Assembly: GCA_036397475.1 (NCBI GenBank)
Contig: DASWIV010000020.1
Span: 1-28,944 of the forward strand
Length of the DNA: 28,944 nucleotides
Direction of reading: 5' to 3'
Origin: a bacterium
GTDB lineage: Bacteria > JAJVIF01 > JAPKYR01
The position numbers and the translations under genes were made by a program. This document shows, piece after piece, positions 1-28,944 of the stretch. Under the pieces are notes generated by a model, which worked only from the letters and a program-made list of their open reading frames with translations, had not been told where the DNA came from and searched no databases. Position 1 is the stretch's first letter. Each line of letters starts with the position of its first letter.

Positions 1-98
1 GATTCCTTCCATACAAGCTCCATCCCCTCGGAAGATAAGATCTTCGAGAGCGCGTCAGCAAATTCACGGTCCTTATGTACAAGGATGATTTTTTTCAT
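1..98 (-). CDS. N-terminal fragment of a receiver-like protein; start codon at 96-98, runs off the window start
   Basis: Reverse complement of 1-98 translates MKKIILVHKDREFADALSKILSSEGMELVWKE with no stop before the window edge, and resembles the start of a degenerate CheY-like receiver. It is too short for the ORF track. It lies downstream of, and on the same strand as, the sigma-54 activator gene. Confidence 0.3.
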   Translation of the reverse strand, partial: MKKIILVHKDREFADALSKILSSEGMELVWKE

Positions 99-327
99 CT
101 ATCAGCCCACTCAGAACGAGGCATAGTCTGCTATCCCGCAGGTAACATGCATTTAGGGTTCCAAAAGTGGGCGGATGCCGGATGAATTTCCAACCGAAGT
201 AATTTAAATAATGATCGTTCTGAATGGCGCTTCAGTAAAGGGGTTCAGTGGTGGGTAAAATTTGTCCCGCGAAAATTAATGCCCGCGAATTAAAGTTAAG
301 GATTTTTGCCGGGACAGAATGTCCGGC

Positions 328-1686
328 TCAGGACATCATTCCCCAGCCGTCGAGTTTTCTCTTCAGCGTTTTCCTGGAGATTCCAAGCAAATCGGCGGCG
401 TTCTTTTTATGCTGACCGGTGAATATAAGAGTCTGGAGAATATGTTCCTTCTCAAGCTCTTCAAGCGGGATCGGGCGGAAATGCCCGTTGCTCGATCCGA
501 CCTTCGCCTTACGTCCGCCGCTTATTTCCTCCGGAAGATGTTTGACCTCGATGGTTTCGATATCTTCAAGTATAGCGATCCTCTCGATCACGTTGTCGAT
601 CTCCCTTACATTCCCGGGCCATTCATAGGCTTTCATCATCAGCGCTGCCTGCGGTGAGATCGCCTTTATATTCCTGTTGACCAGCTTGTTGTGGATTCCG
701 ATGAAGTATTTCGCGAGGAGTATGATATCGTCATCGCGGTCTCTCACGGGTGGAATATGTACAGGCACTACATTCAGCCTGAAAAAAAGATCTTCCCTGA
801 ATTTACCCTGCTCAATTAATTTTTTAAGGTCTTGGTGAGTGGCTGTAACTACCCGGACATCCACATCGATCTCGGATTCGCCGCCCAATCGCTCAATTTT
901 TCTGTCCTGCAGTACCCGAAGAATTTTCGCCTGGAGATGCTGAGGCATATCGCCGATCTCGTCGAGGAACAATGTCCCGTTATGCGCCCGCTCGATTTTT
1001 CCCTTCTTCTGTTTCTTGGCGTCAGTATACGCACCCGGCTCAACTCCGAACAGTTCGCTTTCGAGCAGTGCGTCGGGAATATTCGCGCAATTTACGGGAA
1101 TAAATTCATTTCCCGCACGTGGGGAGGCATGATGTATCGCTCGCGCGAAAACTTCCTTTCCCGTACCTGTTTCGCCGGTTAAGAGCACGGTCGCGTTAGT
1201 GGTGGCGACTTTACGTATCTGCGTTTTGACACGCCGCATCGCCGAACTTTCACCGACAATTGCGTCCAGTGAATGTTTTCCAGAGTCGGAAAGCTTGTGC
1301 TCGGCGGCTGTAATTCTCAGGTTGACAAGTTCGCTTGCCGTATGGAGCCTCTGGGCGAGGTCTGCCTGGTCCCATGGTTTCGTGATAAAGTGATAAGCGC
1401 CGTTACGCATGGCTTCGACAGCGAGATCGATAGTGCCATAGCCGGTCATCATTATAATTACCGGATCGCCATCGAGTTTCTGAATTTCATTCAGAACCTG
1501 CATTCCGTTCATTCCGGGGAGATTGTAATCCAGAAGAACGATATCCGGTTCCTTTTCAGCAAGCGCAATGGCGGAGTTGCCATCGGCGGCTTCCATGACC
1601 GAAAACCCTTCTTCCTGGAGCCATTCTCTCAGACCGTAACGGATGGTCTCTTCATCGTCAACTATTAATACAGACAGCGCCATCAA
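328..1686 (-). CDS. Sigma-54-dependent two-component response regulator (NtrC/enhancer-binding-protein family) with receiver, AAA+ sigma-54 interaction domain and C-terminal Fis-type HTH
   Basis: N-terminal receiver (LIVDDEETIRYGL...DIVLLDYNLPGMNG). Central AAA+ domain with Walker A GETGTGKE, the GAYTDA-type sigma-54 contact loop (ESELFGVEPGAYTDA) and the arginine finger region. C-terminal HTH (AADLLGISRKTLKRKL). Confidence 0.92.
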   Translation of the reverse strand: MMALSVLIVDDEETIRYGLREWLQEEGFSVMEAADGNSAIALAEKEPDIVLLDYNLPGMNGMQVLNEIQKLDGDPVIIMMTGYGTIDLAVEAMRNGAYHFITKPWDQADLAQRLHTASELVNLRITAAEHKLSDSGKHSLDAIVGESSAMRRVKTQIRKVATTNATVLLTGETGTGKEVFARAIHHASPRAGNEFIPVNCANIPDALLESELFGVEPGAYTDAKKQKKGKIERAHNGTLFLDEIGDMPQHLQAKILRVLQDRKIERLGGESEIDVDVRVVTATHQDLKKLIEQGKFREDLFFRLNVVPVHIPPVRDRDDDIILLAKYFIGIHNKLVNRNIKAISPQAALMMKAYEWPGNVREIDNVIERIAILEDIETIEVKHLPEEISGGRKAKVGSSNGHFRPIPLEELEKEHILQTLIFTGQHKKNAADLLGISRKTLKRKLDGWGMMS

Positions 1687-1748
1687 CCCTCTCCATTTTA
1701 ATGGTAATGTGCTTATTTAATATCGTGTTGAATTAGCCTTGATTACCA

Positions 1749-1775
1749 TAAGCGGGAACAATTGACTCCCGATAA
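1749..1775 (+). promoter_or_regulatory. Candidate sigma-28 (FliA)-like promoter: TAAG-N15-CCCGATAA
   Basis: TAAG at 1749-1752 and CCCGATAA at 1768-1775 with a 15 nt spacer, compared with the enteric and Bacillus consensus TAAA-N15-GCCGATAA/T. It lies 113 nt upstream of the ATG at 1889. Confidence 0.25.
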
Positions 1776-1888
1776 GGCGATATGTCTTAACCTCATTTAA
1801 TAGGCGTTAAAGAGATTTGATTTTTTTATGCACCCTGAAATCCAAAACGTCCCGGACAGCAGGATACTAATTTGAATTAAATCCGATA

Positions 1889-2740
1889 GTGCGGAGCGGA
1901 TTCACCATGCCGATAAACAGCATATCCAGCCTGTTATCATATATTAGTTCGAACCAGGCAGTTCCATCGAACACCGCCTCCGATTCTGCCTTAATTGAAT
2001 CCATCAGGGAACAGACCCGATTGTCAGACACCGGCGATGTCCTAAGCCTCAGGCTGAGTAACCTGCGGAGCCGGTTTCGCGATCTTTACGAGTCGAAAAT
2101 CGATGTCGAGACACTGCAGGCGAAAAAAACCATTAACCAGATTGTTTCCGGCGCGATCAGTTACATTGAATCAGAGGCCGGTAAGATAAAGTCGCTTATC
2201 AATGAAGTCAATTCAGGCGATTTTACGGACAGCCAGGTAGCCGATGCCCAGTTGCAGATAGAATCCAGGCTCGCACTTATAGATCTCAAGGCGTCAGAAA
2301 CAAACTTCAATTCCGAGCCCCTGCTAACTGGTGAGCCGGTCAAGATAACCCTCGAGCCCCAATCCGGAGAGGGATTCTCCGTGGAATTTTCCGATATCTC
2401 AGCTTCCGGACTTGAGCTGGCTGCCATTGATATTTCAACCGATGAGTCCAGGGCTTCTGCACTCGAATCGATCAACACGGCCCTCTCCATAACCGCCACC
2501 GTCTCAGAATCTATCGACCTGTCAAACTCCGTACTCGGCAAAGCCACTACTGAGTCCATTTCAGGATTCGAGGATTCTTTTAAATCTTTAAGCGAGACCG
2601 GAGCTCTGAATACGTCGGGGGACCCTAACAAAATCAGGATCGACCCCGGCAAACTCTCTTCCGGTTTCGGCAACCTGAATTCATCGGGAATGGGATTGGA
2701 CCTTACCAGCGAATTAGTCTCAACCCTTCTCAAAGGATGA
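1889..2740 (+). CDS. Ser/Thr-rich secreted-type protein with flagellin-like N- and C-terminal helices (possible divergent flagellin or hook-associated family); function uncertain
   Basis: 283 aa with no Cys or Trp and rich in S/T/L/I/E/N, a flagellin-like composition. The N-terminus MPINSISSLL resembles the flagellin start M..INTNSLSLL. An internal block QLQIESRLALIDLKASETNFNSEPLLTGE resembles the flagellin D1 motif (Q.EI..RL.EID..A..T.FNG..LL.G). The C-terminus ...LVSTLLKG resembles flagellin ...VLSLLR/G. There is a GGAG Shine-Dalgarno upstream. The canonical LSSGLRINSAKDDAAG motif is not present. Confidence 0.45.
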   Translation: MRSGFTMPINSISSLLSYISSNQAVPSNTASDSALIESIREQTRLSDTGDVLSLRLSNLRSRFRDLYESKIDVETLQAKKTINQIVSGAISYIESEAGKIKSLINEVNSGDFTDSQVADAQLQIESRLALIDLKASETNFNSEPLLTGEPVKITLEPQSGEGFSVEFSDISASGLELAAIDISTDESRASALESINTALSITATVSESIDLSNSVLGKATTESISGFEDSFKSLSETGALNTSGDPNKIRIDPGKLSSGFGNLNSSGMGLDLTSELVSTLLKG

Positions 2741-2837
2741 AAGTTTCCCTGTTCTGTTAATATGAAAGGAACCCCTGTTTCTACGACATGAACCGTCTAT
2801 GTGGTAAATTAGTCATATACGGAGGGGGCAAATTTGT

Positions 2838-4034
2838 ATGCCTTCTTTATGGAGGGTTTTTAATATGAAATTCCCAATCACATACTTTTCTCTAATATTG
2901 CTTGCCGCATTGATTTTTATCCCGGCGTCGAGTGTCCGTGCCGAGATCATGAACGATACGGAGTACGGTTCTCTCGAGATAATAGACATTTCCGTCATCG
3001 AGAACGCCGCTGACCGGTTCACGCCGGTCGGACTGTCATTCAACGTGACCCGTGGCGGAACGGTGTATCATGGCGATCAGGTTATCATCAAGTACAGGGG
3101 TATCCATGAGCGATGGGTCACTATTCTCGATTACACTCCCGACAGGATCGTCAAGCCATTGGTCTTCAATGAAAAGACCTCATTACTCGATGGGCTCGAC
3201 CGCGAATACACCGCCGAGGTTGGAGGGGCAACCGGCGACGAATATATTCTGATGATCGTGAGCACCCTGCCGATCACCGACAGCCAGCTCGAAACGTACG
3301 CGCTTGCGCCCGATGAGATCGAACCGGGAGAAAATATATTGCTGGTTGCAGTGAATAATTTCAGGGTCGCGCCACGATGGAATACCGGCGACTCCGTTGT
3401 CGAATGGGGCAACAGCCTGAGAAGCGACTATTCAGACATCGGGTGGATCCCGCTTGAGGAATTCGCGACCTATATCAATTATCCCCTGAACCAGCCGCGC
3501 TATAATCCGTGGCGGTATATGTACCTCTATCCTTATCCACGAATTCGGCCGACCACTTACATTAACAATTTCGGCCCATTAACAAATACCTGGTACGTGA
3601 TCCCGCAGGGGAACACGATACAGAGCAATTTCTGGAATTATTCCAATACAGGATGGATCGATAACGGAATCTGGGTAATTCCTCCGGGAGGATCGTGGGA
3701 AGGCAAGTTCCGGCTGAACGACCCCTACGCGGATTATTACCTTCGAGTATTACCTTTTATCGCGCGCAATTCATCCATGGCGAATTACCGGGTTGAGATC
3801 AACGGCACACTGGTCCAGCCATCGATCGACATCACCGGCGCAATCGGTTGGGGCGAGTACTGGACCACAAATCCGTTTAACTATTACAGCATGCAGAATT
3901 TCCTCAGGGCAGGCGAGAATGACATCCGCATCTATGTCCCCGAAGATGCGTCGGACGACCTGTACATTCAGTTGGCCGATGTTGTCCCGACGGAAACGGT
4001 TCAGGATGAACTGGACGCTGTCGAAACGGAATAA
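2838..4034 (+). CDS. Secreted hypothetical protein rich in Trp/Tyr/Asn, with an N-terminal signal peptide
   Basis: Long ORF preceded by a GGAGGGGG Shine-Dalgarno. A cleavable signal peptide MKFPITYFSLILLAALIFIPASSVRA is present, and the real start may be the internal Met at 2865. The mature protein is rich in W/Y/N/P (NYPLNQPRYNPWRYMYLYPYP...). I recognise no family. Confidence 0.6.
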   Translation: MPSLWRVFNMKFPITYFSLILLAALIFIPASSVRAEIMNDTEYGSLEIIDISVIENAADRFTPVGLSFNVTRGGTVYHGDQVIIKYRGIHERWVTILDYTPDRIVKPLVFNEKTSLLDGLDREYTAEVGGATGDEYILMIVSTLPITDSQLETYALAPDEIEPGENILLVAVNNFRVAPRWNTGDSVVEWGNSLRSDYSDIGWIPLEEFATYINYPLNQPRYNPWRYMYLYPYPRIRPTTYINNFGPLTNTWYVIPQGNTIQSNFWNYSNTGWIDNGIWVIPPGGSWEGKFRLNDPYADYYLRVLPFIARNSSMANYRVEINGTLVQPSIDITGAIGWGEYWTTNPFNYYSMQNFLRAGENDIRIYVPEDASDDLYIQLADVVPTETVQDELDAVETE

Positions 4035-4063
4035 GTTAGAGGAAAAAACAGGATAAGAAATTT

Positions 4064-4096
4064 GCGCCGCGCTTTTCTTGCGCGGCTTTTCTATTT
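4064..4096. terminator. Bidirectional rho-independent terminator between convergent genes
   Basis: GC stem GCCGCGC (4066-4072) and GCGCGGC (4080-4086) with loop TTTTCTT, followed by TTTTCTATTT on the plus strand and preceded by an A-rich tract (T-rich on the minus strand). It sits between the stop of the secreted-protein gene (4034) and the stop of the minus-strand receiver gene (4091). Confidence 0.65.
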
Positions 4097-4468
4097 GAGG
4101 ATATTTTCAATCGTTTCCTGCAGGACGGATTTATTGAAGGGCTTTGTGATGTAACCTATCGCCCCAGCCTCGATGGCTTTTTCAATAGCCGATGGTTCAG
4201 CCTTCCCGGAAATAATTACAAGAGGTATCCCCCTGGTCGATTCATCGTTTTTGAATTTCGAGACCAGGGAGACTCCCGATTCCGAAAGTGCCCAGTCGAG
4301 TAGAATCAGGTCAGCTGTATTTTCCTGAAAATAGGCGAATGCCCCGGCTGAATCCGGAAATTTATGCACCGTGAATTTTGACAGCATAAGTTCGATAATA
4401 TCCAGCGAGAACGGATCAGCGTCGATAGCTGCAATTACACGGTTACCATCAGTAGATTGTTTTGCCAT
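4091..4468 (-). CDS. Single-domain CheY-like response regulator receiver protein
   Basis: 125 aa. It has the phosphoacceptor context LILLDW...SG, a conserved Lys in YITKPF, and S in place of T87. The N-terminal acidic pocket reads IDAD instead of the usual DD. No output domain, and no kinase gene lies adjacent. Confidence 0.85.
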   Translation of the reverse strand: MAKQSTDGNRVIAAIDADPFSLDIIELMLSKFTVHKFPDSAGAFAYFQENTADLILLDWALSESGVSLVSKFKNDESTRGIPLVIISGKAEPSAIEKAIEAGAIGYITKPFNKSVLQETIENILK

Positions 4469-4666
4469 GTACTACACCAAACAGGATTAGAGGGCTGGCG
4501 ATACCTTGTCCAGTGCTTAATCCAGCAAATTATTTCCTGCAGCATGCATATAAGTGAATACTCAATGAAATTACTTTAAAATTTAAGTATTCACAATTAA
4601 TCCATCAATCATATATATCCAGCCAGTCTGGGTCAAGAATTTTCCAACAGCAAAAAAAAATATTTT

Positions 4667-5902
4667 TTATTTAACCGCGAGCCAGCCGGCGGCTTCCTCC
4701 GAGTATCCCGCCGTATTGCTTACGTTAACGGAATTTGTGCCATCCGTGTTCATGACATAAAGATCCGTGAAGTCGAAAACCGGATCTTTCCTGAAATAAA
4801 ATATCAGGCTCCCGTCGTACGATACGGGGGGCACATTCGACGGCGGCCTCTGCCACGAGGTCCGCAGGCCTTCCGGCGTAAGAAATTCCTGGTTGGTGCC
4901 GTCGAGATCACATTTCATTATCCTGCCTACCGGCGTTTCCTCATTTTCAGAAGCTACCTGCCGCCGCAGCAGCAATTTATCGACACCATCGGAATCCATG
5001 AATATCTGGTATACGTAACTGACCGACCCCTCCTCCATTGCAAGCTCGGTTTCAGTTCCGAATGCAATATCGACCGACAGGATATTCCTCGACCTCATTC
5101 CGCTCAGCGCGGAAGCGGAGGGATCGTACGGCTTTGTGTCCGTGAAAATGGTCCGGAAATTTCTATCTATAAATGCCGGTCCAAGTTTTGTTATCGATTC
5201 ATACGTATGAAGCGTCTCCGTTTCGCCGGTGTCCGAATCGATTGAAACGTGGCTGTAGTTGTTAACTCCTTCCGGCGACCTTTGAACGACACATATCCTG
5301 CCTGTTCCCGGAATCACCGTTATGGGAACCTCCTCGACAGGCTGGGTGTACAGCCCACGGATAGTCAGAGTTGCGACATCGCACTCGAATACATGGAACT
5401 GGCCCGTGTCTCTTGAGATCTTCGATAAAAAGAAGACCTTTGAGCCGTCAGGGGAAAAAATTGGTGTGGTAGAGAGATTCCTCGAATTTTGTCCCTGGCT
5501 CGATACATCCTGCATACGTCCGGTCTCAAGATTGAATATCCATAGATGCTTTTCGTCGTATCCTGCGGTGATCTGGACCGAAGCCACAAACGCGATATGT
5601 GTTCCGGCGGGCGACGGGACAATGTGATAAATGAACTGAGGGTGATTGAACAATAGTTCGCGGCGCTCGCCATCGGGGCTTGCGATTAAAACGTGTCCGG
5701 TATTCGAATTATTTGTGAGTCCGCGCTGGTATTCATTAACCATGTATACAAGGTACAGTCCGGAGGTATCCTTGAGTGAGGTTGCCTGAACTCCATGCTC
5801 CCGGGGGTGCTCTTCCGACAATTTATTCGGGCAGGCGGACGCGGATGCCATAGCCAGCAGTACGAAAATGACCTGCACGATTTTTTTGATAATGAACCGC
5901 AC
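4667..5902 (-). CDS. Secreted beta-propeller protein with TolB/PD40-like repeats
   Basis: N-terminal signal peptide (MRFIIKKIVQVIFVLLAMASASAC). Repeated PD40-like motifs occur: IASPDGERRELLF, PIFSPDGSKVFFLSK, SYDGSLIFYF and YVMNTDGTN. Confidence 0.55.
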   Translation of the reverse strand: MRFIIKKIVQVIFVLLAMASASACPNKLSEEHPREHGVQATSLKDTSGLYLVYMVNEYQRGLTNNSNTGHVLIASPDGERRELLFNHPQFIYHIVPSPAGTHIAFVASVQITAGYDEKHLWIFNLETGRMQDVSSQGQNSRNLSTTPIFSPDGSKVFFLSKISRDTGQFHVFECDVATLTIRGLYTQPVEEVPITVIPGTGRICVVQRSPEGVNNYSHVSIDSDTGETETLHTYESITKLGPAFIDRNFRTIFTDTKPYDPSASALSGMRSRNILSVDIAFGTETELAMEEGSVSYVYQIFMDSDGVDKLLLRRQVASENEETPVGRIMKCDLDGTNQEFLTPEGLRTSWQRPPSNVPPVSYDGSLIFYFRKDPVFDFTDLYVMNTDGTNSVNVSNTAGYSEEAAGWLAVK

Positions 5903-5964
5903 TCAAATTTCCCCTGAATCGAATATTTCCTGCACGGATATTATAAGGCGTAGGGGCTGGAAAA

Positions 5965-6795
5965 TCATATGGACATTTTTTCAGCAGCGGCAATAGCGTT
6001 ATCTAAAAAGCCGGAGACCGATCCGGGATTCCCTTCCGGTTTATTTTTCCAGTAACCGAAAAATTCCACATTTCCCTTCCCCCCTGTAATCGGGCTTATA
6101 CAGATTCCATGAAGGGACGGCGGTTTATCCAGATCATCCCCGAACGGCTTTTCCTCATCGGCGAATGACATCAGGACTTTGCGCCAGACATCCTTATCCT
6201 TTACGAATCCCTTTTCCACATACTCTTTCCCCGCTTCGAACTGCGGCTTTATCAACGCGATGATTTCCCCATTCTCTTTCATCCGCTGCGGAATTTTCGG
6301 AAATATCAGCCTGAGAGAAATAAAGCTGACATCCATAACTGTCAGATCATAAGGTCCCGGCGCGATATCATCGTCCATCAATCTCGCGTTGACCGATTCG
6401 ATCAGGTCCACCCTGTCGTTTGTCCGCAGTTTCCAGTCTATCAATCCCTTGCCTACATCCAGCGACGTCACCGTCTTCGCCTGCCTCTGGAGAAGACAGT
6501 CAGTAAATCCGCCGGTCGATGCCCCGACATCCAGGCATTTATAACCCATGGGATTTACGCCAAAAAAATTTAGAGCGCCATCCAGTTTTGTCCCTCCACG
6601 GGAAACATAGGGACACCCATCGCCGATAATTTCGATCCTGGCTTCCCGGACAACCGGGTCGCCCGGTTTGAGATCTTTCTTTCCGTCGACCAGGACTTCG
6701 CCGGCCATAAGCGCTGCCTGTGCGCGGGCACGTGACGGGAAATATCCTTTTTCGGTGAGGAGAATATCGAGGCGGATTTTTTTACCTTGAGCCAC
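5965..6795 (-). CDS. tlyA: TlyA-family rRNA 2'-O-methyltransferase (hemolysin A-like): S4 RNA-binding domain plus FtsJ-like methyltransferase
   Basis: S4 domain (RLDILLTEKGYFPSRARAQAALMAGEVLVDG) and SAM-methyltransferase motif I (CLDVGASTGGFTDCLL). The gene lies next to xseAB/folD as in many bacteria. Confidence 0.9.
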   Translation of the reverse strand: MAQGKKIRLDILLTEKGYFPSRARAQAALMAGEVLVDGKKDLKPGDPVVREARIEIIGDGCPYVSRGGTKLDGALNFFGVNPMGYKCLDVGASTGGFTDCLLQRQAKTVTSLDVGKGLIDWKLRTNDRVDLIESVNARLMDDDIAPGPYDLTVMDVSFISLRLIFPKIPQRMKENGEIIALIKPQFEAGKEYVEKGFVKDKDVWRKVLMSFADEEKPFGDDLDKPPSLHGICISPITGGKGNVEFFGYWKNKPEGNPGSVSGFLDNAIAAAEKMSI

Positions 6796-6797
6796 TA

Positions 6798-7313
6798 TCA
6801 GGTACCGTGGAACACCGCAGGGAAATTATCCCAGTTGAAATTGACCATGATGGCTACAATGATCCCGAGAATAACCCCAACCGCAACCTCCATCGGATTA
6901 TGCCCGAGCAGTGTCTGGAGCTCTCCAAGGTTCCATTTTTTGAACAGGTCTTTCGGTGTTTCCTTGAAGATAGCCGCGGATGAAAGGTCCTTAATGAGGC
7001 TGTTAATAGCGCGTGCCTGCTCGCCCGCATGTCGCCGTATTCCGGTAGCGTCGTAAGCGACAATAACCGCCAGCGCCGCTCCAAGCGCAAACAACGAACT
7101 GTGGAATCCTTCCACCAGCCCGATACTCGCCACGCACCCAACAACCGGTGTCGTGTGTGTCGACGGCATTCCTCCGGCACCAAGCAGGCGTTCCCAGTCC
7201 ATTTTTCCCGATGTAACCCAGACAATTATAAATTTCGCAAGCGCCGCTACTCCCCAGCTTATCGCTGCGGTAATGATCGGTTGGTTCTGGAGTAACTGCT
7301 TTAATGAATCCAT
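6798..7313 (-). CDS. DUF212 / YuiD-like membrane protein (divergent PAP2, acid-phosphatase/haloperoxidase-related)
   Basis: 171 aa membrane protein with the GGMPSTHT motif and overall similarity to B. subtilis YuiD-type proteins. Its stop is 2 nt from the tlyA start. Confidence 0.75.
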   Translation of the reverse strand: MDSLKQLLQNQPIITAAISWGVAALAKFIIVWVTSGKMDWERLLGAGGMPSTHTTPVVGCVASIGLVEGFHSSLFALGAALAVIVAYDATGIRRHAGEQARAINSLIKDLSSAAIFKETPKDLFKKWNLGELQTLLGHNPMEVAVGVILGIIVAIMVNFNWDNFPAVFHGT

Positions 7314-7330
7314 GGGTTTGAATTACAATG

Positions 7331-7597
7331 TCAGTCATCGAGCGGCTCGAGTACAATCTCGCCCTCTTTTTCGATCAATACCCTGATGCGCTCTTCAGCA
7401 TCGCTCAGCAGGTTCGCGCAATGGCGGGCAAGCGCTGACGCGCGCGAATACTCTTTTAACATTGACTCGAGGTCCACTTCCTCATTTTCAAGTTTTTCGG
7501 TTACGGACCTCAATTGCGCGTACGCGTCTTCGTAACTTAATTTCGCGATTTCAGCGGGTATTTCTTCCATTTTATCCTTTTTATCTTTTTTAGCCAT
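7331..7597 (-). CDS. xseB: Exodeoxyribonuclease VII small subunit
   Basis: MAKKDKK...LSYEDAYAQLRSVTEKLENEEVDLESMLKEYSRASALARHCANLLSDAEERI is a typical XseB helical hairpin. I chose the start at 7597 because it has a GGGGAG Shine-Dalgarno. The track ORF extends to 7618, which would overlap xseA. Confidence 0.85.
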   Translation of the reverse strand: MAKKDKKDKMEEIPAEIAKLSYEDAYAQLRSVTEKLENEEVDLESMLKEYSRASALARHCANLLSDAEERIRVLIEKEGEIVLEPLDD

Positions 7598-7604
7598 ATT
7601 TAAT

Positions 7605-8870
7605 CTACTCCCCGTCAACCGTTAATTTTATATTCCCATCCGATAATTTCAAATCCACCTGGGCGCCGGGACTCGCCTGCGACACCCTTGAGATCAGCTT
7701 TCCGGTTTCGCTGTTGAAGGCAAGTGAGTATCCCCTGTTCAGAATCGCCTGCGGGTCCAGGGATGAAATACGGGCTGTCGAGGTCTCCACATCTTTTTTG
7801 AGTTTAGACAGCCTGACTGTTATTTCCCTTCGCAGCCGTCCCTGCAGGAAATCAACGTCCTGCATTCTTGCATGAATTTTATCCTTCGGACGAGTGAATA
7901 CCGTCCGGGAAACGGTATTGTCCAACTGGCCCAGGCAATTTTTATATCGTGCTTCCACACGCACACGGATGTTTGACAAAAGCCCGTAAAGATTTTCATG
8001 GAGGTCGTAAATGTCCGGGGCTGCTATCGACGCTGCCTGTGTTGGTGTCGCTGCCCTCACATCAGCGACAAAATCGGAGATGGTAAAATCGACCTCGTGC
8101 CCGACTGCGCTTATAACGGGTACTTTGCAGTCGCGAATTCTCCTCACCAGTTTTTCGTTGTTGAAACAGGCAAGGTCCTCGAACGATCCGCCGCCACGTC
8201 CGATAATTATCAGGTCGATCCCATCCTCGCCAGAACCGACAACCATTTCATTCCACATTTCCAGCTTGTCGAGTGCCGCAATCAGACTCGGAGGCGCGGT
8301 TTCTCCCTGTACCAGCGACGGTGACAGCACGCATGAAATATACGGCGCGTGCTGGCTGAAAATTCGCAGCATGTCCCGTAGCGCGGCTCCATCCGGACTG
8401 GTCACCAGTCCAATAATTTTTGGAAATTCCGGCAGCGGTCTTTTCAGATCGTCGCTGAACAGTCCTTCAGACTGAAGGCGTTTTCTGGTCTCTTCGAATT
8501 CAATCCAAAGCGCGCCAACTCCGACATCTTCCACTGAATCAATATACAGCTGGTAACTTCCGCCCTGCTGCCATACGCTGATTCTTCCCTTTGCGATTAT
8601 TTCCCGGTTATTTTCCGGCTGCACCTTTAACCGTTCCGCCGACCCTCGAAACGCGACACATCTAAGGGTGCTTTCGGAATCTTTCAGGCTGAAATAGATG
8701 TGTCCGGCAGACGATTTCGACAGGTTTGTAACTTCTCCCTGTACGGTGACCCGGCGCAGGTCGGGATCGTTGTCGAACAGGCCTTTGATCAGGTTCGTAA
8801 CCTGTGACACTGTCCAGACACGGTCGGAAGGCGGGGATTCGATCAGGCTGTCGTCGGATATCATTCCCAT
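7605..8870 (-). CDS. xseA: Exodeoxyribonuclease VII large subunit
   Basis: N-terminal OB fold (VWTVSQVTNLIKGLFD...VTVQGEVTNLS...HIYFSLKD) and the catalytic core (IGLVTSPDGAALRDMLRI). It lies immediately upstream of xseB. Confidence 0.9.
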   Translation of the reverse strand: MGMISDDSLIESPPSDRVWTVSQVTNLIKGLFDNDPDLRRVTVQGEVTNLSKSSAGHIYFSLKDSESTLRCVAFRGSAERLKVQPENNREIIAKGRISVWQQGGSYQLYIDSVEDVGVGALWIEFEETRKRLQSEGLFSDDLKRPLPEFPKIIGLVTSPDGAALRDMLRIFSQHAPYISCVLSPSLVQGETAPPSLIAALDKLEMWNEMVVGSGEDGIDLIIIGRGGGSFEDLACFNNEKLVRRIRDCKVPVISAVGHEVDFTISDFVADVRAATPTQAASIAAPDIYDLHENLYGLLSNIRVRVEARYKNCLGQLDNTVSRTVFTRPKDKIHARMQDVDFLQGRLRREITVRLSKLKKDVETSTARISSLDPQAILNRGYSLAFNSETGKLISRVSQASPGAQVDLKLSDGNIKLTVDGE

Positions 8871-8927
8871 CGGAGGGGAATGATATCATAAGTGAAATAT
8901 TAAAAAGTGATTACGATGAAATTGTCA

Positions 8928-9788
8928 CTAACCCTTGAGTTTACGGTTGGCTGCATCCATAAGATTCGCGAACAGGCACGCCGTTGTTACAGGACCGACT
9001 CCTCCGGGAACAGGTGTGTATGCAGCGGCAATGCTCGTGATCCTTTCAGAATCGACATCACCGCATAATTTACCGTTCTCGTCAACATTGATCCCCACAT
9101 CGATAACCGTCGCGCCGGGACGCACAAATGTTTCATTCACCATGCGCGGGCGTCCTGCAGCGACTATCAGGACTTCGGCGCGTTTACAAACCGCGTGCAG
9201 GCTGTGTGTTTTCGAATGTGTCCAGGTCACAGTCGCGTTTCTCGCAAGAGCCAGCAACCCGAACGGCTTCCCAACAACAAGGCTGCGCCCGATAATAACA
9301 ACCTCGAGGCCCTGGAGTCCGTACTTGTTATAATCGAGAATTTCCATGGCAGCCCGCGCGGTCGATGGCGGTACCGCCTGCTTGTCACCCTGGAAAAGAT
9401 ATCCCGCCTGTGTCGGCGTAATTCCATCGACATCCTTCTGCGGATCAAGTGCGGCTGCCGTCTTGGAATAGTTGACGCCCTCCGGTACCGGTGTCTGTAT
9501 CAGAACGCCATCGATGGTATCGTCTTCGTTAAGTGAATTGATTGAATTCGTTACTGTGCCGGTGGTCGCGAGACTGTCAACCGGAAATTCGACGACTTCC
9601 ACACCGAGTTTTTTGCCTGTTGAACGTATCGACTTCAGGTAACTCAATCCCGCCGGGTCGTCGACAGTCAGTACTCCAAGGCGCGGGTCGCGTCCGGTTT
9701 TCGATTTAAACGACTCTACCCTCTCAGCGGTGTAATCGTTGATTTCTCTTGCTACAGGTTTACCTATTAATGTTCTAGCGTCAGCCAT
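8928..9788 (-). CDS. folD: Bifunctional methylenetetrahydrofolate dehydrogenase/cyclohydrolase
   Basis: LIGKPVAREI...RDPRLGVLTVDDPAGLSYLKSIRSTGKKLG...VVIIGRSLVVGKPFGLLA...PVPGGVGPVTTACL matches FolD along its full length. Confidence 0.9.
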   Translation of the reverse strand: MADARTLIGKPVAREINDYTAERVESFKSKTGRDPRLGVLTVDDPAGLSYLKSIRSTGKKLGVEVVEFPVDSLATTGTVTNSINSLNEDDTIDGVLIQTPVPEGVNYSKTAAALDPQKDVDGITPTQAGYLFQGDKQAVPPSTARAAMEILDYNKYGLQGLEVVIIGRSLVVGKPFGLLALARNATVTWTHSKTHSLHAVCKRAEVLIVAAGRPRMVNETFVRPGATVIDVGINVDENGKLCGDVDSERITSIAAAYTPVPGGVGPVTTACLFANLMDAANRKLKG

Positions 9789-10027
9789 TGAAACTTGTCC
9801 TCCGGGAGAGGGATAGTAACACAGTCAAGCCAAATCCGGTAGACCAGGTTAGTTGAATAACTAATTCAGGATAAATTTTAGTGCGATATCGTCGCGTGGA
9901 GAACTCTTGCTTTCATATAATTCCAAACTTAAGATGTAGCCGAATTCGGCGCACACAGAATTTAAGGAATTTTTTCCGATAACGCTTTAAGCCTTAAACC
10001 GGAATGTAATTCATTGAAAACCGTCAG

Positions 10028-10429
10028 ATGAGACAGAATCCCCTGGACAATTTCGTCAAAATTATCGGACTGGCCACTCCACCTGTATATCTCGCTGTGG
10101 GTTGGATATTCGAAGCCTGGTGGGTTGGATTAATCGGATTTATTTATGCGCTGATACTGCACATCGCGGTTATTTACCCGCTTGCGAACATGTCCAATAT
10201 CGGGATTAATAAATGCCCGGCTAAGTCGTTTGGCCGTCCATTCTCCAGGGCATTCATTGCCAGGGTAATATTCGGACACCTGATCGCCTTAGCCTTGATT
10301 TACTCTCAATCAACCGGGTGGTGGGTATTTATTCCTGTCGTACTGGTTTATTTTTTTCTGGATTACGTGCTCTCAAAAAAATATCTTCCCGACCTCTCCA
10401 CTGACCGTGTCGATTTCAGAATCAAGTAA
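10028..10429 (+). CDS. Hypothetical small integral membrane protein (3-4 TM)
   Basis: 133 aa ORF with several hydrophobic helices. I recognise no family. Confidence 0.4.
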   Translation: MRQNPLDNFVKIIGLATPPVYLAVGWIFEAWWVGLIGFIYALILHIAVIYPLANMSNIGINKCPAKSFGRPFSRAFIARVIFGHLIALALIYSQSTGWWVFIPVVLVYFFLDYVLSKKYLPDLSTDRVDFRIK

Positions 10430-10468
10430 GACGGGAGAAAATATTAAGTGTGGGTAATATTAAATTAA

Positions 10469-10545
10469 TGGTGGGCGCGAATGGATTCGAACCATCGACC
10501 TCTACCGTGTGAAGGTAGCGCTCTAACCAACTGAGCTACGCGCCC
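10469..10545 (-). tRNA. tRNA-Val (anticodon CAC), CCA encoded
   Basis: The reverse complement folds into a canonical 77 nt cloverleaf: acceptor GGGCGCG/CGCGCCC, D-stem GCTC/GAGC, anticodon stem CTACC/GGTAG with loop TTCACAC (anticodon CAC), T-loop TTCGAAT, discriminator A and a 3' CCA. Confidence 0.85.
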
Positions 10546-10594
10546 GCATGGGCAGAAAAATATACTACACGATCAGACGCCTGTAAAGAATGCG

Positions 10595-11146
10595 CTAGCG
10601 TTCATTCCTGCCAAGCCAGAGCTCTTCTTCCACTTTGTTCTCTTTGTTAATTGCCCTCGCTATCAAAAACAACAGATCACCCAGCCTGTTCAGGTATATC
10701 AGCACGCTCGATACCCGCTGCCCGGTATGGAGGAGCTCGGTTACATGCCTTTCCGCAGCCCGAACCACACATCGAGCCCAGAAACATGTTGACGCCGATG
10801 CGGTTCCGGTTGGGAGAATGAAATTCTTAAGGGGCGGAAGCGTTTCTTCCAAAGCGGCACATTCGGCTGTCAGGTCGCTGATCATTTTGGACGTTACCCT
10901 CGGCACCTCGATGGCAACCGACGGTGTCGCGAGGTCGGAACCTACAATGAAAAGATCCCGTTGAACTTTCAAAAGTATGTTATCGAGGTACTTAGGCACA
11001 TCCGGAAATGCCCTGACCATACCTATAGCGCTGGAAACTTCATCCACCGTGCCATAGGCTGCAAGCCTCGGATGATTTTTGGAGACCCTCTCTCCTCCGA
11101 ATAATCCGGTACTGCCATCGTCGCCGGAACCGGTTGTGATCGACAT
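10595..11146 (-). CDS. PduO-type ATP:cob(I)alamin adenosyltransferase
   Basis: MSITTGSGDDGSTGLFGGERVSKNHPRLAAYGTVDEVSS is the family signature start. I chose the start at 11146 because it has a strong GAGGAGG Shine-Dalgarno and avoids overlap with the next gene. The track ORF extends to 11236. Confidence 0.85.
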   Translation of the reverse strand: MSITTGSGDDGSTGLFGGERVSKNHPRLAAYGTVDEVSSAIGMVRAFPDVPKYLDNILLKVQRDLFIVGSDLATPSVAIEVPRVTSKMISDLTAECAALEETLPPLKNFILPTGTASASTCFWARCVVRAAERHVTELLHTGQRVSSVLIYLNRLGDLLFLIARAINKENKVEEELWLGRNER

Positions 11147-11190
11147 TGGTACATCCTCCTCGTCCGGTTTGCACTTGAGAATATCGAATC

Positions 11191-11547
11191 CTATTTCATC
11201 CATTCGCCGTGCCGGCCCCTGGACCTCTGTTCCCATTCACGGCGAATATTTCCGTAATGGGTCTGCCAGTTTCCTCCACGGCGAAATGCGAATGCAAGCT
11301 TCGTTAAATCCCATAGCTCCCTGAATCCAATTTTAAATCCCAGCCATATCCATCCGCCGACCAGCAGGAACAGGATGAATGCGAGGAATAACAGAAACGC
11401 AATCAGTGCAGCCGGCAGTATGAAAACGAAGAACACCACTGCCAGGCCGAGAAATATCAGTGTGCCGACAATCGCCGCGACCCACCCCTCGAATTTTGAC
11501 GTGCGGGTGGATCCGTCGGGTAATTGTCTCTTGTACTCAAATTTCAT
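11191..11547 (-). CDS. Hypothetical small membrane protein (2 TM)
   Basis: 118 aa with two long hydrophobic helices (WVAAIVGTLIFLGLAVVFFVFILPAALIAFLLFLAFILFLLVGGW). Confidence 0.5.
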   Translation of the reverse strand: MKFEYKRQLPDGSTRTSKFEGWVAAIVGTLIFLGLAVVFFVFILPAALIAFLLFLAFILFLLVGGWIWLGFKIGFRELWDLTKLAFAFRRGGNWQTHYGNIRREWEQRSRGRHGEWMK

Positions 11548-11839
11548 AATAAATCCAGTCTCATATTACTACAGATGTCGGGATTTAAAAATGATTGACT
11601 ATGCTCCGGAAAGTTGCAGGGAGCGATAGCGTTAAAACGGGGCGCCGGCGACAAGCCGGTTTAAAACCGGGAGCGCATGCGCCACTGTCGATCGCCGCAC
11701 AAACTCTGAATAATATTAATGCTGAATTTTCTTAATTAATTATGAAAAAATCCGCGCATGCATCTAACTAAATTAGAAACGCGGATAGAATGCTATCCCC
11801 CAGGAAATACTTGCCCGAAAGGTGGGTATTTCCTACTTT

Positions 11840-12400
11840 TTAGTCCAGCGCGTAGATAAATCTCTCCGCTGCAGTATAGTGGCCGGCTTTTGCAAGCGCA
11901 CACAGCAGTGCGAGGGCCCTGTCCCGGTCTCCGGGATACGACTCCACCTCTTCAACCATTTCCTCAAGTTTCACCGGATCGATACCAGCCCCATTTAAGG
12001 ACGCATTAAAATATTCCCTGGCTTTCAGTGGGATCAGCCTCATTGCCTGCCCGATATATTTCGATGCCTTCGCTAATTCCCTGATTTTAGCGGCATTCAG
12101 GCCACCAATGAGAAGTCCCGCGAACGAATTCGGGTGATTTTCAATGTATTTGTCGAGGTATTCAGCCGCTTCCGGATACCTCTTCATCAGGTACAACGAC
12201 CGTCCGGCGACAAGTTTGATCTTATCGGGTAAATTTTCCTGGTTGAGTAAAGCGGAAATATTCCTTAACGCTCCCGGCGCATCGCCCTTTTTTAAGTCTT
12301 CCATGGCACGCGAAACAGCCATTCCGATCTCGCGCTCCGACATCTTGAGGGTGCTTTGATGGGCCGCTGAGGTGGTTTTGAATAATGTGAAAAGGAACAT
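11840..12400 (-). CDS. Hypothetical alpha-helical (TPR-like) protein
   Basis: 186 aa ORF of helical repeat-like character. The start is uncertain (12400, or the internal Met at 12343). It is transcribed divergently from the NTase operon. Confidence 0.45.
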   Translation of the reverse strand: MFLFTLFKTTSAAHQSTLKMSEREIGMAVSRAMEDLKKGDAPGALRNISALLNQENLPDKIKLVAGRSLYLMKRYPEAAEYLDKYIENHPNSFAGLLIGGLNAAKIRELAKASKYIGQAMRLIPLKAREYFNASLNGAGIDPVKLEEMVEEVESYPGDRDRALALLCALAKAGHYTAAERFIYALD

Positions 12401-12574
12401 GGATTTGTCCGTTGGGAGTCCTGAAGAGATTTAAACTAAATTAATGTCGGGGGATCATGGAAAATGTGGGACAATTTACATGCCTGGAAATGGGAAAAAA
12501 CCGGATTAACCTGTAATGGAAATATATCGCAAAACCTGCTTCCGTTGTGATACCATAGCAGGGGGGAACGACTG

Positions 12575-13234
12575 ATGAGTCAACTTGAAAAGATAGACAT
12601 TAAAGCTTACCGGGACGAAATGACGGAGTTTCCATCGTTGCGTAATCCGGCGGATCGCCACAAGAAAATTCTACGATGGCTGACCAGGCTATCAACCGAC
12701 CTGGGATGTCCGCCACCGGTTCTTGTCGGATGCGGCGCTGTCGAAGTTTATACCGACGCGCAGACCGCGACAGGCGACGTGGACATCATCGCGCCCGACC
12801 TCGGAAAACTCTGGTCTGCCCTTTTGGAGCTGGGTTTCCAGCGGTCGTCAGACCAGAGATTCTCATTCCATCAATCTTATTCGCTTCTCTTCGAGTTCCC
12901 GTCGGATAAACTTCGGGAAGGCGAGGAAACCGTGAGTATCGATATCGACGGGGTCGAGTGCAAGGTCATAAGTCCCGAGGACCTGGTGATCGACAGGCTC
13001 GAGATGTTCGAAGCTACCAACAGCGGTACCGACCTTGTTTACGCTTACATGATCTACCACGGGCTGCACGACAAGCTTAACCATAAAAAGATCGTGGACA
13101 GGGTGAAAAAATCCGATTTGAAAAATATTTTCAAATTCATTCACAGCCTGCATATAAAAGCGAAAGACGAGGGTATTTCGATCGACGAGCAGGGAAGCGA
13201 AATTTCAGAACATATCAGAAGGAAGATGTCCTGA
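12575..13234 (+). CDS. Pol-beta-superfamily minimal nucleotidyltransferase-fold protein (cassette 1, A1)
   Basis: Motif VLVGCGAVEVYTDAQTATGDVDII fits hG[GS]-x9-13-Dh[DE]h. A downstream acidic beta-strand is conserved (SLLFEF). AGGGGGGA Shine-Dalgarno. It is a paralog of the 13459-14130 protein. Confidence 0.7.
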   Translation: MSQLEKIDIKAYRDEMTEFPSLRNPADRHKKILRWLTRLSTDLGCPPPVLVGCGAVEVYTDAQTATGDVDIIAPDLGKLWSALLELGFQRSSDQRFSFHQSYSLLFEFPSDKLREGEETVSIDIDGVECKVISPEDLVIDRLEMFEATNSGTDLVYAYMIYHGLHDKLNHKKIVDRVKKSDLKNIFKFIHSLHIKAKDEGISIDEQGSEISEHIRRKMS

Positions 13235-13236
13235 CC

Positions 13237-13443
13237 ATGACAGAATGGGAAACTTTAATGGCGGATGAAGACAGGTTCAGAAGGAAGACTTTCGCGCGGG
13301 CTTTGCTGATGGCGGTCGACGAGGATTGCCTTACCAGAAAACCGCGCGACCCGTCCAAGGAAACCCTGATGAAACAGCTCGGGCTTCCCGAGCGGTACCC
13401 CGAAGTCGATACTAAATCGATTCACAAAAGTTCTGATGAATAA
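13237..13443 (+). CDS. Small helical partner protein (cassette 1, B1), tightly coupled to A1
   Basis: Starts 2 nt after the A1 stop, with an AGGAAG Shine-Dalgarno. 68 aa. The core FARALLMAVDEDCLTRKPRDPSKETLMKQLGL is conserved in the paralog at 14118-14315. Confidence 0.6.
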   Translation: MTEWETLMADEDRFRRKTFARALLMAVDEDCLTRKPRDPSKETLMKQLGLPERYPEVDTKSIHKSSDE

Positions 13444-13458
13444 GTAGATCTCCAGACC

Positions 13459-14130
13459 ATGGCTGTACGCACCGACAAAGCTATTGCGGATCTCGCGGAA
13501 AAACTTGGCGAGATACAGCTCCTCGATCCAGGGGAAAGACACATATTTCTCCTCTGGCTGATTACCCGCGGGATGACTCTCCTCGGTGCCGACAGACCTG
13601 TAATGGTAGGCGGCGGATCGGTTGAACTTTATACCAGCATACACATAGCAACCGGCGACCTGGATCTTGTCGTCAAGGATATCGATGCATGCGTCTTCGT
13701 GCTGGAAAGTCTAGGATTTGTCCGCCATGAAAATACCAACCATTTCGTAAATCGCGACTGCGCGATGCTTGTGGAACTTCATGGAAAGCAGCTTTTTCCC
13801 GGAGAAGAATCTGTCGAACTCTCTTACCGGAAATCGCTTTTGCGCGTTATCAGTCCCGAGGACTGCATCGTCAACAGGCTTGCGGAATATAAAAAGCACG
13901 GCTCAACCATGGACCTCCTTTCGTCACTGTACATCTCCATGCTCGTACGCGAACGCCTGGATTTCAAACGGCTGCATCAGCGGATCGATGAATTCGGGCT
14001 TTTGGATTACTACCGGCTTATCCAGGACCTTGGACGGCAGGTCGTTCTTCAGCATATCGGTCCCGACGAGGTCGCCGGAGTTCTCATTAATTTTATAAAA
14101 ACCGGGGAGTATCGCGAATGCGCGTTTTGA
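13459..14130 (+). CDS. Pol-beta-superfamily minimal nucleotidyltransferase-fold protein (cassette 2, A2)
   Basis: PVMVGGGSVELYTSIHIATGDLDLVV carries the same NTase motif. It shares with A1 the N-terminal helix, the VISPEDxIVxRL block and the downstream acidic strand (AMLVEL). It starts 15 nt after B1. Confidence 0.7.
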   Translation: MAVRTDKAIADLAEKLGEIQLLDPGERHIFLLWLITRGMTLLGADRPVMVGGGSVELYTSIHIATGDLDLVVKDIDACVFVLESLGFVRHENTNHFVNRDCAMLVELHGKQLFPGEESVELSYRKSLLRVISPEDCIVNRLAEYKKHGSTMDLLSSLYISMLVRERLDFKRLHQRIDEFGLLDYYRLIQDLGRQVVLQHIGPDEVAGVLINFIKTGEYRECAF

Positions 14131-14315
14131 AGTACGATCAGATCGTCAAGGATAAGGAGTCAAACATGGCATTTGGCTACCAGCTCATTCGCGCGATAGA
14201 CCCTCGCCTTATTACCCACCGTCCGAGAGATATCGAAAAGGCCATCCTCATGAAGGAACTCGGAATGGACCTCACAATGGCGGAAGCCCCGCCCGGAAAA
14301 AAATCCAAATCCTGA
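14118..14315 (+). CDS. Small helical partner protein (cassette 2, B2), overlapping the A2 stop by 13 nt
   Basis: 65 aa. FGYQLIRAIDPRLITHRPRDIEKAILMKELGM aligns with B1 with no gaps, and both have 18 residues before the conserved Phe. GGGGAG Shine-Dalgarno. Confidence 0.55.
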   Translation: MRVLKYDQIVKDKESNMAFGYQLIRAIDPRLITHRPRDIEKAILMKELGMDLTMAEAPPGKKSKS

Positions 14316-14344
14316 TAAATTTAATGATAATACAAGACCAGGTA

Positions 14345-16711
14345 TTATTCCGTTTCCGTAAGCCTCTCAAGCGGAGCTTTCAGTTCACTGAGTAGCTTCT
14401 GTCCCGTCTCTTCAAAATTTATCTGAAGGAAATGGTCCCCGCCTCCAGCCTGCTGTATCTTTACCACCTTTCCCTCACCGAAGGTCGGATGCTTCACCCT
14501 CTCTCCGACAGTGTAAGTAGATGGGATTTTCGGAGTGTCTTTAGCCTCGCGCAGGCGACCAAGAAGTTTGTCGCGGGTTCCTGAATTCACCATGCTGTCG
14601 CGCCGTTTTTCTTCAGCCCATTCGTATGCGCGCGGAAGAACGTTCCATCCTTCACCCATTCCCGAGTACTGCTCATCGACAAGGTTTCTCATTTTCGACG
14701 GCACGCGCATTTCCTGTTCGACTTCGCCCTCCAGCGCCCTTCTGCTGATCTTGTCGGTTGGCATTATCAGCTCACCAGGTATTTCGGAGAAAAATCTCGA
14801 CGGTATCGCGCCGCCGACCGGATTGCGGTTCCTCCAGAACATGCTCGACCGCTTATAAACCGCCGACATGAACAGGCGGTCCATCGCGCGCGTTATCCCG
14901 ACATACGCAAGCCTACGCTCTTCTTCCAGCTCACGGTCGTCGTGCATCGATCTTGCGTGCGGAAACAACCCTTCTTCCATACCGGCCAGAAATACAACCG
15001 GAAATTCAAGACCCTTCGCCGAATGGGCAGTAAGGCATTTCACGCAATCGTCGGTATTTCTCATGCTGTCGGTATCCTGGATCAACGCCACGTGTTCCAG
15101 GAATACCGGAAGCCCCTCGGTCGGATACGCCTCGTCGAATCTCGTGATCGCCCCTTTAAGTTCCTCAATATTTTCAAGCCGCGATTCAGCCTCGATGGTA
15201 TCCGAGTCTTTCAGGCGCCTTTCATATCCCGACTCGTCAAGTATTCTTCCGGTCAGTTCAAACACGGAGAACGATTCTTTTTCCTCGTGAAGCAGCCGGA
15301 CCATGTCGCAGAAGCGGATGATCCTGTTTGCAGCGTAAGTTCCCAGCTGAATCCACAGATCTTCCCTAAATGGAATTTCATGGAGCCCGATATCCTGCTC
15401 GGTTAAAAGCTGCAGGAGTTTAGTGAAACTTTGCTGCCCGATCCCGCGAGTGGGAGTGTTTATTATTCTCTGGAGGCTGATAGTATCCCACGGGTTCTGA
15501 ACCAGCTTCAGGTACGCAATGACATCCTTGATCTCCTTCCGCTCGTAAAACCTGAACCCGCCGATAACCTGGTACGGGATCGAGTACTGTGTAAAGATTT
15601 CCTCGAACATTCTCGACAGGGAATTTGTCCGGTACAGGATCGCGAAGTCGTTGTAACTCCGCTTATCCGCTTTCATGTGGGTTTCGATGGTCTCGGCGAT
15701 AAAAATCGCTTCATCTTCGTCTGTGTGGCAGTACCTGAATGAAAGCGGTTCGCCTTCGCCACGGTTTGTCCAGAGATTCTTGTAATGCCGTTTCGGATTA
15801 TTTTTTACCAGTGCGTTCGCAGCATCGAGTATGTTCGAGTGTGACCGGTAGTTTTCCTCGAGCTTAACCACCGCCGCGCCGGGGAAATCATCCTCGAAAT
15901 TCAGTATGTATTTCGGATCGGCACCACGGAACTTGTAAATCGACTGGTCGTCGTCACCGACCACACACACATTGCTGTCGCGTTCAGCCAGCAGTTTGGT
16001 GAACACGTATTGAGCCTTGTTGATGTCCTGGTACTCATCCACCTGAATGTACCGGTAGCGGTTCTGAAGCCTGTCCTGCGTTTTCGGCGACTCCTGCATG
16101 AGCTCGACCGCCTTCATTATCAGGTCGTCGAAGTCGAGCGCTTTGATCTGGATAAGTCCCTTCTGGTACGCCTCGTAAACTTCCCCTACAATCGTCTCCC
16201 AGCGGTCCATCGCTTTTTCCTGGTAAGATTTCCAGTCGATTAGATTGGACTTCGCCGTCGATATCGCTCCGGCAATCGAACGTGGATCGTAATGGTTCGG
16301 ATCAATGCCAAGCCCTTTCTGGCACCGCTTGATAAGGATCGCGGATTCAGTGTCGTCGAAGATCTGGAATTCGGTCGGAACACCGATCTCGCCCCCGAAT
16401 TTTCTGAGGATCTGCGAGCAGGTGCGATGGAATGTTCCAAGCGGAACCTCATGACCTTCTATCCCGACCAGCTTATGCACACGGTTGCGCATCTCCTCAG
16501 CGGCTTTATTGGTGAATGTCACACCGAGGATCTGCCACGGCTTGCAGGTCTTGGTGAAGATGAGGTTGGCTGCTCGATACGCGATAACGCGAGTCTTGCC
16601 GCTGCCTGCGCCGGCAAGCACGAGCACGGGTCCGTGGATTGACTCCACAGCTCTCCTTTGCTCGGGATTGAGGTCAGTCTCGAGGACTTTGTCGAACTGG
16701 ATTACCGCCAT
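14345..16711 (-). CDS. UvrD/PcrA/Rep-family ATP-dependent DNA helicase with a C-terminal Tudor-like domain
   Basis: Helicase motifs I (LAGAGSGKT), Ia (TFTNKAAEEM), II (VDEYQD), III (VVGDDDQSIYKFRGA), IV/V (YRS...) and VI (VGITRA). The C-terminal GERVKHPTFGEGKVV is a UvrD C-terminal domain. Confidence 0.92.
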   Translation of the reverse strand: MAVIQFDKVLETDLNPEQRRAVESIHGPVLVLAGAGSGKTRVIAYRAANLIFTKTCKPWQILGVTFTNKAAEEMRNRVHKLVGIEGHEVPLGTFHRTCSQILRKFGGEIGVPTEFQIFDDTESAILIKRCQKGLGIDPNHYDPRSIAGAISTAKSNLIDWKSYQEKAMDRWETIVGEVYEAYQKGLIQIKALDFDDLIMKAVELMQESPKTQDRLQNRYRYIQVDEYQDINKAQYVFTKLLAERDSNVCVVGDDDQSIYKFRGADPKYILNFEDDFPGAAVVKLEENYRSHSNILDAANALVKNNPKRHYKNLWTNRGEGEPLSFRYCHTDEDEAIFIAETIETHMKADKRSYNDFAILYRTNSLSRMFEEIFTQYSIPYQVIGGFRFYERKEIKDVIAYLKLVQNPWDTISLQRIINTPTRGIGQQSFTKLLQLLTEQDIGLHEIPFREDLWIQLGTYAANRIIRFCDMVRLLHEEKESFSVFELTGRILDESGYERRLKDSDTIEAESRLENIEELKGAITRFDEAYPTEGLPVFLEHVALIQDTDSMRNTDDCVKCLTAHSAKGLEFPVVFLAGMEEGLFPHARSMHDDRELEEERRLAYVGITRAMDRLFMSAVYKRSSMFWRNRNPVGGAIPSRFFSEIPGELIMPTDKISRRALEGEVEQEMRVPSKMRNLVDEQYSGMGEGWNVLPRAYEWAEEKRRDSMVNSGTRDKLLGRLREAKDTPKIPSTYTVGERVKHPTFGEGKVVKIQQAGGGDHFLQINFEETGQKLLSELKAPLERLTETE

Positions 16712-16791
16712 ACAACTGTTAAGTTATGAGGATAGCACGGAGGGTTAGCATAGAACAACGGGCAGGCGAAAAATATTTCTTTATGCCTGTT

Positions 16792-18741
16792 TTATGAATC
16801 ATTCCCTTTAAAATTATAAGAACTGCCTGTATTTCCATGCATATCTGTCCTTTCCAGCGGATCATTTCCAGACCATTTGAACAATTTTCTTCCTTCCCCG
16901 AATGCTCCAGTCAGATCGACATCCATCTCCTCATAATTCGGGATTTCATTTATGTATTCTCCGGTTACTACATAATCAATTCCATATTGCTCAAGCCTGA
17001 ATGCCGTTTCATCATCAAGAATTCCGGTCTCGGCTGAACTTTTGAATGCAGGGATAATTTCACCGCGGATAGCCTCATTCCATTGTGCCGGAGGCAAAGG
17101 CGTGTACGGGTCCATTGTCTGGACGCCGAACATTATCGGAGTGTTCCCCGAACACAAATCCGGAAGATGATCCTGCGGAGTGAACATGTTGAAATCCAGG
17201 ATATCTATCTCGTCGAACAGTTTTGCTTCTGTTACAAGAAGGCGTGGCGGCACGTTATCGTCCCTCGTTATGTGGCTGAAAAATTCATTTGTGATACGGG
17301 AATATTTTTCCATCGGCATTGTCGCCAGACGTCCTACAGGAAACATGATGAACAGGTGGAAAAATATATACAGGCCTAGCGTGAGTTTTGTCATCACTGG
17401 AAATTCAGGTCTCGCGAGCCCTCCGATGACCATCAGCGCAATGACCATATCAATAAGGAAAATTGTTCCACCCCATCTGATAGCACGTGAATTATCAATC
17501 GTCAGCAGAAATATCACCAGCAGGAACATAAGGATTCCCGAAATCCATGAAAAATGTCGCCAGTTAATTTTTATGGGGTTCTCTGTGTCAGTGAGTGATG
17601 ATAAATGAGACGCTCCTAGTGCCGAAAGCACGACAACAACCCCGATCGCGAAACGTCCGATATACCTGAATTTATCGAGCAGTGGCAGCTTGATTAGTAA
17701 ATGCCATAGAGGATTGTACATCGCGAAAGCAAGAATCAACGCCGCCAGTCCCATAATTATAAGTGGGGCGTCAGCTTTCCAGTTTTTCCTTATGGTAAAG
17801 ATCCTTAGTGTCGCAAGGACTGAGCATAGCAGCCCGACATAGATAAGGCTCGATCCCCAGTGGACTACTTCTGTGGGTTCGCCGTAGCTTGGGAAATAAT
17901 ACGCTGATCCCAGCCGCAGCGGATTCAGCCATGTCCCTAAATAATAAAAGCTATTAGATATACCTGCCCTGGCAGTTTCAGGCAGATATCCCAGTACGGC
18001 GAATAGCAATGGAGCGCCAATCACCATGGTTCCACCTATAAATGAGCCAATAATGGCAGCGGATTTTTTCAGCCTGTTTATCCTGCTCGGATTTTCTGAA
18101 AACACATGGCCCGCTAAATAAAAAATTACCAGGACGAACATGTAGAAGAAAATCTGCGCATTTCCAGCCAGAAAAACGAATCCCGCGACAATTGCGATTA
18201 TTCCCAGGCTTTTCATAGCCAATTTTTCTCCGGGATTTTCTATCATCCTGTCGCAGAGCCATAAAAAAAGCGGGAACCACACGACAGACTGCAGCAGCGC
18301 CATCGACGTGATGTGAAACAATAAAAACGGGGCTGTCTGGAACATCACCGCTCCGAAAAATGCGCCAATCTGATTCGTTCCACGTCCCCTCAGCCACAGA
18401 TACATGAACTGTCCTGCCAGGATGAAGTGGATGATGTAGGTCAGATTCGCCCAGTAGAAAAAATTGCCAGGCAAATGCATGAGCCAGTTTCCCGGATACA
18501 GAAGTCCCGACTCGCTCTCAGCGAACTGCGGCATTCCCGTGTACATGTAATGGTTCCAGATCGGGAAGTGCCCGTCGCGGACCATCTCTACGTCGTACCA
18601 TTTAAGGGGGAGATTCAGGCGGGTGACGTCCCAACCTGCAAACTGCGAGTAGCCGATCAGTTCCGGGAAGAACATCGCGCATGGGATTAAAAGCAGCAGG
18701 ATATGGAATATGTCGATTCTGCCTTTCAACGGGTGAATCAT
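16792..18741 (-). CDS. Polytopic membrane protein, YfhO-like (putative glycosyl or lipid-linked transferase)
   Basis: 649 aa with more than 11 TM helices. The N-terminal motif region DVTRLNLPLKWYDVEMVRDGHFPIWNHYMYTGMPQFAESESGLLYPGNW resembles the YfhO family. Confidence 0.5.
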   Translation of the reverse strand: MIHPLKGRIDIFHILLLLIPCAMFFPELIGYSQFAGWDVTRLNLPLKWYDVEMVRDGHFPIWNHYMYTGMPQFAESESGLLYPGNWLMHLPGNFFYWANLTYIIHFILAGQFMYLWLRGRGTNQIGAFFGAVMFQTAPFLLFHITSMALLQSVVWFPLFLWLCDRMIENPGEKLAMKSLGIIAIVAGFVFLAGNAQIFFYMFVLVIFYLAGHVFSENPSRINRLKKSAAIIGSFIGGTMVIGAPLLFAVLGYLPETARAGISNSFYYLGTWLNPLRLGSAYYFPSYGEPTEVVHWGSSLIYVGLLCSVLATLRIFTIRKNWKADAPLIIMGLAALILAFAMYNPLWHLLIKLPLLDKFRYIGRFAIGVVVVLSALGASHLSSLTDTENPIKINWRHFSWISGILMFLLVIFLLTIDNSRAIRWGGTIFLIDMVIALMVIGGLARPEFPVMTKLTLGLYIFFHLFIMFPVGRLATMPMEKYSRITNEFFSHITRDDNVPPRLLVTEAKLFDEIDILDFNMFTPQDHLPDLCSGNTPIMFGVQTMDPYTPLPPAQWNEAIRGEIIPAFKSSAETGILDDETAFRLEQYGIDYVVTGEYINEIPNYEEMDVDLTGAFGEGRKLFKWSGNDPLERTDMHGNTGSSYNFKGNDS

Positions 18742-18834
18742 ACATATTTAGGGAGGGCGATTGAAGTTATAAAGAGAATTTTATGCCATTACTGATATAA
18801 TTGCGGATTCAATATTATTCAGGGAGAGTACAGA

Positions 18835-19443
18835 ATGGGATCAGGTTCAGTCGTTATTGTTACTTTATTTGTCCTCATCTTTGCATTTGTAGAGATGGTC
18901 TGGGTCCTGAATCGTATTATTAACGCGGGACCTCATGAAGTGCTTGTTATTTCCGGACGCAGGCGAAGGATTAGACTTCAGGATGGCAAATTTGCCGAGG
19001 TTGGATTCAGGATGTTGAAAGGGGGGCGGACATTCATCTGGCCGTTCATCGAGAGGGTGGATAGATTATCCCTGGAACCGATGCCTATCCAGTTACGCTA
19101 TGAAGATATCGCGATCAAAGATAATTCCAAAATTAAATTTGAAGGCTCGGCGATTGTGCGTATTCCAAATGAGGACGAATGGATAGTGTATGCCGGCAGC
19201 AGCCTGCTGTCCAAGTCGAGTGATGAGATAGCAATGCTCGCAAAGCAGAAGATAGAATCGGTACTGAGGCTTATGCTGAAATCCATGACTTTCGATGAGA
19301 TAAATTCAAGCTGGGAGAAAATATATGAGTACGTCCGGCAGGAAACGTACGAGGACCTGAAAGGCTTCGGGCTGAAACTCCTTGATTTCGGGATTCGCAT
19401 CATTTCGACATATCCGCAGGAAACGGCAAGCGTATCATCGTAG
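18835..19443 (+). CDS. Short SPFH/band-7 domain protein (flotillin N-terminal paralog without the flotillin coiled-coil tail)
   Basis: 202 aa. The N-terminal TM plus VLNRIINAGPHEVLVISGRRRRI...VGFRMLKGGRTFIWPFIERVDRLSLE is near-identical in pattern to the start of the 509 aa flotillin at 20613, and it aligns across the whole SPFH domain. Confidence 0.75.
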   Translation: MGSGSVVIVTLFVLIFAFVEMVWVLNRIINAGPHEVLVISGRRRRIRLQDGKFAEVGFRMLKGGRTFIWPFIERVDRLSLEPMPIQLRYEDIAIKDNSKIKFEGSAIVRIPNEDEWIVYAGSSLLSKSSDEIAMLAKQKIESVLRLMLKSMTFDEINSSWEKIYEYVRQETYEDLKGFGLKLLDFGIRIISTYPQETASVSS

Positions 19444-19500
19444 CGCCGGCTGCCTGGAGTCTGTAGCAAAAGTCTGAATTATTCTAATATGGATGGATAC

Positions 19501-19642
19501 CGCCGACAAACTCGGGGGACCAAGAGCCTGCTATCAATGATGGAACACCGGGTTGTCGGCGTAATCTCACTATTCATGCACTATCGCCGACAATCCTGCC
19601 TTCTCACTCCATCGTCACCTGGTTGCTGGACGTTTGTCGGCG
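19501..19642. repeat. Four copies of the 9-mer CGCCGACAA in alternating orientation (two inverted-repeat pairs)
   Basis: CGCCGACAA at 19501-19509 and 19585-19593. TTGTCGGCG at 19553-19561 and 19634-19642. The copies are flanked by a conserved A or C. They lie in the 450 nt non-coding gap upstream of nfeD–flotillin. Confidence 0.55.
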
Positions 19643-19791
19643 GCACCCGGATTCCCCCCTCCGACTTTTTCAACAGCCCCTTCCAGATCAGCGTTGCCTG
19701 TTTTATTTCCCCCATTTTTACCGCCCTAATGCATTAAATCCCTGAAACTTTCCAACTTTTCACAAGTCAAGTTTCTGAATCGAAGACATGG

Positions 19792-19800
19792 TGCTATAAT
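19792..19800 (+). promoter_or_regulatory. Candidate extended -10 promoter (TGcTATAAT) for the nfeD–flotillin operon
   Basis: TGnTATAAT match. The -35 is weak. It lies about 95 nt upstream of the nfeD ATG, which has a GGAGG Shine-Dalgarno. Confidence 0.3.
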
Positions 19801-19893
19801 GGCGTCGGTTTTCAGGATTAATAGGATTTAATTCTTTCATATTTGCAGGATCGATGAATTTCCACCGGATTTAATGCCGGACGGAGGCTAGTC

Positions 19894-20562
19894 ATGACAA
19901 TTCTCATATCTATTTACTGGATCCTTTTCCTTGTTGGTCTGGGATTCGCTGTGGTTAGCGCGTTATTGTCCGGCGTAAGCGAAGCTTTCGGGGGCGGTCA
20001 CGACATTGACTTCAGCCACGATGTAGATGTCGGAGGCGGCGTCGACCATGATGTGGGATTTGGCGATTCCAGCGCTGATTCGTTCCACGGACATGGTGAA
20101 ATAGCGCTTAATCCTGTGTCACCATTAACAATAGCCTCGTTCATTGGCGGATTCGGCGGCGGCGGGTTAATAGGCTATTACATGCACCTGCCGACAGTCG
20201 GTACAGTATTGATAGCTCTTCCTGTCGGATTCCTGGTCGCATTCAGCCTGTATTACCTGATGTACAAGATCAACCAGACAAATATATCTTCGGAATCCAG
20301 ATTCAGTGAAGTTGTGGGTGTATCCGGCGAGATCATCACTCCGATTGTTGAGGATGGCACCGGTGAGATCGCCTATGTCTCCAGGGGCAGCAGGTACGCA
20401 TCTCCCGCCCGATCAATAGACGGGCGCAGCATAAAGAAAGGCAGAAGTGTTAAGGTCTGGAGAATTGTTGGAAGCACCTGCCTGGTCAAGGAGATCGAGC
20501 CTGAAGAGGCTGATATGCCAGGCGTTGATACTCTCGATGAGCGTACTCAAAAGAGCAACTAA
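19894..20562 (+). CDS. NfeD-family membrane protein (YuaF-like) with a C-terminal OB-fold
   Basis: N-terminal TM helices and a C-terminal beta-barrel (VVGVSGEIITPIVEDGTGEIAYVSRGSRYASPARSIDGRSIKKGRSVKVWRIVGSTCLVKEIE). It lies immediately upstream of the flotillin gene, as in yuaF–floT operons. Confidence 0.8.
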   Translation: MTILISIYWILFLVGLGFAVVSALLSGVSEAFGGGHDIDFSHDVDVGGGVDHDVGFGDSSADSFHGHGEIALNPVSPLTIASFIGGFGGGGLIGYYMHLPTVGTVLIALPVGFLVAFSLYYLMYKINQTNISSESRFSEVVGVSGEIITPIVEDGTGEIAYVSRGSRYASPARSIDGRSIKKGRSVKVWRIVGSTCLVKEIEPEEADMPGVDTLDERTQKSN

Positions 20563-20612
20563 TGCATTCATTTATCATAAAAAAACAATTGGATTAATTC
20601 CAGGAGGCGGAC

Positions 20613-22142
20613 ATGGATCAAGGAATGATCGCTTTAATAGTTGTCGGCATTTTACTGATACTGTTCATTCTCGCAGTATTTGTACTGAACAGAATTCAAA
20701 AGGCGGGTCCGAACGAGGTTCTTGTAATTTCAGGGCGTCGCCGAAAGATAAAGCGCGATGATGGATCGGTATTCGACGTCGGTTTCAGGATGCTGAAAGG
20801 TGGACGTACATTCGTCTGGCCTTTCATCGAGCGGGTCGACCGCCTGTCCCTTGAAATAATGACCCTGGACGTCCGTACGCCGGAAGTTTACACGGCTAAG
20901 GGTGTTCCGATCATTGTCGACGGTATCGCCCAGATTAAGATCAAGGGCGATGATATATCGATCGCGACTGCCGCGGAGCAGTTCCTGTCGATGGGAACCG
21001 ATCAGATACGGAACATAGCCCTGCAGACGGTCGAGGGCCACTTGAGGGCAATTCTCGGTACGTTGACGGTTGAGGAAACCTACGCAAACCGCGACGCTTT
21101 CGCGGCGAAGGTCCAGGAAGTCGCGTCGTCCGACCTCGCAAACATGGGCCTGACGATCATCTCATTCACGATTAGAGATATTCGCGACAACCAGGGATAC
21201 CTCGATGCTCTCGGTAAACCGCGTACCGCGCAGGTTAAGAGGGACGCTGTTATCGGCCAGGCCGAAGCGGACAGGGACTCGACCATCAAATCCGCGCAGG
21301 CGTACCAGGAAGGGCAGGAAGCGAAATTCCAGGCCGACACCGGTATCGCCCAGGCGGAGCGGGACTACCAGATCAAGGTAGCCGAGTATACCGCCGCGGT
21401 TAACAAGGAAAAGGCGAAGGCCGATCTTGCCTACGACCTGCAGAAATACGAAACCGCTCAGGCTGTTAAACAGCAGGAAATCGAGGTCGAAGTTGTCGAG
21501 CGTAACAAGCGTATTGAGGTCCAGGAGAAGGAAATTCAGAGGCGTCAGAGAGAGCTGACCGCTACGATCGAGAAGCCTGCCGAGGCTGAAAAGTACCGTG
21601 TTACCACGATCGCCGACGCCGAGAAGTACAAGCTGCAGACTGAAGCCGATGGTTTCGCCGCGGCTGTAAAATTGAAGGGTTTCGCCGAAGCGGATGTTAT
21701 CCAGAAGACCGGTGAATCAGAGGCGGAAGCTAACAGGGCACGCGGTATCGCGCAGGCGGATGTCATCAGGGCTCAGGGTTTCGCGGAAGCGGAAGCCATG
21801 GAGCGGAAAGCACAGGCGTGGCGCCAGTACAACGAAGCCGCCATATTCCAGATGCTTATCGATAAATTACCGGAAATCGCAAGCGCGGTTGCGTCGCCTC
21901 TAGCCAAGACCGACAGGATCGTCATTATCAATTCCGGTGGTGGCGGCAATGGAGAGGCAGGCGGAGCGGGTGCGAGCAAGATAACGAAGGATGTAACTGA
22001 TATCGTTGCGCAGCTTCCTCCCGTAATTGAATCGCTCACAGGTGTAGACATGGAAACTCTACTGAAGGAGATTCCGCAGATCCGCAAGAATATGTACGAT
22101 GCCCAGAAATGGGAATCAGAAGGCGACAAGCCTAAGAAGTAA
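20613..22142 (+). CDS. floT: Flotillin-like protein (SPFH domain plus flotillin coiled-coil region)
   Basis: N-terminal TM, SPFH domain, a long Ala/Glu-rich coiled coil (AEAEANRARGIAQADVIRAQGFAEAEAMERKAQAWRQYNEAAIFQ) and a C-terminal flotillin tail. 509 aa. Confidence 0.85.
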   Translation: MDQGMIALIVVGILLILFILAVFVLNRIQKAGPNEVLVISGRRRKIKRDDGSVFDVGFRMLKGGRTFVWPFIERVDRLSLEIMTLDVRTPEVYTAKGVPIIVDGIAQIKIKGDDISIATAAEQFLSMGTDQIRNIALQTVEGHLRAILGTLTVEETYANRDAFAAKVQEVASSDLANMGLTIISFTIRDIRDNQGYLDALGKPRTAQVKRDAVIGQAEADRDSTIKSAQAYQEGQEAKFQADTGIAQAERDYQIKVAEYTAAVNKEKAKADLAYDLQKYETAQAVKQQEIEVEVVERNKRIEVQEKEIQRRQRELTATIEKPAEAEKYRVTTIADAEKYKLQTEADGFAAAVKLKGFAEADVIQKTGESEAEANRARGIAQADVIRAQGFAEAEAMERKAQAWRQYNEAAIFQMLIDKLPEIASAVASPLAKTDRIVIINSGGGGNGEAGGAGASKITKDVTDIVAQLPPVIESLTGVDMETLLKEIPQIRKNMYDAQKWESEGDKPKK

Positions 22143-22164
22143 GTTTTCAAGTCAGGAAATTCCA

Positions 22165-22193
22165 GGACGCGCTTCAAGGTGTGTCCTTTTTTT
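22165..22193 (+). terminator. Rho-independent terminator after the flotillin gene
   Basis: Stem GGACGCGC/GTGTGTCC (with two G-U pairs) and loop TTCAAG, followed by TTTTTTTAT. Confidence 0.6.
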
Positions 22194-22461
22194 ATGTTCT
22201 TGTGGCGCTCACAAAATTCACTCCTGCGAATTTATGTGGGTGCATGGGTATCCTTCCAACGGATAAATGTCACTGCACCTGCATAAATCCGCCATTGACG
22301 ATTGGATTAAATTGCCAGATTTGAATGGCGGATTTTGCAGGCGCCACCCAGGATTGACTGAACTTAAATATTTTCAATTAATTTTGTAACCATCCTTTAT
22401 CCATAAGTAATATTAAAAATGCTAATCTCCTCTTAATAATTAAAAGGAAATCACTATTCTT

Positions 22462-23067
22462 ATGATCGAAAAAAGAGCCATAACTTCAAGACCTGTCGAC
22501 GATTTACTCGCACGTCGATGGTCCGGACGTGCATTTGATCCGGACAAACACGTAACCCGTGATCAGCTTCTTTCCATTCTGGAAGCCGCCAGGTGGGCTC
22601 CGTCATGCTGGAACGACCAGCCGTGGCGCTATCTTGTATGGGACAAAAATGACGATGCGGAATCGTACAAAAAAGGATTTGAATGCGTCAGTGAAAATAA
22701 TAAAAAGTGGGTCGTTAATTCCAGCGTACTAATGTGTGCCATTGCATCACACCGCTTCACCCACAATGACAAACCTAATCGATGGGGGGAATATGATTCG
22801 GGCGCCGCATCGATGAGTATCTGCCTCCAGGCGGTTTCACTCGGCTTAATGGCTCACCAAATGGCTGGGTTCGATAAGGACATGGTAATCGAAAAATTTA
22901 ATGTTCCTGAAAATTACACTCCAATGGCTATGATCGCTATCGGAGTGCCTGTGAACAGTATCGACGATGTTCCCGAAGAAAACAGGGAGCGCGAGCTTGC
23001 GGAACGATCACGTAATCCACTTGGCAATCGATTCTTCGACGGGACATGGGGTGCGGGGATAGAGTAA
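22462..23067 (+). CDS. Nitroreductase-family oxidoreductase
   Basis: RRWSGRAFDPDKHVTRDQLLSILEAARWAPSCWNDQPWRY is the family signature. AAGGAAA Shine-Dalgarno. Confidence 0.85.
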   Translation: MIEKRAITSRPVDDLLARRWSGRAFDPDKHVTRDQLLSILEAARWAPSCWNDQPWRYLVWDKNDDAESYKKGFECVSENNKKWVVNSSVLMCAIASHRFTHNDKPNRWGEYDSGAASMSICLQAVSLGLMAHQMAGFDKDMVIEKFNVPENYTPMAMIAIGVPVNSIDDVPEENRERELAERSRNPLGNRFFDGTWGAGIE

Positions 23068-23079
23068 AATCTCTCCTTA

Positions 23080-23940
23080 ATGCTATGGCTCGCGCTTACA
23101 GTTCTATCCACAACATCGATCGGCGTTATCCTTAAATTATCCGAGGGCCGAGTCAAAGAGCGCCTGACGATGCTGCTCTTTAACTACATTACCGCATCGG
23201 GAATCAGCTTCGTACTCTGGACCCGTACGGGAACAGGATTTTATCTCACTAAAAATTCATGGACTCTCGCACTTATCGCGGGAGTAATTTTTGCCCTTAA
23301 TTTTTTCCTCTTTTCACTTTCCGTTAAACGGCGAGGGATCGCTCTTCCCTCTATATTGATGCGTCTAAGCGCGATCGTTCCCATATTTGCCGCGATTTTT
23401 TACTGGGATGAAATCACCACATTTGTACAGGTAATCGGAACTGCGGGAGCACTTGTCGCGGCAGTGCTGATGTCGATCGGGCTTCGCGGAGGCGATCTGA
23501 AATCAGGCATTCTCAAATCACCAGCGGCAATCCTGATTATCGAATCGATCCTGCTACTGTTCTGCTTTGGACTTGCCGACCTCTCCATGAAAATTTTCGA
23601 TGAAACCGGCATCCAGTCTCAGAAACCGGCATTTTTCGCTGTACTTTTTTTCATCGCCGCGATCTCGATTGCGGTTTCAATGCTTACAGGAAAAATAGTG
23701 CCGAATTTAAAGGATTCAGTTTGTGGAATAGCACTCGGTGTGCCGAACCTGTTTTCCAGTTACTGCCTGATCGCAGCACTGAATGAGCTGCCATCCATAG
23801 TTGTATTTCCGACTGTCGCCGCAGCCACAGTAATGTTGATCATCCTGATCGCTCGGTTCATTTTCGCAGAAGAGATTGGAAGAGCGGGAGTTGCAGGAAT
23901 TATCCTGACGATCATTTCCCTCATCGCGATAAATCTGTAA
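23080..23940 (+). CDS. DMT-superfamily (EamA-like) transporter
   Basis: 286 aa with about 10 TM helices in two halves. It starts 12 nt after the nitroreductase gene. Confidence 0.55.
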   Translation: MLWLALTVLSTTSIGVILKLSEGRVKERLTMLLFNYITASGISFVLWTRTGTGFYLTKNSWTLALIAGVIFALNFFLFSLSVKRRGIALPSILMRLSAIVPIFAAIFYWDEITTFVQVIGTAGALVAAVLMSIGLRGGDLKSGILKSPAAILIIESILLLFCFGLADLSMKIFDETGIQSQKPAFFAVLFFIAAISIAVSMLTGKIVPNLKDSVCGIALGVPNLFSSYCLIAALNELPSIVVFPTVAAATVMLIILIARFIFAEEIGRAGVAGIILTIISLIAINL

Positions 23941-23942
23941 TC

Positions 23943-25115
23943 CTACGGAATCCGGATTCGCTGTCCTTTTTTCAATTCCTCTTTTGAATAAAAAGTATCC
24001 CGCCAGATTATTCCGCCCCGTCGATATCCAACCCACGCACCCCTTACAAGAATATAAGCCATAATCGCGACACAGACCGGATACACCAGCCCAACCCATA
24101 TGCTCCCATGTCCCCATTTCGACATCGCTACATTTACCGATATAGCCATGATTAGAAGAAGCATCCCTGCCATCCTGAATTCGGGTGTCGGTCCAATTGC
24201 CATAAGTAAAACCGGAGCAAGTTCAACAACAAAAAATATCGCGGCCGATAAAAATCCGGTAATGACGGAATATCCTCCGTGGGTCGCGTACGATCCCCTC
24301 TCTAGCCCGTTAATCATTTCTCTGAGCGATCCGTACCAGTTCACGGTCATGTAATCGCCCGCGCCAAGCACGCCGCATTTACCTCCATGTTTCGCGATCA
24401 TTATCCCGAGCGCGACATCGTCTGCAAGATCCATCTTCAGCCAGTCGAATCCCTCTGTCCTTTCAAACGCCGATCTCCTGACCAGATTGAATCCGCCTAT
24501 TCCAGTGAACGGGCGGAATTTTGTCCACCCGACAGCCCATAACCTGCCTGACACCATGTATGTCCTGACGAACAGGTTGAACATGGCGTTTAGCAGAAAA
24601 TTGTCGCCCCATAACGACGCTGCCACTCCAAGCTGATCGAGGCCGTTACTCTCCAGATGCGCGACCGCCGCCTTCACTGCGTCCGGCGAGTAAAAGACAT
24701 CGGCGTCTGTGAAAAGTAATAATTCACCATTGGCATGCTTTACGCCTTCATTCAACGCATTCTGCTTTCCCATCCAGCCATCGGGTAATTCATCAATCCT
24801 CACATTCTTCAGATTCGGATTCCTCTTCTTTAATCGCTCAATTATTTCGGGGGTGGAATCTGAAGACCGGTCATCAACAATAATAATTTCAAAATCCGGG
24901 TAATCGGAATTCAGCTTCGACTCCGTAGCAGCCTCAAGTCCATTCTCCTCATTCGACGCCGCAACAATAACGGATACTTTCGGATAATTGATGTCGTCCG
25001 AGACGTATTCACCGGTCAATTCCCCCACCCTTATTATGGTAAGCGATGTCAAGACTGTGTAGATCAACCAGTAAATAACGGCAAGAATCAGGATAACTGT
25101 AGATAAAATTACCAA
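23943..25115 (-). CDS. Membrane-anchored family-2 glycosyltransferase (GT-A fold)
   Basis: N-terminal TM, VSVIVAASNEE, the IIIVDDRSSDST and FTDADV DxD-type motifs, and C-terminal TM helices. Confidence 0.8.
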   Translation of the reverse strand: MVILSTVILILAVIYWLIYTVLTSLTIIRVGELTGEYVSDDINYPKVSVIVAASNEENGLEAATESKLNSDYPDFEIIIVDDRSSDSTPEIIERLKKRNPNLKNVRIDELPDGWMGKQNALNEGVKHANGELLLFTDADVFYSPDAVKAAVAHLESNGLDQLGVAASLWGDNFLLNAMFNLFVRTYMVSGRLWAVGWTKFRPFTGIGGFNLVRRSAFERTEGFDWLKMDLADDVALGIMIAKHGGKCGVLGAGDYMTVNWYGSLREMINGLERGSYATHGGYSVITGFLSAAIFFVVELAPVLLMAIGPTPEFRMAGMLLLIMAISVNVAMSKWGHGSIWVGLVYPVCVAIMAYILVRGAWVGYRRGGIIWRDTFYSKEELKKGQRIRIP

Positions 25116-25176
25116 GATATTACTCCAGCCCGAATTATATATCCCTGACTCCTGTTTCTCATATTCCCAAATATTT

Positions 25177-25184
25177 TGTATAAT
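25177..25184 (+). promoter_or_regulatory. Candidate extended -10 promoter (TGTATAAT) with a TTCTCA -35 at 17 bp spacing, upstream of the subtilase gene
   Basis: Seen directly in the sequence, 32 nt upstream of the ATG at 25216. Confidence 0.3.
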
Positions 25185-25215
25185 TTAAATAATCTGTCCC
25201 TGCCTGGATGAAGCC

Positions 25216-27147
25216 ATGAATAATAACAATATCTTCCACCTCCCGTTTCCGGTAGTGCTCTTTCTGGCGACAATTCTTTTAATCCTAATTTCATGCTCCG
25301 AAAGTTCGGTTCAAAACGCTCTCGAACCAGACCATCCTGGTAACCTGAATTACATATATCCCGATGAAAATCCAATGCTTGTCCAGTCAATGGATTATTC
25401 GGGAGGAGTGCGGACTGTGGATGACAAGCCCGCCTATGTTCCCGGACAGGTAAATGTCATCCTCTACGATGACGCTGAAGCTGAACTTGGCGGAAGTTTC
25501 TTTGACGACTGGCCAGTCTCCATCTGGCGGTCAATCCCCTGCGACTGGGGAGTCCTCCACGTCATCGAAATCCTGGACGGCTCTTCCGTTGAGGAAATGG
25601 CATCGCGATTGTCGATGGACTCTCATGTGCGGGTCGCGGAACCGAATTACTACGGATATTTCACTGAAGCGCCCTATGTACCCAACGATCCGCTCTGGGA
25701 AAGCGACACCGATCAGGGCGACGATCCACGCGACACAATGTACGAGCAGTGGGGACCTTCGAAACTTGCGGCGGATATAGTCTGGAACGATACTAAAGGC
25801 GATCCGAATGTGATTGTTGCTGTGATAGACACTGGTGTGCGATTTTCCCACGAGGATCTGACCAACCAGTACTGGATCAATGAAGACGAAATTGACGGGA
25901 ACAATATCGACGATGACGACAACGGCTACATTGACGACTGGCGAGGGTGGAATACATTTGAACACAACAATTTTCCATTTGATAATGACGGATCCAATTA
26001 TTACCACGGGACCGGATGCGCCGGTGTAATAGCGGGAGAGCAGGATAACAGCAAGGGAATCAGCGGCATCGCGCCTGGTGTAAAAATCATGGTCATCCGT
26101 GCCGACATGAACGATGGCCCTACATGTGTCGCAACTGTCGTTGAAGCATGGGATTACGCAAAAACCAATGGTGCGGACATTATCTCGATGTCCTTTATTG
26201 TCCTCTATCCAACAGTGGCGCTTGAAATCGCCGCGACAGATACGTGGGACAATGGCAACGGCCCGATCATGATGGCGTCAGCCGGAAACTATAACAATCA
26301 GGTTCCATACCCGCCTGCCATGTACCCCGAAGTCATCTGTGTCGGCGCGACAGTCCCGTTCTCACGCACGGGTACTCCTGTCGACGAGGATAGAATACAT
26401 GCGGGATGGGCTGGTTATGGATGGGGATCAACCTACGGATCGTTTCTCAACATAATGGGATTCGGCGAGCGGACGTACTCGACTTTCGGTTCCGGGGATT
26501 CGCAGTACTGGGGAATCGGACATCCATGGTTCAACGGAACGTCGTGCGCCTGCCCGACATCCGCTGGCGTAATGGCATTAATGGTTTCGTCGCATCCCGG
26601 CCACGATGGTAACTGGTACTGGGATAGAATCGAGGATACAGCCGACGATCTCAATGTTCTCGGGTTCGATATCCAGACCGCGTGGGGACGAGTCAACGCG
26701 CTGAGAGCTGTGTATGGGTCTGACAGGTGGTCAGACTACGAAGATGACAATGGTTTCATCAAAATGACCGGACCGTTTGTCGACAACGAAGCGATTTACT
26801 GGGTCGACGCTCTTCCGATTGGGGAGGAGATTTACGATTCAATCCACGATGTCGAAACGGACAATCCGTTTTTCGACGATCACGATTACTACGTGATCAA
26901 CAACACTGAAGACTCTCCACTAAGAATATATCTCGACATTTACACATGGGGTGAAAATCTCGACATCGCGGTCTATTCGGATGAAAACCTGACCAGCCTG
27001 ATAGACAGCTCAACGACCGTCAACCACGCGGACAGCAGCTACGAAGAAATTATTCTTCCGGCATTCGTCGGGATAGTTTTCCTGGACGTGTACTCACCTG
27101 CACCTGGTGGCTCAACAACCTATGGACTGATTGTCGAAAATCAGTAA
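25216..27147 (+). CDS. Subtilisin-like serine protease (S8) lipoprotein with an Asp-rich Ca-binding insertion and a C-terminal PPC (pre-peptidase C-terminal) domain
   Basis: Lipobox LISC in the signal peptide. Catalytic triad contexts VIDTGV (Asp), HGTGCAGVIAG (His) and GTSCACPTSAGVMAL (Ser). Insertion NEDEIDGNNIDDDDNGYIDD. C-terminal beta-sandwich (YYVINNTEDSPLRIYLDIYTWGENLDIAVYSDEN...GSTTYGLIV). Confidence 0.9.
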   Translation: MNNNNIFHLPFPVVLFLATILLILISCSESSVQNALEPDHPGNLNYIYPDENPMLVQSMDYSGGVRTVDDKPAYVPGQVNVILYDDAEAELGGSFFDDWPVSIWRSIPCDWGVLHVIEILDGSSVEEMASRLSMDSHVRVAEPNYYGYFTEAPYVPNDPLWESDTDQGDDPRDTMYEQWGPSKLAADIVWNDTKGDPNVIVAVIDTGVRFSHEDLTNQYWINEDEIDGNNIDDDDNGYIDDWRGWNTFEHNNFPFDNDGSNYYHGTGCAGVIAGEQDNSKGISGIAPGVKIMVIRADMNDGPTCVATVVEAWDYAKTNGADIISMSFIVLYPTVALEIAATDTWDNGNGPIMMASAGNYNNQVPYPPAMYPEVICVGATVPFSRTGTPVDEDRIHAGWAGYGWGSTYGSFLNIMGFGERTYSTFGSGDSQYWGIGHPWFNGTSCACPTSAGVMALMVSSHPGHDGNWYWDRIEDTADDLNVLGFDIQTAWGRVNALRAVYGSDRWSDYEDDNGFIKMTGPFVDNEAIYWVDALPIGEEIYDSIHDVETDNPFFDDHDYYVINNTEDSPLRIYLDIYTWGENLDIAVYSDENLTSLIDSSTTVNHADSSYEEIILPAFVGIVFLDVYSPAPGGSTTYGLIVENQ

Positions 27148-28940
27148 TTATAAATAATCCAGCCAAGTTCATCATCGTTCATTAAAGTAACGGAAGTGCC
27201 GTTTATCTCTATCCTTGCGCTTAATTCTCCTAATGAAATTTCCGCGAATGAAATATTTTGGTCGTCCGCTCTTGCCGGAACGAGCACATGTATCCACTGG
27301 CTTGATTCAACCGGCGCGAATGTCGTCCTGAAAAAACACGTTGAATCCCTTTCGTGGATATCCGATTCCTGGCGCTCGATCCTGTCTATACTTTCAATAT
27401 CGCTGGCACCCGTATAATCCAGCCGCGCTCCATTATTCATCATTACCGCCCTGCCCGCCTCAACCATATCCACAGTCCCCGGGCAATGGAATAGCAGTGA
27501 ATGCTCGGCCGGCTCGGAAAATGCGACATTGTCGGCAATTATCAGTACACCGTTTTCTGCGTAGTCAACCTCTCCCGGCTTCAGGTAAATGAAACTTCTC
27601 CTGTAATCTGTTAATGGCTCTGTTGGGTAAAGTCCGGAATTATTTGTCGTGAACTGGACGAAGTGTTCTTCGTCTTTATAGGAGGTGATTTTTCCGGGTT
27701 CGGCGAAATATTTCGGATTGTCGGGGAACAGTTCAAGGTCTTCGTAGCACCCATCGCCGACGATCAATGTGTTGTGCCCCAGACCCGCTTCATAGAGACA
27801 GTTCACGTACGGGTCCCGCCTGATGACATCCGGTCCGCCGCGACCTGGGTCAGAAATCAGAACCTCAGAGTACGCGGCAAGAATGAACGAACCCTGGTCG
27901 AGATGATTGTGGTCATATCCCGCGACACCCGATTTAAGCGCGAGATAGAAGAGATCTTCAATAGGATAGTCGCCATTGGATGGTTCGATTATTTGCCACC
28001 ATGGCTCCGGCATTATAAATCCCCACTCAAGACCTTCTATATATTGCGATTCAAAGAAGTCGGACGATGGGGAATCTAATCCTACAACCGTTCCTTTTCT
28101 TCCATATACCGCTGCTTTGAAAAATGGAATATCGCTCACCATTTCAGGTGGAGACTTTAATTTGTTCACGTATTTGTATGTATCCGAACTAAGATAACTG
28201 GAGAAATCCGTTAAGGCGTTTACTCTTTCCATGTAACTACCTACCGAATAATTCTCTGGCTCATTATCTCCAAAGCACGCGATCTGTTGTCCATCCGGAA
28301 GCGATCCCCATAGTGCCCATTTTATACTGTCTTCAAACCACGGATGCTCATACGGTTCCAATGATGTGTTTCTCTCAAGCGCTAACAGAAAATAACACGC
28401 TGATTGTCCCCAGCAGAAATCCAGGTACGTAAGCCCTTCACGCCATCCGTTCTCGGCATCAAAGGCGTCCATCGACCGATATATTCTCTCCGCGCTATGC
28501 TCCGCAAGCGACTTTGCTTCAGGGACAATGTCCATCAGTAAGATTGCTACCATTCCAGCGGTTGAGTGGAAAGTGACGTAGTAATTCGTGTCTTCATCCA
28601 TCGCCCAGAAATTTATATCGGTGTCGTATTCGGTGACCTTGTACGCAAGCGTGTGAAAGACAGTGTCACGCAATGCAGTCTCTATCATAGTGCGATCTTC
28701 ATCTGAAAATTTATCGTAGAGAAGATCATATACAGCTCCCAGAATATACGCCTGCTGCAGAAATGAGATATTCGCACCCTCAGGATACCTGACTAATTTC
28801 TGGAACTGGGTTAATTGTGGAAGACTCATCTTCACAGCATCCAAATATTTTGCATCGTCGGTTAACAGAAATGCCAATGACCACGCAACAATCGCCGCAG
28901 GGTCTGGCTGCCCACCTGTCTGAGCAACTTCCAACTCCAT
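27141..28940 (-). CDS. Heparinase II/III-like (alginate-lyase-like) polysaccharide lyase family protein; the N-terminus is probably cut by the window edge
   Basis: YDHNHLDQGSFILAAYSEVLISDPGRGG matches the heparinase II/III H.H.D.GSF motif region, and the upstream part is alpha-helical and toroid-like. The first Met is 4 nt from the window end, the frame stays open to the edge and there is no signal peptide. It overlaps the convergent protease gene by 7 nt. Confidence 0.55.
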   Translation of the reverse strand: MELEVAQTGGQPDPAAIVAWSLAFLLTDDAKYLDAVKMSLPQLTQFQKLVRYPEGANISFLQQAYILGAVYDLLYDKFSDEDRTMIETALRDTVFHTLAYKVTEYDTDINFWAMDEDTNYYVTFHSTAGMVAILLMDIVPEAKSLAEHSAERIYRSMDAFDAENGWREGLTYLDFCWGQSACYFLLALERNTSLEPYEHPWFEDSIKWALWGSLPDGQQIACFGDNEPENYSVGSYMERVNALTDFSSYLSSDTYKYVNKLKSPPEMVSDIPFFKAAVYGRKGTVVGLDSPSSDFFESQYIEGLEWGFIMPEPWWQIIEPSNGDYPIEDLFYLALKSGVAGYDHNHLDQGSFILAAYSEVLISDPGRGGPDVIRRDPYVNCLYEAGLGHNTLIVGDGCYEDLELFPDNPKYFAEPGKITSYKDEEHFVQFTTNNSGLYPTEPLTDYRRSFIYLKPGEVDYAENGVLIIADNVAFSEPAEHSLLFHCPGTVDMVEAGRAVMMNNGARLDYTGASDIESIDRIERQESDIHERDSTCFFRTTFAPVESSQWIHVLVPARADDQNISFAEISLGELSARIEINGTSVTLMNDDELGWIIYNY

Positions 28941-28944
28941 GTCA

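Follow-up and report, generated by a model that had tools for sequence, protein, structure and literature searches.

Layout of the locus and its neighbours

The window, that is the whole 28,944-nt stretch of DNA analysed here (contig DASWIV010000020.1 of assembly GCA_036397475.1), carries on its forward strand a cassette of four genes, A1 (12575..13234), B1 (13237..13443), A2 (13459..14130) and B2 (14118..14315). Their coordinates and spacing match those given in an earlier note, made from the sequence alone, which had described an A1-B1-A2-B2 operon. A1 encodes a 219-aa minimal nucleotidyltransferase of the pol-beta superfamily with a C-terminal five-helix domain, and A2 a 223-aa paralog of it, while B1 and B2 encode small partners of 68 and 65 aa. 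The A1 stop and the B1 start are 2 nt apart, 15 nt separate the B1 stop from the A2 start, and A2 shares its last 13 nt with B2 (ATGCGCGTTTTGA), a GGGAG Shine-Dalgarno sequence for B2 being placed within the 3′ end of A2. The ATG of A1 is preceded by a G-rich, Shine-Dalgarno-like GGGGGGA, as read from the sequence.

Divergent from A1, and separated from it by an intergenic region of 174 nt (12401..12574), lies a gene for a TPR-repeat protein (11840..12400, reverse strand). The intergenic region presumably carries promoters. Scans of it for promoters, terminators and repeats gave nothing above background: no match to the sigma-70 consensus and no inverted repeat were found, nor any operator-like repeat upstream of the cassette. 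The TPR ORF is 186 aa long, or about 167 aa if the true start is Met20, which is possible, and its matches to TPR_16 (E=1.4e-5) and TPR_6 (E=3.8e-5) are both under the gathering score. A UvrD/PcrA gene (14345-16711) is convergent with the cassette, and a tRNA-Val(CAC) gene (10469-10545) is found about 2.0 kb upstream, so that the flanks are as previously described. A significance of UvrD or tRNA-Val finds no support, as neither is conserved in related loci; a linkage of the cassette to these two genes was rejected because neither recurs in 12 related genomes. The TPR gene is the only cassette neighbour conserved in related loci, and its orthologs (E 1e-24 to 1e-36) are divergent upstream of A/B in every related locus with upstream sequence.

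The surroundings of the cassette within the window are of a housekeeping kind (XseA, FolD, a PduO-type adenosyltransferase, UvrD/PcrA and flotillins). The idea of a defence-island or mobile context found no support: besides the nature of these neighbours, PADLOC (PADLOC-DB v2) returned no match to a defence system, CBASS included, for A1, B1, A2, B2 or the TPR protein, and phage collections yielded no copy. A tblastn search of 50,697 phage records gave no match, and no relative of A was found in IMG/VR. Matches of the UvrD protein, which carries a PcrA/UvrD Tudor domain, to GajB and DRT models correspond to generic UvrD similarity.

The A proteins and their small partners

Modelling of A1 gave, with a pLDDT of 93, a nucleotidyltransferase of the pol-beta type in which the G-loop, the DxD motif and the third carboxylate are all intact. 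All the elements of the superfamily fold are found, namely a G-rich loop, [DE]h[DE]h 9-13 residues on, a third carboxylate and an alpha-beta-alpha-beta-alpha-beta core, and both the catalytic core and the helical domain after it are structurally similar to those of the AbiEii and MenT toxins. Every catalytic residue is present in A1 (G52-x-G54, D68, D70, E107) and kept in A2 (G51-G53, D67, D69, E106). The nucleotidyltransferase signature announced for both proteins is indeed there, reading VG[CG]G[AS]VE..YT.....TGDxD, then E107 in LLFEF/LVELH, then SPED..(x)RL, but the canonical serine of its G[GS] part is an alanine in most orthologs. Conservation of the catalytic residues among homologs, on which the earlier note had made its reading depend, was observed across 34 orthologs: none of them departs from the G-loop glycine, the two aspartates of DxD, D136, R141 or D153, and their third carboxylate is always E or D. 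T60 and T66 of A are also invariant. On the strength of sequence and model, A1 and A2 are predicted to be catalytically competent nucleotidyltransferases of the pol-beta fold.

Profile searches gave borderline matches to DUF6036 and DUF2204 only. With DUF6036 (PF19502, gathering cut-off 23.6 bits), A1 scored 21.5 and A2 16.9 bits, and with DUF2204 (PF09970, cut-off 20.3 bits) 18.1 and 16.3 bits, all below threshold. These two are the best sequence-level matches of A, and several relatives pass the thresholds: a precomputed PF19502 match exists for some A orthologs, which puts the window A proteins at the edge of the DUF6036 family, and more distant A relatives pass DUF2204 at 25-34 bits. The AbiEii/DUF1814 family (PF08843), listed in the earlier note among the profiles to search, had no Pfam match to the window A proteins at E<=1, and the PADLOC AbiEii model matched neither A1 nor A2. 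Sequence searches of the PDB with A1 alone, with an A profile or with a B profile gave chance-level matches only. Neither family name is informative in the literature. No paper was found mentioning DUF6036 or PF19502, DUF2204 was mentioned once, in an unrelated paper, and a search by Pfam accession gave a single paper, holding PF14907 and likewise unrelated; no described function, partner or publication was found for DUF6036 or DUF2204.

Structure prediction followed by a fold search, as had been proposed, returned for A1 the pol-beta nucleotidyltransferase fold, the nearest solved structures being the MenT1 toxin, ANT(2'')-Ia, 5uvd and JHP933. One may ask whether A acts, like ANT(2'')-Ia or the LnuA lincosamide nucleotidyltransferase, on a small molecule such as a cationic metabolite or an antibiotic, in which case B would be its regulator or would compete for the acidic substrate pocket. 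Such enzymes are of similar size (175-220 aa), and aminoglycoside-modifying nucleotidyltransferases are acidic, as are A1 and A2 (pI 5.5) and the A-family proteins checked (pI 4.5-6.1). We nevertheless consider this explanation improbable: no Pfam or NCBIfam resistance family was matched at any threshold tried, and known resistance nucleotidyltransferases, ANT(2'')-Ia and LnuA included, lack a conserved, translationally coupled small partner or the Xre-fused partners described below. Moreover, ANT(2'')-Ia and LnuA are typically carried by mobile resistance elements, whereas the genes studied here belong to uncultured environmental bacteria, stand in a housekeeping context and are rare on plasmids (18 weak matches).

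The AbiE and MenAT3-4 systems (type IV/VII) resemble the A-B pairs in having a nucleotidyltransferase effector with its cognate partner encoded alongside, and they share with A a P-E-D-h-h-x-x-R/K-L helix placed after the catalytic sheet. A further link is the weak PADLOC AbiEii match (E=2.4e-4) of one A protein (L086) from a locus with a single A-B pair. AbiEii and MenT3/4 differ by their size, about 290 aa with extra C-terminal elements, and by their antitoxin, a winged-helix protein of ~200 aa (AbiEi COG5340) with a pseudo-NTase domain, encoded upstream.

B1 and B2 belong to a family of small helix-[RK]PRDP-helix proteins (357 sequence clusters at 90% identity) which has no Pfam entry, no source-given name among the matches listed, and no publication that we could find. 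B1 scored E=8.5e-27 with the B-family HMM, and had no match in Pfam, NCBIfam or PADLOC. The core said to be conserved between the two copies is well visible in the alignment, as ..[RH][RK]PRD..K..LM..LG, with Pro-Arg as its invariant residues, flanked by basic residues. The window proteins are shorter than their orthologs (74-82 aa for B1, 75-95 aa for B2), of which some, as at locus L001, retain acidic tails. B2 is basic (pI 9.6), and B proteins of single pairs strongly so (pI 9.2-11.7). The AF2 model of B2 (pLDDT 72, pTM 0.34) consists of a helix (6-26), the HRPRD loop, a second helix (39-48) and a disordered tail; it matched no PDB fold, a comparison made weak by the low confidence of the model. 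Neither B1 nor B2 contains an HTH or RHH domain of the kind found in DNA-binding antitoxins, so that no mechanism of autoregulation is evident. When the DNA pattern back-translated from RRPRDPE[KQ]E was searched, 2 viral contigs came up, with no A gene nearby and weak B scores; we take both as chance matches.

The charge of B raises the question of whether the roles could be reversed, in a type VII-like arrangement where the nucleotidyltransferase is the antitoxin, as MNT is in HEPN-MNT, and neutralises a toxic basic B or uses it as a substrate. MNT antitoxins are minimal nucleotidyltransferases that act on their partners, as established for HEPN-MNT, and a highly basic B could do harm through nucleic-acid binding. 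Against this, no Ser, Thr or Tyr that could serve as acceptor is conserved in the B alignment, its invariant residues being Pro-Arg and its sole conserved aromatic position being occupied by Tyr or Trp. B1 and B2, at half the size of a HEPN toxin, had no match to a HEPN domain or to any other Pfam family, the Rx4-6H motif is absent from the alignment, and an element homologous to B is found fused to an Xre HTH (see below), which marks antitoxins and not toxins. We find such a reversal very improbable. A RiPP precursor, its leader conserved and its tail variable, was another role considered for B and rejected: maturation and export genes are absent, in many single pairs B stops shortly after helix 2, and an acceptor residue is not conserved.

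Pairing across genomes and origin of the tandem form

The coupling of A and B claimed for the window is real, and the pair co-occurs across phyla. The A family as a whole numbers 1,181 cluster representatives. When distant B homologs were picked with the B profile alone, all six proved to be encoded immediately after a member of the A family (A-HMM E 1e-19 to 1e-28). A further five single pairs came from genome contigs that belong to Delta- and Gammaproteobacteria, among others, and in single-pair relatives the A and B genes overlap by 4 nt. Altogether, pairs span Planctomycetota-like MAGs, Delta- and Gammaproteobacteria, Bacillota and others.

The partner and its position vary. At 16 other loci (Acidobacteriota, Gemmatimonadota and others), the gene downstream of A encodes a 110-130-aa Xre/HTH_3 protein, whose N-terminal part bears [RK]PRD...L+R(L/W)G, the same element as B; one of these proteins was matched by the B-HMM (E=4.5e-6), and their HTH is closest to antitoxin-type HTH families, below threshold. 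In Bacillota MAGs the gene order is reversed, B being upstream, and on Leptospira plasmids A is preceded by a winged-helix-like partner, read as such from the sequence and with no Pfam match. One branch of A has no B and, in Sphingomonadales, occupies a fixed site immediately after uvrA; in another clade the pair is consistently placed with argS on one side and an HMGL-like gene on the other. Small co-directional genes, paired with tight or overlapping junctions, patchy among taxa and in varied contexts, with swapping of partner and order, are features of toxin-antitoxin modules in general; the position is stable within individual clades. Effector first, partner second and overlapping stop and start are also found in HigBA and MqsRA, toxin-first type II systems. 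There the effector is an RNase, as opposed to a nucleotidyltransferase here, and compared with their Xre-type antitoxins the window B proteins have lost, or never had, the HTH domain. A literature search for nucleotidyltransferase toxins with an Xre partner gave AbiE and MenT papers only.

The two modules of the window are paralogous, as had been proposed, with similarities far above chance: A1 and A2 share 30% identity over 195 aa (E=7e-30), and B1 and B2 38% over 40 aa (E=9e-9). In a distance tree, the A1 and A2 clades are sisters. The full-length A2 orthologs found are all exactly 223 aa long, the sole shorter entry (149 aa) being on a 1.3-kb contig. The divergent TPR gene with the whole A1-B1-A2-B2 block was found in 10 uncultured Planctomycetota-like genomes, and 3 further genomes have the TPR gene with A2-B2 alone, A1-B1 being absent. 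The tandem form is lineage-specific, and the common form is a single A-B pair. We conclude that the two pairs go back to a single ancient duplication, which took place in an uncultured Planctomycetota-like lineage where the block has been inherited with the divergent TPR gene.

Such a stable, vertical inheritance of TPR and the A/B block in 13 genomes, among housekeeping genes, would also suit a two-subunit holoenzyme with a non-toxic cellular role, in which the Arg-rich B is a nucleic-acid-binding or activating subunit. The Arg/Lys of [RK]PRDP might then supply the triphosphate or substrate site, RNA or DNA ends would be modified in physiology or repair, and TPR would be a further subunit in this lineage. 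The stable argS-[A-B]-HMGL arrangement and the fixed place of the B-less branch next to uvrA go in the same direction, and the tight translational coupling suggests stoichiometric production. The division of charges is in keeping with it too: R28 and R141 are the only invariant basic residues of A, all A-family proteins checked are acidic, and the invariant Pro-Arg of B is surrounded by basic residues in what is, in single pairs, a strongly basic protein. Several observations make us regard the holoenzyme as unlikely, all the same. The Xre-HTH-fused partner is built like a classical antitoxin or repressor and not like an enzyme subunit; the family is scattered among taxa, with swapped partners and flipped gene order; the nearest solved bacterial relatives are toxins; and the 3 genomes that keep A2-B2 without A1-B1 indicate that the four proteins do not form one obligate complex.

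A candidate toxin-antitoxin module

The reading that we favour, to which we give a probability of about one half, is that the locus comprises two diverged copies of a module of toxin-antitoxin type, with A as an enzyme effector and B as its neutraliser. The toxin-antitoxin logic put forward in the earlier note stands as the best available reading, with MenT1 as the nearest solved bacterial structure and Xre-HTH-fused partners among the A relatives. Each A would be co-translated with its own B, B1 or B2. B, made of a basic helix, the [RK]PRDP loop and a second helix, and probably largely unfolded when alone, would bind A through the conserved element and keep the enzyme inactive; in doing so, we infer that it probably occupies or remodels the acidic catalytic cleft of A, which would recall the neutralisation of MenT1 by the 68-aa MenA1. 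Upon loss or displacement of B, A would be free to add nucleotides to a cellular target, and the cell would stop growing. The weakest step is the target itself, which may be the tRNA 3′ end, by analogy with MenT and AbiEii. For the TPR protein, accessory regulator or chaperone are candidate roles.

The earlier note recognised no characterised system of 220+65 aa, and this claim of novelty in size proved wrong: MenAT1 of M. tuberculosis (MenT1/Rv0078A and MenA1/Rv0078B) pairs a 195-aa nucleotidyltransferase toxin with a 68-aa helical antitoxin (PMC10435456). In both systems, a nucleotidyltransferase of about 195-220 aa is thus associated with a partner of about 65-68 aa. According to its published description (PMC10435456), MenA1 runs from a long helix through a loop into a short helix and ends in a disordered C-terminal tail; the B2 model has this layout too. 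One MenA1 bridges two MenT1 protomers, which makes a two-enzyme arrangement conceivable here. The differences are as follows. No sequence homology to A or B was detected, since the A and B profiles missed MenT1 and MenA1 among PDB sequences (the B profile gave nothing at E<0.9). The structural similarity of A to MenT1 amounts to a TM-score of only about 0.45-0.5. B has its diagnostic [RK]PRDP motif, and neither sequence profile nor fold search found it similar to MenA1. Lastly, MenAT1 has its antitoxin gene ahead of the toxin gene, whereas in the cassette B is downstream of A.

Two further features speak for a toxin-antitoxin function. The exchange of partners, B or Xre-fused B, is typical of toxin-antitoxin modules, with the fusion of an Xre HTH to the B motif having the usual antitoxin architecture; and the acidic A (pI 4.5-6.1) and basic single-pair B (pI 9.2-11.7) are complementary in charge. 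Conversely, the acidity of A is at odds with the electropositive, tRNA-binding cavities described for MenT toxins, MenT1 included (PMC10435456), enzyme-first gene order is found in a minority of toxin-antitoxin systems, and the window proteins have no AbiEii/DUF1814 Pfam match (E<=1) and no PADLOC match. Stable inheritance with TPR among housekeeping genes, together with the argS-[A-B]-HMGL position, would fit a domesticated cellular function as well.

More tentatively, the A-B pair may represent a previously unrecognised, widespread family of nucleotidyltransferase toxin-antitoxin or nucleotidyltransferase-regulator systems, in which a portable [RK]PRDP helix-loop-helix docks into an acidic nucleotidyltransferase. 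The element would exist on its own as a protein of 60-90 aa, would form the N-terminal arm of Xre repressors and might also supply the C-terminal tail of the winged-helix-like partner. Duplicated in one Planctomycetota-like lineage, the module would form with TPR a five-gene system, where TPR might read the extended tails of B1 and B2, like the chaperone or sensor of tripartite toxin-antitoxin-chaperone systems.

Nucleotidyltransferase toxins of the MenT/AbiEii type are a recently understood means of halting translation, and they are countered by antitoxins in unusual ways, one being to induce auto-phosphorylation of the toxin. The practical yield of the present analysis is modest, a well-delimited candidate family and not a demonstrated new mechanism. 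If the modules are of toxin-antitoxin type, they would constitute a second, sequence-unrelated branch of small nucleotidyltransferases with a partner family of its own, broadening the MenT/AbiEii picture. [RK]PRDP would be a compact peptide element that may bind or inhibit nucleotidyltransferases, and in the tandem form with its TPR gene, nature provides two paralogous pairs on which cognate specificity can be examined. If B is instead an activating subunit, the pair would reveal a new way to build a nucleotidyltransferase.

Gene layout of the tandem cassette

Mechanical ORF listing placed four co-directional genes, A1 (12575-13234, +, 219 aa), B1 (13237-13443, +, 68 aa), A2 (13459-14130, +, 223 aa) and B2 (14118-14315, +, 65 aa), exactly where the earlier note had read two modules, each made of a minimal nucleotidyltransferase (NTase, A) and a small partner (B). 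The junctions it described were recovered as well (a 2-nt gap between A1 and B1, a 15-nt gap between B1 and A2, a 13-nt overlap between A2 and B2), and so were the flanks: a convergent UvrD/PcrA helicase gene with a C-terminal Tudor domain (14345-16711), a divergent TPR-like gene (11840-12400, -), and tRNA-Val(CAC), 2.0 kb upstream of the cassette. Paralogy also held, with 30% identity between A1 and A2 across 195 residues (E=7e-30), and 38% between B1 and B2 in a 40-residue core (E=9e-9). The overlap of A2 and B2, ATGCGCGTTTTGA (14118-14130), places the B2 start codon within the final A2 codons, and GGGAG is found 9-14 nt upstream of that start. The dual-coding nature of these 13 nt explains why orthologs hardly vary in the A2 C-terminus (ECAF) and the B2 N-terminus (MR[IV]L), and such conservation should not be taken as a functional tail motif. 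A 129-aa antisense ORF overlapping B1 and the start of A2 (13255-13644, -) is probably spurious.

The base composition of the cassette was no different from that of the remainder of the window. The neighbours of the cassette are not a defence island. Housekeeping genes make up the rest of the window; they encode an NtrC-type sigma-54 activator, a TlyA/FtsJ methyltransferase, XseA, FolD, a PduO-type adenosyltransferase, flotillins, a subtilase and a heparinase-like protein. Sizeable ORFs at 16792-18741 (-), 1889-2740, 2838-4034 and 4667-5902 had no Pfam match. The 649-aa ORF adjoining UvrD, without Pfam match, looks strongly hydrophobic and probably encodes a membrane protein.

A conserved pair of enzyme and partner

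Six distant B homologs on long contigs were picked with the B profile alone. Each of the six overlapped by 4 nt the gene directly 5' of it, which encodes a protein of 189-224 aa, and every one of these upstream proteins matched the A profile (E 1e-19 to 1e-28) and retained GGG...DxD, the third Glu and the IEDL..DRL helix. The coupling proposed from the window was thus found across other genomes, and A and B are a genuine pair. Neighbours of single, non-tandem pairs vary by lineage (argS/thiG, sulfatase, alcohol dehydrogenase, haem biosynthesis), and the argS-[A-B]-HMGL position is stable within one clade. On a 4.1-Mb contig, a 659-aa protein without Pfam or PADLOC match (L085:2411-4390) is translationally coupled 5' of a single pair, by a 4-nt overlap.

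Sequence libraries returned for A1 and A2 only sub-threshold matches, to DUF6036 (21.5 bits for A1; cut-off 23.6), DUF2204 and NTP_transf_5; NCBIfam gave just two chance-level matches, both for A2 (12 bits versus cut-offs of 480 and 81), and searches of PADLOC models and PDB sequences gave none. In an alignment of 34 A1-type and A2-type orthologs, G52, D68, D70, D136, R141 and D153 were invariant, and E107 (E or D) and the SPED..RL helix nearly so; judged from these conserved catalytic residues, both A1 and A2 therefore look competent for catalysis. The AlphaFold2 model built on this alignment was confident (pLDDT 93.4, pTM 0.89); in it a six-stranded NTase core follows a helical element at the N-terminus and precedes a C-terminal domain of five helices. 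Its structural neighbours (scores in brackets) were 5uvd, a fungal NTase-like protein without assigned function (12.0), the MenT1 toxin (11.2), ANT(2'')-Ia (11.1), TglT/MenT3 (10.5), LnuA (9.7), TM1012 (9.4), JHP933 (9.3), MenT4 (9.2) and the AbiEi C-terminal domain (7.9). The top Foldseek match was MenT1 of the MenAT1 complex (8an5_B, E=8.5e-4, TM about 0.45-0.5). Searched with a profile, 1.84 billion cluster representatives yielded 1,181 relatives at E<=1e-3 and only 7 at E<=1e-30, and the A proteins of the window thus form a narrow sub-branch of a broad NTase family. Members of the broad family are mostly about 180-230 aa long, with scores hovering near the DUF2204 and DUF6036 thresholds; in the literature, DUF6036 was mentioned in no publication and DUF2204 in a single, unrelated paper. 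A-family proteins are acidic (pI 4.5-6.1).

For B, a local HMM was seeded with B1 and B2 and then iterated over the loci collected. In Delta- and Gammaproteobacteria, and in other MAGs, it detected small ORFs directly 3' of single A homologs, and a profile search of 5.8 billion proteins gave 357 relatives at E<=0.01; the 120 of these that were listed had 56-112 aa, no Pfam domain and no informative name. The main-clade consensus reads xxYDEFxxEVxRRKRxRWxxIL..E..GR..GRRPRDPEKERLLLxLDRARL, and within the PRD triplet of the family Arg is invariant, Pro and Asp nearly so. In single pairs, B is a strongly basic protein (pI 9.2-11.7). The AF2 model of B2 shows a long helix (6-26), a loop bearing HRPRD, a second helix (39-48) and a disordered tail; its scores were low (pLDDT 72, pTM 0.34), and B2 as modelled probably folds on a partner. 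The PDB held no match to B, by fold search with this low-scoring model or by sequence profile, and B belongs to no described family.

Tandem block and exchange of partners

A TPR gene (-) followed by A1-B1-A2-B2 (+) was found in ten independent genomes (the window, L001, L002, L004, L007, L005+L010, L008+L013, L093, L095 and L096), all uncultured and labelled Planctomycetota or simply 'bacterium', with 44-63% identity to the window proteins. L005+L010 and L008+L013 are each two contigs of one MAG, broken within or just past B1, and their tandem form is an inference. Three more genomes carry the TPR gene directly followed by A2-B2 (L009:1548-3296, L011:5030-6723, L012:5129-6875), so the two pairs can exist apart. 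A distance tree joins the A1 and A2 clades as sisters and puts the A2 protein of L011 within the A2 clade. One old duplication in this lineage, then occasional loss of A1-B1, is the simplest history. Stable vertical inheritance, like the scarcity of conserved basic residues in A, favours a two-subunit holoenzyme in which B would be a nucleic-acid-binding or activating subunit, a reading we regard as rather unlikely.

Flanking genes other than the TPR gene vary (Dxr/RseP/MarR/TetR, RuvX/HAD, a methyltransferase with an uncharacterised gene, AcrB, and UvrD in the window), so that the conserved unit is the TPR gene plus the A/B pairs, and the helicase and tRNA were ruled out as parts of it. Next to the cassette in three related genomes lie genes for a type II N6/N4 DNA methyltransferase (in L001, PADLOC MTase_II E=1.6e-64) and a 322-335-aa protein without Pfam match (L001:7933-10125, L004:3273-5232, L093:7165-10235), followed in two of the three (L004, L093) by a ParA-like ATPase; this may be a restriction-modification system.

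B1 orthologs share a conserved tail, EVQYPSPGNTPDDL, then acidic residues; the tail of B2 orthologs is Lys/Arg-rich, then acidic. Both are lost or shortened in the window, where B1 has 68 aa versus 74-82 in orthologs, and B2 65 versus 75-95 (13237-13443 and 14118-14315 compared with L001:6663-6887 and L001:7559-7846). The acidic C-termini of the orthologs resemble peptides bound by TPR clamp domains; a link to the conserved TPR gene is speculative.

The partner itself varies. At 16 loci (Acidobacteriota, Gemmatimonadota, others) the gene after the A homolog overlaps it and encodes a protein of 110-130 aa. The C-terminal half of this protein forms an Xre-type HTH (HTH_3 E=3e-14) that comes closest, below threshold, to antitoxin-type HTH families, among them Y4mF/HipB and MqsA, and the N-terminal half aligns as ...R.[RK]PRD(Y/P).EW..LRRWG. 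In the L056/L015 subtype this half reads KRLRPRDPDEERALRRLG and matches the B HMM (E=4.5e-6, about 7,000 ORFs searched). B is therefore the stand-alone counterpart of the N-terminal arm found in Xre-type partners. Type II antitoxins are standardly built of a neutralising arm and a DNA-binding domain. The partner is exchangeable, and its Xre-fused form looks like an antitoxin.

Gene order varies too. Two Bacillota MAGs have a clear B-like gene (..YEAFQ...RRRPRDP..) 5' of the A homolog (L024:887-1709, L027:801-1623). On Leptospira interrogans plasmid pLiSL32 (L092:2197-3088) and 12 other Leptospira plasmids, a 114-aa protein ending ...RRRPREKGKP (C-terminus ..STRRRPREKGKP) precedes the A-family NTase, near parA and parB. 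It reads as winged-helix-like, without Pfam match, and its C-terminal element may be the same putative NTase-binding motif on a different scaffold. On the plasmid of N. vulgaris DP4 a 78-aa protein with RRKPRTPGD comes after the A relative. In Sphingomonadales, the start of a B-less branch of the A family, roughly 182 aa long, overlaps by 4 nt the end of a 965-1109-aa ORF (L043:2885-6474, likewise L048, L055, L057, L060, L065, L069 and L077), which is UvrA (UvrA_inter, UvrA_DNA-bind, ABC_tran) in the two loci scanned, L043 and L055; this conserved arrangement hints at a non-toxin-antitoxin role for that branch.

Relation to known systems and likely function

The closest published analogue is MenAT1, in which a 195-aa NTase toxin is paired with a helix-loop-helix antitoxin of 68 aa; the antitoxin links two protomers of the toxin and causes the toxin to auto-phosphorylate (PMC10435456, PMC11375011). 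Contrary to the earlier note, a characterised system with this pairing of sizes does therefore exist; it remains true that the A-B family, its partner and its motif are themselves undescribed. The window proteins fail membership of DUF6036 and DUF2204, both narrowly, and match none of the PADLOC defence models; the only definitions that describe them are general pol-beta NTase and generic toxin-antitoxin architecture. They fail resistance-NTase membership, and A being a small-molecule NTase of the ANT/Lnu kind is improbable. They likewise fail AbiEii/DUF1814 sequence membership and HEPN-MNT membership, and a reversed, type VII-like relationship between A and B is more improbable still. Phage collections yielded no phage-borne copies.

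The best-supported reading, to which we give a probability of about 50%, is a toxin-antitoxin-type module with A as effector and B as neutralising partner. B would bind A through its helix-[RK]PRDP-helix element, aided by charge complementarity between acidic A and basic B; we infer both the interface and the direction of regulation. By pure analogy, A would act on tRNA 3' ends, a target weakened by the acidity of A. The A-B family is widespread, cleanly delimited and directly testable, and as such of moderate interest.
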